A DNA stretch of 63,693 nucleotides, the filler included, from Anaerolineae bacterium (GTDB lineage Bacteria > Chloroflexota > Anaerolineae > B4-G1 > DUEL01), in assembly GCA_041082215.1 (NCBI GenBank). It is 8 parts of 8 records of this genome, joined end to end, with 100 filler letters (N's around TTAATTAATTAA, not from the genome) between each part and the next. Parts side by side here need not be neighbours in the genome. Positions count along the whole stretch, not along the records: positions 58,811 to 62,321 come from JBDOIF010000019.1; 7 more parts are not named here. The stretch is one strand, 5' to 3'. The first letter of the stretch is position 1. The number at the start of each line of letters is the position of its first letter. The translations under genes were made by a program, and so were the position numbers. The notes under the pieces are model-generated. The model was not told where the DNA came from and did no database searches. It worked only from the letters and a program-made list of their open reading frames with translations. Of the stretch, positions 1 to 63,693 are shown piece by piece.

Positions 1-1338
1 CGGCGTGTCCAGCGTGGTGACGATGATGCCCGCATCCGCTGCCTTCTTCATCACCGGCTCCAGCGCGTTGGGGTCGGAGGGCGCGACAGCGATGCCGGTC
101 ACCCCCTGGGCAATGTACATCTCCATCGTCTCAATCTGCTTGGCGACATCCTCGGTCGGGGGGACGAAGAAGATGGCCTGGTCATCCTTCAGCCCCAGGT
201 CCCGGGCAGCCGCCCGCACACCCAGTTCCACGTTGCTCCAGTAGGGGTGCACGGACTTGCCGATGACCACCACCCGGAACCCCGAGGGAGCAGCCCCTTC
301 GCTGGGTGGCGTCCAGTCTTTGGTGTTCCACTCGTGGGGGATGCCCCGGGCATCCAGCGAGGCCTCGTAGTCCTTCAGCGTCTTCGCAGTGATGACGTCC
401 ACGCCGGTGTCAATCACCCCGTTCTTCACCCCCATCTCGGCGAAGGCCGCATCCTTCCCCTTCGTCGCAATGAGGTAGATGAGTTGCACCGACTTGTAGC
501 CCATGTCGTACTCCCGCTGGGCGATCGTGGCGTCAATCACCCCCTCCTTGATGCCATTGATGATGTCCGTCGTGGCATCAAAGCAGACCAGCTTGATCTT
601 CCCCGCCTTCCCGGCCTCCTTGATCGCCGTCGCCCACGCCGGACCATTGTAGGCATACACCCCAAACGCCCCGGCCAGGTCCGGATTCGCCGAGAGCACC
701 GAGTTCGCCAACTCCAGCGCCCGCGCCGCATCCTCCTTGTCGTTCACCGGCTCCAGCGCCTGAATCTTGGTCCCCGCAATCGCATCCAGGAAGCCCTGGG
801 TCCGCTGCAGAGCGTTCAGCGCCGTGTCGGAACCCCGGCCGATGCCGACCTTGCCGCCATCGGGCAGCAGTTGCTTCATCACCTCACCCGCCATCTTGCC
901 AGCGGAGTAGTTGTCCGTCCCGATGTACACCAGCGAGACGGAGTTCTCCACCGGCGGCGTGTCCAGCGTGGTGACGATGATACCCGCATCCGCCGCCTTC
1001 TTCATCACCGGCTCCAGAGCGGCGGGGTCGGAGGGCGCAACGGCGATGCCGGTCACCCCCTGGGCGATGTACATCTCCATCGTCTCAATCTGCTTGGCGA
1101 CATCCTCGGTCGGGGGGACGAAGAAGATGGCCTGGTCTTCCTTCAGCCCCAGGTCCCGGGCGGCCGCCTTCACGCCCAGTTCCACGTTGCTCCAGTAGGG
1201 GTGCACGGATTTGCCGATAACCACTACCCGGAACTCCTTAGCAGCAGGCGGAGGAGTAGTGGGCGTTGCCTTGGGGCCGCACGATGCCAGCAGAGCGGCC
1301 ACCAGAATGGCGATCAGCAACAGGTTCAGCCGCTTCAT
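1..1338 (-). CDS. Sugar ABC transporter substrate-binding lipoprotein (RbsB-like) with tandem duplicated domain; 3' end truncated
   Basis: Manual translation [21 protein letters not shown] (lipobox LASC)...[15 protein letters not shown]...[15 protein letters not shown] second near-identical domain starts 318 codons later. Missing from the ORF track because there is no stop in the window. Confidence 0.9.
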
Positions 1339-1517
1339 GGTGTCCTTCCTCCTTCTTTTTGTGACAATGGAATGGATTGATAAGGTGGATAAGAGTATCC
1401 CGGAACGCTCTTTTGCTGCCACTTTCCCCTCACATCACCTCCCTTCTGAATAGCGGACCTATCACGAAGTCGCAGGGTAACTACCTGCCCGTAACCCATA
1501 ACAGGTGTTTTCTTCCT

Positions 1518-1609
1518 GTCATTGCGAGGCGGCGCAGCCGCCGAAGCAATCTCTTTCCGGGGTGAGGAGACTGCTTCGCCTCGGCGCGAGGCGCCTCGCT
1601 CGCAGTGAC
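1518..1609. repeat. Palindromic REP-like element (GTCATTGCGAG...GAAGCAATCTC...GAGACTGCTTC...CTCGCAGTGAC)
   Basis: Nested inverted repeats between the ABC ATPase and substrate-binding genes. Confidence 0.75.
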
Positions 1610-1620
1610 ATGGCAGGTAG

Positions 1621-1805
1621 TTACGTCGCGGGGTGAGAGACCACGGAGATTTCCTGGCCTTCCACCTTTTCGCCGCTGGCATACGCCATGATCAGTTCCT
1701 GGGTGGCTTCCTCCCGGTCCAGGATTGCCGCCACCCGCCCCTCGGACATGACCAGGATACGGTCGCTCATTCCCAGAATTTCCGGCAGTTCGGAGGAAAC
1801 CATGA
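1621..1805 (-). CDS. Sugar ABC transporter ATP-binding protein, C-terminal fragment (RbsA/MglA-like)
   Basis: [23 protein letters not shown]...[11 protein letters not shown] is the typical C-terminus of this family. Confidence 0.85.
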
Positions 1806-1905
1806 NNNNNNNNNNNNNNNNNNNNNNNNNNNNNNNNNNNNNNNNNNNNTTAATTAATTAANNNNNNNNNNNNNNNNNNNNNNNNNNNNNNNNNNNNNNN
1901 NNNNN
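1806..1905. other. Artificial contig spacer. The same spacer occurs at 10685-10784, 20562-20661, 25486-25585, 57231-57330, 58711-58810 and 62322-62421.
   Basis: Identical 100-nt N-runs with a central TTAATTAATTAA that gives stops in all six frames. Confidence 0.97.
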
Positions 1906-2047
1906 GCGCATTTGTACGATTAGAGGTGTATCGTTTGCGCACGGATATATCCTGGTTTGAAGCCAAAGCCAGCATCATCCGAGAGGCGATTCGTGCCTAT
2001 CTTGCTCATCCGTTTGTAACCCTTGAGGCAACTGCGTAAGTCCTAAC
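1906..2047 (+). mobile_element. 3' end of an IS701-like transposase and the right end of the IS
   Basis: Translation AFVRLEVYRLRTDISWFEAKASIIREAIRAYLAHPFVTLEATA* (stop 2037-2039) resembles IS701-family C-termini. Lower GC, located at a contig break. Confidence 0.65.
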
Positions 2048-2062
2048 AGGTATAATAATCCC

Positions 2063-3256
2063 GTGTCTGAAAAGTCCCGCGCCCAACAGAGGGGCCTGAC
2101 GCCCCTCCTGGTCGGCTACATCACCTGGGCGGCTGTCGCCATGCTGGGGCTGATCGCCCTTGCTCAAAGCGGCGAGCGGTGGGTAGTTGCCGCCCTCTTG
2201 CTGGCAACCTTCGGCCTGTTGATGGCTTTTATCCCGGAAGCTTGGGCTGCCCCCTGGAAGCGGCACCTCTATATGCTGGTGCAGGCAGGGCTGGTTTCGG
2301 GGTTGCTCTTTCTCTATCCCCCCACCTGGTCCTTCTTCCCCATCCTCTACTTCATCCTCAGTGCCCAGGTCGTGTTCCTCTTCCCGTTGCTTGTAGCTGC
2401 GATCTGGATTGGCTTCTTCGTCCTGGCCACCGGTGGTGCGTTCGTCCGCGTTTCCGGCTGGGTTAACGGACTTCTCACGCTGCTCCCTTACCTGGGCGGC
2501 TACCTGTTCTTCGCCGCCTTCGCCCGCGCCCTGGCCCGTGCCGAAGCGGCTCACCGGGAGAGCCAGGCGTTGCTGGCCGAACTGCAGGAGGCCCACCGAC
2601 GGTTGCAGGAATACGCCGCCCGCGTCGAGGAGCTGGCTGTCGTTGAGGAGCGGAACCGGATGGCGCGGGAGCTCCACGACACCCTGGGCCACCGACTGAC
2701 CGTGGCGGCGGTCCAGTTGGAGGGCGCCCAGCGGCTGATCCCCCGCGACCCCGAGCGGGCGGCGGCGATGGTGGACACGGTGCGACAGCAGGTACGCCAG
2801 GCGCTCTCAGAGCTGCGCAGCGCCGTGGCTGCCCTGCGCAGCCCTCTGGAGGCTGACCTCCCTCTGCCGGAGGCGCTGGCCCGGCTGGCGGCCCGCTTTG
2901 AGGAGGCCACCGGCATCGAGGTCCACCGGGCGCTGCCGGAGGGGCTGCCCCCCATGCCGGAAGCTCACCGGCTGACCCTCTACCGGGCGGCTCAGGAGGC
3001 GCTCACCAACATCCAGCGGCACGCCGACGCCCACCGGGTGTGGCTGGTGGTGGGCGCGTCGGAGGGCCAGGTCACGCTCCTGGTGAGCGACGACGGGCGG
3101 GGATTCCCGCCGGAGGCGGAGGGCCAGGGCTTTGGATTGCGTGGGCTGCGGGAGCGGGTGGCCCGGCTCGGCGGCACGGTGGTGCTGGGCGAACGGCCGG
3201 GCGGTGGGGCCGAGCTTCACCTCTCCCTGCCCCTGCCGGAGGTGACCGATGGGTGA
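2063..3256 (+). CDS. Membrane sensor histidine kinase (HisKA_3, NarX/DesK type)
   Basis: TM helices; EERNRMARELHDTLGH; QEALTNIQRHA; DDGRGF; GFGLRGLRER. Confidence 0.93.
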   Translation: MSEKSRAQQRGLTPLLVGYITWAAVAMLGLIALAQSGERWVVAALLLATFGLLMAFIPEAWAAPWKRHLYMLVQAGLVSGLLFLYPPTWSFFPILYFILSAQVVFLFPLLVAAIWIGFFVLATGGAFVRVSGWVNGLLTLLPYLGGYLFFAAFARALARAEAAHRESQALLAELQEAHRRLQEYAARVEELAVVEERNRMARELHDTLGHRLTVAAVQLEGAQRLIPRDPERAAAMVDTVRQQVRQALSELRSAVAALRSPLEADLPLPEALARLAARFEEATGIEVHRALPEGLPPMPEAHRLTLYRAAQEALTNIQRHADAHRVWLVVGASEGQVTLLVSDDGRGFPPEAEGQGFGLRGLRERVARLGGTVVLGERPGGGAELHLSLPLPEVTDG

Positions 3257-3905
3257 GCCGATCCGTATCCTTCTGGTGGACGACCAGCGGCTGATGCGGG
3301 AGGGGCTGCGGACCCTCCTGGAGCTGGAGCCGGACCTGGAGGTGGTGGGCGAAGCGGGGGACGGGGAGACTGCCCTGGAGGCCTGCGCTGCCCTCCAGCC
3401 CGACGTGGTGCTGATGGATATCCGTATGCCGGGGATGGATGGGGTGGAGGCGACCCGGCGGATGCGGGAGCGGTGGCCTGAGACACGGGTGATCATCCTC
3501 ACCACCTTCGACGACGATGCCTATGTCTTCGAGGGGCTGCGGGCCGGAGCGCTGGGGTATCTGCTGAAAGACGTCTCCGGGGAAGAGCTGGCAGAGGCAG
3601 TGCGGACCGTGGCCGCAGGCGGCGCCCTCATCCAGCCCTCGGTAGCCCGCAAGGTGGTGGCGGAGTTCGCCCGGCTCGCCCCGCCTGCCCGACCGGCAGA
3701 GGAGGGGCTGCCGGAGCCGCTGTCGGAGCGGGAACGGGAGGTCCTGCGGCTGGTGGCTCAGGGGCTGACCAATCGGGAGATCGCAGCACGCCTGCACCTG
3801 ACCGAAGGGACGGTGAAAAACTACGTCACATCGGTCCTGCAGAAAATGGGGGTTCGGGATCGGACCCAGGCGGTGCTCCGCGCTCAGGAACTGGGGCTAA
3901 TCTGA
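3249..3905 (+). CDS. NarL/LuxR-family response regulator
   Basis: [26 protein letters not shown]...[11 protein letters not shown]. Confidence 0.95.
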
Positions 3906-4787
3906 GGTCGTTCCCAGCAGCTGCTCCACCTGTCTCCCCGCGTGGAAGGAACTGCGCACCAGCGGGCCACTTTCCACCCAGCGGAACCCCATCGCCAGTC
4001 CCTGCTCCCGGAACATCTCGAACTCCTCCGGAGTATAGTACCGCTCGATGGGCAGGTGACGGCGGGAGGGCTGGAGGTACTGGCCTATGGTCAGGATGTC
4101 CACATCCACCCGGCGCAGGTCCTCCATCACTGCCAGCACCTCTTCCACTGTTTCTCCCATCCCCACCATCAGCCCGCTCTTGGTGAGCACCTCTGGCTCC
4201 ATTCGTTTGGCCTCCATCAGGATGCGGAGCGACCAGTCGTACCGGTTGCGGGGCTGGACGCGCCCGAAGAGGCGGGGGACCGTTTCCACGTTGTGGTTAA
4301 GGATGTCGGGCCGGGCTTCCATCACCATCCGCAGCGGCTCCAGCTCCCCCTGGAAGTCGGGGATCAGCACCTCGACGGTGCAGCCGGGCCGGAGGGCGCG
4401 GACCTGCCGGATCACCTCGGCGAAGAGGGAAGCGCCGCCGTCGGGGAGGTCGTCCCGGGTGACGGAGGTGATGACGGCATGACGAAGCCCCATCGCCTGT
4501 ACCGCCTCCGCGACCCGACGGGGCTCTTCGGGATCGGGCGGGCCGGGCCGGCCGCTGCGGACGTTGCAGAAACGGCAGTTGCGGGTGCAGGTATCCCCCA
4601 GGATGAGGAAAGTGGCGGTGCGGTGGGACCAGCAGTCGCCGATGTTGGGGCAGTTGGCCTCCTCACAGACGGTGTGAAGCTGCCTGGCCCGCATCAGCCG
4701 CTTGAGTTCATGGTAACTCTCACCAGTCCGGGGCGGCACCCGCAGCCACTCCGGGCGGCGTTGGGGACGGAGAGGTGGCCTGTCCAT
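3897..4787 (-). CDS. lipA: Lipoyl synthase
   Basis: [13 protein letters not shown] and CTRNCRFC clusters; C-terminal GPLVRSS. Confidence 0.95.
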
Positions 4788-4901
4788 TTCGGGGATATTG
4801 TAGCACAACTTCTCTCTTTTGCACGCCGCCCAATTTCCCGGTTGCATTTCAGTTTGGTGGCGAGTTACACCTTAATTTTGCCCACCTGGTGGTGGTTTGA
4901 A

Positions 4902-4943
4902 CCCTCACCCCTCCGGGAGGGGGCCAGGGGGTGGGGTGAGGGC
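4902..4943. repeat. CCCTCACCCC...GGGGTGAGGG palindrome; related palindromes at ~13349-13393 and ~46535-46569
   Basis: Intergenic inverted repeats visible in the sequence. Confidence 0.6.
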
Positions 4944-5047
4944 CAGGCAGAGCAATTAGCCTCCAATGCACCCAATTTCCCGATTTGCCTTGATGGTCAC
5001 CTCTGTGTAAAATATCCGCCAATCGGGACCCGGCACGCCAAAAAGTC

Positions 5048-5071
5048 GTAGGGCAGGCTTTCCAGCCTGCC
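5048..5071. repeat. GTAG-type REP-like palindrome; others at 12844-12893, 20664-20687, 33833-33880 and 62616-62641
   Basis: GTAG-stem-loop(-CTAC) architecture at gene boundaries. Confidence 0.65.
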
Positions 5072-5106
5072 TGGACAGCACAGGCCGAATCTCAGGAGAA
5101 AATCGA

Positions 5107-6042
5107 ATGTCAAAAACTTTGCTGATCGTCAACCCCGTCGCCGGCAGGGGGGCTGGCGAGCGGGCGATCCCGCAGGTGCAGGCGATGCTGAGCCAGGAAG
5201 GGCTCGACTTCGACCTGGTGCGAACAGAGCGGCCGTGGCATGCGGCCCAACTGGCGGAAGAGGCAGCCCGGGCCGGCTTCGACGTTGTGGTTGCCGTCGG
5301 CGGCGATGGGACCTCCAACGAAGTGCTCAACGGCCTGATGCGGGCCAGGCTCGCCGGCGTGGGGTCCTGTGCAATGGGGATGTTGAGCGTCGGGCGCGGC
5401 AACGATTTCGCCTACGGGATGGGGGTCCCTCACGACCTGGCGACGGCCTGCAGGGCGCTGGCCCAGGGACACCGCCGTTGGGTTGATGTGGGGCAGGCCT
5501 TTGGCGGCGATTACCCGGAAGGCCGCTACTTCGGCAACGGGGTGGGCATCGGTTTCGACGCCGTCGTCGGATTCGAGGCGGCGAAAATGAAGCGGCTGCA
5601 CGGCTTCGCCTCCTATATCGTCGCCACGCTGAAGACGGTCTTCCTGTATTACAGAGCTCCTCTGATCACCATCGAATACGACGGGCATGCCTTTACCCAG
5701 CCTTCCCTGCTGGTATCGGTGATGAACGGGCAGCGGATGGGTGGGGGGTTTTGGATGGCTCCTGAGGGCAGGCCCGACGATGGGCTGTTCGATCTGTGCA
5801 TCGCCCGGGAGGTGAGCCGGGGACGCATCTTCACCCTCATTCCTCATTTCCTGCGGGGCACGCAGGCCAGCCAGGAGCCGATCCGCACCGGGCGGGCGCG
5901 CCGTGTTGTCGTCACAGCGGTGGAGGGGGCGCTGCCCGCGCACGCCGACGGGGAAACGCTCTGTACAGAAGGGCAGCGACTGGAACTGGTGCTGCTGCCG
6001 CGTCAGATCGAAGTGATCTGCCAGATGCCGGAGGCAAGATGA
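5107..6042 (+). CDS. Diacylglycerol/lipid kinase family protein (YegS/DAGK)
   Basis: IVNPVAG, VGGDGTSNEV, GRGNDFA, HADGE motifs. Confidence 0.92.
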   Translation: MSKTLLIVNPVAGRGAGERAIPQVQAMLSQEGLDFDLVRTERPWHAAQLAEEAARAGFDVVVAVGGDGTSNEVLNGLMRARLAGVGSCAMGMLSVGRGNDFAYGMGVPHDLATACRALAQGHRRWVDVGQAFGGDYPEGRYFGNGVGIGFDAVVGFEAAKMKRLHGFASYIVATLKTVFLYYRAPLITIEYDGHAFTQPSLLVSVMNGQRMGGGFWMAPEGRPDDGLFDLCIAREVSRGRIFTLIPHFLRGTQASQEPIRTGRARRVVVTAVEGALPAHADGETLCTEGQRLELVLLPRQIEVICQMPEAR

Positions 6043-6773
6043 GATTTACCTACTGGATCGTCACTTCGGCCATCAAGGGCCTGGGCCGCATTCTCTGCCG
6101 GGTGGATGACGCCCAGCTGGCGCGGGTGCCGGAGCGAGGGCCGTTGATCATCGTAGCCAATCACATCAACTTTCTGGAGGTCCCCCTCCTTTATACCCAC
6201 CTGCAGCCGCGCCCGTTGACCGGGTTTGTGAAGTCGGAGACCTGGAATAACCCGCTTCTGGGCGCTCTATCCGATCTGTGGGGGGGAATCCCGTTGCGGC
6301 GGGGGGAGGCAGACCTCACGGCGCTGCGTCGGGCGCTTGGGGCGCTGGAGGCGGGGCATATCGTGGCCGTGGCTCCCGAGGGCACCCGGAGCGGCGACGG
6401 CCGCCTGCGGCAGGGCCACCCGGGTGTTGTCTTCCTGGCTCTCCATAGCGGCGCTCCCCTGCTGCCCGTGGTTTACTACGGAGGGGAAGCCTTCTGGAAC
6501 AACCTGGGTCGCCTGCGCCGCACCGACTTTCGCTTTGTTGTGGGCTGGCCCTTCTACCTGGATGCCGGCGGGGCCAGGGTGACCCGCGCCGTGCGTCGGC
6601 GGATGACCGACGAGGTGATGTATCAGATCGCCGCGCTGTTGCCTCCGGCCTACCGCGGCATCTATTCCGACCTGACAAAGGCTACCGAAACCTACCTCCG
6701 CTTCTGCCCCGGAGGGAGAAGCAACCTGCTCGCCGCACAGGAAACCGGGATCAAGCCCCGGGCGGTGTCCTGA
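6039..6773 (+). CDS. Lysophospholipid acyltransferase (PlsC family)
   Basis: VANHINFLE (HX4D-like) and APEGTRS motifs; ATG at 6039 overlaps the upstream stop. Confidence 0.88.
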   Translation: MRFTYWIVTSAIKGLGRILCRVDDAQLARVPERGPLIIVANHINFLEVPLLYTHLQPRPLTGFVKSETWNNPLLGALSDLWGGIPLRRGEADLTALRRALGALEAGHIVAVAPEGTRSGDGRLRQGHPGVVFLALHSGAPLLPVVYYGGEAFWNNLGRLRRTDFRFVVGWPFYLDAGGARVTRAVRRRMTDEVMYQIAALLPPAYRGIYSDLTKATETYLRFCPGGRSNLLAAQETGIKPRAVS

Positions 6774-6807
6774 TACGCATCGGTCCCTTCTTGAACATCT
6801 CCCCAAC

Positions 6808-6999
6808 AGGTGTATTTCAGTTTTGGGGCGAGATGTCCCTGGTCCGGGCCGGACCTGGGGAAACACGAATGGCGCCAATGGAAACGAATACGGCGAATGG
6901 AGCAGGTATCCCTCCTGTTCGCCGTATTCGGGCCATTCGTGGGATTCGCGATCCACCGGCAGGCGAGAGGACCACTCGCCCCGAAATTGAAATACACCC
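6808..6999 (+). mobile_element. 192-bp MITE, copy 1
   Basis: TIRs AGGTGTATTTCAGTTTTGGGGCGAG / CTCGCCCCGAAATTGAAATACACCC; 9-bp TSD CTCCCCAAC at 6799-6807 and 7000-7008. Confidence 0.9.
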
Positions 7000-7073
7000 C
7001 TCCCCAACAGGCCGGTTGCGCCCCCCGCCCCCCGGGGGTATAATTCTCTTAGACCCCACAAGGAGGTGAAGCG

Positions 7074-7871
7074 ATGGAAGCGTTCCTCACAACGGCGGGT
7101 TGCGTGGTCGGAGTAATCGTTCTCTTCCTTATCGTGCTGGCCAGCGCCTCGATCAAGATCGTCCAGGAGTACGAGCGGGGGGTGATCTTCCGTCTGGGAC
7201 GCCTGATCGGTGCGAAAGGGCCGGGCCTTTTCTTCATCATCCCCTTCATTGACCGGATGGTCAAAGTGGACCTGCGGGTCGTCACGCTGGACATCCCCGC
7301 GCAGGAATGCATCACCCACGACAACGTCACCGTCAAGGTCAATGCAGTGGCCTACTTCCGTGTTATCGAACCCACCGACGCCATTGTCCAGGTGGAGGAT
7401 TTCCGCAGGGCCACCTGGCAGATCGCCCAGACCTCGCTGCGGAACGTCATCGGCCAGTCGGAGCTGGATGAGCTGCTGGCCCACCGGGAGAAGATCAACG
7501 CCCAGCTTCAGCACATCATTGACGAACAGACCGAGCCCTGGGGGGTGAAGGTCAGCATTGTGGAGATCAAGGATGTGGAGCTGCCCCAGACGATGCAGCG
7601 GGCGATGGCCCGACAGGCGGAGGCGGAGCGGGAGAAGCGGGCCAAGATCATCCACGCCGAGGGGGAGTACCAGGCAGCCCAAACCCTGGCCCAGGCGGCG
7701 GAGACCATCGGAAGGGTTCCCTCCGCCATACAGTTGCGCTACCTGCAGACCCTGACCGAGATCGCTGTGGAAAAGAACTCCACCATTATCTTCCCCGTTC
7801 CCATCGAGTTCCTGCGAGGGCTGGCGGATTTGCTGGGGGTTGGCCAGAAGGGCGAACAGTCCGGCTCGTAG
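7074..7871 (+). CDS. SPFH/stomatin (slipin) family protein
   Basis: [39 protein letters not shown]. Confidence 0.95.
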
Positions 7872-7897
7872 ATCGGCCGCGTGGACGGGCGGGGTGT

Positions 7898-8563
7898 ATG
7901 CGGCTGAGCAAGCTGAATCTGAAGGAGGTCGCTGACCATCTGGATAAGCCATTCTCGATGGTGGATATGGCTGTCGTGGGCGACCTCACGGTGAGCCTGT
8001 ACCTGTGTCAGGGGGTCCTGGCCTGGCATAAACACCTGGACCAGGATGAGTTGTTCTGGGTTCACCAGGGGACCATCCTGCTGGAAAGCGAGCGGGGCGA
8101 GGTGCAGTTGCGGGCAGGGGAGCTGGCGGTCATCCCCAAGGGGCTTTCCCACCGTTCCGGCTCTCCCATCCGTTCCACCGTGATCCTTATCCGGTGCACC
8201 ATCGTTCCGGACCGGAAGAACGGCCGTCGGCGGCTGTACGGCACGCAGGAGCCAGGCCCGCGGCGGATCAGCCTGACGGCTGCTGCTGGGCAACTGGCGG
8301 AACCCTTCCGGCCGCAGACCGTCGCCCGGGTGGAGGACGCTCAGGTCCAGGTGATGCAGGGGGAAGGGGGCTTTTTCCTGCCAGAGGTGGCGGCCCACGA
8401 TATTCTCCTGGTTGTCCTCAGCGGCACCGTCGTTCTGGAGACGGAGGAGAGCGTTCTGGCCCTTCGGCCGGACGACCTGACGGTCATCCCGCGGGGGATC
8501 CCCTACAGCCTCAACGCGGACGGGGCAGTCCTGGTGCGGGTGACGCGGGAGGAGCTGGCGTAA
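7898..8563 (+). CDS. Double cupin-domain protein
   Basis: WHKHLDQDELFWV...GELAVIPKGLSH plus a second degenerate cupin repeat. Confidence 0.8.
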   Translation: MRLSKLNLKEVADHLDKPFSMVDMAVVGDLTVSLYLCQGVLAWHKHLDQDELFWVHQGTILLESERGEVQLRAGELAVIPKGLSHRSGSPIRSTVILIRCTIVPDRKNGRRRLYGTQEPGPRRISLTAAAGQLAEPFRPQTVARVEDAQVQVMQGEGGFFLPEVAAHDILLVVLSGTVVLETEESVLALRPDDLTVIPRGIPYSLNADGAVLVRVTREELA

Positions 8564-8575
8564 CCCCTGTTCCTC

Positions 8576-8659
8576 ACCACGGGGCACGGAGGACACAGAG
8601 TTTTACAGAAGGCTCTGAGATTTCTCGATATTTTTCCGTGCCCTCCGTGTCTCTGTGGT
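8576..8659. repeat. CACAGAG-type palindromic REP-like element; also at 29608-29671, 45238-45321, 46037-46120, 55250-55334, with half-copies at 38975-39010 and 39319-39341
   Basis: Arms of tandem ~9-nt CAC(A/G)GAG units and their reverse complement. Confidence 0.8.
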
Positions 8660-8694
8660 TTTCCACCTCTCGCAGGTGCGTAACTTCTTAGGAG

Positions 8695-10368
8695 ATGAAA
8701 ATGGCGCAGGCGCTGTATCGGAAGTGGCGGCCCCGCACCTTTGAAGAGGTGGTGGGCCAGGAGCACGTGGTGCGCACGCTGCGGAATGCCCTCACCTCCG
8801 GGCGCGTCCATCACGCCTACCTCTTCACCGGCCCCCGGGGCACTGGAAAGACCACCACCGCCCGCCTTCTGGCCAAGGCGGTCAACTGCCTGGCCGAGAA
8901 TCCGACGGACCGGCCGTGCAATGCCTGCTCCATCTGCCTGGCGGTCAACGAGGGGCGGCTGATGGACCTGATCGAGATTGACGCCGCCTCCAATACCGGC
9001 GTGGACGACGTGCGGGAGCTGCGGGAGCGGGTGGGCTACCGGCCCACAGAGGCCCGCTACAAGGTGTACGTTATAGACGAGGTCCATATGCTCTCCAACG
9101 CCGCTTTCAATGCCCTCCTCAAGACCCTCGAGGAGCCGCCCCCGCATGTCATCTTTGTCCTCGCCACCACCGAGCCGCACCGCATCCCCGCCACTGTCCT
9201 CTCCCGCTGCCAGCGGTTCGATTTCCGCCGCGTCCCGCTGACGGCCATCGTCCAGCGGCTGGAGCGCATCGCCCAGGAGGAGGGGTTCGTCGCCGACCGG
9301 GAGGCGCTCACCCTTATCGCCCGGCAGGCCACCGGCAGTGTGCGGGATGCGGAGAGCCTGCTGGATCAGCTTGCCGCCTATACCGACGGGGGGATCACCG
9401 TCGAGGTGGTGCGGGCGGCGCTGGGGACCGGGGCAGAGGAGGCGGTGGTCGCTCTGACCGATGCGCTGGCCTCCGGCGAGGTGGCAAAGGGGCTGGCGGT
9501 AATCAACCGGGCGGTGGATCAGGGGAGTGACCCCCGTCAGTTTGCCCGGCAGATGGTGGACCACCTGCGGGGGCTCCTGCTTCTCCGTCTGGGCTCCGAC
9601 GAGGCTTTCCTGCAGTTGTCCGATGAGCAGCGGGAGGCGTCCAGGGCCCAGGCCACCCGTTTCCAGCCCCAACAACTGGCCCGGGCGGTCCGCCTCTTCA
9701 GCCAGGCGGCCACGGAGACCCGCGCGGCCTGGCAGCCCCAGTTGCCCCTGGAACTGGCCTTTGTGGAAGCCGCGCTGCCGGAGGGGGCGGAACGGCCTGC
9801 AGGAGGGGCCGCTGCGGCGCGCTCTGCCGCCCCTCGCGCCAGCGGAACGCCCACAGCCAGCGTGCGGGATGCCGCTCCAAAGGCTGCTGCTCCCCGTGCC
9901 GCCTCGGCCACCCCTCCCTCCGGTCCGGGCGACCCGCCACTGACCGGAGAAGCTGCCTCGCTGGAGGAGGTCCAGGGTCACTGGCAGGAGCTCCTGAGCG
10001 CCATTCGGCCGCGCAACCTCTCCCTGGAGGCCCTTCTCCGCTCCGGCAAGCCTGTCGGTGTGGAGGGAGGAATGGTCCTGATCGGCTTTGCCCACCAGTT
10101 TCATAAGGGCAAGGTCGAGGAGGAGGCCAACCGGCAGATCGTGGAGGAGACGCTGCGCCAGCTTCTCGGTCGGCCGGTTCGGGTGCGGTGTGTGCTGGTC
10201 TCGGTCGATAGCTCCCCCTCCCGCCCGACCAGCCGTCCGGTGAGCCAGGCGGGAACGCAGGCCCGGCGGCCACCTCCTCCTCCCCCTCCTCCCGCTCAAC
10301 CGGACGACGGACTGGTCCGGGCGGCCGTAGAGAAACTGGGAGCGCGGGTGGCGAAGCCTGAAACCTGA
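8695..10368 (+). CDS. dnaX: DNA polymerase III subunit gamma/tau
   Basis: ALYRKWRP, GPRGTGKT, EIDAASNTGVDD, IDEVHMLS, SRCQRF. Confidence 0.97.
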   Translation: MKMAQALYRKWRPRTFEEVVGQEHVVRTLRNALTSGRVHHAYLFTGPRGTGKTTTARLLAKAVNCLAENPTDRPCNACSICLAVNEGRLMDLIEIDAASNTGVDDVRELRERVGYRPTEARYKVYVIDEVHMLSNAAFNALLKTLEEPPPHVIFVLATTEPHRIPATVLSRCQRFDFRRVPLTAIVQRLERIAQEEGFVADREALTLIARQATGSVRDAESLLDQLAAYTDGGITVEVVRAALGTGAEEAVVALTDALASGEVAKGLAVINRAVDQGSDPRQFARQMVDHLRGLLLLRLGSDEAFLQLSDEQREASRAQATRFQPQQLARAVRLFSQAATETRAAWQPQLPLELAFVEAALPEGAERPAGGAAAARSAAPRASGTPTASVRDAAPKAAAPRAASATPPSGPGDPPLTGEAASLEEVQGHWQELLSAIRPRNLSLEALLRSGKPVGVEGGMVLIGFAHQFHKGKVEEEANRQIVEETLRQLLGRPVRVRCVLVSVDSSPSRPTSRPVSQAGTQARRPPPPPPPPAQPDDGLVRAAVEKLGARVAKPET

Positions 10369-10403
10369 AACCAGGAACCCGAAATGGACCGGGGAGGAAA
10401 AGA

Positions 10404-10684
10404 ATGGCAAAGCGAATGGTCTCAAAGATGATGGGTCAGGCCGGGATGCTCCGGCAGTTACAGACGCTCCAGGAGGACCTGCTGAGGGCTCAGGAGGAGA
10501 TCGCCGCTATGACCGTCACTGCCACGGCGGGCGGCGGCGCGGTGACGGCTGTTATCTCTGGGGACCGGCGGGTTCAGTCCCTCACCATCCAGCCGGAGGT
10601 GGTGGACCCCGGCGATGTGGAGATGTTGCAGGACCTGATCGTGGCCGCCGTCAATCAGGGGCTGGAGCAGTTGGAGAAGGAAGC
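10404..10684 (+). CDS. ybaB: YbaB/EbfC nucleoid-associated protein (truncated)
   Basis: AGGGAVT...VVDPGDVEMLQDLIVAAVN; directly follows dnaX. Confidence 0.92.
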
Positions 10685-10784
10685 NNNNNNNNNNNNNNNN
10701 NNNNNNNNNNNNNNNNNNNNNNNNNNNNTTAATTAATTAANNNNNNNNNNNNNNNNNNNNNNNNNNNNNNNNNNNNNNNNNNNN

Positions 10785-11718
10785 CGTCTGCATCCTGCTG
10801 GCAGGAGTCATCGCTGTTCCTATCGGCTACGTCATCACCCGGCCCATTGCCGAACTGGTGGAAGCCCACCGGCGGCTGGCCGCCGGAGATATGGCTGTCC
10901 GGGTGCGGACCTACGGCAACGGCGAACTGGCAACGCTGGGTCGCTCGTTCAACTATATGGCCGAGACGCTCCGCCGTACCCAGCAGGAGCTACTCCACAA
11001 AGAGAAGCTGGCCTCCATGGGGCAACTGGCAGCAGGGGTGGCTCACGAACTGAATAACCCCCTGGGCACCATCATGCTCTTCGCTGACGCCCTCCATCGG
11101 GAACTGTCGTCCGATGACCCCCACCGGAGCGACCTGCAGATGATTGTGAAGGAGGCCAACCGGGCCAAGAAGATCGTCGCTGACCTCCTGAACTTCGCCC
11201 GTCAGCAGGAAGTGCTGGCCCAGGACACCGACCTCCACGCCCTGCTGGACCAGTCGGTGGAGAGCGTCCGGCATCAGCCCGCGTTCGCAGAGGTGGAGAT
11301 TATCCGCCACTACGATCCCCAGGTGCGCGTCATCCAGGCCGACCCTGCCCAGTTGCAGCAGGTCTTCGTCAACCTGCTCAACAACGCGGCGGAGGCGATC
11401 GAGGGACCGGGCACCATCACCATCACCACCCGCTCCATGAATGGTCAGGTGGAAATCTCCGTCGCCGACACTGGGTGCGGCATCCCGGAAGAGTACCTGG
11501 ATAAACTCTTCACCCCCTTCTTCACCACCAAGCCGCCTGGAAAAGGGACAGGGCTGGGCCTTTCCATCGTCTACGGCATCGTCAAAATGCACCGGGGGCA
11601 GATTGCCGTCCAGAGTGAGGTGGGAAAGGGGACGACCTTCACCCTCACCCTGCCGGTGCGGTGGATGGGAGAGGTGGAACGTCCCACCCCGGTGCCCCAG
11701 GGCGAGGTCATCGGATAA
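10785..11718 (+). CDS. NtrB-type sensor histidine kinase (HAMP-HisKA-HATPase), 5' truncated
   Basis: [32 protein letters not shown]. Confidence 0.92.
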
Positions 11719-11725
11719 GAACCAT

Positions 11726-12847
11726 ATGAACGAACCGCCGCGCATTCTGGTGATTGACGACGAAGAGGGCATCCGCGCTGGCTGCAAACGGACCCTGGAG
11801 CCGGAGGGATATGTTGTGGAGACGGCGGCCACAGGGAAGGAGGGGTTGCGCCGCTTCCTCGAGGAACCGTTCGACCTGGTGCTGCTGGATGTGGTCATGC
11901 CGGACGTGCGGGGTGTTGACCTCCTGGAGCCGATGCTGGAAAAGGACCCCGACGTCGTATGTGTGATCATCACTGGCTATGCCACCGTGGAGCTGGCAGT
12001 GCAGGCCATCCGGGCCGGCGCCTACGATTTCCTTTCCAAGCCCTTCACCGCCGATGTCCTGCGGATGACGGTGGCCCAGGGCCTGGAACGACGACAGCTC
12101 ACCCTTGAGGCCAAACGTCTCCAAAAAATAGAAGAAGAGGCGCGGGAATTGGAGCGGCTCGACCGATTCAAGACAGCCTTCATGCTGACGGTGGCCCACG
12201 AATTGCGCGCACCTCTGACCGCCCTTCAAAGTTTCCTCCTGGCAATACTGAAGGGGTACATCCCGCCGGAGGAGCAGCAGGAGGTGCTGAGGCGGGCCGT
12301 CGAGCGGTCGCAGGAACTCCTGGAGCTGGTAGACGACCTGCTGAAACTGGCAGCGGCCAAGAGCGGGAAAGGGCTGGAGAAACGGGAGTCGGTCTCCCTG
12401 GCGGACGTTCTGGAAAAGGTTGCCCCGCTCTTCCAGAAGGAAGCGGAGGCCAAAGGAGTCGCCTGGGCAATGGAGGTCCGCGCCCACCCGGTGGTGCAGG
12501 CCGATCCCGACCAGATGACGCAGGTGTGGAGCAACCTCATCTCCAACGCGGTCAAGTACACCCCGGCGAGAGGGCGCGTACGGGTCGTACTGGAGGAACA
12601 GGACGGGTGGGCGGTCGGAACGGTGGAGGATACCGGCATCGGCATCCCGCCCCAGGATCGGGAGCGCATCTTTGAGGAGTTCTACCGCACCCCCCAGGCC
12701 AAGGAGGTCGCACCTCATGGGACCGGGCTGGGGCTTCCGCTTGTCAAGCAGATTGTGGAGGCGCATGGGGGGAGCATCACCGTGGAGTCCGAGGTGGGGC
12801 GGGGGAGCCGCTTTGTCTTCCGGCTGCCCGCTTCTCCAAGCACGTAG
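11726..12847 (+). CDS. Hybrid receiver-histidine kinase
   Basis: N-terminal REC (ILVIDDE, LLDVVMP), AHELRAPL, NLISNAVKY, GTGLGL. Confidence 0.92.
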   Translation: MNEPPRILVIDDEEGIRAGCKRTLEPEGYVVETAATGKEGLRRFLEEPFDLVLLDVVMPDVRGVDLLEPMLEKDPDVVCVIITGYATVELAVQAIRAGAYDFLSKPFTADVLRMTVAQGLERRQLTLEAKRLQKIEEEARELERLDRFKTAFMLTVAHELRAPLTALQSFLLAILKGYIPPEEQQEVLRRAVERSQELLELVDDLLKLAAAKSGKGLEKRESVSLADVLEKVAPLFQKEAEAKGVAWAMEVRAHPVVQADPDQMTQVWSNLISNAVKYTPARGRVRVVLEEQDGWAVGTVEDTGIGIPPQDRERIFEEFYRTPQAKEVAPHGTGLGLPLVKQIVEAHGGSITVESEVGRGSRFVFRLPASPST

Positions 12848-12899
12848 CACAGGCCACCAGGCCTGCTGCTTGCAGGCTGATAGTCTGCGCTACAAGAAA

Positions 12900-12926
12900 G
12901 CGCCAGGTCTCTAAACACCTGGCGCT
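12900..12926. terminator. Hairpin between convergent genes, putative terminator
   Basis: AGCGCCAGGT...ACCTGGCGCT inverted repeat. Confidence 0.55.
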
Positions 12927-12954
12927 CTCTGCGTCTACACGAACTGCCGCCGGG

Positions 12955-13335
12955 TCAGGTCTTCTTCAGCGCCTTCTCGACCCGCGCCAGCAGCCCGTCC
13001 GGGTCTATCGGCTTGTGGATCCACTCGTCCACCGGGATGTACTCGTCGGAGGGCAGCGTCATCTGCGCCCGCGCCCCGGTGAGCGACGTCACCATGATGA
13101 CTGGCACATCCTTCAACTCCGGGTCCTGCGCCATCTCCCGGCTCACGTCCAGCCCGTCCAGAATGTAGGACATCATAATGTCCAAAAGCACCAGATCGGG
13201 CTTCTCCTTCCGCATCACCTGCAAGGCCTGCTGCCCGCTGGCCGCCGTCACTACTTCGTACCCCTTGCCGCGCAGGATCCGCCGCGTCAGGTTGACGAAA
13301 TCCGGGTCGTCGTCTACCACCAGTATTTTCGCCAT
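12955..13335 (-). CDS. Single-domain response regulator
   Basis: ILVVDDD, DLVLLDIMM, WIHKP. Confidence 0.9.
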   Translation of the reverse strand: MAKILVVDDDPDFVNLTRRILRGKGYEVVTAASGQQALQVMRKEKPDLVLLDIMMSYILDGLDVSREMAQDPELKDVPVIMVTSLTGARAQMTLPSDEYIPVDEWIHKPIDPDGLLARVEKALKKT

Positions 13336-13398
13336 ATTTGCCTCCTTTCCTCACTCCTCCCCCGGCGGCGAAGCCGCCGGGGGAGGGGTGAGGCCCTC

Positions 13399-14118
13399 CT
13401 AGTGCTGAGCGGCTTCCCGCTTCTTCGCCTCCCAGATCTCCATCGCCCGCTTGGGGCCATAGAACCACTTGGCGTGGTGCTCCGCCGCATACTCTGCCGA
13501 CGTCACCCCGAAGCGCATGCTCACCAGCCCGGCCCACATCAACGGGTGCGCCACTGCCAGGTACAGGTGCACCAGGAACATGCAGACCGAGACGATCATC
13601 GCCAGGTCGTGGAACACCACCAGCCACCGGAAGAGCTCCGGCGGGATGGCCCCCTTGCCGAACCACATCGGCAGGCCCGTGATGCCGAAGACGAACCAGG
13701 CGATCATCATCACCAGCCCGTTCATCTTCTCTCCGGCGTTGAAGCGGCCCTGCGGCGGCATCGCCTCGTGCTTGCCCAGCAGGTAGTAGGCGGGCGCCCC
13801 CTTCAGCCAGCCGATATCCTCCTTGTTGGGGAGAAACTCCCGGATGTTCAGCAGCAGCCGGCGGGGCTGGAAGATGAAGTAAACGATGGGCAGGAGGCCA
13901 AAGATGACCGCCGCAACCCGGTGGATCAGCCGGAAGGTCTCCCCTGCTGCCCCCTGCGCCAGCGGCTGCAGGAAGGGGAAATAGAGGATCATCCCGGTGA
14001 CCGCCAGGGGGACGAAGGTGGCGGTATGGAGCCAGTGGGACGCCCGCTCCAGCGTGGTGTACTTGGGGATCCACTGGATGGTGATCGCTTCTGCTCTGCC
14101 TTTCAGTTGGACGGTCAT
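13399..14118 (-). CDS. fdnI: Formate dehydrogenase cytochrome b subunit (gamma)
   Basis: ERASHW, RLIHR, QGRFNAGEK, VVFHD, LVHLY; operon context. Confidence 0.9.
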   Translation of the reverse strand: MTVQLKGRAEAITIQWIPKYTTLERASHWLHTATFVPLAVTGMILYFPFLQPLAQGAAGETFRLIHRVAAVIFGLLPIVYFIFQPRRLLLNIREFLPNKEDIGWLKGAPAYYLLGKHEAMPPQGRFNAGEKMNGLVMMIAWFVFGITGLPMWFGKGAIPPELFRWLVVFHDLAMIVSVCMFLVHLYLAVAHPLMWAGLVSMRFGVTSAEYAAEHHAKWFYGPKRAMEIWEAKKREAAQH

Positions 14119-14915
14119 CTCACTTCCTCCATGCGGATCTTGCGGCGGGTGATGAAGAAGGCGCCGATGATCCCCAGGATGGCCGCCCCAAAGGCCACGT
14201 TGCCCAGGGGCTGCAGGACCTTCTGCCAGAAGTTCGCCAGCGCCGGGTACTGCGGGTTGGCCGGCAGGCCATAGGCTTCCGGTGGCTCGACAAGGACGTA
14301 GAGCCGTCCCAGGCCGCCCACCTGATCCACTCCGTACAGGTTGGCCCGCGAGAACCCCTGCGCTTTGAGCGCCTCCACCCGCTCCTGTCCTTTGGCGATC
14401 ATCTCATCCCGGTCGCCGAAGTCCAGCGCCTTCGCCGGGCAGGTCTTGACGCAGGCCGGAAGCAGGCCGTTAGTCACCCGGTCCTGGCAGAAGACGCACT
14501 TGGAGGATTTCCCCTTCCCGGTGACCGGGTCGGTCTCCAGGCGGGGGATGTGGAAGGGGCAGAACTGGGAGCAGTAGCCGCAGCCGTTGCAGAGTTCCTC
14601 CTCGAAGGTGACCAGGCCGTTGGGCTGCTGCTTCAGCGCTCCGGTGGGACAGACGGCCACGCAGGCCGGGTCGCCGCAGTGCATGCACCCTTCCTTCAGG
14701 AAGAGCCAGCGGAACCCGTCCGGCCCCTCATACTCGGTGAAGCGGATGCGGGTCCAGGTCTGAGGGGAAAGGTCCGGCGGGTTCTCGTAGGTGCCCCGGT
14801 TGCGGGTGCGGGAGTAGAGCCACCCCTCCCGGTCGTTCCACTGTTTGCAGGCGACCTGGCAGCCGCGACAGGCGGTGCACTGAGATTCATCTATCAGCAT
14901 CGCAAGTCTCGCCAT
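14115..14915 (-). CDS. fdnH: Formate dehydrogenase Fe-S subunit (beta)
   Basis: Four Cys clusters (CTACRGCQVAC, CMHCGDPACVAVCP, CNGCGYC, KCVFC); C-terminal TM helix. Confidence 0.92.
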   Translation of the reverse strand: MARLAMLIDESQCTACRGCQVACKQWNDREGWLYSRTRNRGTYENPPDLSPQTWTRIRFTEYEGPDGFRWLFLKEGCMHCGDPACVAVCPTGALKQQPNGLVTFEEELCNGCGYCSQFCPFHIPRLETDPVTGKGKSSKCVFCQDRVTNGLLPACVKTCPAKALDFGDRDEMIAKGQERVEALKAQGFSRANLYGVDQVGGLGRLYVLVEPPEAYGLPANPQYPALANFWQKVLQPLGNVAFGAAILGIIGAFFITRRKIRMEEVR

Positions 14916-14925
14916 GTTCCACCCC

Positions 14926-17900
14926 CTATGCCTTCTCCACATCCACCAGGAAGGCCTTGTACTCCGGGATCATCGTGTTGCCATCGCCGACGTGGGGGGT
15001 CAGGAAGTTGGCCGAACTCTGGACCAGGTCCGTGGCCCCCACATCGTAGGTCAGGCCCTTCCAGCCCCAGTGCCAGGGCATCCCCACTGTGTGGAGGGTC
15101 TTGCCATTGACCTGGAGCGGCTTGATGCGGGCCGTGACGATAGCGATGGCTTCGATCTCCCCGCGTGCGGAGCGGACCTTCACCTTATCCCCGCTCTTGA
15201 TGCCCTTCTCGGCGGCCAGTTCCTGGCTCATCTCCACGAACATCTCCGGCTGTGCCTCCACCAGCCAGTCCAGCCAGCGGGACATGCCGCCCGCCTGCCA
15301 GTGCTCCACCAGCCGGTAGGTGGTGGCGATGATGGGGTACTGATCCGGCGTGCCCCAGTTGTCGCCGATGTCCTTCCCCTCGTCGGTCTTCCAGACCTTG
15401 ACCACCGGGTTGATCTGCTGGCTGGAGAAGACATTCTGCACGGGCGACTCCACCGGCTCGTAGTGCTCCGGCAGCGGCCCTTCGTTCATCGCGGCGAAGA
15501 GGCCGCCCTTGCCGTCGGTGCGCATGATGAAGGGGTCGCGGCCGCCGGGGTCCATGGGGGCGCGGGTGACGACGAAGTCGGGCACGTCGTAGCCCACCCA
15601 CTTCTTCTGGGCCTCGTCCCACCAGATGTACTTGCGGTCCTCCGACCAGGGCTTGCCGTCGGGGTCGGCGGAGCAGCGGTTGTAGACGATGCGGCGGTTG
15701 GCCGGCCAGGCCCAGCCCCAGTAGGGGTAGTTGCCCCAGCCGCCGGGGTCGTGGACAGAGTTGCGCCGCTTCGCCGCCGGGAGCATATTGCCGAACCCGT
15801 CCGGCTGCAGCGAGAAGTAGCCGGTGTAAATCCAGGCGCCGCAGGCAGTGGAGCCGTCGGCCTGCAGGTGGGCGAAGGTGCTCAGCGTCGCGCCCGCTTT
15901 GGCCAGGACATTTCCCTGAGCGTCCTTCACATCCTTCAGGGCATAGCCGTTGATCTCCCGGGCCACCTTCTCGATATCCAGTTCCTCCCCATAATCCCAG
16001 TTGAGATACAGGATCGGGTCGGGGAAGACGCCACCTTCAGCGTAGAGCTGCTTGAGCCTCAGGGCGATCAGGTTAAGGATCTGATGGTCGGGGAGAGCCT
16101 CGCCCGGGGCCTCGGCGACCTTATCCCGCCACTGGATGAGCCGCCCGCTGGTGACGATGCTGCCGGCCTTCTCCATCGCGTCGGCGGCGGGAAGGACAAA
16201 GACCTCGGTCTGGATCTGAGAGGGGTCCTCGCCCGGCGCGCGCCAGAAGGAGGTGGTCTCGGTGTCGAAGATCTCCTGCACCACCATCCAATCCAGTTTC
16301 TTCAGCGCCTCCCGCTCGAAGCGGGCGTTGGGGCCGCCGACGGCCGGGTTCTGGCCCATGATCCACAGCCCCTTAATGGTGCCGGCATATATGGCCTCAA
16401 AGAGGGCAATCCAGTAGTGATTGGCCGCGCTGTCTACCTTTGGCAGATAGTCATAAGCGAAGTCCTCACGCTCAACAACAGAAGGCCCCCACCAGGCCTT
16501 GAGCAGGCTGATGAGGAACTTGGGGCCGTTGGCCCAGTAACCGCCCGACCAGGCGCCGCCCGGCTTGGTCTTGTTCCCAATGTAGGTCCTGAGGTCCGGG
16601 TCCGCCACGGTGGGAACCGGCAGGTAGCCGGGCAGGACGTGGGCCAGGACGCCCATATCGGTGGAGCCCTGGACATTGGACTCGCCGCGCAGGGCGTTGA
16701 CGCCGCCGCCGGGGATGCCGATGTTGCCCAGGAGCAACTGGACCATCGCCAGGATGCGCACGTTCTGGGAGCCCACCGTGTGCTGCGTCTGGCCCATCGC
16801 GTAGAGAATGGTGCCGGCCTTCCCCGGCTGGCCCGATTCGGCGTAGGTCCTGTAGATTTTCTCCAGCAGGTCCTTCGGGATGCCCGTCACGCCGGAGACG
16901 GTATCCAGGTCGTAGCGGGCGTAGTGGCGCTTCATGATCTGGAAGACGCAGTGGGGGTCCTGGAGCGTCTCGTCCCGTAGGGGCTTCCCGTCCGCGTCGG
17001 TCTGGTAGGACCAGGTGGAGCGGTCGTAGCGCCGTTTCTCCGGGTCGTAGCCGGAGAAGAGGCCGTCCAGTTCGTCCGGGCCCTTGTAGTCGGGGTTGAT
17101 CAGGGTGGCGGCGTTAGTGTAGTGGACGACGTAGTCCTTGTGGTAGAGTTCGTTATCCAGGATGTACTTGATCATCCCGCCGAAGAAGGCGATGTCGGTG
17201 CCCGGGCGAATCTGGGCGTAGATGTCGGCCTGGGAGGCGGTGCGGGTGAAGCGAGGGTCCACGACGATGAGTTTGGCCCCGCGCTCCTGCTGGGCCTTGT
17301 GGATCCAGGTCATAGAAGCCGGGTGGTTCTCCGCGCAGTTGGAGCCGATGATGAGGATGTAGTCGGCGTTCTTGAGGTCCACCCAGTGGTTGGTCATCGC
17401 TCCGCGACCGTATGTGGGGGCCAGACCGGCCACCGTCGCGGAGTGTCATATCCGCGCCTGGTGTTCCAGATAGACGATGCCCAGGGCGCGGGCCAGTTTG
17501 GACGCCAGGTAGCCCTCTTCGGAGTTGTTGGCGGCGCCGCCCAGGAAGGCGATGGCCTGGGTGCGGTTGACGGTGACGGTCTTGTCGCCGACCTGGGCCG
17601 TGCGCTCAAAGGTGGCGTCCCGGGTGGCTTTGATCCGTTTGGCAATTTCGGTGATGGCCCAGTCCCACTCCACCTCCTGCCACTCGCTGGCGCCGGGGGC
17701 CCGGTAGAGGGGCTTCCGGAGGCGCAGCGGGCTCTGGGAGAGTTGCCGGACGGAGACGGACTTGGGGTCCAGGGCGCCCCGGTTGGTGATGTTATCGGGG
17801 TCGCCCTCGGAGTTAATGATGTGGCCGTCCGGTCCGGTGGCGATGATCAGGCCGCAGCCGCAGGAGCAGTAGGGGCAGATGGTCACCGCTTCCTTGACCT

Positions 17901-18018
17901 TTTTGTGGAGCGGGAAGATGGGCCCTTCGGTCGTCGCCAGGGCCGAAGAGGCCGGGACGAGCAAACTCCCGCTGGCCGCCGCCGTCAACTTGAGGAATTC
18001 TCTCCGCGTGATTTTCAT
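14926..18018 (-). CDS. fdnG: Formate dehydrogenase-N-type alpha subunit, selenoprotein (UGA=Sec at 17446-17448), with Tat signal
   Basis: ORFs 17446-18024 and 14926-17433 are in the same frame and join as EHQARI-U-HSATVAGLAPTYGRGAMTNHW; TRREFLK; CPYCSCGC. Confidence 0.95.
17400..17448 (-). promoter_or_regulatory. Bacterial SECIS element
   Basis: UGA-CA-CUCCGCGAC...GGCC-GGUCU-GGCC...GUCGCGGAG hairpin directly after the UGA. Confidence 0.88.
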
Positions 18019-18142
18019 GGACAAACCCTCCTGAAATCAAAGTCTCAGCGGTCCAGGGTTCGGTGGTCTGAAAGGGCGGTTTCTCTCCGATAGGCACCTC
18101 CTCGTGTTGCGTATTCCGTACTGCGTGTTGCGTAAATCCGTT

Positions 18143-18601
18143 TCACAGAGCCTGGTCCAGAAGGTCGGGGTGTTCCCGGAGCCACCGTTCCAGGGCTTCC
18201 AGGACCCGCTCTATGTCTGCCAGGCCCTGGGTACAAACCTGGTAGAGTTCTTCCACGGACACTTCGTGGTAGAAGTGGACCAGGCGGTTCCGGTATCCGG
18301 CCATCCGCAGGAGCAGGGTGGATTCCGGCGGATGGAGAACGCCTGTTTCCTCCAGTCCTCGTGCGACGTCCCGGTATTCTGCGACCGCGCGGCCCAGCCC
18401 TTTGGCCAGAATGTGCCGGCCCAGGTCCAGTAAAGCCTCCAGGCCGCGCCGCAGGTAGGACTCGGCGGCCGCCGGGGTGCGAGGGTCGGCGGTGAAGTCG
18501 GCCAGGGAGTCCCGGGGGAGGGACCGGATACCGGCCAGCATATTTCGCACCCAGGCGATGCGGTCCAGCACTACTGCGGCCCGGATGGGGGAGGGGACCA
18601 T
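18143..18601 (-). CDS. HepT-like HEPN RNase toxin (DUF86)
   Basis: MAGYRNRLVHFY carries the RX4HXY motif; paired with an MNT gene. Confidence 0.88.
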   Translation of the reverse strand: MVPSPIRAAVVLDRIAWVRNMLAGIRSLPRDSLADFTADPRTPAAAESYLRRGLEALLDLGRHILAKGLGRAVAEYRDVARGLEETGVLHPPESTLLLRMAGYRNRLVHFYHEVSVEELYQVCTQGLADIERVLEALERWLREHPDLLDQAL

Positions 18602-19032
18602 CAGTACGCTTCTCCAGCCAGAATCATCCGGCGGCGCTCCCGCTCAAAGGGAGCCAGGTCTCCCGCCCGGCGCAGGACGTAGAGTTGATACTCTGCCTCG
18701 GCGTCCGGGTCGGTGGCGCAGAGGAGTTGGCCCCGGACAATGTCCAGCGCCAGGAAGGGTGGGGCTTCCGGCAGGATGACCAGGTCCACCCGCACCACGC
18801 CCAGCAGGTCCTCCAGAGCCACGGCCAGGTCGGCCCGCTCGGCGGCGGTGAGGCGCCGCCCCGGGGCCGGGAGGACGCCGATGTCCACGTCGGAGGCCGG
18901 GTGGGTGGGCTCCACGGCGTGGCCTGCCACGCGCGCGGCCACCTCTTCGGCCCGGCTGCCGAAACTGTAGATGGCGATCAGGCCGTACTGCCGGGCCAGG
19001 TCATAGAGCCTGGCCGAAAGAGGGTACTCCAC
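18601..19032 (-). CDS. MntA-like minimal nucleotidyltransferase antitoxin (start uncertain)
   Basis: FGSRA...SDVDIGV, VDLVIL. Confidence 0.85.
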   Translation of the reverse strand: MEYPLSARLYDLARQYGLIAIYSFGSRAEEVAARVAGHAVEPTHPASDVDIGVLPAPGRRLTAAERADLAVALEDLLGVVRVDLVILPEAPPFLALDIVRGQLLCATDPDAEAEYQLYVLRRAGDLAPFERERRRMILAGEAY

Positions 19033-19108
19033 CTGTATATTCCGTACCACGTGTTGCGTATTGCGTACCGCGTGTCTTTTTGGCGGGGGCATCCGGCGGC
19101 GCGTATGC

Positions 19109-19417
19109 TCAAAGGGAGCGGGAGCCGCTGCCCGATGCGGGGCATTCCACCCGTTTCTCGGCGATTCCGGCCGCTCCGTTTTCGTCGGGCAGGTCGTATA
19201 GCGCTTCGGGCGCGAAATCCGCCTCGTTCGGCCATACTACGGTACCGATAACCGGGTCCAGCACGGCACGCGCAAAATAAGCCGGATCGCGCAGGGGTTC
19301 AAAGATCGGACCGTCCAATAGCGGCATCACATTGACCCGTTTCCGCACGCCGTTGCTGAAGGTCAATTCTAACATATACGGCCCACAGACTTTTGCTTCC
19401 AGGATGCGCAACACCAT
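19109..19417 (-). CDS. DUF2442 domain protein (TA partner)
   Basis: LELTFSNG...GPIFEPLRD...TVVWPNEADFAPEALY. Confidence 0.85.
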   Translation of the reverse strand: MVLRILEAKVCGPYMLELTFSNGVRKRVNVMPLLDGPIFEPLRDPAYFARAVLDPVIGTVVWPNEADFAPEALYDLPDENGAAGIAEKRVECPASGSGSRSL

Positions 19418-19428
19418 GTTCCCACTCC

Positions 19429-19695
19429 CTATTCCAGAGGGGGAATCCGCTGAAGCGGTTTCCCCTGACGGGCCAGTTCCCAGTTGTGTCGCAGTTCCGA
19501 TTGATACATGGCCGCCCACTCAAAAACCAGCGACAGCGCTCGCCGGGGCAGGTGCCCCTCCAGAACCCGGATCGGGTCAATCCCGATGATCGCCTCATGC
19601 TCCGCGTAGATGGCGTGGAAATGGGGAGGAACGTGGTCCTTGTAAAACATGCTGATAACGATCCCGTAGAATTCGGAAATGCGGGGCATGCTCAT
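19429..19695 (-). CDS. DUF4160 domain protein (TA toxin-like)
   Basis: MPRISEFYGIVISMFYKDHVPPHFHAIY. Confidence 0.88.
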   Translation of the reverse strand: MSMPRISEFYGIVISMFYKDHVPPHFHAIYAEHEAIIGIDPIRVLEGHLPRRALSLVFEWAAMYQSELRHNWELARQGKPLQRIPPLE

Positions 19696-19761
19696 TGCAC
19701 CTGTAGCAGAGAAGTCCCGATCAATGCGCCTCTCCGGGCAGGGGCATCCGGCGAGATAATG

Positions 19762-19833
19762 GCCTGATGGCCTGCGTTTCACCTGCGCCGCGAAGTGCAG
19801 CGGAACGACGTCAGGTGCAAGCACTGGCTGGGC
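19762..19833 (-). mobile_element. Degenerate integron attC-like site
   Basis: Minus strand GCCCAGC..TGCACCTGACGTCG..CGCGGCGCAGGTGAA..ATCAGGC: imperfect palindrome with R''/R'-like ends, downstream of a low-GC ORF. Confidence 0.6.
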
Positions 19834-19902
19834 TGGCATTATCTCTACAAACGCCGATGCTATCCGGGTGCCCTTCACAATATAACAGAACCATATCCGG
19901 AA

Positions 19903-20561
19903 TTATCCGGTCAGGAGACGCAGGACCGATAGCCCTTCTTTTAGAAATCTGTCAAATTCCTTTGCCGAAATAACCTTTTTCGGCCGATAAAAACGCAGTT
20001 TCTGACCAAATCCTTCAACTGCTAATCCTCGCGTATGGGCAAAAAAGTCCAGTTTTTCTTTGGTGAAAAAGGCGCGTATCTGCGACTCGTCAGGCCCTTG
20101 CAATACATAAGCCGAAGAAAAGCCAGGATGCTGATCAAAATCAATATCTTGCTGGCCGAGGGCATTGCGGATCTTTGCACCAAGCGTTTCAGGGCGGAGT
20201 GCAAACGCCGGCAGGTTCAACCGCTCTGATTCAAAAAGGAGCACAGTCTGAATATCTGACTTTGTCATTGTCTGCTTCCCTCTTCTGCCCGCCCAACTGT
20301 AGACCATATAGTCAAAAACAGTGACGAGGGCATCGTCCACCTGGAAGCGGAAACCCCGCCAGTCAATGACTCCCCGATCGCCAAGCCGGGAAATAGCGAA
20401 CGGCTCCAGGTCCACGTCCACCTGGACATCGGTCACTACATATCCCATCTGCTCAAGCGCTGCCCTGATCTGTTTTCGTCGCCGATCATTCTTGAGGACA
20501 GCCACTACAGCGAGCGGAATCACAATGATGAGCACAACGGCAACGATAATCCAAACCCCGG
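19903..20561 (-). CDS. Hypothetical membrane-anchored protein, low GC (5' probably truncated)
   Basis: Open frame with N-terminal TM helix; DIDFDQHPGFSSAYVLQG. Confidence 0.7.
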
Positions 20562-20703
20562 NNNNNNNNNNNNNNNNNNNNNNNNNNNNNNNNNNNNNNN
20601 NNNNNTTAATTAATTAANNNNNNNNNNNNNNNNNNNNNNNNNNNNNNNNNNNNNNNNNNNNGCGTAGCGCCGGATTTATCCGGCGCCGGAGAGGAGGCGT
20701 GAC

Positions 20704-21828
20704 ATGGCTGACTACATCCTTTACCATGCCCGGGCAACCCTGCTCACCCCCCTCCACATCGGCAGCGGGCGGGACCTGCTCCTCTCCTACGACTACGCCG
20801 TCCACGGCGGGCGGACCTGGCGGCTCAACGAGGAGGCTGTCCTGGAGGCCCAGAATGTGGACGATCCGAAGGTACTGGATCGGCTGATAACAATGCCGCC
20901 TGCCGAACTGCTGAAGAAGCCGGAGGATTTCCGGGAGGGGAGCCCCCTCTTCCGCTACGTCATCCGGGGCGTCCCCCGCTCCCAGGAAAAGGGGGCCCAG
21001 TTGCGGGAGCAACTGAAGGACCCCCACGACCGCCTCTACCTTCCCGGCACCAGCCTCAAGGGGGCGCTGCGCACCGCCCTGGCCTGGCATGCGTGGGGAG
21101 AACTGGGCCTCCGCCCGGAGCGGACCCGCCTCAACCCTAACCCCCGCTTCGCCGCGCAGGGATATGAGCGAGCCATCTTTGGCCCCGACCCCAACCACGA
21201 CCTCCTGCGCGCGCTCCACGTGGCCGACAGCGCCTCCGTCGGGCCGGAGCGGCTGATCCTGATCAACGCGCGGGTCCTCTATCCGAGCGGGAAGATAGGC
21301 TCGCCGATTGAACTGGAGGCCATCGCGCCGGAGACGGCTTTCCACTTCACCGTCAAACTGGACCTGGCCCTCTTCTCGGAATGGGCGCAGCGACACCGGT
21401 TGAAGATGCGGGGGGAGGAGTGGCTGCGGGCGCTTCCGAAGATCGTCAACCGGCACACCGTGCAGCGGCTGAAGGAGGAGCGGGCGTGGTTCAACAACGT
21501 CCCCGGCGCGGAGCGGGTGCGGGACTTTTACGGGGAGCTGGGCATCCCGGAGCAGGGCTTCCTCCTGCAGGTGGGGTGGGGGACCGGCTGGGACGACAAG
21601 ACCTTCGGGAGCCGCCTGCGGGCCGACCAGAACTTCCTGGAGGGCATCCTGCGGCCCCCGAAACAGGGTGGCTACGGTCTTGCCCGGAGCCAGCGCCGCC
21701 CCGGCGACCCGTTTCCTAAGACCCGCCGGGTCGTCGTCTCCGTCCAGCGCGCCCCCGACGGCCGCACCCTGGAGCGGGCCGTCGCTCCCCTGGGATGGCT
21801 ATGGGTGGAAATGGAGGAAGTCGGATGA
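20704..21828 (+). CDS. csm5: Type III-A CRISPR RAMP protein Csm5
   Basis: LTPLHIGSG, YLPGTSLKGALRTA, LQVGWGTGW, PLGW. Confidence 0.9.
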   Translation: MADYILYHARATLLTPLHIGSGRDLLLSYDYAVHGGRTWRLNEEAVLEAQNVDDPKVLDRLITMPPAELLKKPEDFREGSPLFRYVIRGVPRSQEKGAQLREQLKDPHDRLYLPGTSLKGALRTALAWHAWGELGLRPERTRLNPNPRFAAQGYERAIFGPDPNHDLLRALHVADSASVGPERLILINARVLYPSGKIGSPIELEAIAPETAFHFTVKLDLALFSEWAQRHRLKMRGEEWLRALPKIVNRHTVQRLKEERAWFNNVPGAERVRDFYGELGIPEQGFLLQVGWGTGWDDKTFGSRLRADQNFLEGILRPPKQGGYGLARSQRRPGDPFPKTRRVVVSVQRAPDGRTLERAVAPLGWLWVEMEEVG

Positions 21829-23462
21829 AAGCCATCTCCTTCTTGGGAACCGGCGACTACAAGACGGCCACCTACGTCTATCAGGGCCGGGAATTCACCA
21901 CCCGCCTCTTCCCGCAGGCCCTCTTCCACTTCTTCCCGGACCTGGAGACCCTATACCTCTTCGCCACCAAGGCTGTCCGGTGCCATTCCAACCTCCAGGA
22001 GCTGAAAGAACGGGTCCCCCCGGAGCGCCTGCAGGTCGTCCCCATCCCGGACGGCGGGTCCGAGGACGAACTCTGGGACATCTTCTCCGCGCTGACGGAA
22101 ACAGTGGAGGAGGAAGAGACCGTCGTCTTTGATATCACCCACTCCTTCCGGTCCATCCCGTTCCTGACCTTTCTGGCGGCGGCCTACCTGCGGGCCGCTC
22201 GTCGGGTGCACATCCACGCTGTGGTTTACGGCGCGTTTGAGGCCCAGCCGAAGGACGACCCCGGCCCCCGGCCCGTCTTTGACCTGACCCCCTTTGTCTT
22301 TCTGCTGGACTGGCTGGCAGCGACCAACCAGTTCATCCACACAGGCGACGCCCAGTACCTGGCCCGCCTCCTGGTCCACGAGGGGGAAGCCCGCCGTTCC
22401 GGCGCCCTCAGGAATGCCGGAACGGACCTGGAGGGCTTCTCCCACGCTATCATGCTCTGCCGTCCCCTGGAGGTGATGGAGAAGGCGGGCCGGGTGAGCG
22501 CCGTCCTGAAGAAAGCGGGCGAGGACCTCTCCCGCTGGGCCCGTCCCTTTGAGGTGATGGCCGGGCGGATAGAGGAGGAGTACGGCCGCCGCGCCCTCCC
22601 CCAACCGACGGAGAACGTCCAGGAGAGCCTCCGGCAGCAACTGGACCTGATCCGCTGGTACGCCGACCACGGCCAGATCATCCAGGCCGTCACCCTGGCC
22701 CGGGAATGGGTGGTTACTGCCGTCGGCTGGCAGTTATACGGAACGTTCGTCCTGGCAACGGCCGAGCGGGGAAACATAGAATGGGGGCTTTCCGGCCTCT
22801 GCAAGGTCGCCCGGGGAGACCTGCCCCCCGACCGGTTGAACGAGGTGGGGCGGGAACTGGAGGGACAGCCGGAGGCGGGAGCCCTCCGGGACTTGTGGGA
22901 TCGGCTGACCGATGTCCGCAATGACCTGGACCACGCCGGGATGCGTCCGGGCCCGATGAAAGCCGCCACGCTGAGCCGAAAGGCGCGGAAAGAGATTCTC
23001 CCCGCGCTGGAGGGACTGGCCCGGGAATGGGGACTGAGTGGAGAAACGGACCCAGCGACAGGGACTAATGGAGGAAACGGCGTGATCATCCTCAATTTCT
23101 CCCACCCCCTTACTGAAGAGCACCTCGCCCGGATAGAGGTGCTGGTCGGAGAGAAAGTGGATCGGGTCATAGAGATACCGACGCAGTTGGACCCTGGGGT
23201 GGACTTCGGCCCCCAGGTGACGGCCCTGGCCGACGCCTGCGGCCTCACCCCCGCCGAATGGCAGACCGTTCCCCTGCTGGTCGTCCCACCGGCCCTCAAC
23301 TTCGCCGCTGTGCTGCTGCTGGCGGAACTCCACGGACGCATGGGCTACTTCCCCCCGTGCGTCCGGACAAGGCTGGTGGAGGGGGCCCTGCCCCCCCGCT
23401 ACGAGGTGGCGGAGGTGCTGGACCTCCAGGGGCAACGGGACAGGGCCCGCACCCGCCGGTAG
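21825..23462 (+). CDS. csx1: Csx1/TM1812-family CARF-HEPN effector fused in frame to a Csx15-like domain
   Basis: ISFLGTGDY, FDITHSFRSIP (CARF), RNDLDH (HEPN), then IILNFSHPLT...LLAELHGRMGYFP (Csx15-like) from 23082. Confidence 0.85.
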   Translation: MKAISFLGTGDYKTATYVYQGREFTTRLFPQALFHFFPDLETLYLFATKAVRCHSNLQELKERVPPERLQVVPIPDGGSEDELWDIFSALTETVEEEETVVFDITHSFRSIPFLTFLAAAYLRAARRVHIHAVVYGAFEAQPKDDPGPRPVFDLTPFVFLLDWLAATNQFIHTGDAQYLARLLVHEGEARRSGALRNAGTDLEGFSHAIMLCRPLEVMEKAGRVSAVLKKAGEDLSRWARPFEVMAGRIEEEYGRRALPQPTENVQESLRQQLDLIRWYADHGQIIQAVTLAREWVVTAVGWQLYGTFVLATAERGNIEWGLSGLCKVARGDLPPDRLNEVGRELEGQPEAGALRDLWDRLTDVRNDLDHAGMRPGPMKAATLSRKARKEILPALEGLAREWGLSGETDPATGTNGGNGVIILNFSHPLTEEHLARIEVLVGEKVDRVIEIPTQLDPGVDFGPQVTALADACGLTPAEWQTVPLLVVPPALNFAAVLLLAELHGRMGYFPPCVRTRLVEGALPPRYEVAEVLDLQGQRDRARTRR

Positions 23463-23503
23463 ATGGTTCTGGATAAAGAAGGGGCAGAAGGCAAGGGGCG
23501 ATG

Positions 23504-23695
23504 AGGTGTATTTCAGTCTGGGGACGGGATGTCCCTGGCCCGGGCCGGACCTGGGGAAACACGAATGGCGCGAATGGAAACGAATGCCGCGAATGGGGCA
23601 GGGATTCCTCCTGTTCGCTGTATTCGGGCCATTCGTGGGATTCGCGATCCACCGACGGGCGAGAGGACCACTCGCCCCAGGATTGAAATACACCC
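23504..23695 (+). mobile_element. 192-bp MITE, copy 2
   Basis: Same TIRs as copy 1; perfect 9-bp TSD GGGGCGATG at 23495-23503 and 23696-23704. Confidence 0.9.
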
Positions 23696-23760
23696 GGGGC
23701 GATGCCTCCTGTCCTGTTGTACCTTAACAACTGGAACAATAACCGAGACGGGGTTCAGAT

Positions 23761-24816
23761 ATGCCACCGCTTTATGTCACCGTTCAGGGCGCTACTCTCC
23801 GTTATCGCACCCGGCGGCTGATCGTCGAGAAGGACGGCGAGGAGGTGACGGCCGTGCCCGCCGCCCACGTTGACCAGGTGCTGATCCTCGGCAATGTCAC
23901 CGTCACCACGCCGGCCCTCAGCTTTCTGCTGGAGGCGGGTGTGGACACCGTCTTCCTCACCCTGCAGGGGCAGTACAAGGGGCGGCTGGTGGGGCCGGTG
24001 GGGGGGAACGCGCAGTTGCGGCTATTTCAGTACAGGCGAGTGAGCGATCCAGCCTGGGCGCTGGAGACGGCGCGGGCCGTTGTCGTCGCCAAACTGCACA
24101 ATATGCGTACCCTGCTGCGGCGGTATGCGCGGCGGGAGAAACCTCCCCCCTCCGCCAGCCCCGAGGGGGATGGGGATGGGGTGGGGGCCGACCCCTCTCC
24201 CCTCTCCGAGGCGGCCGACCGCCTGGATGAACTCATCGCCCGCGCTGGCCGCTGCGCCACCGTCAACTCCCTCAGCGGCGTTGAGGGGCAGGGCACGGCC
24301 GTCTACTTCTCCGTCTTCCGCCACCTGATCCGCGAGCCGGGGTGGAGCTTCGAGAAACGGACCCGCCGTCCTCCACGCGACCCCGTCAACGCCCTCCTGA
24401 GCTTCGGCTATACCCTGCTGGCCCACCAGGTGGAGTCGGCGGTGCGGGCGACGGGTCTGGACCCTTACCTGGGGTTTCTTCATCAGGTCGCCTACAATCG
24501 CCCCTCCCTGGCGCTGGACCTGGTGGAGGAGTTCCGGCCCATCGTCGTTGACAGCGTCGTCCTCCGTTGTCTGAACAACCGGATTGTCCTGCCCGTCCAT
24601 TTCATCGTCAACCCGGAGGGGACCTATCCGGTGCTGTTGAGCGACGAGGGGCGGGCGCGGTTCATCCGGGAGTTCGAGGCGCGGTTGAATCTTTCGTTCA
24701 GACATCCAGACAGTCAGGAGCGGGTGACCTATCGGCGTTGCTTCGAGCTGCAGGCGCGCCGGATGGCCCGTGCCGTGCAGACGGGCGAGGTATACCGACC
24801 GTTCCAGGTCCGGTAA
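23761..24816 (+). CDS. cas1: CRISPR-associated endonuclease Cas1
   Basis: GVEG..YF, RRPPRDPVNALLSFGY, DPYLGFLH, LALDLVEEFRP. Confidence 0.97.
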   Translation: MPPLYVTVQGATLRYRTRRLIVEKDGEEVTAVPAAHVDQVLILGNVTVTTPALSFLLEAGVDTVFLTLQGQYKGRLVGPVGGNAQLRLFQYRRVSDPAWALETARAVVVAKLHNMRTLLRRYARREKPPPSASPEGDGDGVGADPSPLSEAADRLDELIARAGRCATVNSLSGVEGQGTAVYFSVFRHLIREPGWSFEKRTRRPPRDPVNALLSFGYTLLAHQVESAVRATGLDPYLGFLHQVAYNRPSLALDLVEEFRPIVVDSVVLRCLNNRIVLPVHFIVNPEGTYPVLLSDEGRARFIREFEARLNLSFRHPDSQERVTYRRCFELQARRMARAVQTGEVYRPFQVR

Positions 24817-24825
24817 AGGAGGGGG

Positions 24826-25116
24826 ATGAAGGAGCGGGCACGGTACGTCATTGCTTACGACATACCGGATGACAGGCGACGCAATCGGGTGGCCCGCGTG
24901 CTGGAAGGGTACGGTGAGCGGGTCCAGTACAGCGTTTTCGAATGCCAGTTGACGCCGGACCAGTTTCAGAAGCTATGGTCGGAGCTGAAGCGGAAGATCA
25001 GGGAGGCGGAGGACAGCGTGCGGGCCTATCGGCTCTGTCCCGTCTGTGCTGGCTGGGCACGGACGATGGGGCAGGCGGTGCAGGTGGAGGAGGTGCCGGA
25101 GGTCTATATCGTTTAA
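24826..25116 (+). CDS. cas2: CRISPR-associated endonuclease Cas2
   Basis: YVIAYDI...RVQYSVFEC. Confidence 0.97.
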   Translation: MKERARYVIAYDIPDDRRRNRVARVLEGYGERVQYSVFECQLTPDQFQKLWSELKRKIREAEDSVRAYRLCPVCAGWARTMGQAVQVEEVPEVYIV

Positions 25117-25303
25117 CCTGCGAACACCCCCTTTCCGGCGGGCTTGCAGGGCCGGCTGGGAGGGGGGTGTTCGCAGAGAAGGCGCTGGGGGGTGTCCTGC
25201 ACCCATATGTACCCGCTCCTGGACGAGCTATGGGCGGGTTTGTGGTTTGACAGGGGCAGAAAAATGGGTAAAATTGAATACAAAGACCAGGGGAGAAAGG
25301 GCG
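25117..25303 (+). promoter_or_regulatory. CRISPR leader with TGCGAACACCCCC/GGGGGTGTTCGCA palindrome and sigma70-like promoter (TTGACA...TAAAAT)
   Basis: Lies between cas2 and the first repeat. Confidence 0.75.
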
Positions 25304-25485
25304 GTCTGAATCGCCCCAATGCCCGGAAGGGCATTAAGACTAAGCGGAATGGCTAGCCAAACGCTCTCCTGCAAGCTTTACGTCTGAATCGCCCCAATGC
25401 CCGGAAGGGCATTAAGACGGAAGCTGTTGCGACTCTGGAGCTGGGCCAAAGTGTGTCCGTCTGAATCGCCCCAATGCCCGGAAGG
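25304..25485 (+). CRISPR. CRISPR array start (truncated). Repeat GTCTGAATCGCCCCAATGCCCGGAAGGGCATTAAGAC (37 bp) at 25304, 25382 and 25459 (partial); spacers 41 and 40 bp.
   Basis: Identical repeats with an AATGCCC-GGAA-GGGCATT hairpin and an ATTAAGAC 3' end. Confidence 0.95.
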
Positions 25486-25585
25486 NNNNNNNNNNNNNNN
25501 NNNNNNNNNNNNNNNNNNNNNNNNNNNNNTTAATTAATTAANNNNNNNNNNNNNNNNNNNNNNNNNNNNNNNNNNNNNNNNNNNN

Positions 25586-25662
25586 GATTTGAGGGTAAAG
25601 GAGCCGAACTGGACGCAGCCAGCGTCGAATAGGTCGCCGATCAATTGCTCGATCTGACTCAT
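25586..25662 (-). CDS. pyrE: Orotate phosphoribosyltransferase, N-terminus (truncated)
   Basis: MSQIEQLIGDLFDAGCVQFGSFTLKS; start overlaps the pyrF stop. Confidence 0.8.
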
Positions 25663-26504
25663 CCCTTCGCCTCCCGCAGTTGGTTAATGCGTTCACGGAG
25701 CTGGAGCGCCTCGACACGGGCGGCCTCAGCGAAGTCGGGGCCGGAGGAGGCGTAGAGGATGGAACGGGAGACGTTGATAAGCGGGCCGATGGAGTCGGCG
25801 GCAGGGCCATAAGCCACCGACGCCTCCAGGCTCCCCCCCTGAGCGCCGACCCCCGGGATGAGGAACAGGAGGTCAGGGGCCAGCGACCGGAGGCGGGCCA
25901 GTTCCCCGGGATACGTCGCTCCCACAACCAGCCCGCAGGTGCCCGGAAGCTCCGCGTCCCACTGTACGCCCAGCCGTGCTACCTCTTCGTAAAGCGGCCG
26001 GCCCCCTACAGGCCGGTCCTGCAGGTCTGGCGCGGAGGGGTTGGAGGTGCGGGCCAGGAGAAAGACGCCCCGATCGGCCCGCTCCAGGAAGGGGCGCAGC
26101 GCATCCAGTCCCAGGTACGGATTGGCGGTGACCCCGTCCACCCCCAGGTAATCGAAGGCGAAGCGGGCGTAGGCGGCAGCGGTGTGGCCCACATCGCCGA
26201 ACTTGCCGTCCAGAATGACCGGGGTCCCTTCGGGGATGGCCGCCAGCACCTTCTCCAGCGCGGCCAGCCCTTCTCTTCCCTCTGCCAGCCAGAAGGCCAG
26301 ATTGGGTTTGTAGGCGCAGGCCAGGTCGGCGGTGGCTTCGACGACAGCACGGCAAAAGGCCACCAGCGGCTCCCCGGCCTGCCGGAGCGGTTCCGGCAGA
26401 TGCTCTATCACAGGGTCAAGGCCGACGCAGAGCCAGGAACAGGCCCGCTCCTGGGCTTCCTTCAGGCGCTCCCGGAACGTTGGTGTTGAGGGAGTTTTCC
26501 TCAT
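25659..26504 (-). CDS. pyrF: Orotidine-5'-phosphate decarboxylase
   Basis: LCVGLDP, YKPNLAF, ILDGKFGDVGHT, LVVGAT, LIPGVGAQGG. Confidence 0.95.
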   Translation of the reverse strand: MRKTPSTPTFRERLKEAQERACSWLCVGLDPVIEHLPEPLRQAGEPLVAFCRAVVEATADLACAYKPNLAFWLAEGREGLAALEKVLAAIPEGTPVILDGKFGDVGHTAAAYARFAFDYLGVDGVTANPYLGLDALRPFLERADRGVFLLARTSNPSAPDLQDRPVGGRPLYEEVARLGVQWDAELPGTCGLVVGATYPGELARLRSLAPDLLFLIPGVGAQGGSLEASVAYGPAADSIGPLINVSRSILYASSGPDFAEAARVEALQLRERINQLREAKG

Positions 26505-26514
26505 TCATCCCTCC

Positions 26515-26550
26515 ATAAAAAAGACCTTTGGACACCGGTCCAAAGGTCTC
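26515..26550 (-). terminator. Intrinsic terminator within the pyrF 5' leader (attenuator)
   Basis: AGACCTTTGGAC-CGGT-GTCCAAAGGTCT followed by a T-run, just before the GGAGG RBS. Confidence 0.85.
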
Positions 26551-26626
26551 AGCTCAGCGGGCCCTTCTGCCGGCCCGTCTACAGTGACGATCCCTGTATA
26601 TAAGCGTCCGGCGGACATCGGATAAA

Positions 26627-26655
26627 AGTATACCTCGAACGAGGGGTCCTGTCAA
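26627..26655 (-). promoter_or_regulatory. Sigma70 promoter of pyrF
   Basis: TTGACA-17 nt-TATACT on the minus strand. Confidence 0.8.
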
Positions 26656-26670
26656 CTTCATCATCTGTAG

Positions 26671-26862
26671 AGGTGTATTTCAGTTTGGGGGCGAGATGTC
26701 CCTGGCCCGGGCCGGACCTGGGCAAACACGAATGACGCGAATGGGAACGAATATCGCGAATGGGGCAGGGATCCCTCCTGTTCGCTGTATTCGGGCCATT
26801 CGTGGGATTCGCAATCCACGGGCGAGCGAGAGGACCACTCGCCCCGAAATTGAAATACGCCC
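26671..26862 (+). mobile_element. 192-bp MITE, copy 3
   Basis: Same TIRs and body; no clear TSD. Confidence 0.88.
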
Positions 26863-26954
26863 TTCGTCCGCTTTGGCTTTCCTCCCGGTTGTGCTAAAAT
26901 ATAGCCTGCCCGCAAATCGTCATCTGCCACCCTATACTGTGGAGGGAAGAGCCA

Positions 26955-27389
26955 ATGAAAGTCCTAGCCTTCGACTCAGAGCGCTGTGTCGGTTGCCATA
27001 TCTGCGAGGAGGTCTGCTCTGATACCTGGTTTAAAGCCACCGATGTAGAAAAATCCAGCATTCGCATTCTGGACGAGGGCACGGGCCTTCTGCAGGCTGT
27101 TTTCTGCGTTCAGTGCGGCGAGTGCATAGATGTCTGTCCCACCAAGGCCCTTTATCGGGACCGGAAGGGCATCGTCCGCCTGCGGAAGCAGTTGTGCGTG
27201 GGCTGCCTATCGTGTGTGGGCTTCTGCCCCTATGCGGCGATGTTCTACCACCCGGACCAGCTGGAGCCTTTCAAGTGCATCGCCTGTGGCCAGTGCGTGG
27301 AGGGGTGCCCTGCCAATGCCCTGGAGATTGTCGAGGAGCCGACACCGGCCCTGACTGTGACCGAGCAGTGGGAGGCGGTGGCGGGGTGA
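26955..27389 (+). CDS. 4Fe-4S ferredoxin-type protein (AOR partner)
   Basis: Four Cys clusters of the CxxCxxCxxxC type. Confidence 0.9.
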   Translation: MKVLAFDSERCVGCHICEEVCSDTWFKATDVEKSSIRILDEGTGLLQAVFCVQCGECIDVCPTKALYRDRKGIVRLRKQLCVGCLSCVGFCPYAAMFYHPDQLEPFKCIACGQCVEGCPANALEIVEEPTPALTVTEQWEAVAG

Positions 27390-27444
27390 ACGGAGTATAC
27401 GTATTCCGTATTCCGTATTTCTAGACAAAGAAGGAGCGAGGAGA

Positions 27445-29589
27445 ATGAACGCTCAAGGTTCCCGTCGTGTGCTGGCCGAGTTCGCCTATGAGGTCCCTCC
27501 AGTAGAGCGCGGCTATACCGGCCAGACCCTTTATGTCAATCTTTCCGATAACACCATTGCTGCCAGGCCGGTCACCGATGAGATGAAGGAGAAATTCACC
27601 GGCGGCCGGGGGTTCGGCCTGTGGCTTTTGTGGCACGGGGTGAGGGACAATACGAAATGGAACGACCCGGAGAACGAGATCGTCATCTCTTCCGGGCCAT
27701 GCGGTGGTACCACCCAGTATCCCGGCTCCGGCAAGTCGCTGGTCGTCTCGATCTCTCCGCTGACCGATATCCCCATAGACTCCAACGTCGGCGGCCATTT
27801 CGGCCCGCTGTTGAAGTTCGCGGGCTGGGACGCATTGGAGCTCCAGGGGAAGGCGGAGAGGGACGTCATCGTCATTGTTGATGGGCAGAACGGCCGCATC
27901 ACCGTTGAGGAAGCGCCCGACGTGCCGGTGGACACCCACCTGATCGGCCACTGGCTGATCGAGCAGATGGCGGAGAAGGAGGAGGACCGGTACTTTATGT
28001 CGGTGGTCTCATCGGGCCAGGGGGCCGAGCACACGCGCATTGGCTGTCTGAACTTCAGTTTTTACGATCGGCGGCGGAAGGCCCCCCGCTTCAAGCAGGC
28101 CGGTCGGGGAGGGATCGGAACGGTCCTGCGCGATAAACGGGTCAAGGCGATCGTGGTCAAGAGCCCGCCGGTCCGGGGCGACTCCAACCACCCGGCCGAT
28201 CCGGAACGGATCGCCCGCGCTGGCATGCGTCTGCATAAGGAGATCCACGATTACGACGACCAGCAGAACCGAATGCGCAGGCGGGGCACCTCCTACCTGG
28301 TCGGTATTATGAACGACTACGATCTGCTGCCGGTCCATAACTTCCGCTACGGTTCCCATCCGGATGCGGTGAAGATAGATGGGGATGTATGGCAGAGCCG
28401 CTTCAGCCAGGGGTTGCCCGACGGCTGCTGGTATGGCTGCACGATGGCCTGTTCCCACGCAGTGGACGGCTATACCGTCCGCACCGGCCCCTACAAGGGC
28501 CAGAAGGTGATCGTGGATGGGCCGGAGTACGAGACCATCGCCGGGGTCGGTTCCAACTGCGGTATTTTCGATCCCGACGACATCCTGGAGATCAACTTTT
28601 ACTGCGATACGTACGGGCTCGACACCATCTCCTTCGGCACTCTCACCGCCTTCGTGATGGAGTGTTATGAAGCGGGGGTCCTCGACAAAGAGAAGACCGG
28701 CGGGCTGGAGCTCCGGTTCGGCAACGCCGGGGCGGCGATCGAGATGCTCCACCAGATGGCGCGCGGGGAAGGGTTTGGCAGGATTGCCGGGCAGGGGATC
28801 CGCCGGATGAAGGAGCACTTTGTCCGGGAGTTCGGAGCCGATCCGCAGTTCTTGCAGGACATCGGGATGGAGGCCAAGGGGCTGGAGTACTCAGAGTACG
28901 TCTCCAAAGAATCGCTGGCCCAGCAGGGCGGCTATGGCCTGACCAACAAAGGCCCCCAGCACGACGAGGCCTGGCTCATCTTTATGGATATGGTGAGCAA
29001 CCTCCTGCCCACCTTCGAGGACAAGGCGGAGGCGCTCCACTACTTCCCCATGTTCCGCACCTGGTTTGGCCTCTGCGGCTTCTGCAAGCTTCCCTGGAAC
29101 GACATCGTCCCGCCGGACAACGCCTACACCGACGAGCCGGCTAAAATCCCCGAACACGTCCGCAACTACGTCGAGCTGTTCAGCGGGGTGACCGGTCGGG
29201 AGATCACCGCCGAAGACCTCATCACGATGTCGGAGCGGGTCTACAACTTCCAGCGGGTGTTCAACATCCGCCTCGGGAAAGGATTGCGGGAGCACGACGC
29301 GGTCCCCTATCGCTCTCAGGGGCCGGTGACGGTGGAGGAGTACCGGTCGCGGGCCGAGCGGTATGATAAGCAGCTCCGGGAGCTTCTGGGGCTTGATCCG
29401 GAGAAGATGACGACGGAGGAGAAGGTCGCCGCGCTGCGGAAGCATCGGGAAGCGCAGTACCAGAAGCTGATTGACGCGGTGTATGAGCGGCGCGGATGGA
29501 CCCGGAACGGGGTCCCTACGCTGGAAACACTGAAACGGCTGGGGATTGACTATCCGGAGGTCGTCGCCGTCGTCCAGAAGCACCTGTAA
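27445..29589 (+). CDS. Aldehyde:ferredoxin oxidoreductase family (tungsten) protein
   Basis: DSNVGGHFG..LKFAGWD, AGRGGIG, GPEYET, CDTYGLDTIS, ERVYNFQRVFN. Confidence 0.92.
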   Translation: MNAQGSRRVLAEFAYEVPPVERGYTGQTLYVNLSDNTIAARPVTDEMKEKFTGGRGFGLWLLWHGVRDNTKWNDPENEIVISSGPCGGTTQYPGSGKSLVVSISPLTDIPIDSNVGGHFGPLLKFAGWDALELQGKAERDVIVIVDGQNGRITVEEAPDVPVDTHLIGHWLIEQMAEKEEDRYFMSVVSSGQGAEHTRIGCLNFSFYDRRRKAPRFKQAGRGGIGTVLRDKRVKAIVVKSPPVRGDSNHPADPERIARAGMRLHKEIHDYDDQQNRMRRRGTSYLVGIMNDYDLLPVHNFRYGSHPDAVKIDGDVWQSRFSQGLPDGCWYGCTMACSHAVDGYTVRTGPYKGQKVIVDGPEYETIAGVGSNCGIFDPDDILEINFYCDTYGLDTISFGTLTAFVMECYEAGVLDKEKTGGLELRFGNAGAAIEMLHQMARGEGFGRIAGQGIRRMKEHFVREFGADPQFLQDIGMEAKGLEYSEYVSKESLAQQGGYGLTNKGPQHDEAWLIFMDMVSNLLPTFEDKAEALHYFPMFRTWFGLCGFCKLPWNDIVPPDNAYTDEPAKIPEHVRNYVELFSGVTGREITAEDLITMSERVYNFQRVFNIRLGKGLREHDAVPYRSQGPVTVEEYRSRAERYDKQLRELLGLDPEKMTTEEKVAALRKHREAQYQKLIDAVYERRGWTRNGVPTLETLKRLGIDYPEVVAVVQKHL

Positions 29590-29687
29590 CAGGCGCTGAG
29601 TTCTTGTCGCGGAGGCACAGAGGGCACGGGGAGCTGATCCCTTCCCGAAGGCCCTCTGTGCCCTCCGCGTCCACGTGCTTTTGCAGT

Positions 29688-29888
29688 ATGATCCGAATCA
29701 ACAACCGTGACGAGATGGAATGGGAGGAAGGGCTGACCGTATCCGTCCTGCTGGAACGGATGCGTTTCTCCTTTCCCCATATCATCGTGACCATTGACGG
29801 GAAGGTGGTGCCCCGCGACGAATATGAAACCCATCTCATCCCCGACGGGGCAAATGTGCGTGTCATCCATCTGATCGCCGGAGGGTGA
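29688..29888 (+). CDS. ThiS/MoaD-family sulfur carrier
   Basis: 66 aa ending in IAGG; follows the AOR gene. Confidence 0.85.
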   Translation: MIRINNRDEMEWEEGLTVSVLLERMRFSFPHIIVTIDGKVVPRDEYETHLIPDGANVRVIHLIAGG

Positions 29889-29920
29889 TCGGCTGGGGCG
29901 GCGAGCTGGCGGATGTGGAC

Positions 29921-30034
29921 AGGTGTATTTCAGTTTGGGGGCGAGATGTCCCTGGCCCGGGCCGGACCTGGGGAAACACGATTGGCGCAAATGGAAACGA
30001 ATGCCACGAATCGCCCCGAAATTGAAATACGCCT
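29921..30034 (+). mobile_element. MITE copy 4, internally deleted (114 bp)
   Basis: Both TIRs retained; flanks GATGTGGAC / GATGTGGAG (8 of 9 match). Confidence 0.85.
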
Positions 30035-30049
30035 GATGTGGAGGGGGCC

Positions 30050-31474
30050 TCAGGGGCCGGGGAGGATGAAGCCTGCCCCAGCCTGTGCTGCTGCCGCTGC
30101 CAGCCCCTGGGGGAAGATCCCCAGCCCGATCACTCCGATGAGGCCGATGATCAGGAGGACGGTCAGGAGTTTGGGCTCCGGCTCCGTCGGAGGTGGAGGC
30201 TCTTTCTCCCCTTCCTCTCCCCGGAGGCGCGGGGGGCGGCTGAGGAGTTCGTGGAGCAGGCGCAGCAACCCCACCACCACACCGGCAGAGGCTAAGAGAA
30301 GAAGCAGGGAGACCCACGGCCGGGTGCGGAAAAGGAGATAATAGATCCCCCAGCGGGGGGCAAACCCGGCGGTGGGGGGAAAACCGGCCAGCGAAAGCCC
30401 TCCTACAAGGAATGCAACCGTGCTCCACGGGGCCTTCCGTCCCATCCCCTCTGGCTTCCAGATCTCCCCTCCGCTCTGTTCCCGCAGCCCCATTAACCCG
30501 GCCGCCATCAGCACCACGCCCGGGGCACGGGCAAAAACGGCGGTGTTCCCCAGCGTCACCCCGGTGCGGGTGGCCTGTCCCAGCATCACCAGCAGGACGC
30601 CGCTGTCCACCATCACCGCGTAGCCCATCAGCGCCCCCGGCCCCCGTCGGGCGGTCGCCAGCAGCCCTCCCGTTACCGCCGTCACCACCCCGATGGTCAT
30701 AAGAGTTGTCGTCCATCGGGCATAACCGGCAAGCCAGGGGTAGGTCTGAAGGTAGGCCATGAGCAGGAACCAGACCGCGCTGCTGGAGATAGAGAAAATG
30801 AAAGCCGATGCCAGCGGTTCACCATAGCGCCCCACGGCGGGGACCCAGGGGTGAAAAGGAACAGCTCCGAGAAGCAGCGCGAAAGAAAAGCCGATCAGCG
30901 CTGTCGCGGTGGAAAGGAGAGGAGGGTCTGGTGTGACCGCGTAGATGTCCAGAAGCCAGTGGGAGATCAGGAGCCCTGGCAGTGCAAGCGTGCAGAAGGT
31001 CAGATATCGTAGCCCGGCCTGTACGGGAGCCCGGGGGCTGGCCTGCAGCGGAAAGACGGAGAGGGTGGCGGCGATCTGGAGGAGCAGGGCCGAGTAGATC
31101 AGCGGTCGGGCCAGAAGGACGCCGCTCAGCAGCCCAAGGAGCGCCAGCCCCAGCGGGGCCAGAAGCCCCTCTGGTTCCAGCCGCCAGGCGAAGAGGAAAA
31201 GAAAACCGCCTGTCAGGAAAAGGAAGGCCAGCACGGGCTGCGCCTGCGGTCCAAGGGAGAGCGTCCGCCCCAGCAGCTCGGCCTCGCCGCCCAGCATGAT
31301 CTCCCGCCCCAGCAGGGTGATGGGGCGATCCAGGGGGAGCAGGACCAGCGCCCCTCCCAGGGCAAAGGAGATCGCTGCTGCCAGGAGGGCGGGCAGGCCT
31401 CTCCAGCGACGGAGGGCGTAGGTTACCCCTCCGGCCAGGATCGGCAGGAGAAGGAGCAGGACCGCCCCGATCAT
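30050..31474 (-). CDS. Proton-conducting membrane transporter family protein (NuoN/MrpD-like)
   Basis: GAVPFHPWVP, GGLSLAGFPPTAGF; many TM helices. Confidence 0.75.
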   Translation of the reverse strand: MIGAVLLLLLPILAGGVTYALRRWRGLPALLAAAISFALGGALVLLPLDRPITLLGREIMLGGEAELLGRTLSLGPQAQPVLAFLFLTGGFLFLFAWRLEPEGLLAPLGLALLGLLSGVLLARPLIYSALLLQIAATLSVFPLQASPRAPVQAGLRYLTFCTLALPGLLISHWLLDIYAVTPDPPLLSTATALIGFSFALLLGAVPFHPWVPAVGRYGEPLASAFIFSISSSAVWFLLMAYLQTYPWLAGYARWTTTLMTIGVVTAVTGGLLATARRGPGALMGYAVMVDSGVLLVMLGQATRTGVTLGNTAVFARAPGVVLMAAGLMGLREQSGGEIWKPEGMGRKAPWSTVAFLVGGLSLAGFPPTAGFAPRWGIYYLLFRTRPWVSLLLLLASAGVVVGLLRLLHELLSRPPRLRGEEGEKEPPPPTEPEPKLLTVLLIIGLIGVIGLGIFPQGLAAAAAQAGAGFILPGP

Positions 31475-32145
31475 ACCCCCTTCTCCTCGACGGTGGCCTG
31501 GCTGATCGCCAGGAAGGTCATCGCCAGGGCGAGGAGGAAGTTGCCTGCCCCCAGGAGGCCGGTCACCACCAGGCTGGGCTCGAGCGCCCCGTAGAATAGG
31601 TCGAAGCCCGAGAGGAAGACCAGCAACCCTATCCCCACCCGCAGCGAGGATTCCGACATGCCCACCAGGAGCAGCCCTCCAACTGCCAGCAGGTAACAGG
31701 CCATCCCCAGGTCTCTCGGAATCTGGGGGAGCGGGAAGTAGACCGCGGCGGCATAGGCCAGGACCACGGTCACCAGCAACACCAGGCTCCGTAGCGGGCC
31801 GTCGGGGGGCAGAGGTGGGAGCCACCGGTATCTGGGCGCCACGCTCTTCACCGTCTCTTCTGCTTTCCTTGCGCCCTCTTTCCGGTGCTGGTCAATATAC
31901 CGGCCCGTCACGTGCAGGGCCAGACAGATCAGCCAGCCCATCAGCGCCTTGACCAGAGCGACCTCGGGACGGATGACGCGGGTGTGAAGCAGGCCGACGA
32001 AGAAGTAGAGGACGATCAGGGCCAGGACGTGGACCTGCCAGCGCTCGGAGAGCAACAGCATCCCTAAAGCGACGAAGAGGCCGGCGATGGATGGCATCGC
32101 CGTAATGAAAGGATACTGTTCGATGAATGCCAGGATTGTGTCCAT
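31471..32145 (-). CDS. Hypothetical polytopic membrane protein
   Basis: Starts MDTILAFIEQYPF; hydrophobic; overlaps both neighbours. Confidence 0.7.
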   Translation of the reverse strand: MDTILAFIEQYPFITAMPSIAGLFVALGMLLLSERWQVHVLALIVLYFFVGLLHTRVIRPEVALVKALMGWLICLALHVTGRYIDQHRKEGARKAEETVKSVAPRYRWLPPLPPDGPLRSLVLLVTVVLAYAAAVYFPLPQIPRDLGMACYLLAVGGLLLVGMSESSLRVGIGLLVFLSGFDLFYGALEPSLVVTGLLGAGNFLLALAMTFLAISQATVEEKGV

Positions 32146-33743
32146 CAGAGCCCTGCTATCGCCAGGAGGATCAGGAAGAAAATGGATAGCGCCCAGAGGA
32201 TAGCGCCTGGCCCTTCTGCTACGTCTGCCACCGCGCTCAGGAAAGCGGTAACCCGGTCCAGGCTTCTCAGGATCAGCCGGACCAGCCATTCCAGCCGCAG
32301 GATGTCGTGAAGGAGGCCGAGCGCCAGCTCCAGTCGCTTCCGAATCCTCTGTTCCTGCCAGGACAGGAAAGCGCCTGCCCCAACGCCGACCGTCCAGATC
32401 CCCCATCCTGCTACGCCTGGCCGGACGGGCGATTCTCCCGTGACATTGAGCAGGGTGGGGCGAACAGCCCCTGCAAGCAGGAGCAGGAGCGGGAGGGCGA
32501 TACCCGCTATCCGTGCTGCGATGTAGAGCGGACCCGATTCGGCAGGGTCCGATCGGCCTTTCAACACCCGACGGGCGACAGATGCGGTCAGCAGTCCCTG
32601 ACCGACCAGGAAGACCAGGATTCGCTGGGCCGAGGGGGAGGTGACGATCGCCCCAAGCAGCGAGGCTGAGGGGATCGCGCCAGGGGTAAGGGGCGCTCCT
32701 ATGAGGCTCAGCCCGCCCATGACCGCCCCCACCGACCACCACGGCGCACTCCGGTCCAGCCCCCGGTCCAGATGGAGCAGGTTCACCCCCAGGGTCCAGG
32801 CCACGGCTCCGGCGGTCAATGTGGGGAGGATAGAGCGGCCAGCGTGGAGGCTGGCCCAGAGCACCCCACCGATGCTGGCCAGGCTTCCCCAGGGCCACCC
32901 TCCGCCCCGGTTGCTCTGCGACCAGGCAAGCATCCCGCCGGCGATGAACGTCGTTGCGGCGGCTCCTTCCAGCCACGGAGCCAGGGGCAGTTGGCCGCTG
33001 GCGGTGGCCAGGCGGACCAGGAGCCCCCAGCCAAGCAGGGGGCCTGAGAGCAGCGTCGCCGATTCGGGGAGGTTCCACCGACCGTCGCCTGGGAGCGCCA
33101 GATGGAAGGGGTACAGCCCGATTCGCAACAGCGCGGCCAGCAGCAACAGCTCACCCCCCGGCCCGTCCAGGCTGGCCAGCGACCAGGAGATGCTTCCCTG
33201 CCCGCTGACCGCCAGCGCGCCTGCCCAGAGGAGCGCCGTCGCCAGCCCGTTTGTGCTGGCTCCCAGCGCTACCCGGTGGGCCGGGAGGCCTGTCGCCGCG
33301 GCCCCCAGCCCCCACGCCAGGTCGAACCCGGCCCAGGCGGCCAGAACGGTCAGCAGGTTCTCTCCCCACAGCCCGCCGAGGCCGGTCGCCAGCATCCACA
33401 GGGTGGAAAGCTCCAGGACGAGGTTGGGCGGGGCCACGCGGCTCGATTGCACCAGCACAGCCGCCAGCGTCGCACAGGAGAGGGCCAGCGCCAGAGGCCA
33501 TACTTCCTGCCCTGCCCGCAGTGAGGGGAAAATCCCCAGGAAGGCGGACGGTTGCCAGCGGGAGATCGGCACCGTCCGGGCAGGTTCCAGGGGGGCGAAC
33601 AGCACCCCGATAAAGGCAAGGCCAACGGCGGCCGACACGACGAACCGTCGGTAGGGCCGTGGGAAGGGGAGCAACGCTGTCAGCAGGAGGATCAGAAGGC
33701 CGATCAGCGGTGCAGTGATGGCGAAAATGGGTGCAAATGGCAT
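32145..33743 (-). CDS. Divergent NuoL/MrpA-like membrane protein
   Basis: GENLLTVLAAW, RIGLYPFH, GGLSLIGAPLTPG. Confidence 0.65.
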   Translation of the reverse strand: MPFAPIFAITAPLIGLLILLLTALLPFPRPYRRFVVSAAVGLAFIGVLFAPLEPARTVPISRWQPSAFLGIFPSLRAGQEVWPLALALSCATLAAVLVQSSRVAPPNLVLELSTLWMLATGLGGLWGENLLTVLAAWAGFDLAWGLGAAATGLPAHRVALGASTNGLATALLWAGALAVSGQGSISWSLASLDGPGGELLLLAALLRIGLYPFHLALPGDGRWNLPESATLLSGPLLGWGLLVRLATASGQLPLAPWLEGAAATTFIAGGMLAWSQSNRGGGWPWGSLASIGGVLWASLHAGRSILPTLTAGAVAWTLGVNLLHLDRGLDRSAPWWSVGAVMGGLSLIGAPLTPGAIPSASLLGAIVTSPSAQRILVFLVGQGLLTASVARRVLKGRSDPAESGPLYIAARIAGIALPLLLLLAGAVRPTLLNVTGESPVRPGVAGWGIWTVGVGAGAFLSWQEQRIRKRLELALGLLHDILRLEWLVRLILRSLDRVTAFLSAVADVAEGPGAILWALSIFFLILLAIAGL

Positions 33744-33914
33744 AGGATTTCTACCGCCAGGCGGACCCCGGGTCAGGGGGGTATTCTAGCACAGAAAGGG
33801 GGTTTGGGCAAAAGACATTCAGCGGTAAAAATAGAGGCAGGCTGTCAGCCTGCGGGAAGCGGGCTGGCAGCCTACGCTACGTGGATGGGTGGTTACCCAA
33901 ACCACCGGATTGCT

Positions 33915-35135
33915 CTAATCCTTCTCCCACCAGACGTAGATCAGCGCGTTGCCCCCTTCTTCGTAATACTGCACTTCGATGTTGTGGTTGCCGGCAGCGA
34001 CTGCATGCTTGCCGCAGAAGGAAAGCCCGTTGGTGGGGTGCCACTCGTCCAGCACCCGTACCCCATCCACGAAGATCCGGGCGCCGTCGTCAATCATGGC
34101 GCAGAAGCGGTAAGTCCCCGCTTCCAGGTAAGCTGTCGTCGTCCAGCGGATGGAGAAGAAGTCGTTGCGCACCTGGGGAAGGGGGCTGCCGGTCTTCCAC
34201 TCAAAGCCGATCCAGGGGTCGTAGCGGGTAGCGACGGGAGGGGGCTGGAGGTCCATATTGTTGTAGAACTGGGCAAGCCATCCTGCACCTGCTGGCGGCG
34301 TCGTGGGGGTGGGGGTCTCCGTGGGCGCGCCGATCCGTTCCCACCAGAAGTGGATGCGGGCCACCTGGGTGCGATCGTAGAACTCGACCCGGATGGCGTG
34401 GTTGCCCGGCCCCAGCGTCATATCGGCGCTGAAGGTCCGCACTGCGCCGTCGTACCACTGGTCAATGATCAGCGTGTTGTCCACCCATACCCGCACCCCG
34501 TCGTCCACCCGGGCGTAGAAGCGGTAGACGCCGCCGGAGAAATAGGCGGTCCGGGTCCAGCGGACGGAGAAGCCGTCGGCGGGGACGCCCGGTGCGGGCG
34601 CGCCCAGGTCCCAGTTGAAGTTCACCCCGGCATCGTAGCGGGTGTAGCAGGGGGGATCGGTGAGGGTGAGGTTGTTATAGTACTGCCCGTACCAGGTGCC
34701 GGTGGTGGGGGTCTGCGTTGGAGGGACATATCCCCCCTGGGGGATCAGGAGCCGCTGGCCCGCCCAGATGTAGTTGGTGTTGTAGATGCCGTTGGCCTGG
34801 GCGATGGCCCACACGCTCACCCCATACCGGGCGGCGATGCGCGTCAGGGTTTCCCCCGGCTGGACGATGTGGATGAAGCCCGGCGCTCCGCCGACGGGGA
34901 TGATCAGCCGCTGGCCGACGTAGATCCGGTTGGGATTGAGGATGTTGTTGACCCGGGCGATGACCCACATATCCACACCATAGTAACGGGCGATGCCCGA
35001 AAGCGTCTCCCCGGGACGGACAATGTGGATGATAGAGGAATCGTGGGGAGGGGCGGCAGAAACGGCCGGTGCGAGGGCGATGAGGAGGCCGATCACGGCT
35101 GTTGCCGCGAGGGCGAACATCCACCTTCTGTTCAT
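33915..35135 (-). CDS. Secreted 2xLysM + 2xPA14 domain protein
   Basis: Signal peptide; HIVRPGETLSGIA and HIVQPGETLTRIA; FSVRWT..DDGVRVWVD and FSIRWT..DDGARIFVD. Confidence 0.9.
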   Translation of the reverse strand: MNRRWMFALAATAVIGLLIALAPAVSAAPPHDSSIIHIVRPGETLSGIARYYGVDMWVIARVNNILNPNRIYVGQRLIIPVGGAPGFIHIVQPGETLTRIAARYGVSVWAIAQANGIYNTNYIWAGQRLLIPQGGYVPPTQTPTTGTWYGQYYNNLTLTDPPCYTRYDAGVNFNWDLGAPAPGVPADGFSVRWTRTAYFSGGVYRFYARVDDGVRVWVDNTLIIDQWYDGAVRTFSADMTLGPGNHAIRVEFYDRTQVARIHFWWERIGAPTETPTPTTPPAGAGWLAQFYNNMDLQPPPVATRYDPWIGFEWKTGSPLPQVRNDFFSIRWTTTAYLEAGTYRFCAMIDDGARIFVDGVRVLDEWHPTNGLSFCGKHAVAAGNHNIEVQYYEEGGNALIYVWWEKD

Positions 35136-35238
35136 CTCTCCTCCTTTCCGCACGCTGGCGGAGCCCATCTCTACATAAATGAGTATACACCGCAAATCGT
35201 CATGCTGTCAAGTTAGGTTTGACGCTGGCCATCTGGAC

Positions 35239-35278
35239 AAAAAAAGGCCGCTTCTGCTCCCTTCTGGCAGAAACGGCC
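35239..35278 (-). terminator. Intrinsic terminator after the SCP2 gene
   Basis: GGCCGTTTCTGC...GCAGAAGCGGCC followed by a T-run on the minus strand. Confidence 0.75.
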
Positions 35279-35301
35279 CGGCAAGGCAAGGGATAGGGCG
35301 T

Positions 35302-35622
35302 CTAGGTGAGGATGCTCTGCAGCCGCATGGCCAGCCCCATATCGCCGCTGACCCTGATCTTGCCCTGCATAAAGGCGCTCACGGGGTTCAATTCTCCCTT
35401 GGAGAGGGCCACGAAATCGCTGGCGGCCATGCTGAGGGTCACGTTCGGCGTGCCGACCTCCCCTTCTTCAATGGACACCTTTCCTCCGGCGATCTTCGCG
35501 GTCCACTTGCCGCCTCCCTCTCCGGAGAGGTTGAAGAGGACGACAGCGTTGAGCCCTTCGATGCGGGAGGGGTCGATCCCGCCGATGCGGTTCAGTACGT
35601 CTTTCACCGATATTTCAGCCAT
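35302..35622 (-). CDS. SCP2 sterol-binding domain protein
   Basis: GELNPVSAFMQGKIRVSGDMGLAMRL. Confidence 0.92.
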   Translation of the reverse strand: MAEISVKDVLNRIGGIDPSRIEGLNAVVLFNLSGEGGGKWTAKIAGGKVSIEEGEVGTPNVTLSMAASDFVALSKGELNPVSAFMQGKIRVSGDMGLAMRLQSILT

Positions 35623-35689
35623 CGCATCTGTCCTCCTGAAGCTTGAACTTTATGGGTGGACGCTTTCCACAGGGCCTGAGTCTAGAGGA

Positions 35690-35718
35690 AGTATAGCCCA
35701 ACCGGCGAATCTTGTCAA
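35690..35718 (-). promoter_or_regulatory. Sigma70 promoter of the SCP2 gene
   Basis: TTGACA-17 nt-TATACT. Confidence 0.75.
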
Positions 35719-35735
35719 TAGAGGGTCATTTTATA

Positions 35736-35927
35736 AGGTGTATTTCAGTTTGGGAGCGAGATGTCCCTGGCCCGGGCCGGACCTGGGGAAACACGAATGA
35801 CGCGAATGGGAACGAATATCGCGAATGGAGCAGGTATCCCTCCTGCTCGCTATATTCGGGCCATTCGTGGGATTCGCGATCCACGGGCGGGCGAGAGGAC
35901 CACTCGCCCCGAAATTGAAATACGCCC
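35736..35927 (+). mobile_element. 192-bp MITE, copy 5
   Basis: Same TIRs; abuts the stop codon at 35928; TSD degenerate. Confidence 0.88.
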
Positions 35928-37415
35928 TTATTTTAACAGACGGCGTGCCAGGGCGAGCGCCTCTTCCTGGGTGCGCACCTCGCCGGCCGCCTGAGCTTCC
36001 CGGATCGTCTCCAGCAGGCGACCGATCAGGGGGCCTTTTTCCAGACCAAGACTGGCCATCAGGTCGTGGCCGGTCACCAGCGGTTGGGGCGAGATGGCCT
36101 CGTCCTTTTGTTGAAAGTAGTGGTCGAGGAGGAGGGAAGCGACCTCCAGCCGCCGCATCCAGCGGAGGCTATCCAGGTCAGGCCCCCAGGTGGCCAGGTG
36201 GTCGGCGATGCTCAACAGCGCCACTTCGACGCCAGCGCTTCCCATTGCGCGGAAGAAGCGGTAAATGGCCCGGCGGGTGACTGGCCCTTCCACACGGGAT
36301 AGGTGCGCCGGCCGCAGATGGCCCTGGACGACCTTTCGCACAAGTTCCACCTCCGACCGGCTGAAGCGGAGGGCCTCCATCCGCTCCGCCGTCATCTGTG
36401 CCCCCACCCATTCGTGGCTGTAGAAGTGGAGACGGCCCTGTTCGTCCTCCGTGCAGGTGGGGGGTTTGCCCAGGTCGTGGCAGAGGGCAGCCAGGAGAAG
36501 CAACACCTGCCTTTCCCGCCCCCCCTTCAGCCGCCGCGCCAGGTGGTCCGCCAGGGCCGGCCCCAGATGGCCCAGAGCGTCCCCCAGGTCCGACCACGCC
36601 CGCTCCGGCGCGTCCACGTAGGCCAGCGAGGACCGTCTTCCCCCCAGCGTGGCCGTCACTCCCTCCACCGCGTCCACCACACGCAACGTGTGCCACCAGA
36701 CGTCAAAGCGGTGGGGTGGGGATTGGGCCTGCTCCTTCAGGGGGGCGATCTCGGGAATGAACCGGGTCAGCAGCCCCAGCTCGTCCAGCATATGGAGGTG
36801 GTCGGCCGGGGCAGGAGCGGCCAGGATGCGCACGAACTCATCCCGTATCCGCTCGGAGGAGGCGCGGGTGAGGAGGGAGGACCGCTGGATGATCCAGCCG
36901 GCGGTCCTGGCCTCCAGCCTTAGCTCCAGCTCTGCAACCAGGCGGACGGCACGGAGCATCCGCAGCGGGTCCTCGACGAAGGCCCCCTCTCCCACTGCCC
37001 GCACCATCCGCGCCTGCAGATCCGCCAGCCCTCCCAGCGGATCAATCAGCTCCCCCTCGGGCCCGACTGCCATCGCGTTGATGGTGAAATCCCGCCCCCA
37101 AAGGTCGGCCTCCAGGTCCGGCCCACGAAGGGCGGCGAAATCCAGCTCCAACCGTTCCCCGTGCTGTTGCACCACCACCCGCGCCGTGTCCCGCTCCGCA
37201 TCCAGACAGTAGAAGGCGCCGCCCAGCCTGTCGGCCACGGCCCGGGCCAGGTCGCCTGCATCCCGCTCGACGGTGAAGTCCCAGTCATGCAGGGGGCGGC
37301 CCAGGAGGGCATCCCGCACCACGCCGCCGACCGGCCAGACCTGCACCGACCGCTCGGCGGCCAGGCTGCGGACCGGCTCCAGGGGCCATTGGGGGAAGGA
37401 AACTCGAATGCTCAT
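35928..37415 (-). CDS. tRNA nucleotidyltransferase/poly(A) polymerase family protein with HD domain
   Basis: [34 protein letters not shown]. Confidence 0.9.
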
Positions 37416-38959
37416 CGGGCTTTCAGCGACAGGATCAGCTCCTGTTTGAGGTTCCAGAGCCGTTCGGTGAGGGAGACGTGGTAGGTATGGGGGTTGATGA
37501 GCCGCCTGACCCCCGGATCGAGCCGCTCCAGGTCGGCGAGGCGCATCTGCCGCATTTTTTCTATGGAGGGAGAGTCGTAGCACCGCCGACCCTCGCAAAG
37601 CACGTCTACCAGCAGCGGCTCGATCTCCGGGACCTCCTCCCGGCGGAGGACGCGGTAGGTCGTGTGCTCGGTGGGGTGATGGAGGAGGATCGAGTCCATC
37701 GTGCGGGGGTCCTCTTCCTCCAGCCCGAGCAGGTCCGCAGTGGCCTTGCCCCGCTGGTCGTACAGCCGCCAGACGTGCTTGTAGCCGGGGTTGATGGTCT
37801 TTTCCAGCGTCTCCGAAATCTTGATGGCCGGCACCCATTTTCCGCCGTCCTGCACAGCGACCAGCTTGTAGACCCCATCCAGCGCCGATGCTCCCTGGGA
37901 GGTGATCAGCCGGGTGCCCACGCCGTAGACCAGCCGGTTGATCAGCCGCTGTGGATCAACGCCGTAGCGGGGGGCCTCCTTCTCGATCTGGGTGATGATC
38001 TGCCAGATGACCAGCTCGTCCAACTGGTTGGAGAGGACGATCACCGTGTCGGGGAAGCCGGCCTCGTCCAGCATTTTCGCCGCCTGGATGCTCAGGTGAG
38101 CCAGGTCTCCCGAATCCAGCCGGATGCCCATCGGCTCATGCCCCCGCCGCCGTAGCTCCTCGAAGACCTTTATGGCGTTGGGCAGGCCGCTTCCCAGTGT
38201 GTCCACCGTATCCACCAGCAGAAGGCAGTCGTCGGGGTAGACATCGGCGTAGGCCTGGAAGGCCGCCCGTTCCCCCTCGCCGATGGCCATAAAGACCTGG
38301 ACCATGCTGTGGGCGTGGGTGCCTTTGGGCGGGTAGCCCAGGACGTGGGAGATGCCGACGTTGGAGGTGAAGTGGGCGCCGCCTATGAGGGCAGCCCTTG
38401 CGCCGGCCAGGGCCGCCCGCTCCTGCGCCCGACGCAGGCCGAACTCCAGCACCGTCCTCCCCCGGCCGCTCTCGTAGATCCGCGACGCCTTTGTGGCGAC
38501 CAGGATGGGGTAGTTCAGGTGGTTGAGGAGGGGGGTCTCCAGAATCTGCGCCATCGCCAGTGGCCCCTGCACGACGACGATCGGGACGTTAGGATGGATC
38601 ACCCGGCCCTCGGGAATCGCGCGCATGGTGATGCCTTCGAAAGAGCCGTTGGACCGGAGCCACTGGAGGAAGTCCTCCCCGAACAGCGGGCGGCCTGTCC
38701 GCCCTTTCTGGCTGCGCAGGTACTCGATGTCCTCGTCGTGGAAGCGGGCCTCCTGCATCCAGTCCAGCAGCCATTCCAGGCCGGCGTTGACGCAGTACCC
38801 GGCGCGGTGGGAGCCGTAGTCGGGGTAACTGCGGAAGAAGTACTCAAACTGGGCCTGCTTTTCGTGCAGACCCATCCTGTAGTAAAGCTGGGCCATCGTG
38901 AGCTGGTACTCGTCGGTGTAGAGGATGCCCTCAGCAGTCATCCGGTCGGATGCCCTCAT
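37412..38959 (-). CDS. pncB: Nicotinate phosphoribosyltransferase
   Basis: [38 protein letters not shown]. Confidence 0.94.
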
Positions 38960-38986
38960 AGCCGTTTCTCCCCTCTCCCCGCGTCT

Positions 38987-39310
38987 CTATGCCTCTGTGT
39001 CCCCGTGTCTTCCCGTCTTCAGGCGTTTCAGGGAGTGACCGTACCGGGCGCGGATGCGATCCCCTGCCACCTCGAAGCGGCGCTTTTCGTCCCCGCTCCC
39101 CTGTTCGACGATCTCCATCACATCGGCGCGGGTGGCCCAGCGGAAGTTGGGCAGCCCGTGCAGGATCTCCATCACCTCCGAAAGGGAGGCCCATCCCTCC
39201 TCATCCAGCGCCAGCCCGAACCGCTCCGGCTGGTGGCGGAGGATGAGGGCCAGGAACTTGCTCAACCTCACCCGTCGGGCCTCACGCTGGACGTCCGACG
39301 ATTGACCCAT
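38987..39310 (-). CDS. RNA 2'-phosphotransferase (Tpt1/KptA), N-terminal half only; possible pseudogene
   Basis: LSKFLALILRH, LDEEGW, KRRFE, IRARYGHS, then a stop 14 codons later; no HGT/VHLS NAD-binding lobe. Confidence 0.8.
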   Translation of the reverse strand: MGQSSDVQREARRVRLSKFLALILRHQPERFGLALDEEGWASLSEVMEILHGLPNFRWATRADVMEIVEQGSGDEKRRFEVAGDRIRARYGHSLKRLKTGRHGDTEA

Positions 39311-39344
39311 CCCATTGTCACCAGAGAGACACAGAGGACACATC

Positions 39345-40940
39345 TCAGAGCAGGGCCGTGTTTCGGCTGTCGTCCCGGTAGTGGCACCCCCGGCTCTGCC
39401 GGTTCTGGTAGGCCGCCTCGGCCACGATCAGCGCCGCCTGCACGGCGTGGCGCAGCCCGATCAGCGCGTCGCTCAGCCGGGAGGTGCGGTAGAAGTCGTC
39501 TATCTCTTCCTTCAGGTGGCGCAGGTCCCGCAGGGCGCGGGCCAGCCGGCCAGCGGAGCGGGCCAGACCGACGTAGTGCCACATTGTGTGCTGGATGGTG
39601 CGCATATCCCGCCAGATGAGGGCAGGGTCCGGCTCCTCCACGCCGGTCTCCTCCCAGGGCGGCACCTGATCCCGGGAGACGATGGCGATGGAGCCCCGCG
39701 CGGCGATGTCCCGCGCCGCCCGGTCTCCCCATACCAGCCCCTCCAGCAACGAGGTGGAGGCCAGCCGGTTGGCCCCGTGCACCCCCGTGCAGGCCACCTC
39801 GCCGACAGCGTAGAGATTGTGTACGGTCGTCCGTCCCCACAGGTCGGTCCACACGCCGCCGCAGAAGTAGTGGGCGGCCGGGACGACCGGGATGGGCTGG
39901 CGGGCGATGTCCAGCCCCAGTTCCAGGCAGCGGGCGTGGATGGTGGGGAACCGCTCCCGGATGCGGTCGGCTGGCAGGGCCGAGGCGATGTCCAGGAGAA
40001 CATAAGGGTACCCGTGCTCGACCATCTCACGGTGGATCGCCCGGGCGACCACATCGCGGGGGGCCAGGTCACCCCATTCGGGGGCATAATCGGCCATGAA
40101 AGGACGGCCATCCGGCGTGAGCAGCCGTCCTCCCTCCCCCCGCACCGCCTCGGAGATCAGGAAGCCCTCCCCCCCGGGCAGGGCCAGTGTGGTAGGGTGG
40201 AACTGGACGTACTCGGCGTTGATGACCCGCGCACCGGCCCGGTAAGCCATAGCCAGGCCGTCGCCTCGCGCCCCTTCGGGGTTGGTGGTGTGGCGGTAGA
40301 TGCGGCCCAGCCCACCGGTGGCCAGGATCGTCGCCCCGGCCAGGTAGCGGCGGACGGCGCGGCTGTTCTGGTCGAAGACGTAGGCCCCGTGGCAGGTGAT
40401 CGGCCCGTAGACGGTCAGCGGGTCGCGGGCATGGTGGGGGAAGGTGATCAGGTCCACTGCGGTGGCTGAGGGGACGATCCGGACGTTGGGCTGCTGGCGC
40501 AGGGCGGCGAGCAGCGCCTGGGCGATCGCCCTGCCGGTGGCGTCGCCGACGTGGAGGATGCGGGGCCGGGAGTGGCCTCCTTCCAGCCCATAGGCCGGCC
40601 AGCCATCAGGGGTTCGGTCGAACGGAACCCCCACCGCCTGGATGAGGACCTCTTCCACCAGTCGCGGCCCTTCCTCGGCCAGGAGGCGGGCGGCGGCGGG
40701 AAGGCTGAGGCCGGCCCCGGCGGCCAGAACGTCCTGGACCAGCAGGTCGGGGCTGTCGTCCTCGCCCAGGGAGACGATGCCACCCTGGGCGTAGCGGGTG
40801 TTGCTCTCCAGCGGGTCGGCGACGCGGGTGATGAGGACGATCTGCCGCTGACGGTCGCCTGCCAGGCGGAGCGCAGCCGCCGCCCCGGCGACGCCACAGC
40901 CGATGATCAGGACGTCGGCCTCTACCGGTTCTCCAGCCAT
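39345..40940 (-). CDS. nadB: L-aspartate oxidase
   Basis: GCGVAG, AQGGI, EGGHSRPRILH, QFHPT, AAHYFCGG, GVHGANRLASTSLLE. Confidence 0.95.
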   Translation of the reverse strand: MAGEPVEADVLIIGCGVAGAAAALRLAGDRQRQIVLITRVADPLESNTRYAQGGIVSLGEDDSPDLLVQDVLAAGAGLSLPAAARLLAEEGPRLVEEVLIQAVGVPFDRTPDGWPAYGLEGGHSRPRILHVGDATGRAIAQALLAALRQQPNVRIVPSATAVDLITFPHHARDPLTVYGPITCHGAYVFDQNSRAVRRYLAGATILATGGLGRIYRHTTNPEGARGDGLAMAYRAGARVINAEYVQFHPTTLALPGGEGFLISEAVRGEGGRLLTPDGRPFMADYAPEWGDLAPRDVVARAIHREMVEHGYPYVLLDIASALPADRIRERFPTIHARCLELGLDIARQPIPVVPAAHYFCGGVWTDLWGRTTVHNLYAVGEVACTGVHGANRLASTSLLEGLVWGDRAARDIAARGSIAIVSRDQVPPWEETGVEEPDPALIWRDMRTIQHTMWHYVGLARSAGRLARALRDLRHLKEEIDDFYRTSRLSDALIGLRHAVQAALIVAEAAYQNRQSRGCHYRDDSRNTALL

Positions 40941-41332
40941 TCGATCTCCACCAGACCTTCCAGGCTGCGGAATTCGGGGTTGCCGGTCACGACAGTGGCC
41001 CCGAGCTTCTCGGCCAGGGCTGCAGCGAAGGCATCTGCATAGGAAAGGGAATGACGAGCCTTCAGATGAGCGGCAGCGAAGGTGAGTTCGCGATCGGCCG
41101 GGACGATTTCCAAAGGGAGATGGTCTATGATACGGATGGCCTCCTCCGTCGCCGGGCGTCCCCCCTGACGCTCACAGATGTACAGGACTTCGCCATAATT
41201 GAGCAGACAAAAGTGTAGATGAACTTCCGCTTTCTGCGCGCTGGTGAGCAGATCCCGCACCCGCTCTGCTCCCGGCTCTCCTCGTAGATAGGCGATGAGG
41301 GCGAAAGCGTCAAGGACGTAATGGCGGCTCAA
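40922..41332 (-). CDS. VapC/PIN toxin
   Basis: YVLDAFA, NYGE, LSYADAF, VVTG. Confidence 0.88.
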   Translation of the reverse strand: MSRHYVLDAFALIAYLRGEPGAERVRDLLTSAQKAEVHLHFCLLNYGEVLYICERQGGRPATEEAIRIIDHLPLEIVPADRELTFAAAHLKARHSLSYADAFAAALAEKLGATVVTGNPEFRSLEGLVEIEWLENR

Positions 41333-41582
41333 TGTCCTGTTCCTCCCTCTCCCGCTCTCTTGCGTGTTCCCTCAGGAGAGCCTGGGTCCATGGCTCACCT
41401 TCTTCGAAGCGTCGAAGGGCGCCAAACCCCTCGGCGACAGGGTCTTTGGGGACCGGTGCGATGGAAAGGATGCCGCCGTAGTCAATGAAATGCACCCGGG
41501 TGCCAGGCTTCAGGCCGTATCTCTCCCGGTATTCCTTGGGAATCACCACCCATCCTTTTGCCGAAACGGTCGCTGTGGTCAT
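41310..41582 (-). CDS. AbrB/MazE-family antitoxin
   Basis: VSAKGWVVIPKEYRERYGLKPG; ATATGGTA/TACCATAT inverted repeat upstream (41594-41629). Confidence 0.88.
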   Translation of the reverse strand: MTTATVSAKGWVVIPKEYRERYGLKPGTRVHFIDYGGILSIAPVPKDPVAEGFGALRRFEEGEPWTQALLREHAREREREEQDIEPPLRP

Positions 41583-41650
41583 ACTTTTTCCCTATATGGT
41601 AATACTTTTCTATATTTAGTATACCATATTGCGGTCAAAAAGGCAACTTC

Positions 41651-42697
41651 CTATACCTTCAGCATCCGCTCCAGCGCCAGGCGGGCCGGTTCTGCGATCC
41701 CGGGTGGGACTGCGATGGGGTTGACCAGCTCGCCACGGGCCAGCCCCTCCAGCACCCGGGCCAGCTTCTCCAGGGTGATGAGGTTCATCGTCCGGCAGTA
41801 ATGGGGTTCGTCGGAGAGGGAGACGATGGACTGCTCCGGGTGTTCCTGTGCCAGTCGGTTGACCAGGTTAAACTCCGTGCCGATGGCCCATTTTGTCCCC
41901 GGAGGCGACTCTGCCACCCGTCGGATGATGTAGGAGGTGGAGCCGACCTCGTCGGCCAGGCCCACCACCTCTGCGGTGCACTCCGGGTGGACCAGGACCC
42001 GCACCTGGGGGTCCTGTTCCCGCCAGGCCCGGACGTGTTCGGGGCGGAAGCGGGTGTGGACGTAGCACCAGCCGGGCCAGAGGAAGAGCCGCGCCCGTCG
42101 GATCCGGTCCCCGGCCTCCGCTTCGGGCGGGCGGCGGGGGTCCCAGAGATAGATCTCCTCCGGCGGGATGCCGATCTGCCGGGCGGTGTTGCGGCCCAGG
42201 TGCTGGTCGGGGAAGAAAAGGACGCGGGGCCGCTGGGAGAGGGCGTGGGTCAGGACGGCCCCGGCGTTGGCCGAGGTGCAGACCAGGCCCCCGTGCTGGC
42301 CGCAGAAGGCCTTGAGGTCGGCCGCCGAGTTGACGTAGGTGACCGGCGTAACCTCCTGCTCCACATCCATCAAGCGGCCCAGATGCTCCCACGCCCGCTC
42401 GACCAGCGGCCGCTCGGCCCTGTCGGCCAGGAAGCAGCCGGCCTCCAGGTCGGGCAGGAGCACCGTCTGGTGGGGCCTGGCCAGGATGGCCGCCGTTTCG
42501 GCCATAAAGTGGACGCCGCAGAAGATGATGTAGCGGGCGTCGGTGCGGACGGCGTCCCGCGCCAGTTGCAGGCTGTCGCCGCGGAAGTCGGCGAAGTGGA
42601 TCACCTCGTCGCGCTGATAATGGTGGCCCAGAATCACCACCTCGCCTTTCAGGTCGGCCTTCAGACGGGCCACGTGGGCCATCCGGTTGTCATTCAC
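41651..42697 (-). CDS. nadA: Quinolinate synthase
   Basis: GHHYQ, FCGVHFMAET, YVNS, CTSAN, HPEC. Confidence 0.95.
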   Translation of the reverse strand: MNDNRMAHVARLKADLKGEVVILGHHYQRDEVIHFADFRGDSLQLARDAVRTDARYIIFCGVHFMAETAAILARPHQTVLLPDLEAGCFLADRAERPLVERAWEHLGRLMDVEQEVTPVTYVNSAADLKAFCGQHGGLVCTSANAGAVLTHALSQRPRVLFFPDQHLGRNTARQIGIPPEEIYLWDPRRPPEAEAGDRIRRARLFLWPGWCYVHTRFRPEHVRAWREQDPQVRVLVHPECTAEVVGLADEVGSTSYIIRRVAESPPGTKWAIGTEFNLVNRLAQEHPEQSIVSLSDEPHYCRTMNLITLEKLARVLEGLARGELVNPIAVPPGIAEPARLALERMLKV

Positions 42698-43560
42698 GGC
42701 AATTCTACCTCCATGCTGAGGTCCAGGGCAGGGGCGGAGTGAGTCAGTGCGCCGACGGAGATGAAATCCACCCCTGTGGCGGCGACGGCGGCCGCCCGCT
42801 CCAGCGTGACGCCGCCGGAGGCCTCCAGCGGAACCCGTCCGGCGGTCAGCCGCACCGCCTCCCGCATCGTGTCGAGGTCGAAGTTATCCAGCATAATCCG
42901 GTCCACCGGCAGTTCCAGCGCTTCCCGGAGTTCGTCCAGGTTTTTGACCTCGACCTCTACAGGCAGGTGGGGATGGGCGGCGCGCGCCCGCCGGACGGCG
43001 GCGGTGATGGAGCCTGCGGCCTCGATGTGGTTATCCTTGATGAGGATCATATCGTAGAGACCCAGGCGATGGTTCTGGCCGCCGCCCATACGGACCGCGT
43101 ACTTCTCCAGGGCGCGCCAGCCCGGGTGGGTCTTGCGCGTGTCCAGGATGACGGCGCGATTGCCTGCCACGGCGTCCACGAAGGCGCGGGTGAGGGTGGC
43201 GATGCCGGAGAGATGCTGGAGGAAGTTGAGGGCGGTCCGTTCGGCGGCGAGCATCCCCCGCGCCGGGCCGACGACTTCGGCCACCCCGTCGCCGGGGACG
43301 ACGCGGTCGCCGTCCGAGCGGAGAGGGGTGAAGCGGATGGCGGGGTCAACCCGGGCGAAGACTGCCTCCGCGACGGGCAGGCCAGCGATCACGCCGGGGG
43401 CCTTGGCGACGATGCGGGCCTGAAGGACGGCGTCGGCGGGCAGCACCGCTTCGGAGGTCGCATCGCCCGGGCCGATGTCCTCGGCGAGGGCCAGTTCGAT
43501 GAGCGGGCGAGCGGCTTCAAGAAGCAGGTCCTGGGGATCGGATAAGGGCTTCTCGGCCAT
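42694..43560 (-). CDS. nadC: Quinolinate phosphoribosyltransferase
   Basis: AERTALN, DTRKT, HRLGLYD..LIKDNH, EVEV, MLDN, EASGG. Confidence 0.96.
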   Translation of the reverse strand: MAEKPLSDPQDLLLEAARPLIELALAEDIGPGDATSEAVLPADAVLQARIVAKAPGVIAGLPVAEAVFARVDPAIRFTPLRSDGDRVVPGDGVAEVVGPARGMLAAERTALNFLQHLSGIATLTRAFVDAVAGNRAVILDTRKTHPGWRALEKYAVRMGGGQNHRLGLYDMILIKDNHIEAAGSITAAVRRARAAHPHLPVEVEVKNLDELREALELPVDRIMLDNFDLDTMREAVRLTAGRVPLEASGGVTLERAAAVAATGVDFISVGALTHSAPALDLSMEVELP

Positions 43561-43601
43561 AGAGCGATGGTTTGCGGAGTGTATGCGTCAGGCTTCAGAC
43601 G

Positions 43602-44327
43602 TCAAATGTCAAATGTCGGGGGCATGGCCCGCTTGTGGGCGGAGCGTTTGATCATTTCTTCGACCCTCTGCAGGGTTACCGGGCTGATCTGGGCCGTATC
43701 CCCCGCCGCCATAGCCTGCAGGACCCGGTCCAGTTCCCGGTAGGTGATCCCCATCTCCCCCTCGTCGGTCTGGCCGGGCCAGAGGCCGGCGGTGGGGGGG
43801 CGTTCGATCACCTCCTGGGGGACGCCCAGTTCGCGGGCCAGTTCCCACACCTGGGTTTTATAGAGGCCGCCCAGGGGCAGGAGGTCTACCCCGCCGTCGC
43901 CGTATTTCGTATAGTAACCAACAGCGATCTCTGTTCGGTTGCCCGAGCCAAGCACGAGGTAGTTGTGGGACTGGGCCAGGTAGTAGAGGGTGATCATGCG
44001 CAGGCGGGGCTTGATGTTGGCGGCGGCGAGGAGGTGGCCGGAGGGGGGGAGGGCGGCGATCAGCGCATCGTAGGTGGGGCTCAGGTCCACCGTGACGGTG
44101 GGGATACCGAACGTCTCCGCCACCTGGCGGGCCAGGCGGCCGTCCTCCGGCTGGGAGTGGCAGGGCATGAGGGCCCCCAGCACCCGTCCGGACCCCACTG
44201 CCCGCACAGCCAGTGCTGCCACTGTGGACGAATCCACCCCGCCGCTCAGCCCGAAGACGAAGCCGTCGGCCCCTGCCTCGGCCAGCCGCTCGAGCAGCCA
44301 CTGGACGATTCGATCGGCAAGAGTCAT
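43602..44327 (-). CDS. nadE: NH3-dependent NAD+ synthetase
   Basis: GLSGGVDS, NIKPRLRM, GYYTKYGDG, PTAGLWPGQTDE. Confidence 0.96.
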   Translation of the reverse strand: MTLADRIVQWLLERLAEAGADGFVFGLSGGVDSSTVAALAVRAVGSGRVLGALMPCHSQPEDGRLARQVAETFGIPTVTVDLSPTYDALIAALPPSGHLLAAANIKPRLRMITLYYLAQSHNYLVLGSGNRTEIAVGYYTKYGDGGVDLLPLGGLYKTQVWELARELGVPQEVIERPPTAGLWPGQTDEGEMGITYRELDRVLQAMAAGDTAQISPVTLQRVEEMIKRSAHKRAMPPTFDI

Positions 44328-44379
44328 CGGGTCCTCCTTGATAAAACATATGACGTGTGACGTATGACGTTGTTGCGTG

Positions 44380-45081
44380 CTACTCCAGGCGGGCCACCAC
44401 CTCCACGCCGTTCAGGGCCATGTGGTACAGGAACAGCCGGTGGAGCAGGTCGCCGTCGTGGGGCATTGCGCCCAGTTGGGCTGCCGTTTCCACCGGCATG
44501 TCGTAGGTCTGCACGCAGTCGGCGGGGACGATGATGCGGGCGTCCCGCAGGCCCAGAACGTTGGCCCGCAGCCGGAGGTACATGGCTGCCTGGTAGATGC
44601 AGAGGTCAGTGCAGTCGCCGACGATGATGAAGGTGGTCACCTGGGGGTGGTTTTCCAGCCAGGCTTCCAGCGCCGTGCCGATACTGGAGCTGATGGACTT
44701 TTTGGGGACGACGGTGAACAGACTGGCGAAGGGGAGGTTGTTCAGCTCGTCAATGGTCTGGCTTTCGGCGGTGCCGGCCACGCAGTGGGGTGGGAAGGCG
44801 CCGAACTCGACCGAATCCGGGTCGTGGGTGTCCTGGGTCAGGAGAAAGTGGCGGACCCCCAGCTCGTGGGCGCGGCGGAAGAGGGAGACCACTGCCGGGA
44901 CGATGCCGGCCACACGGGGGCTGGAAAGCGGCCCTTCGTAGCAGAATCCCTTCACCAGGTCCACCGATACCAGAGCCGCACGGCCCGGATCGGGGAGGAC
45001 GGATGCCAGCGCCATCTTCGGCAGCCCTGCCTCCCATTGGGTCAGCCATTGCAGGAACGGTTCGTGCCTGTTGTTCATCAT
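44380..45081 (-). CDS. Isochorismatase-family cysteine hydrolase, probable nicotinamidase
   Basis: VDLVKGF, DTH, PPHC, GDCTDLC; first gene of the NAD operon. Confidence 0.85.
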   Translation of the reverse strand: MMNNRHEPFLQWLTQWEAGLPKMALASVLPDPGRAALVSVDLVKGFCYEGPLSSPRVAGIVPAVVSLFRRAHELGVRHFLLTQDTHDPDSVEFGAFPPHCVAGTAESQTIDELNNLPFASLFTVVPKKSISSSIGTALEAWLENHPQVTTFIIVGDCTDLCIYQAAMYLRLRANVLGLRDARIIVPADCVQTYDMPVETAAQLGAMPHDGDLLHRLFLYHMALNGVEVVARLE

Positions 45082-45094
45082 CCCTCCTCGCCAA

Positions 45095-45161
45095 TTAGTG
45101 TAATTATGACACTAAATGGGTTGAAAAAGAAAAAGCTCGATTTGTGTAGATTTTACACTAA
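45095..45161. promoter_or_regulatory. Two putative NrtR operators (45095-45115 and 45141-45161)
   Basis: TTAGTGT-N7-ACACTAA and TTTGTGT-N7-ACACTAA match the GT-N7-AC NrtR core. Confidence 0.85.
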
Positions 45162-45170
45162 TCGCGGATT

Positions 45171-45199
45171 ATTATACGCCCAGAGCCGGATTTTGTCAA
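45171..45199 (-). promoter_or_regulatory. Consensus sigma70 promoter of the NAD operon
   Basis: TTGACA-17 nt-TATAAT on the minus strand. Confidence 0.88.
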
Positions 45200-45329
45200 A
45201 CTGCGTGGGACGAGGGGATGTAGTTGAACCTTTTCTAACCACAGAGACACAGAGGACGCAGAGTGCTACAGAAGGTTCAGAGGTCCCCCGGTGTTTCTCT
45301 GTGCCCTCCGTGCCTCTGTAGTTTTTCTC

Positions 45330-46013
45330 CTAGGGGAATAGCCTTCTGGCCTTTACCTCTGCCACAGCATCGTCGCGGAAGCGGTACAGTTTGGCCGGGC
45401 GGCCCTCGCCGGTGCGGTATCCACCGGCCTCCTCGATGACCCCCGCGCTGAGGATCTTGCGCCGGAAGTTGCGCTTATCCAGCTTTTCCCCCAGCACGAC
45501 CTCGTAGGCGGCCTGAAGTTCGCTCAGGGTGAAGGTCTCCGGCAGGAGTTCAAAGCCGACGGCGGTGTATTCCAGCTTGTAGCGGAGCCGCTGGAGGGCG
45601 TAGGCCAGGATGTCGGCGTGGTCGAAGGCCAGCGGCGGCAGATTGTACATAGACCACCAGCGGGCCTCGCCGGCATCGTCTCCGGCGCGGGGGTGGACGG
45701 CGCTGGCGGGGGCGACGGCAAAGTAGGCCACCGTGATCACCCGCCCCCGGGGGTCCCGGTCCGGGTCGCCGAAGGTGTAGAGCTGCTCCAGATAGACATC
45801 GCGGATGCCCGTCTCCTCCTCCAGCTCCCGCAGCGCCGCCTCCTCCAGCGATTCGTCTATGCCGACGAAGCCGCCGGGTATGGCCCACATTCCCTCGTAG
45901 GGCGGATGCCTGCGTTTGATAAGCAGCACCTGCAGGTCGTTATCCCGGAGGGTGAAAAGAATGACGTCCACCGTCACCGAGGGCCGGGGGTAATCTTCCA
46001 GAGCCATTGTCAT
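45330..46013 (-). CDS. nrtR: Nudix-related transcriptional regulator NrtR
   Basis: Nudix box (PGGF..ESLEEAALRELEEETG), LEQLYTF, RDPRGR, LAFDH, wHTH DKRNFRRK. Confidence 0.92.
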   Translation of the reverse strand: MTMALEDYPRPSVTVDVILFTLRDNDLQVLLIKRRHPPYEGMWAIPGGFVGIDESLEEAALRELEEETGIRDVYLEQLYTFGDPDRDPRGRVITVAYFAVAPASAVHPRAGDDAGEARWWSMYNLPPLAFDHADILAYALQRLRYKLEYTAVGFELLPETFTLSELQAAYEVVLGEKLDKRNFRRKILSAGVIEEAGGYRTGEGRPAKLYRFRDDAVAEVKARRLFP

Positions 46014-46065
46014 TTTACTCCCGCTTCTCTATGGGAACCACGGAGCACAGAGGACACAGAGTTTT

Positions 46066-46485
46066 CTATGGCCTTCTCAGGCTTTTCGGTGATTCTCGGT
46101 GCTCTCTCCGCCTCTGTGGTGTGTCTCTGTGGGAACCTCCCGAGGCCAGCGCCTCGACCTCTGGCCAGGATAGCCCTTCCCAGCCGAACCGCTTCCAGTC
46201 CACGTATCCGTGCTCGTCGAACTCCACCCCTTCGGCCTCCAGGAGCGCCCGCTGGAGGTCGGCACTGTGCTCCTGGCAGGAGGTGGAGATGCGACCCTGG
46301 CTGTTGATCACCCGGTGCCAGGGCACATCGGAGCTGTCCGGCAGGCTGTGCAGCGCCCAGCCGACAACCCGGGCTGCGCGGGGGTGGCCCAGCATGCTGG
46401 CGATTGCCCCGTAGGAGGTGACCCTGCCGGGAGGGACCTGTCGAACCAGGCGGTAGACCTGTTCGAAGAAGCCGGTTTTCTCCAT
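46066..46485 (-). CDS. Alkyltransferase-like protein (ATL/YbaZ, MGMT family)
   Basis: VPPGRVTSYG, ARVVG, PWHRV (Trp in place of the catalytic Cys). Confidence 0.88.
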   Translation of the reverse strand: MEKTGFFEQVYRLVRQVPPGRVTSYGAIASMLGHPRAARVVGWALHSLPDSSDVPWHRVINSQGRISTSCQEHSADLQRALLEAEGVEFDEHGYVDWKRFGWEGLSWPEVEALASGGSHRDTPQRRREHRESPKSLRRP

Positions 46486-46593
46486 CTCGCGGATAAGTAT
46501 ATCGGCCTTCAGACAGTTTGCAACCCGGCTACAGCACTGCCCCCTCCCGCACGGAGGGAGGGGGCAGTGAAGGCGGGGGTGTTGCGCTTCCCG

Positions 46594-47730
46594 TTATGGC
46601 ATACGGAAGTGGAAGGACCAGGGGCCGGGAAGCCGGATGTCCTCGCTGGGTCGCTTCGTCAGGTCGGTTCCCACCAGTTCGGTCACTGTCAGCTCCCATT
46701 GGCCGTGATGGTCGGAGAGGGCGTATGGGTAGATGACGCAGTGGCACTCTTCCTGGCCTGCTTCGCCGGTTGGGTTGACGACTCCCCCGAAGAGGCTCTG
46801 CCCATCACCCACATCGAGGGCAGCGATCAGGGTCCAAGCGATGTTCTCCCCGGCGGGTGGTTCGAAGCACAGGAAGGCACGTGTTTCGGAGGGAGCGACC
46901 ACCACCCGTTCCAGCCTTACGGCGACCCCTGCTGACTCTGCTGTTTGCTGCACTTCGATGGTGTATCCGGGGTGGAAGGGTACGCTGAAATCGAAGATGA
47001 AAGGTCCTATCAGGGAGTTTGCGTCGGGCGCTGGCAGCGGTTCCAGTTCCACCACCGTCGGGTCCGGCGGTTCCGCCGGTGGCTGGGCTGAGGTGAGGAA
47101 GGGGCTGGTTGCGTCAGGTGGCAGTGCCACCTTCTCCACCTCTACCACCAGCCGCAGCTTCAGCTCTGCGGGCGCGTCCTCCACACTGGTGGTATCGAAG
47201 CCCAGCACGTAGGCCCCTTCACTGGGGGGCAGCTCGATTCCAAAGATGTCCGACCTGCCGCTTGTTCCCAGCCCGGTCCCCAGGGGGAAGACGGTGCCCC
47301 TGGCGTCGGTCAGCGTCACTCGATATGGGTCGTACCGTTGGCCTTCGGGACCGGCTACGGTGAAACCGACGACAACCCGATTGGCGTCGGCGTAGGCCTG
47401 TTCCAGGGTGACGGTGACACCCTCTTTTGTCTGGCTCAGGTTGAGCTCCTGGGACAGGCTGGCCTGTTCGACGTGCCTGAGGCCAGCCTCCTGCTGGAAG
47501 AGTTGCCTTACGGCGGGGGCTATCGCATAAGCCGCGCTGCCCAGGGCCAGGGACAGAATCAGGATCAGGAGGGCCCAGCCCAGGCGAGTGGTCGGTCTCA
47601 GCCGTTCCCAGCCGGACGGACGGCGCCGGTGTTGTACTCGCGCCTGGATCGCCGGCCAGAGGTCTATATCGTCTGGCACCTGCTGCCTGGCAATCTCCTG
47701 CAAAATCCTGGTAGCTTGTGGTTCTTTCAT
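46594..47730 (-). CDS. Putative anti-sigma factor (DUF4179-like)
   Basis: Short cytoplasmic N-terminus, one TM helix, beta-rich extracellular part; follows the ECF sigma gene. Confidence 0.7.
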   Translation of the reverse strand: MKEPQATRILQEIARQQVPDDIDLWPAIQARVQHRRRPSGWERLRPTTRLGWALLILILSLALGSAAYAIAPAVRQLFQQEAGLRHVEQASLSQELNLSQTKEGVTVTLEQAYADANRVVVGFTVAGPEGQRYDPYRVTLTDARGTVFPLGTGLGTSGRSDIFGIELPPSEGAYVLGFDTTSVEDAPAELKLRLVVEVEKVALPPDATSPFLTSAQPPAEPPDPTVVELEPLPAPDANSLIGPFIFDFSVPFHPGYTIEVQQTAESAGVAVRLERVVVAPSETRAFLCFEPPAGENIAWTLIAALDVGDGQSLFGGVVNPTGEAGQEECHCVIYPYALSDHHGQWELTVTELVGTDLTKRPSEDIRLPGPWSFHFRMP

Positions 47731-47784
47731 CGCGTCACCTCCTGATGACTTGCATTGGGGAGGGGCGGGGAAGGCAGGGGCTGG

Positions 47785-48351
47785 TCAGTCTGCCGATTGT
47801 AAGGGGCGTAGCAATTGCCGCAGCCGCTTCCGCGCCGTGTGAAGACGCCATTTGACCGTCCCACGTGGACAGGCCATCTCATCGGCCATCTCCGCTTCGT
47901 CCAGGCCCAGGTAGTAGCGCAGGACGATCGCCGCCCGCTGTGCCGGCGGGAGTCGGTCCAGCGCAGCCCGGACGGCCTGACAGGTCTCCGCGGCCATAAC
48001 CAGCTCCTCCGGGCCGGGGTCGGGGTCGGCCTGCAGGCTGACCGGGGATGCCTCCTCGGTCTGGGGGTCAGCCTCCAGGGGGATCTCCCGCTGGCGACGG
48101 GCGGCGGCCTTGAGGGCGTCGTTGACCACGCTGCGCAAGAACCAGGGGCCAAACGGGCGCCGGGTATCGAACTGACCAATGCGTTCGTAGGCGCGGAGGA
48201 ACGCGGATTGTACGAGGTCTTCAGCCGTCTCGCGGTCGCCCACGATCAGGTAAGCAGCTCGCACGGCCTGCACCTGATACCGGCGCACCAGCACCTCCAG
48301 TCCCTCAATGTCCCCCCGCTTCATCCGGGCTATGGCTTCCTGCTCTTCCAT
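47785..48351 (-). CDS. ECF RNA polymerase sigma factor
   Basis: AEDLVQSAFLRAY, FGPWF, GTVKWRLHTARKRL. Confidence 0.92.
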   Translation of the reverse strand: MEEQEAIARMKRGDIEGLEVLVRRYQVQAVRAAYLIVGDRETAEDLVQSAFLRAYERIGQFDTRRPFGPWFLRSVVNDALKAAARRQREIPLEADPQTEEASPVSLQADPDPGPEELVMAAETCQAVRAALDRLPPAQRAAIVLRYYLGLDEAEMADEMACPRGTVKWRLHTARKRLRQLLRPLQSAD

Positions 48352-48500
48352 CCGCTCCCCCTCGACGGGCTTTCTGAAAGAGGATCCTCTACTGATATTA
48401 TCCCTCAAAAGGCCGAAAGGTTTGTCGGGGCATTCAGAAGTTTGCAACCCCGTTCAGAGTGGGGTATAATCCGGGCCACATCCCATTGTCGGGGGGAAAG

Positions 48501-49454
48501 TTGCGCGCACTGATCACCGGGGCAGGGGGCTTTGTTGGAGATCACCTCTGCGCCTATTTGCTGGAGCATACCGACTGGGAGCTCCTGGGCACGGTCTATC
48601 CCCAGATGCCGGAGGACCCCTGGCCGGCCCCCCGGCTTCGGCTGGTCCATGCTGACCTGCGGAATGCGGAGCAGGTACAGGGGATCGTCGAGGGTTTCGG
48701 GCCGGATCTGATCTTCCACCTGGCGGCCCAGTCCTTTGTGCCGGCCTCCTTCGCCGACCCGTGGGATACGCTGGAGAACAACATCCGCGGGCAGCTCAAC
48801 ATCCTGGAAGTGGTGCGCCGGCAAGGACGCCCGGTGCGAGTGCTGGTGATCGGTTCCAACGAAGAGTATGGGCGTCCCCGCCCTGAGGAGCTGCCCATCA
48901 CCGAAGAAAGCCCCCTGCGTCCAGCCAACCCTTACGCCGTGAGCAAGTTGACACAGGATTTCCTGGGGCTCCAGTATCATCTGGCTTATGGGATGGACAT
49001 TGTGCGGTTGCGGCCCTTCAACCACACCGGTCCCGGTCAGTCCCCCCGTTTCGTCGTCCCGGCCTTCGCCAGCCAGATCGCTCACATCGAGGCCGGGCTG
49101 CAGGAGCCGGTGGTGCGGGTGGGAAACCTGGACGTGGCCCGGGACTTCACCGATGTGCGGGATATCGTCCGCGCCTACCACCTGGCAGCGGTGACGGGGG
49201 AGGCGGGGGAGGTCTACAACCTGGCCTCCGGCATGGCCCGCTCCGTCCGCTGGGTTCTGGAGACGCTCCTTTCCTTCACCAACGCGCGGGTCCGGGTGGA
49301 GGTGGACCCGGCCCTCTACCGCCCCGCCGACACGCCCGTTATCTACGGGAGCGCGGAGAAATTCCACCGCCGCACGGGGTGGGAGCCGCAGATTCCCTTT
49401 GAGCAGACGCTGAGGGAGACGCTGGAATATTGGAGGGGGCGAGTTTGCAGGTAA
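48501..49454 (+). CDS. NDP-sugar reductase/dehydratase, probable GDP-4-keto-6-deoxy-D-mannose reductase (Rmd-like)
   Basis: ITGAGGFVG, HLAAQS, YAVSK, RPFNHTGPGQ, GNLDVARDF; promoter TTGCAA-17-TATAAT at 48442-48470. Confidence 0.85.
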   Translation: MRALITGAGGFVGDHLCAYLLEHTDWELLGTVYPQMPEDPWPAPRLRLVHADLRNAEQVQGIVEGFGPDLIFHLAAQSFVPASFADPWDTLENNIRGQLNILEVVRRQGRPVRVLVIGSNEEYGRPRPEELPITEESPLRPANPYAVSKLTQDFLGLQYHLAYGMDIVRLRPFNHTGPGQSPRFVVPAFASQIAHIEAGLQEPVVRVGNLDVARDFTDVRDIVRAYHLAAVTGEAGEVYNLASGMARSVRWVLETLLSFTNARVRVEVDPALYRPADTPVIYGSAEKFHRRTGWEPQIPFEQTLRETLEYWRGRVCR

Positions 49455-49481
49455 GCAGGTTTGCAATGGGAGGTAACACTT

Positions 49482-51509
49482 ATGCCTAGAGCCCTTATCA
49501 CCGGTATCACCGGACAGGACGGTTCCTATCTGGCGGAGTTTCTGTTAGAGAAGGGATATGAGGTCATCGGGATGGTGCGCCGCACCAGCACGGAGAACTT
49601 CTCCCGTATTCAGCACATCCAGGACCGGGTCACCCTGGTCTCCGGTGACCTGCTGGACCAGGGGTCGCTTATCGCCATCCTGCGGGAGTATGGGCCGGAC
49701 GAGGTCTACAACCTGGCGGCCCAGTCCTTCGTCCCCACCTCCTGGGAGCAGCCCGTCTTCACCGGCGAGGTAACCGCCCTGGGCGTCACCCGCATGCTGG
49801 AGGCCATCCGTACCGTGGACCCCAGCATCCGCTTCTACCAGGCTTCCAGCAGTGAGATGTTCGGCAAGGTCCGGGAGGTCCCCCAGAACGAACTGACCCC
49901 CTTCTACCCCCGCAGCCCCTACGGGGTGGCGAAGGTCTACGGCCACTGGATCACGGTCAACTACCGGGAGTCGTTTGGTATCTATGCGGTTTCCGGCATC
50001 CTCTTCAACCATGAATGTGTTACCGGAGAGACGCCGGTGATCATCCGACGCCACGGCCTGATAGACATCCTGCCCGTAGAGGATGTGGTCCCTCATCGGA
50101 CAGAGCCTCATACGGCTTCCCAATTCACCACCGAGGTGGACCCGGAAGACTCTCTGGAAGTATGGGACGCCAGCGGGTGGACCCCGGTAACCTGCATGAC
50201 GGCGACATGGAACGGCTTTGAACGCAAACCGAACAAGGAAGTGTACCGGATAGCCGCCCGGGGGGCTGTCTATCATACCACTGCGGACCATCAAGTGTTC
50301 GTTAAGGGAAATGACAGCCCCACTTCCCGGCGAACGGATGAGGTACGTCTCGGAGACCACCTGGCCCTGATAGAACTTCCTCCTCCCACCAATGTTATCC
50401 AGATGACCGAAGCGGAAGCGTGGCTGTTGGGCGTCATTGTGGCTGAAGGGTATATCAGCGAAGGGGGGAAAATTCAGATTACCAATCAGGATGCCCAGTT
50501 CCTGGAACAGGTGGCAGAAGTGGCCCGGCAGGTCATCGGGTACCGGAGTCGGCTCGCTGTAGCTCCCAGCGGATTTGAGGGAGGGAAGCCGGTATATCAG
50601 TTACACCTTCCGGGGGCTAACGAATACGGTCGTTATGTCAAAAATGCTATCTACACCCGTTCCGGCTATAAACGGATCCCTCAGCGGGTGCTCAACGCCG
50701 GACCGGAGGTCCGACTGGCATTCCTGCGAGGCTACAACGCCGGTGACGGCCTCCAGCAAGCCCCTATCCGATATGAGTTCAAAGGCTTCAAGACCGCCTC
50801 CGCGCCTCTGGCAGCCGGACTGTACTGGCTGATACAGGTCACCTTAAACCAGCGGGCGATCCTTTCTGTTGAGGAACGGGACGGCCATCTCTACTACCAG
50901 ATCAACCTCAACTCGCCCGATGTGCCGGGACGGAAGGGGCAACATCTGCGGCGACCACTCTCTGAGGTCGTCCAGGTCACACCGATTCCATACCGGGGCT
51001 GGCTATTTGACCTTGCCACGGAGTCCGGCACCTTCCATGCCGGGGTCGGTCAGGGTTGGATTCATAACTCCCCCCGTCGTGGCCTGGAATTCGTCACCCG
51101 CAAGGTCTCCTACGGCGTGGCGAAGATCAAACTGGGGCTGGCAAGGGAACTCCGGCTGGGCAACCTGGAGGCCCGCCGGGACTGGGGCTTTGCCGGAGAC
51201 TACGTGCGAGCGATGTGGCTGATGCTCCAGCAACCCGCGCCGGACGATTATGTGGTCGGAACCGGGATAACCCATTCAGTGCAGGAGCTGTGCGAGGTCG
51301 CCTTCGGGCATGTGGGGCTGGATTGGCGGGACTATGTCGTGCAGGATCCGCGGTTCATCCGACCGGCCGAGGTGGATATGCTGGTGGCCGACCCGACCAG
51401 GGCGCGGAAGGTGCTGGGCTGGGAGCCAACGGTGACGTTCGAGGAGCTGGTCGGTATGATGGTGGATGCGGACCTGGAGCTGGTGAAGCAGGAGTACGGT
51501 CTGGGCTGA
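49482..51509 (+). CDS. gmd: GDP-mannose 4,6-dehydratase containing an intein
   Basis: [36 protein letters not shown]|intein|[16 protein letters not shown]. Confidence 0.95.
50016..51068 (+). mobile_element. Intein (351 aa) with LAGLIDADG homing endonuclease domain
   Basis: C1 (CVTGET), TADH block [11 protein letters not shown] and [16 protein letters not shown] block F, terminal HN followed by Ser+1. Confidence 0.93.
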
Positions 51510-51527
51510 TGGGGCAGGAGGCAGGAG

Positions 51528-51872
51528 GTGGGAGGGGCCGGGCTGGCAGAGGGCTGGGAGCAGCGGCTGGTGGAGGTCCTGGCCCAGCCGGATGTGGAAC
51601 GGATTATCCTCTTCGGGTCCCGCGCACGGGGCGAGGCCGATCGGTATAGCGACCTGGACCTCGTCATCGTGCGCCGGACCTCGGCCCGATTTTTCGCGCG
51701 GCTGGAAGAGGTGTATCACCGGTTGGCCGACGCCGCTCTGGGCCTGGGCGTTGATGTGGACATCCTGGTTTATACGCCAGAGGAGTATCAGCGAATGCTG
51801 GCAGAAGGAAATCCCTTTGTGACGATGGTCCATCAGGAGGGAAGGGTGCTCTATGAAAGACCCGCGCGCTGA
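51528..51872 (+). CDS. Minimal nucleotidyltransferase (MNT)
   Basis: ILFGSRARG..SDLDLVIV, VDILVYTPEE. Confidence 0.85.
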   Translation: MGGAGLAEGWEQRLVEVLAQPDVERIILFGSRARGEADRYSDLDLVIVRRTSARFFARLEEVYHRLADAALGLGVDVDILVYTPEEYQRMLAEGNPFVTMVHQEGRVLYERPAR

Positions 51873-52284
51873 GGCGGAGCGGTGGTTTCGACAGGCAGAA
51901 TACGACCTGCGGGCGGCCCGTCATGCAAAAGAGGGGCGTTTCTACTTTGCCGCCTGCTTCCACGCCCAGCAGGCAGCGGAGAAGGCCCTGAAGGCATGCC
52001 GGTATGGCCAGGGGGAACGAATTGTGCTTGGCCACTCGGTCTTTCGCCTGGCAGAGGAGTGTGCTCAGGCAGACCCGCGTTTTGAGGGCCTGGCCCGGGA
52101 GTGTGGGCGGCTGGACCTGTTCTATATCCCCACCCGGTATCCGAATGGGCTGCCGGGCGGTACCCCGGCTGAGGTCTATACGGAAGCGGAGGCAGAGCTG
52201 GCCCTTCATCTGGCTCAACAGGTGCTGGACCGGGTGGCGGAGGTGTTCAACTTTCGGCCTGTCGGAGAAGGAGGCGATGACTGA
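51853..52284 (+). CDS. HEPN domain protein
   Basis: [25 protein letters not shown]. Confidence 0.88.
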
Positions 52285-53704
52285 GATCCGTTTTGGCACC
52301 GACGGCTGGCGAGGACAGATCGCCGAGGACTACACGTTCGATAACGTGCGCCGATGCGCACAGGGGTTTGCCCGGTATCTGGAAGCCCACGGCAAGGGTG
52401 GGGCGGATGTGGTGGTCGGCCACGACCGCCGCTTCGGCTCCCGCCACTTTGCCATCGCTGCCGCCGAGGTGATGGCAGCCAACGGCTACAGGGTCTGGCT
52501 CACCGAAGGGGCGACCCCCACGCCGGTTATTTCCTACTCCGTCGTGGAACGAAAGGCGGCAGGGGCGATCAATATCACTGCCAGCCATAACCCGCCCTGG
52601 GATAACGGCTTCAAGGTGCGAGATGAGCACGGCGCAGCGGTGGACCCCGAGGGGTTGAGGGAGATCGAGGCGGCGATCCCGTCCATCGAGGGGGTCCGAC
52701 GGGTGGACTTCGGCCAGGCCCAGGAGCAGGGCCGCATCCAGGTGTGGGACCCCGCTCCTGCTTATATTGCCCATATCGGCCGACTGGTGGACATCGAACG
52801 TATCAGGGCGGCGGGGCTCCACATTCTGGTCGAGCCGATGTGGGGAAATGGCATCGGCTGGTTCCCCCGCCTGCTGGAGGGCGGAGCCACCCGCATCACC
52901 GAGATCCACAACGTCCCCAACCCCCTCTTCCCGGAAATGAGCCGTCCCGAGCCGATCCCTCCCAATGTGGATGTCGCCCTGCGGAAGACGGTGGAGCTGG
53001 GGGCGGATGTGTGTGTGATTATGGACGGCGACGCTGACCGGATGGGCATCGGCGACGAGAAGGGGAATTTCGTCAACCAGCTCCAGGTCTACGCCCTCCT
53101 GGCCTACTATCTGCTGGAGGTGCGGGGCGAGCGCGGCCCCATCGTCAAAACTCTCTCCACGACTTCGATGCTGGAGAGGCTGGGGGAGATGTACGGCGTA
53201 CCGGTCTATCCGACCGGGGTGGGCTTCAAGTACGTGGGGCCGAAAATGCTGGAGACAGACGCGATGATCGGCGGGGAGGAAAGCGGCGGCTACGCCTTCC
53301 GCGGCTCGGTCCCGGAGCGAGATGGCATCCTGGGCAACCTCTATTTCCTGGACCTGATGGTGCGCACCGGGATGACCCCCTCCCAACTGGTGGCCCATCT
53401 CTATGAGAAACTGGGGGCCTCGTACTACTACGACCGGGTGGATACCCGCTTCCCGCCCGAGCAGCGGCCGGAGGCGAAGGCCCGGCTGGACAGCGCCCGC
53501 CCCGAAAGGCTCGCCGGCCTCCACGTCACCGACATCGTCACCCTGGACGGCTATAAGTACATCCTGGAAGACGGCGGCTGGCTCCTGATCCGCTTCTCCG
53601 GCACCGAGCCGATCATCCGCGTCTACTGTGAGACGACGGATGAGGGCAAAGTGAAGGCTTTGCTGGAGGAAGGGCTGAGACTGGCAGGACTGCACGGGGG
53701 ATAA
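52277..53704 (+). CDS. Phosphoglucomutase/phosphomannomutase
   Basis: [35 protein letters not shown]. Confidence 0.95.
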
Positions 53705-53718
53705 CAAGCGGACGCCAC

Positions 53719-53771
53719 TTGACAACTTTGCTCAGGTCATCCATAATGGTAGTATATTGGAACCATTATGG
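53719..53771 (+). promoter_or_regulatory. TA promoter with overlapping operator
   Basis: TTGACA-17-CATAAT; perfect inverted repeat CCATAATGGT (53741) / ACCATTATGG (53762). Confidence 0.8.
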
Positions 53772-53781
53772 AGGTACCCAT

Positions 53782-54024
53782 ATGCCGACGCTGACAATCA
53801 AGAACATCCCCGATGAACTCTATGCCCGGTTAAAGCGCCATGCCGAGATCAATCGGCGCAGTCTGAACAGCGAGGTGCTTGTCTGTATTGAGCGGGCTGT
53901 CCGCAGCCGCCGGGTCTCTCCTGAAGTCGCTTTGGTGAGAGCCCGCAAACTGCGCGAGAAAACGGCGCGATACCTCATCACGGACGAGGAGTTCGACCAG
54001 GCCAAAACGATGGGGCGGCTATGA
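53782..54024 (+). CDS. FitA/Arc-like ribbon-helix-helix antitoxin
   Basis: MPTLTIKNIPDELYARLK..NRRSLNSE. Confidence 0.88.
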   Translation: MPTLTIKNIPDELYARLKRHAEINRRSLNSEVLVCIERAVRSRRVSPEVALVRARKLREKTARYLITDEEFDQAKTMGRL

Positions 54025-54440
54025 TCGTGGTGGATACCAAAGTTATCGGATATCTGTATCTCAGCAGCGAGCACTCAGAACAGGCGGAAAGGGCGCTGTT
54101 GATGGACCCGGAGTGGGTCGCGCCGGTCCTGTGGCGCAGCGAGTTTCGCAACGTTCTGGCCCTGTATATCCGCAAGGGTGTCCTTTCCTTGAGGGACGCC
54201 GTTCGAATTATGGAGGAGGCGGCCTCTCTTATGCAGGGCGGCGAATATGAAGTGGCCTCCTACCAGGTGTTGCAATTGGCTGGAGAAAGCGCCTGTTCGG
54301 CATATGACTGTGAGTTTGTCGCCCTGGCCCGCGACCTGGGCGTGCCGTTGCTGACTGTTGACAGACGGATACTGGAGCAGTTTCCGGACGATGCGGTATC
54401 GCTGGATGAGTACGTCGGGCGGCCGGAGGGTGGCGGTTGA
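54021..54440 (+). CDS. VapC/PIN toxin
   Basis: MIVVDT, SEFRN, SAYDCEF, LLTVD. Confidence 0.88.
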   Translation: MIVVDTKVIGYLYLSSEHSEQAERALLMDPEWVAPVLWRSEFRNVLALYIRKGVLSLRDAVRIMEEAASLMQGGEYEVASYQVLQLAGESACSAYDCEFVALARDLGVPLLTVDRRILEQFPDDAVSLDEYVGRPEGGG

Positions 54441-54479
54441 GAGAACGTTCGCCCTGTGTGCCGGGGAAGGCGGCGACGG

Positions 54480-55244
54480 GTGCGTCTGGTTGATTCCCAT
54501 GCCCACCTGGATTTTCCCCAGTTCGACACTGACCGGGAAGCGGTGATCGAGCGGGCGCGGGAGGCGGGGCTGGTGGCCATTCTGAACGTGGGGACCGACC
54601 TGGCCTCCAGCCGGGCGGCGGTGGCGCTGGCGGAAGCCTGCGACTTCATCTACGCCGCGGTGGGGGTCCATCCCCACGATGCCAGAACGCTCACCCCGGC
54701 GGTGCTGGAAGAGCTGCGGGAGCTGGCCCGCCGCCCCCGGGTCGTCGCCATCGGGGAGATCGGGCTGGATTACTACCGCGATCTCTCCCCCCGCCCGGTG
54801 CAGCGGCGGGCCTTCGCCGATCAACTGGCCCTGGCTGCCGAGCTGGGGCTGCCGGTGGTGGTCCACAGCCGGGAGGCCCACGACGATGTGCTGGCGGCGC
54901 TGCGGGGATGGAGCGGCGTGGGGGTGCTCCATTCTTACTCTGCCGGACCGGAGCGGTTGGAGGAGGTGCTGGCGCTGGGCTTCTCCGTCGGCCTCTCCGG
55001 GCCGGTCACCTTCCCCAATGCCGGGGGGCTTCGCGCCGTGGCGGCGTCGGTTCCGCCGGACCGGCTGCTGGTGGAGACCGACTGCCCCTATCTGACGCCG
55101 GTCCCCCACCGTGGGAGGCGTAACGAGCCGGCCTATGTCCGGTACGTGGTCGAAGCGGTGGCCCGGGCGCGGGGGGAACGGCCGGAGGAGGTTGCCCAGG
55201 CCACAGCCGGGAACGCCGGTCGCCTGTTCGGAATGGCGGTGTGA
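54480..55244 (+). CDS. tatD: TatD-family hydrolase
   Basis: DSHAH, GVHPH, AIGEIGLDY, VHSR, ETDCPYL. Confidence 0.92.
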   Translation: MRLVDSHAHLDFPQFDTDREAVIERAREAGLVAILNVGTDLASSRAAVALAEACDFIYAAVGVHPHDARTLTPAVLEELRELARRPRVVAIGEIGLDYYRDLSPRPVQRRAFADQLALAAELGLPVVVHSREAHDDVLAALRGWSGVGVLHSYSAGPERLEEVLALGFSVGLSGPVTFPNAGGLRAVAASVPPDRLLVETDCPYLTPVPHRGRRNEPAYVRYVVEAVARARGERPEEVAQATAGNAGRLFGMAV

Positions 55245-55351
55245 AGAGAAACCACAGAGGCACGGAGAACACAGAGAGGTTTGAAGAGATTCCTGAAATC
55301 CTGTGGCCTCTGTGTCCTCCGCGTCTCTATGGTTAGATCAAAGCCAGAGGG

Positions 55352-56323
55352 GTGCCCTTGAAGCAGTTACCCTTTCTCGACCTCATTCGGGATGATCTGG
55401 AACGGGTGGAGGCCATCTTGCGGGAGCGGCCTTCAGAGCAGCATGAGGCCATCGGGGTGGCTGTGGACCATCTGATCGGAGGGGGGGGCAAGCGGCTCCG
55501 GCCGGCGCTGGTGCTCCTTTCCTCCCACCTCTGCGGGGCGGACGCGGACAAGGCGGTGCTGGCCGCCGCCGCTGCCGAGATGCTCCACACCGCCACGCTG
55601 ATCCACGACGACCTGATTGACGGATCGCTGGTGCGCCGGGGGGCGGAGACCCTGAACGCCCGCTGGACACCGGGAGCCACGGTCCTCACCGGCGACTACG
55701 TCTTCGCCCGCGCTGCCTACCTGGTCTCGCTCACCGATAACGTCCTCCTGATGCGCCGTTTTGCCGAAACCCTGATGGTCATCTGCAACGGCGAGGTGCG
55801 GCAGATGTTCGACGGGCGGCGGGGGGAGGGGACGCGTTCGGAGTATGAGCGCCGCATCTACGCCAAGACCGCCTCTCTGATCGCCCTCTCTGCCGAGACG
55901 GGGGCCATCCTGGCCGGGGCCGACGATGCCAGGCGTTCGGCGTTGCGGGCTTACGGGGAGCGGTTGGGCCTGGCCTTCCAGATCGTGGATGACATACTGG
56001 ATTTCGTGGCCGATGCGGAGACGCTGGGCAAGCCGGTGGGAAGCGATCTGCGGCAGGGGCTGGTGACGCTGCCGCTCCTGTTCTTCCTGGAGGAAGAACC
56101 GGACCATCGGGTGGTCCGGCAGGTACTGGATCGCTCCCCTTCCGAAGAGGCGCTCCAGGAGGCGGTGGAGGCCGTCGCGGGGTCCAGCGCCATCGCTCGA
56201 TCGCTGGAGGTAGCCCGGGAGTATGCGGAGGGGGCCAAACAAACGTTGGCGGTCTTCGCCGACGGGCCGTACAGTCGGGCGCTTCTGGACCTGGCCGACT
56301 TCACCGTGTCTCGCCGGTTCTGA
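55352..56323 (+). CDS. Polyprenyl diphosphate synthase
   Basis: GGKRLRP, LIHDDLID, RRG, FQIVDDILD. Confidence 0.94.
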   Translation: MPLKQLPFLDLIRDDLERVEAILRERPSEQHEAIGVAVDHLIGGGGKRLRPALVLLSSHLCGADADKAVLAAAAAEMLHTATLIHDDLIDGSLVRRGAETLNARWTPGATVLTGDYVFARAAYLVSLTDNVLLMRRFAETLMVICNGEVRQMFDGRRGEGTRSEYERRIYAKTASLIALSAETGAILAGADDARRSALRAYGERLGLAFQIVDDILDFVADAETLGKPVGSDLRQGLVTLPLLFFLEEEPDHRVVRQVLDRSPSEEALQEAVEAVAGSSAIARSLEVAREYAEGAKQTLAVFADGPYSRALLDLADFTVSRRF

Positions 56324-56325
56324 GT

Positions 56326-57230
56326 ATGGTTGACCTCTCCGTCATCATCGTCAACTGGAACGTCCGCGACCTTCTCCGGCGCTGCCTGTGCTCGTTGCTG
56401 GTCGCTCGTTGCTCGCAGGCAACCGGCCCCCAGCCCCCAGCAACCAGCATCGAGGTCATCGTCGTGGACAACGGCTCCACTGACGGAAGCCCTCAGATGG
56501 TGCGGGAAGCGTTCCCCCAGGTCCGTCTCATCGCCAACGCCGAAAACCGGGGTTTCCCCGCGGCCAACAACCAGGGGATTGAGGTCGCGCAGGGTCGGTA
56601 CTTTCTCCTGCTGAACCCCGATACGGAGGTGGTCGGGGATGCGCTGGCGACGATGGTCGCCTTTGCCGACGCGCATCCGGACGTGGGGGTGGTCGGCCCG
56701 CGGTTGCTGAATCCCGACGGCTCCGTTCAGTCCTCCCGCCGCCGTTTCCCCACCCTGGCGACCGCCTTCTTCGAGTCCACCTGGCTTCAGCCCCGCGCCC
56801 CCCGTCGTCTGCTGACGCGCTACTACGTCCTGGACCGGCCTGACGACGAGATTCAGGATGTGGATTGGGTAACCGGGGCGGCGCTGATGGCCCGGCGGGA
56901 GGCGGTCGAGCAGGTGGGGCTGCTGGACGAGGGCTTTTTTATGTATTCGGAGGAGCTGGACTGGTGCCGGAGGTTCCGGCAGGCAGGCTGGCGGGTCGTT
57001 TACCTGCCTGCCGCCCGGATCGTCCACCACGTGGGCAAGAGCAGCGAGCAGGTGCTGCCCGCCCGTCACATCCACTTCCAGACCAGCAAGGTGCGCTACT
57101 TCCGCAAGTACCACGGCCCGTTTGCCGCCGAGATGCTGCGTCTCTTCCTGCTGGGGAACTACGCCTGGCAGTTGGGGCTGGAGGCGGCGAAGTGGGCGGT
57201 GGGCCATAAGCGGCCCCTGCGAGCGGGGCG
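56326..57230 (+). CDS. Glycosyltransferase family 2 (3' truncated)
   Basis: SVIIVNWN, VVDNGSTD, LLNPD, FMYSEELDW. Confidence 0.92.
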
Positions 57231-57330
57231 NNNNNNNNNNNNNNNNNNNNNNNNNNNNNNNNNNNNNNNNNNNNTTAATTAATTAANNNNNNNNNNNNNN
57301 NNNNNNNNNNNNNNNNNNNNNNNNNNNNNN

Positions 57331-58710
57331 GGCGGAGATTCACCAGGCCCTGGAAACCAACCCCGTGTTGGAGGAACAGCTCACCGAGGAGCGCGTCCCG
57401 GCCAGCCCGGAGGAAGAGGCCTGGGAGGCAGCCCGGCCTCAGAGCAGCGCCGAGGCCGACACCGACAGCCCCGCATCCACCCCGGCCGCCGACGACGCCA
57501 GCTCGCCCCTGGATGACTGGGACTGGGAGAAATACCTCCAGGACCAGGAATTCGCCTCGCGCCTCGAGGAGTATGAAGAGCGGGAGCTGCCGTCCTACGA
57601 AAATCTCAATGCCCAGAAGACCACCCTCAAATCCCACCTGATGTGGCAATTGTCTCTGGCAGGGCTGGATCCGGACGGCCGCACCCTGGGCACCTTGATC
57701 ATCGGCAACCTGGATGCGGACGGTTACCTCCGGGCCACCGTGGAGGAGATCGCCCAGGAAGCCGGCGTTGCCACCCAGCGGGTGGAGGAGGTCTTAAAGG
57801 TCGTCCAGGGCTTTGACCCTCCCGGGGTGGCAGCTCGGGACCTCAAGGAATGCCTCCTGCTGCAATTGGCCCACCTGAACCTGGACCATCCCCTGGTCAC
57901 CGCCATCATCGAGCACCATCTCACCAATCTGGGGAACCGCAATTACCAGGCCATCGCCCGGGACCTGAAGGTGAGTCTGGAGGAGGTGGCCCAGGCGGCG
58001 GAAATCATCGCCCAACTGGACCCCAAGCCCGGCAGCCGCTTCGACTCCGAAGACCCGGCCTACATCACCCCCGATGTCTATGTTTACAAAGTGGGGGAGG
58101 ATTACGTCTGCGTCCTCAATGAGGACGGGCTTCCCAAGCTCCGGGTCAGCTCCTTTTACCTGGAATCCCTGCGCCATCCCCAGAAACTGACCGACAGCGC
58201 CAAAAGCTACATCCAGAAGCACCTGGACAACGCCCTGTGGTTCATCCGCAGCATTCACCAGCGCCAGAAGACCCTGCAGCGGGTGGCGGAGAGCATCGTC
58301 CGCTTCCAGCGGGACTTTCTGGATCACGGCCTCTCCCACCTCAAACCCCTGACCCTGAGGCAGGTGGCCGAAGACGTGCAGATGCACGAATCCACCATCA
58401 GCCGGGTGACCACCGGCAAATACATGCACACCCCCCAGGGGGTGCTGGACATGAAATACTTCTTCAACAGCGGCATCAACCTGGGAGTGGGGGACCAGAT
58501 CGCCTCCGAGAGCGTCAAGGAGAAGATCCGTCAGCTGGTGATGTCCGAAAATCCGGAAAATCCCTTAAGCGACCAGGAGATCGCCGACCTGTTGCGCAAA
58601 GAGGACGTGATCATTGCCCGGCGCACCGTGGCCAAGTACCGGGGCATGCTGGGGGTGCTTCCTTCCAGCAAACGCAAACGCCCGGCCTTGCGGGGCAAGA
58701 ACCGGATCAC
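57331..58710 (+). CDS. rpoN: RNA polymerase sigma-54 factor (partial)
   Basis: GVAARDLKECL, HESTISR, LSDQEI, RpoN box ARRTVAKYR. Confidence 0.96.
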
Positions 58711-58858
58711 NNNNNNNNNNNNNNNNNNNNNNNNNNNNNNNNNNNNNNNNNNNNTTAATTAATTAANNNNNNNNNNNNNNNNNNNNNNNNNNNNNNNNNN
58801 NNNNNNNNNNCCACAGCATTCCCCGCATATTCCACCTCAGGCGCCCCCAGGAGGGGGC

Positions 58859-59002
58859 TTATGCATTTTTGCCGCAGTACCGTTCCAGGCGGTCCAGCGC
58901 CACCGGGTCGTTGCCTGCGGGGATTCGCCCCCGCAGGGCATTGGCCCCCAGCGCCAGAACCACTCCCACAACGATACCGACGACCACCAGCAGCACACCC
59001 AT
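58859..59002 (-). CDS. Small (47 aa) membrane protein
   Basis: GGAGGTGA RBS; MGVLLVVVGIVVGVVLALGANALRGRIPAGNDPVALDRLERYCGKNA*; below the ORF-track size cutoff. Confidence 0.6.
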   Translation of the reverse strand: MGVLLVVVGIVVGVVLALGANALRGRIPAGNDPVALDRLERYCGKNA

Positions 59003-59019
59003 CGTTCACCTCCCGGTGT

Positions 59020-59483
59020 GGTTGAGTTTGCCCCGGAGCTTTCCCGGAGCCCTGCCCTCGACGACAGGGGTGGAAGCCCAACAGAGTTGGACTCCCAATC
59101 CTGCCGTCGAGGAGGCCCCGGAAGCGTGGCTGCTCCGGCACACCGGAAGGTGCCCTCCCGCCACGAGGGAGGTGTGAGTTGTCTGCCCCCTCCTGGGGGT
59201 GGCCGGGGCCGACATCCCTTTGCAGGGGCGTCAGCCTTTCCCACACCCGGGCAGCGGTCCCCCGAAGGGGCAGGCTCGGTGTGGGATGCCGAAGCAGGAG
59301 AGACTCCTGCCCCGGAGTCCCACACCCAGCCTCCGTCAACCCGGATGACGCCACGGTTTCGTCCTTCTCAGGGCGAAGCGACACACTGCGGGGTGTGCGT
59401 CGGTCAGCCCCGGCCCTGTAGCAAACGGTGCTCTCTGCTCCCGGCCACGTGTGGGCCCCAGGGAACGCCGCGCCGCCCGCTAC
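59020..59483 (-). ncRNA. Candidate large structured RNA (unclassified)
   Basis: Many stems, mostly with G-U pairs on the minus strand; GAGA, UUCG and GCAA tetraloops; no credible ORF. Confidence 0.5.
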
Positions 59484-59957
59484 CTATGGTATCAGGCCGC
59501 CATCCGGCAGCCAGGCCCGCATGCGGACCTGCGCGATCCCCTCCCGTTCCACCACGATGGGCGGAAAGACCTCCGGGAACAGCGGACTCAGGTCTGCCGC
59601 ACAGCGGACGGTGACCGTCTGGTTCAACTGGTCGGCGTAGATGTAAGTCACTCGCACGTGGATGCCCTGGGCGTCGAGATAGTTCGTATTCAGGTTGGCG
59701 TAGTGTTCGGCCCTCCAGTATGGAACCTGGTCGGCGAACCAGACGTAGCCCTCGTTCTCGAAGAGCCGCACCACGATGTCCCTGGACGCCGCCAGCGCGG
59801 CCAGGTCTGCCGCTTCCTGCACCTCGGCGGCGGCGATGGCATAGCGCCCGATGCCGATAGCCAGGCTCAGCAGCGGCAGCATCAGGAAAGTGAAGAAGGC
59901 GGTCCACCAGGTGATGGAATAGCCGCGCCGGTCACGGATCAGGCGGCTCATCACCAT
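59484..59957 (-). CDS. TadG/Tad-like minor pilin
   Basis: RDRRGY prepilin-like N-terminus plus TM; VQEAADLAALAA. Confidence 0.75.
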   Translation of the reverse strand: MVMSRLIRDRRGYSITWWTAFFTFLMLPLLSLAIGIGRYAIAAAEVQEAADLAALAASRDIVVRLFENEGYVWFADQVPYWRAEHYANLNTNYLDAQGIHVRVTYIYADQLNQTVTVRCAADLSPLFPEVFPPIVVEREGIAQVRMRAWLPDGGLIP

Positions 59958-60352
59958 CCCTCCTGCCGTGCAGTGGCTTCCCCGAAGACGGTGAATGGCC
60001 CTGGGGGGATACCCGGAAAGCCGCCGACCAGGTTGGGGACACGGTAGGAGACGCGGATACGGAGCTCTGTCCCCACGACGCCGCCGGGAGCCAGGATCCG
60101 CACCTCCGGCTCGCCGATGGGGAGGGCGCTCTCGGCAAATTCCAGGGCAGCCACATACGCCCGCATGGCCGGGTTGTCCTGGGCCACCGACCCCATCCGC
60201 GCCCCGTGCCGGGCGGCTTCCTTAGCCATCTGCGAGCCGTAGACCACGATGCCGAACTGGACCATCCCCAGCAGGAGGAGAAGCACGATGGGCAGCGTCA
60301 GCGCCGCCTCGGTCAGTTCGCTGGCCCGTCTGTTCAGCAGAAATCGCCTCAT
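59951..60352 (-). CDS. TadE-family minor pilin
   Basis: RASELTEAALTLPIVLLLLLG..AARHGAR. Confidence 0.85.
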   Translation of the reverse strand: MRRFLLNRRASELTEAALTLPIVLLLLLGMVQFGIVVYGSQMAKEAARHGARMGSVAQDNPAMRAYVAALEFAESALPIGEPEVRILAPGGVVGTELRIRVSYRVPNLVGGFPGIPPGPFTVFGEATARQEGW

Positions 60353-60393
60353 ACACACCTCCAGAGACAGGTTTCTCGCTGGCCGGTCGCCGA

Positions 60394-60549
60394 TTACCCG
60401 CCGCCGATGGCGCTGGCAACCCGGTTGAGCACGTCGCTGATGTTGCCCCCCAGGAGTCGGAGCGCGATGATGGCGACCACAACGACCAGCGCCAGGACCA
60501 GGCCGACCTCGGTGAGTTCCGCTCCCTGCCGGTCTTTGAGCAGACGCAT
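60394..60549 (-). CDS. Flp-family type IVb pilin
   Basis: MRLLKDRQG|AELTEVGLVLALVVVVAI; 51 aa; strong RBS. Confidence 0.85.
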   Translation of the reverse strand: MRLLKDRQGAELTEVGLVLALVVVVAIIALRLLGGNISDVLNRVASAIGGG

Positions 60550-60568
60550 CTTTCTCACCTCCTTTCTC

Positions 60569-61144
60569 TCAGAGATAGAACCACACGTACACCAGCCCGG
60601 CCATCGCCACCGCCGGCAGAGCTGGGGACCTGTGTCCAGACCGCGATGGGTGGGCCATTTTCCCCAGGGTAGAGAGGAGCACCCGTGGGGTGGTCCGTCC
60701 GTGTCGTCGGACCACATATACCAGGCTGAATCCCAGCCAGGCCAGCAGCAGCAGCCAGGCCAGGCGGGGATCCGGGAACAGTACCATCAGAGTCATCACC
60801 GTTTTCACATCTGCTCCGCCCAGCACATCCAGGAGCCACAGGACCAGGACAACGATCCACACCGCCGTCGTTGCTTCCATTCCCTGGATGGTAACCTGGG
60901 GCCAGATGGCGACAATCCCCGCAATGCCCAGCGGCCAGGTAATCGGCCATTCGGCCACAAACAGCCCCAGAACCAGCAAGACGGCAGCCGTCCACTCTCC
61001 CCTGACCGTCTGCCAGGCCACCGCTCCCAGGAGCGGCGGGACGGTGGCCCAGTTGGTGACCTGGCCGTGACGGATGTCGGCCAGGGCCAGATAGACCAGC
61101 CAGGCGGAGATTGTCAGACGGAATGCCGCTTCTGCAAGGCTCAT
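60569..61144 (-). CDS. Prepilin peptidase (A24, CpaA/TadV-like)
   Basis: LADIRHGQVTN and LGGADVK aspartate motifs. Confidence 0.85.
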   Translation of the reverse strand: MSLAEAAFRLTISAWLVYLALADIRHGQVTNWATVPPLLGAVAWQTVRGEWTAAVLLVLGLFVAEWPITWPLGIAGIVAIWPQVTIQGMEATTAVWIVVLVLWLLDVLGGADVKTVMTLMVLFPDPRLAWLLLLAWLGFSLVYVVRRHGRTTPRVLLSTLGKMAHPSRSGHRSPALPAVAMAGLVYVWFYL

Positions 61145-61710
61145 CGCGCTGGCTTTCCTCCGGTTGGCTGGGGTACCACGTACAGGTACCAGCGGGCGGT
61201 GCGGGGCAGGGCCTGTTGCTCGACAGGGATGCCATTCTCCTGGGCCAGGAGCGTCCAGATGGCTGCCAGCTCCGCCGCTGCGGTCAGCCCCGACGTGGAG
61301 GCGTCAATCGGGTAGGCCGGGACCCTGCGGGGCCGGTCGCCCAGCAGGCCATCGGCCTGCCGTGCCACTTCAGGCGCGGCGGTGGTGAACACATAGTGGT
61401 CGAAGTTCTTGCCCAGGGCGACCAGAGCGGGAACGGGGCTGGCGGTGACCCTGATCACCTGGTCAATGCCCGCCTGCTCCCCGGTGGCTTCCAGGGCAAA
61501 GCGGCCCAGGCGGGAGACCACCTCGTGGCGATGGACGGTCACCGTTCGGGCCAGTTCTTCCCGCCTTGCTTCCAGACGGGCCAGCCCCAGGTCAAGCGCC
61601 TGGCGGTTCCCTTCGCGGATGGCGTTGCGGATGCGTTCGTTGGTCAACAACACCAGCACCAGGTTGACCGCCAGGAGCAGCACAACCAGAGTCAGCAGCA
61701 ATTCAGTCAT
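61141..61710 (-). CDS. Hypothetical membrane-anchored protein
   Basis: N-terminal TM helix; overlaps both neighbours. Confidence 0.65.
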   Translation of the reverse strand: MTELLLTLVVLLLAVNLVLVLLTNERIRNAIREGNRQALDLGLARLEARREELARTVTVHRHEVVSRLGRFALEATGEQAGIDQVIRVTASPVPALVALGKNFDHYVFTTAAPEVARQADGLLGDRPRRVPAYPIDASTSGLTAAAELAAIWTLLAQENGIPVEQQALPRTARWYLYVVPQPTGGKPAR

Positions 61711-62321
61711 TCCTTCCCTCCAGATAACCGGATAAGAGTTCTGATAGTTGCCCCTCTATCTTTACCCTTTCGCGGATAGCCTGAGCAATGCGGGGTCGTC
61801 CTCCCATCTGCCCCAGAAAGAGCAGGATCACACCCAGGAGAATCCCGAAGGGCCAGGCAGGGGCGACCGGTAGGTCGCCCGTACTTGCCCTGGGGACCAG
61901 CCCGAAGGCGAAGGCCACGTCTGCGGCCATTCCGACCGGCAGGGCCTTTCCACCCCCAACCCCGCTGGCGGGGCCAGGGGTGGGGAGCATTGTCACCGAG
62001 CCGTCCTCCCCGACGCGGACCTCCACCGCCAGCCGGGTCGTCGGCTCCCACCCCGCCCCTGGCCGGTCAACCAGATAGACGGTGTACACCCCCGCCCCCG
62101 GCAGCGTCACCGTCACCACGCCGGAGGGGTCAGGGAGGAGCATCTGTACCCACCCGTCGGGGCCGTCCACCCGCACCCGCAGCCCTGCCAGCCCCGGCTC
62201 TCCCGACTGGCGGAAAGCGTCGGCGTTGGCGTCCTCGAAGACCGCCACCCGCAGGACCACCCCTGGCAGAGGTTCCGGTTCGACCATCGGAGGGGGGGTG
62301 GTCGGCGCTGGTGTCGGTGTT
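61703..62321 (-). CDS. Surface protein C-terminus (SdrD-B/Cna-like repeat plus TM anchor), 5' truncated
   Basis: Pro/Thr linker, VFEDANAD..GEPGLAG, C-terminal TM helix. Confidence 0.65.
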
Positions 62322-62421
62322 NNNNNNNNNNNNNNNNNNNNNNNNNNNNNNNNNNNNNNNNNNNNTTAATTAATTAANNNNNNNNNNNNNNNNNNNNNNN
62401 NNNNNNNNNNNNNNNNNNNNN

Positions 62422-62598
62422 GCCCGGTGTGAAGAGGATCGGGTATCTGGTAATCTCCGCGTAGTCGGTAACGTGCTGGATGGTCGCTTCCAGGTCCGGT
62501 ATCTCCTCGGCCAGGACCTCCAGCGCGGCGACGGCCTGCTGCTCCACCCAGTTACAGGCCTCGCAGCCCGGTCCCAGGACTTTGATGTTCAGCGGCAT
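62422..62598 (-). CDS. Small thioredoxin-like protein (MTH895-type), truncated
   Basis: IKVLGPGCEAC...TPG. Confidence 0.85.
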
Positions 62599-62626
62599 AT
62601 GCTCCCTCCTGTTTCGTAGCGCAAGA

Positions 62627-63082
62627 TTAATCTTGCGCTACAATAATCTCCGGCTCTATGATGACTTCCGACTTGATGGAATTGGCAACCAGACTGTACT
62701 TGCGGGCCCCCTCCAGCGCCCGGAGCACCCGCTTTTCCACGGCCGCCGGGTCCTCGCCTCCCGCGCGCACCACAATCTTCGGCCACAGCCGCACGTGGGT
62801 GAAGATTTCCGTCCGGTCCAGTTCTACCAACTTGGTCCCCTCGGCGCGGCACTCGTAGGAGACAAGGTCCAGTTTGAACCGCTCCGCCGCCCAGAGGAAC
62901 ATCATCATGATGCAGGTGTTGACGGCGGCGACGAAGGCGTCCTCCGGCGTGAGAACGCCGGGATGACCGTGGGCGTCCGGCGGCGCGGAGAAGTCCATTT
63001 CCGGCCCGTTGCCCATGACAACATGGCCCCAATGCTCCCCCTTCCAGGTGACGACGGTGTAGTACGTGGCTGTGCGGCCCAT
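62627..63082 (-). CDS. OsmC-family protein
   Basis: SAPP..G.PG.LTPEDAFVAAVNTC; second Cys replaced (KYSLVANS). Confidence 0.85.
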   Translation of the reverse strand: MGRTATYYTVVTWKGEHWGHVVMGNGPEMDFSAPPDAHGHPGVLTPEDAFVAAVNTCIMMMFLWAAERFKLDLVSYECRAEGTKLVELDRTEIFTHVRLWPKIVVRAGGEDPAAVEKRVLRALEGARKYSLVANSIKSEVIIEPEIIVAQD

Positions 63083-63118
63083 AGGTCTCCTGTGGTAAGA
63101 CAACTGCTTGCAGTTGTC

Positions 63119-63693
63119 CTACATATGCTGGCGGCAGAACTTCTCGTACTCCCGCGCCAGCGCGTCGGCGTAGGCGGCCTCCTCCTCCGGCGGGATGGGG
63201 TTGTAGATGCGGGTGGTCTCCAGAAGCTCCCGCGTCGTCCCGTCGCCGGGCCGCTTGCCGACCTGGTAGAACTGCTCAAAGATAGCCGGCAGCGCGATCA
63301 GCGTGACCGCCCGCCCGTTGACTACCACCTTCTGCACCGGGATGCCGGAGCCACAGGAGCAGAGGGTGATGGTCTCCTCCTCAGCCTCCGGGACCTCCGG
63401 AGCCGGTTCCTCCACAGCGGCCTCCTCCGCTGCCCGCGCCGTCCGGCCCAGGAGTTCGTCCACCAGCCGGGCCACCTCCTGGGCGACCAGGTCGGCGGCC
63501 TGCATCCCGGCCTCGTTCAGCCGCCGATTGCCCCGGATCGGACCCGGGCCGTTCCCCGCCACCACCTCCGTGACAACAATGCTGGCGGCAGGCTTGCCGG
63601 AGTACATCTCCGTCGCCCGCGCCGCGCACCGCTTCTCGCAGCCGTCTATGGCGACCGTCGGATAGAAACGGGCGAAGGCCCGGTCTCCCTCAC
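63119..63693 (-). CDS. DGC-domain putative zinc-binding protein (5' truncated)
   Basis: Frame is open to the window end: VAIDGCEKRCA; additional CSC motif. Confidence 0.75.
   Translation of the reverse strand, partial: EGDRAFARFYPTVAIDGCEKRCAARATEMYSGKPAASIVVTEVVAGNGPGPIRGNRRLNEAGMQAADLVAQEVARLVDELLGRTARAAEEAAVEEPAPEVPEAEEETITLCSCGSGIPVQKVVVNGRAVTLIALPAIFEQFYQVGKRPGDGTTRELLETTRIYNPIPPEEEAAYADALAREYEKFCRQHM

Follow-up and report, generated by a model that had tools for sequence, protein, structure and literature searches.

The 63.7-kb window, that is, the whole stretch of DNA analysed here, is made of contigs joined by N44-TTAATTAATTAA-N44 linkers, and only positions 58811-62321 are contiguous with the element described below. 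In this contig, a 157-aa TadE/G-like pseudopilin gene (59484..59957, minus strand; Pfam PF13400 'Tad', E 1.3e-07) is followed, directly after its TAG stop, by a structured element of about 480 bases (59003-59486, minus strand) that separates this Tad pilus gene from a tiny membrane-protein gene. The latter, ORF1 (58859..59002, minus strand), encodes 47 aa with one predicted membrane helix and, according to the alignment, a conserved C-terminal DPxxLxRLxxYC motif. Its product is 41-44% identical to those of the homologous loci L003, L005 and L009, has homologues of 47-54 aa that likewise carry one hydrophobic helix, belongs to a family of only five clusters among 5.8 billion proteins, and matched no Pfam or NCBIfam family. 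It is followed by the start of ORF2 (MRGMLW..., 58811..58828, minus strand), cut off by the contig end, whose homologues encode a hydrophobic protein of 47-51 aa. Pilin genes lie upstream of the element. Scans of the window contig, and of the stretch from Tad gene to ORF2 in L003 and L009 (sense strand), showed neither a sigma-70-like promoter nor an intrinsic terminator.

The minus (sense) strand of 59003-59486 folded with a minimum free energy (MFE) of -303.1 kcal/mol, far from the -236.0±7.2 kcal/mol of 100 dinucleotide shuffles (z = -9.31, none as good), while the plus strand of the same region gave -261.5 kcal/mol (z = -5.30). The first-pass annotation had pointed out a bias of G-U pairs to the minus strand, and this is confirmed here: they made up 19/180 pairs of the window MFE in the sense strand and 11/168 in the antisense strand, the sums over six homologues were 94/955 and 44/902, respectively, and the sense strand was the more stable one in all six. 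When the sense structure was imposed on the antisense strand, the energies fell below the antisense MFE, an artefact of the scoring of non-standard pairs that was discarded. About 74% of the nucleotides of the element are predicted to be paired, and the fold still amounts to about -170 kcal/mol at 65 °C. The six folded homologues showed z values of -8.1 to -10.5 (L003, -9.8; L002, -10.5; L008, -9.5; and, in the distant loci, L024, -8.1 and L023, -8.8), together with compensatory pairs. Region 59003-59486 is a conserved, unclassified structured RNA that is specific to the sense strand.

The helices listed in the first-pass annotation were all recovered on the minus strand at the coordinates given there, except that the rod proved slightly longer. 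The 5' hairpin, D1 (59418..59483, minus strand), is closed by GUAGC and GCUAC (59483-59470 with 59431-59418) and has a conserved apical CCUGGGGCC..GGCCGGG; a five-sequence RNAalifold alignment gave 17 pairs, 5 of them with compensatory change. It is absent from L002, and similar hairpins were recognized by eye in L023 and L024. Next to it lies a core domain (59201..59415, minus strand), a multi-helix junction closed by the 13-bp long-range stem P1 (59415-59403 with 59213-59201), which was found both by the inverted-repeat search and in the MFE structure. RNAalifold on six sequences assigned 59 pairs to the core, with 94.7% of cells paired and 21 pairs compensatory; shuffled alignments had 10.6±2.2 covarying pairs (0/500 reached 21) and slid controls 2-7. 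A model built on this core, R1, scored 130-209 bits on the sense strand. The hallmark of the family is the central hairpin (59272..59332, minus strand), identified by the inverted-repeat search, with a base formed by GGCUGGGUGUGGGA and UCCCACACCGAGCC and a variable tip: 15 of 24 pairs showed compensatory change in an eight-sequence alignment, and it is the sole part that R1 detects in the distant L023 and L024. The core also holds three small hairpins, all on the minus strand and present in the MFE structure: one with a GAGA tetraloop (59358..59377; helix 3, in which the homologues align only in part), a CCCC[UUCG]GGGG hairpin (59259..59270; helix 7, with 3 pairs, 1 of them covarying, and 83% of cells paired) and a CCCU[GCAA]AGGG hairpin (59216..59227). 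At the place of the last one, L003 and L005 have a GCAA-capped hairpin on another stem, the loops of L008 and L009 differ, and L002 has no hairpin.

The 3' part is a rod (59004..59155, minus strand), an extended MFE hairpin of about 55 bp that runs a little beyond the length first claimed and measures 40-55 bp across homologues. Compensatory change affected 14 of its 42 pairs, counted on four homologues only because the six-homologue rod alignment was too poor for the window and L008. Between core and rod lies the 5' arm of a second long-range helix (CCCCCAGGAGGGGGC, 59185..59199, minus strand), which can alternatively form a local hairpin; its 3' arm (GCCCCCUCCUGGGGG, 58844..58858, minus strand) is located between the ORF1 stop and the Shine-Dalgarno sequence (SD) of ORF2. 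Both arms came from the inverted-repeat search, as parts of a 24-nt inverted repeat (59185-59208 / 58835-58858) that flanks ORF1. The resulting bracket helix has a duplex energy of -40.4 kcal/mol in the window (0/300 shuffles as good) and of -35 to -46 kcal/mol across homologues (0/300 shuffles in 5/6), and the full-transcript MFE of all six homologues contains it as 13-28 bp around ORF1. In L008 it reaches into sequence beyond the local palindromes, and lineages differ by covarying changes in its arms and loops (L003, for instance, has CCCUCCAGGGGAGAGGGC / GCCCUCUCCCCUGGAGGG).

Of 13 readable loci, all anchored by relatives of the pseudopilin (59-81% identity), 8 carry a homologous element of 300-600 nt behind this Tad-like gene. 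The proposed tie to a Tad/Flp cluster is supported. The five Tad loci that do without it are L001, L004, L006, L007 and L022, and in L006 and L007 the Tad gene is followed directly by ORF2. All eight copies have the same orientation, and in seven the element starts 0-45 nt from the Tad stop codon. In the eighth, L023, about 290 nt and a promoter-like site (TTGACA-17-TATACT, 11/12 matches, with TG) intervene; this site, which is a single match to the consensus at a single locus, stops about 9 nt short of D1, a position that fits a role of the RNA as leader for downstream sequence. In L008 the module lies at the operon end, with a convergent gene next to it. The small ORF of L024 was only 12% identical to ORF2, which does not establish homology. 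ORF1 is truncated in L008 and deleted in L002, and the RNA is kept in both.

These eight known examples come from a few hot-spring-type Chloroflexota sequences, and the eight public runs that contain the sequence are all hot-spring DNA metagenomes, from two studies. Copy number was assessed by running R1 over the window and over two genomes that carry a homologue, G001 (2.3 Mb) and G002 (5.3 Mb); each genome had one locus, and the window had no second copy (best other match, E = 0.095). A dispersed repeat of the REP or MITE type is thus ruled out. Genome G242, whose order and class were represented by only two genomes, carries two copies, each behind its own Tad-like gene. No R1 match was obtained in samples of 150 other genomes of the class of G001, of 39 relatives of G001 and of 40 relatives of G002. 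In a viral collection, the Tad protein alignment had no match and the central-hairpin pattern only one AT-rich chance match (L020).

Since the alignments contained 4-8 sequences from about five lineages and the structures were derived from those same alignments, the covariation statistics are indicative and below R-scape grade. Strain variation in the contigs of the second study agrees with them. The variant has 14 substitutions in the element, of which 7 fall on MFE pairs and 6 of these keep a standard pair, including a GC to AU double change at 59340/59251. Its MFE was -308.7 kcal/mol, as compared to -307.0 kcal/mol, and none of 60 random sets of 14 transitions (-286.9±7.6 kcal/mol) was as stable.

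As the first-pass annotation had supposed, no known family accounts for this RNA. Searches with the 4227 models of Rfam 15 at gathering score gave no match in the whole window or in five homologous loci, and a relaxed search yielded only matches of 14-32 bits, almost all to families with thresholds of 37-110 bits and mostly eukaryotic miRNA precursors lying on the long hairpins. A coding region is likewise rejected: no frame is kept across homologues, and each frame of L008, L003, L009 and L002 contains 1-8 stops. Two frames are stop-free in the window and one, antisense, in L005, and translated matches occurred in all six frames with the frame shifting between homologues. Translation past the Tad TAG stop, in the frame that is open in the window, is rejected as well, since L008 has 8 stops in that frame. 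Full-text literature searches and term look-ups in two 2026 preprints on intergenic elements, whose supplements might list such a motif, turned up no RNA described for Tad or Flp loci, and we know of no RNA-level control in pilus gene clusters. We take the element to represent a new, rare family of large structured RNA, of about 300-600 nt, that would be part of the sense transcript of a Tad-like pilus cluster.

The base of the rod bears directly on ORF1. There, an anti-SD CCUUC (59150-59146) pairs with the ORF1 SD, GGAGG (59013-59009), and across homologues CCUUC or CCUCC pairs with a GGAGG placed 6 nt before the start codon. The predicted probability that this SD is unpaired was 0.001 in the window and 0.001-0.118 over the six homologues, all of which thus have the downstream SD paired in the predicted ensemble, as expected of a translational operator. 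An anti-SD helix of this kind is also a feature of RNA thermometers and riboswitch platforms. However, the predicted unpaired probability in five homologues was only 0.01-0.10 at 65 °C and 0.03-0.21 at 75 °C, so that the helix is predicted to stay shut and a thermometer is rejected. Concerning riboswitches, no aptamer family was matched, although eight sequences are a small basis for recognizing conserved unpaired nucleotides. The first-pass annotation had proposed a switch in which two duplicated words compete for one partner. Both duplications exist (GGGUGUGGGA at 59327-59318 and 59248-59239, and GGCUGAC at 59409-59403 and 59236-59230), but the competing pairings are not conserved: the duplicated GGGUGUGGG word occurs only in the window and its closest relative, L008, and the second site reads GGGGCACGGG or AGAGCGCGGG in L003, L005, L009 and L002, and has a covarying partner of its own (helix 4, 3/7 pairs changed on both sides). 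Thus, of the suggested unclassified ncRNA or switch, the conserved, Tad/Flp-linked sense RNA stands and the switch pairing does not. None of the four refuting outcomes that the first-pass annotation had named (a known family or dispersed repeat, lack of covariation, a folding energy like that of shuffles, a conserved ORF) was observed.

Our preferred reading, to which we give about half of our confidence, is that the element is a cis-acting mRNA lock combined with a double-stranded-RNA processing module. According to this model, the rod would hold ORF1 translationally silent at any growth temperature, and rod, central hairpin and bracket helix would act as long, near-perfect duplexes offered to a double-strand-specific RNase of the RNase III type. 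Cleavage would split the small-ORF part from the pilin mRNA and either release or destroy the ribosome-binding site, and the small membrane proteins would in this way be expressed independently of the abundant pilin genes. We infer the action of RNase III solely from helix length. Such a site takes double-stranded RNA of about two helical turns or more; segments of up to 25-27 bp occur in the rod (in L002, 27 pairs without a mismatch), the central hairpin has 24-29 bp and the bracket helix 13-28 bp. RNase III processing stems are known from rRNA operon stalks, phage T7 intercistronic sites and rnc or adhE leaders. The element resembles them in its near-perfect helices of 20-29 bp and in a long-range helix that brackets a functional unit in a longer transcript, and its sub-threshold Rfam matches are mostly miRNA precursors, hence generic hairpins of the RNase III type. 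Unlike those sites, which are single hairpins of 40-60 nt, it has a conserved architecture of 300-600 nt, and its cleavage is a prediction.

The rod alone would be enough to hide the SD, and the conserved 200-nt core and D1 are left unexplained by the lock and processing model. Also, since the RNA is kept where ORF1 is truncated or deleted, ORF1 is not its sole client. This 5' half, made up of D1 and the P1-closed core, is more intricate than lock and processing alone call for, and most likely binds a factor or blocks exonucleases. A bolder proposal, which we put forward as rather unlikely, is that D1 and core constitute a novel class of large ornate RNA with an independent function on a transferable Tad-like pilus island of thermophilic Chloroflexota. 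It might regulate by binding a protein or ligand, or serve as a scaffold resistant to nucleases, and would decide whether the small membrane proteins of the island are made; it would then be a sensor or effector and not a passive hairpin. OLE, GOLLD, ROOL, HEARO/omega RNA and raiA, which are represented in Rfam, are comparable in size class, in their many covarying helices, in a narrow phyletic range and in the association with accessory DNA. In contrast to them, which gave no match up to E = 10 in the window stretch or up to E = 1 in the homologous loci, the element is without an Rfam match, its 3' half is plainly a translational operator, and only eight examples exist so far.

Bacterial RNAs of several hundred nt with many covarying helices are rare finds, and this one, for which Rfam 15 holds no counterpart, joins three devices inside a pilus gene cluster: a multi-helix domain with a closing stem, a very long helix concealing a ribosome-binding site, and a bracket helix round a small membrane-protein cistron. 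If the processing model is true, it would be a clear case of operon uncoupling by RNA structure in a thermophile; if the core binds a factor, it would define a new class of regulatory RNA; and if the small ORF is toxic, it would extend the logic of type I toxins to Chloroflexota.

The same architecture could also belong to a free-standing large ncRNA, trans-acting, scaffolding or catalytic, which would be freed from the transcript of the operon and for which the SD-hiding rod would be secondary. D1 and the P1-closed core do form a self-contained, covarying multi-helix domain that is retained after ORF1 loss, the central hairpin is conserved even in distant loci with different flanks, and the length matches that of known ornate bacterial RNAs. 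Several large bacterial RNAs sit in patchily distributed islands, as this one does, and in L023 the promoter-like site stands directly before D1. However, the scans revealed neither a terminator nor a defined 3' end, the element always lies in one orientation and at one place with respect to the Tad gene and the small ORFs, and the 3' half is clearly built round a ribosome-binding site; in addition, the sequences are too few to show the conserved unpaired nucleotides of a tertiary fold or active site. SD pairing in the predicted ensembles of 6/6 homologues favours cis action, and we consider the free-standing ncRNA doubtful.

That the element belongs to a hok/sok-like type I toxin-antitoxin module is unlikely in our opinion, although the parallels are several. 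ORF1 would be a small membrane toxin whose mRNA stays inactive before processing, through SD occlusion and a helix that closes 5' on 3' end, and the module would help to maintain a mobile island. The hok mRNA is known for fold-back inhibition of translation, and the element shares with such mRNAs a small hydrophobic ORF (a putative toxin here), a ribosome-binding site buried in a stable helix, and an accessory, patchy occurrence. As in hok, a long-range helix closes the cistron, predicted in 6/6 homologues like the locked SD, and the primary transcript should therefore be translationally inert until processing. The module is accessory, as exemplified by L006 and L007; ORF1 has decayed in 2/6 loci; and its protein family is tiny. 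On the other hand, no antisense RNA partner was found: on the antisense strand, a scan for one promoter type revealed no sigma-70-type promoter, and there was no conserved terminator. The element lacks its own promoter in most loci, the conserved C-terminal motif of ORF1 is soluble, unlike a bare hydrophobic peptide, and Pfam and NCBIfam returned no toxin family. Moreover, the element has no sequence or Rfam similarity to type I systems, is 3-5 times larger, has a separate multi-helix 5' domain, and is located inside a pilus operon where the RNA outlives the loss of the ORF.

It is very unlikely, in turn, that the element is simply a 3' stabilizer of the pilin mRNA, blocking exonucleases so that the flp-tadE-tad part ahead of it lasts longer, in the way in which intercistronic hairpins stabilize mRNA in the Rhodobacter puf operon. 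Its extreme stability at 65 °C, its place close behind the Tad stop codon and downstream of the pilin genes, and its position at the operon end in L008 would suit that role. However, a single hairpin is enough for the job, SD pairing and the ORF-bracketing helix point downstream, the element of L023 is set away from the Tad gene, and five Tad loci do without it.

Finally, a function at the DNA level was the alternative offered by the first-pass annotation. A homologous 25.8-kb contig places the Tad/Flp cluster in an island with duplicated CpaF and CpaB, a LysM-CAP protein and a 1251-aa HerA/VirB4-like ATPase protein (NF033849), and this, with the patchy distribution and the 24-nt inverted repeat around ORF1, might suggest that the element serves a transferable island as single-strand origin, oriT or single-strand promoter, or that the repeat delimits a segment able to invert or transpose. 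We judge such a role extremely improbable, because the strand that folds is the sense strand of the mRNA and engages the SD in pairing, substitutions obey RNA rules (U-G to C-G and C-G to U-G), all copies share one orientation, the single copy in each of two genomes does not correspond to a MITE, Pfam named no relaxase or replication gene among the 18 ORFs of the 25.8-kb contig (9 of them without family), a single-strand DNA origin is without positive support, and contigs of four runs have no joint, inversion or indel inside the element, a weak argument since contigs drop rare forms. With the second conserved region that follows ORF2, the element shares only a 9-mer, (C)ACCTTAAC(A).

The spacer between the gene for a TadE/G-like protein and ORF1, a small membrane-protein ORF, holds a large structured RNA element of an unclassified family, for which the comparative support is good. 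The minus (sense) strand of 59003-59486 folded with an MFE of -303.1 kcal/mol (z = -9.31 against 100 dinucleotide-preserving shuffles, -236.0±7.2), as against -261.5 kcal/mol (z = -5.30) for the plus strand of the same region, which bears out the unusual folding claimed in the first-pass annotation. The MFE structure also contained, where that annotation had located them, a GUAGC/GCUAC-closed domain, a 13-bp stem (59415-59403 with 59213-59201), hairpins capped by GAGA, UUCG and GCAA, and a long rod. Read 5' to 3' on the RNA, all on the minus strand, the element starts with a hairpin (D1, 59483-59418) that has no counterpart in the homologous locus L002, followed by the core (59415-59201), a junction closed by the long-range stem P1 and bearing several hairpins. 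Among these is a 26-bp central hairpin (59332-59272), and no sequence in the family is better conserved than its base, GG(U/C)U(C/G)GGUGUGG / CCACACC(G/A)A(A/G)CC. Then come a short palindrome forming the 5' arm of a bracket helix (59199-59185), the rod of about 55 bp (59155-59004), ORF1 itself (59002-58859), the 3' arm of the bracket helix (58858-58844), and the SD and start codon of a second small ORF, ORF2 (start from 58828).

The element lies on a 3.5-kb contig piece (58811-62321) in which every gene is on the minus strand: those for an SdrD-B-like protein, one unknown protein, a prepilin peptidase (PF01478), a Flp-like pilin (PF04964, below threshold), TadE (PF07811) and the 157-aa TadE/G-like protein (PF13400), which ends at 59484 and is separated from ORF1 by 481 non-coding bases. 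Downstream of ORF1, a GC-rich palindrome precedes the first six codons of ORF2, which is truncated by the contig end. The window chains seven or more such pieces by N44-TTAATTAATTAA-N44 linkers (1806-1905, 10685-10784, 20562-20661, 25486-25585, 57231-57330, 58711-58810 and 62322-62421), and genes flanking a linker are not genomic neighbours.

Homologues were searched for with the Tad-like protein as query, yielding three loci with one genome per species, eight in JGI metagenomes, and two further genomes in a sample of 401 genomes from the phylum of G001, a carrier genome; only three genomes of that sample had the protein. Thirteen loci, the window included, were readable 3' of the Tad-like gene, leaving out L010 and L011 (cut) and L025. 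The structured element followed this gene in only eight of them, the window, L002, L003, L005, L008, L009, L023 and L024, which are all the family members found. It was absent from the other five: the Tad-like gene was directly followed by a convergent gene in L001 and L004, and by ORF2 after about 35 nt in L006 and L007; L022 gave no match better than E = 0.05, filters off, to R1, a covariance model of the core. Element length ranged from 300 to 600 nt, and the six elements folded had z values of -8.1 to -10.5. In the distant members L023 and L024, R1 detected the central hairpin only (23.2 and 21.9 bits), the D1-like hairpin and P1-like core being recognised by eye. The RNA was not found in 150 other sampled genomes of the class of G001, nor in 39 sampled relatives of G001 or 40 of G002, a second carrier. 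The carriers are labelled Chloroflexota or Anaerolineales, except for one that bears the label Thermogutta. This patchy spread suggests that the host island is accessory and possibly transferable.

In agreement with its initial description as unclassified, neither the window nor five homologous loci gave an Rfam 15 match at gathering score. At relaxed thresholds, nearly all matches were of 14-32 bits for families requiring 37-110 bits, and were mostly eukaryotic miRNA precursors located on long hairpins. The first-pass annotation had also raised a dispersed repeat and a conserved ORF. The former is ruled out by the single R1 locus in each of two carrier genomes and the lack of a second one in the window (best other match, E = 0.095). 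A hidden gene is ruled out as well, since among homologues no frame stays open or holds its register, the window spacer itself having two frames without stops. One of these, the frame of the Tad TAG stop, is open throughout 59003-59483 (minus, 160 codons). Read-through of that stop was rejected, and the open frame attributed to GC content, because the corresponding frame of L008, the closest relative, contains eight stops.

Compensatory change was found in every alignment scored, as the proposal of a structured RNA had anticipated. For the core (six sequences; 94.7% of alignment cells paired), RNAalifold predicted 59 pairs with change on both sides in 21, a number reached by none of 500 column shuffles (10.6±2.2) and reduced to 2-7 when partners were slid by 1-3 columns. 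Compensatory pairs amounted to 15/24 in the central hairpin (eight sequences), 14/42 in the rod (four) and 5/17 in D1 (five); all these counts come from few sequences, with L003 and L005 near-identical, and from structures taken from the very alignments scored. The competing pairings that the first-pass annotation had read as a switch did not prove to be a conserved feature. The words GGGUGUGGGA and GGCUGAC are indeed duplicated in the window element, but GGGUGUGGG is duplicated in the window and L008 only and its second site has a covarying partner of its own (helix 4), and the second GGCUGAC of the window is GGUGAC in L008; for both words the second site differs in the other four homologues.

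A strain variant was present in hot-spring contigs of a second study, showing some 30 differences across the 1590 bases of 58811-60400; these contigs reach 323 bases past the end of the window contig at 58811. Within the element, contigs of two runs showed 14 substitutions and no indel or rearrangement. Seven were on unpaired positions of the MFE structure, and of the seven on paired positions six preserved a standard pair and one broke it; the six comprised a double change of G-C to A-U at 59340/59251, two U-G to C-G and two C-G to U-G. The variant folded at -308.7 kcal/mol (reference, -307.0), and none of 60 random sets of 14 transitions (-286.9±7.6) was as stable. Substitution density was about 2.9% in the element and about 1.4% in flanking coding sequence (13 in 917 plus 2 in 144 bases), the pattern expected of constraint on structure rather than on sequence.

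At the base of the rod, CCUUC (59150-59146) pairs with GGAGG (59013-59009), 6 nt ahead of the ORF1 start codon. The ORF1 SD was paired in all six close homologues, with an unpaired probability of 0.001-0.118 in the predicted ensemble. An RNA thermometer is excluded on these predictions, because the SD stayed paired at up to 75 °C (0.03-0.21 unpaired; five homologues tested) and the holders are hot-spring metagenomes. The arms of the bracket helix vary in sequence between lineages and are complementary through their loops (duplex, -35 to -46 kcal/mol); no shuffle out of 300 was equally good in five of six homologues, L002 being weak (65/300). In whole-transcript MFE structures the arms paired mutually in all six (13-28 pairs), and in L008 the pairing extended past the local palindromes into outside sequence, which favours a long-range helix over two separate hairpins.

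Fold, conservation, strand, SD pairing and bracket helix are computational results; beyond them, we give about an even chance to a cis-acting lock-and-processing RNA. ORF1 would be kept translationally silent, the 20-29-bp near-perfect helices would be cleaved by a double-strand-specific RNase, and cleavage would sever the link between the pilin mRNA and the small-ORF segment, freeing or destroying the ribosome-binding site. This reading leaves half of the molecule, the core and D1, unaccounted for; these may bind a factor or block an exonuclease. SD sequestration and long double-stranded segments are known devices, here in an arrangement and size of which we know no description.

Neither a sigma-70-type promoter nor an intrinsic terminator was found in the window contig, nor on the sense strand between the Tad gene and ORF2 in L003 and L009. 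In L023 (311-283, minus, the sense strand there), TTGACA-17-TATACT with an upstream TG matches 11/12 of the sigma-70 consensus and ends about 9 nt 5' of the D1-like hairpin; this one match at one locus suggests that the RNA can form the 5' portion of a transcript continuing into the small ORFs. ORF1, with one hydrophobic helix (47 aa in the window), is to judge by its sequence a real but very rare protein: four full-length copies shared 41-44% identity with that of the window, together with the C-terminal motif DPxxLxRLxxYC, only five clusters were returned by a profile search of 5.8 billion proteins, and no Pfam or NCBIfam family matched. The RNA is retained despite truncation of ORF1 in L008 and its near-complete deletion in L002.

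The rival readings partly overlap with the lock-and-processing one. A free-standing large RNA is unlikely, if the best placed of them. We consider a hok-like type I toxin module somewhat less probable still. A role as 3' stabiliser of the pilin mRNA is improbable. A DNA-level element is very improbable: RNA is favoured because, besides the ribosome-binding site pairing, the sense strand was the more stable in six of six homologues (by 11-43 kcal/mol), the G-U bias first noted in the window held among homologues (94/955 sense and 44/902 antisense pairs), and the wobble changes of the variant were neutral on the sense strand only. No inverted or excised form occurred in contigs of four runs; this speaks only weakly against a DNA switch, as rare forms are lost from contigs.

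In L002, ORF1 is reduced to a 25-codon frame (4757-4834), the stop codon of which overlaps the start of ORF2, so the locked SD may govern ORF2 there through translational coupling. The 25.8-kb contig of this locus (L016/L019, G002:C291) encodes two CpaF-type ATPases, two CpaB/RcpC proteins, a ParA/TadZ-like protein, a prepilin peptidase, a DUF6941 protein, a LysM-CAP protein and a 1251-aa 'serine-rich protein' (NCBIfam NF033849, E 1e-239) with weak C-terminal similarity to HerA, CedD and TraC; this Tad-like island may constitute a module that combines a pilus with DNA translocation in Anaerolineae-type bacteria.

The loci L006 and L007, from which the RNA is missing, also have ORF2, a hydrophobic protein of 47-51 aa. 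On the 3' side of ORF2 is a further conserved and seemingly structured region of ~210 nt (L003:2692-2905, L005:3636-3848, L009:1128-1345, L002:4958-5165), beyond the point where the window contig stops. RNAalifold on these four sequences gave 44 pairs, ten of them compensatory; no Rfam family matched, and a divergent form of the region occurs in L006 and L007. The sole similarity between the two structured regions is the word (C)ACCTTAAC(A), which marks the 5' edge of both, after the Tad stop and after the ORF2 stop (L003:1962-1972 and 2702-2712; equivalent places in L005, L009 and L002). No other spot there is both A/U-rich and single-stranded. The word could mark a site of processing or binding. 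The gene for a SWIM zinc-finger protein, with PVAQRPG repeats rich in proline, lies 3' of the second region (L009:1914-3239; L002:5467-5864).
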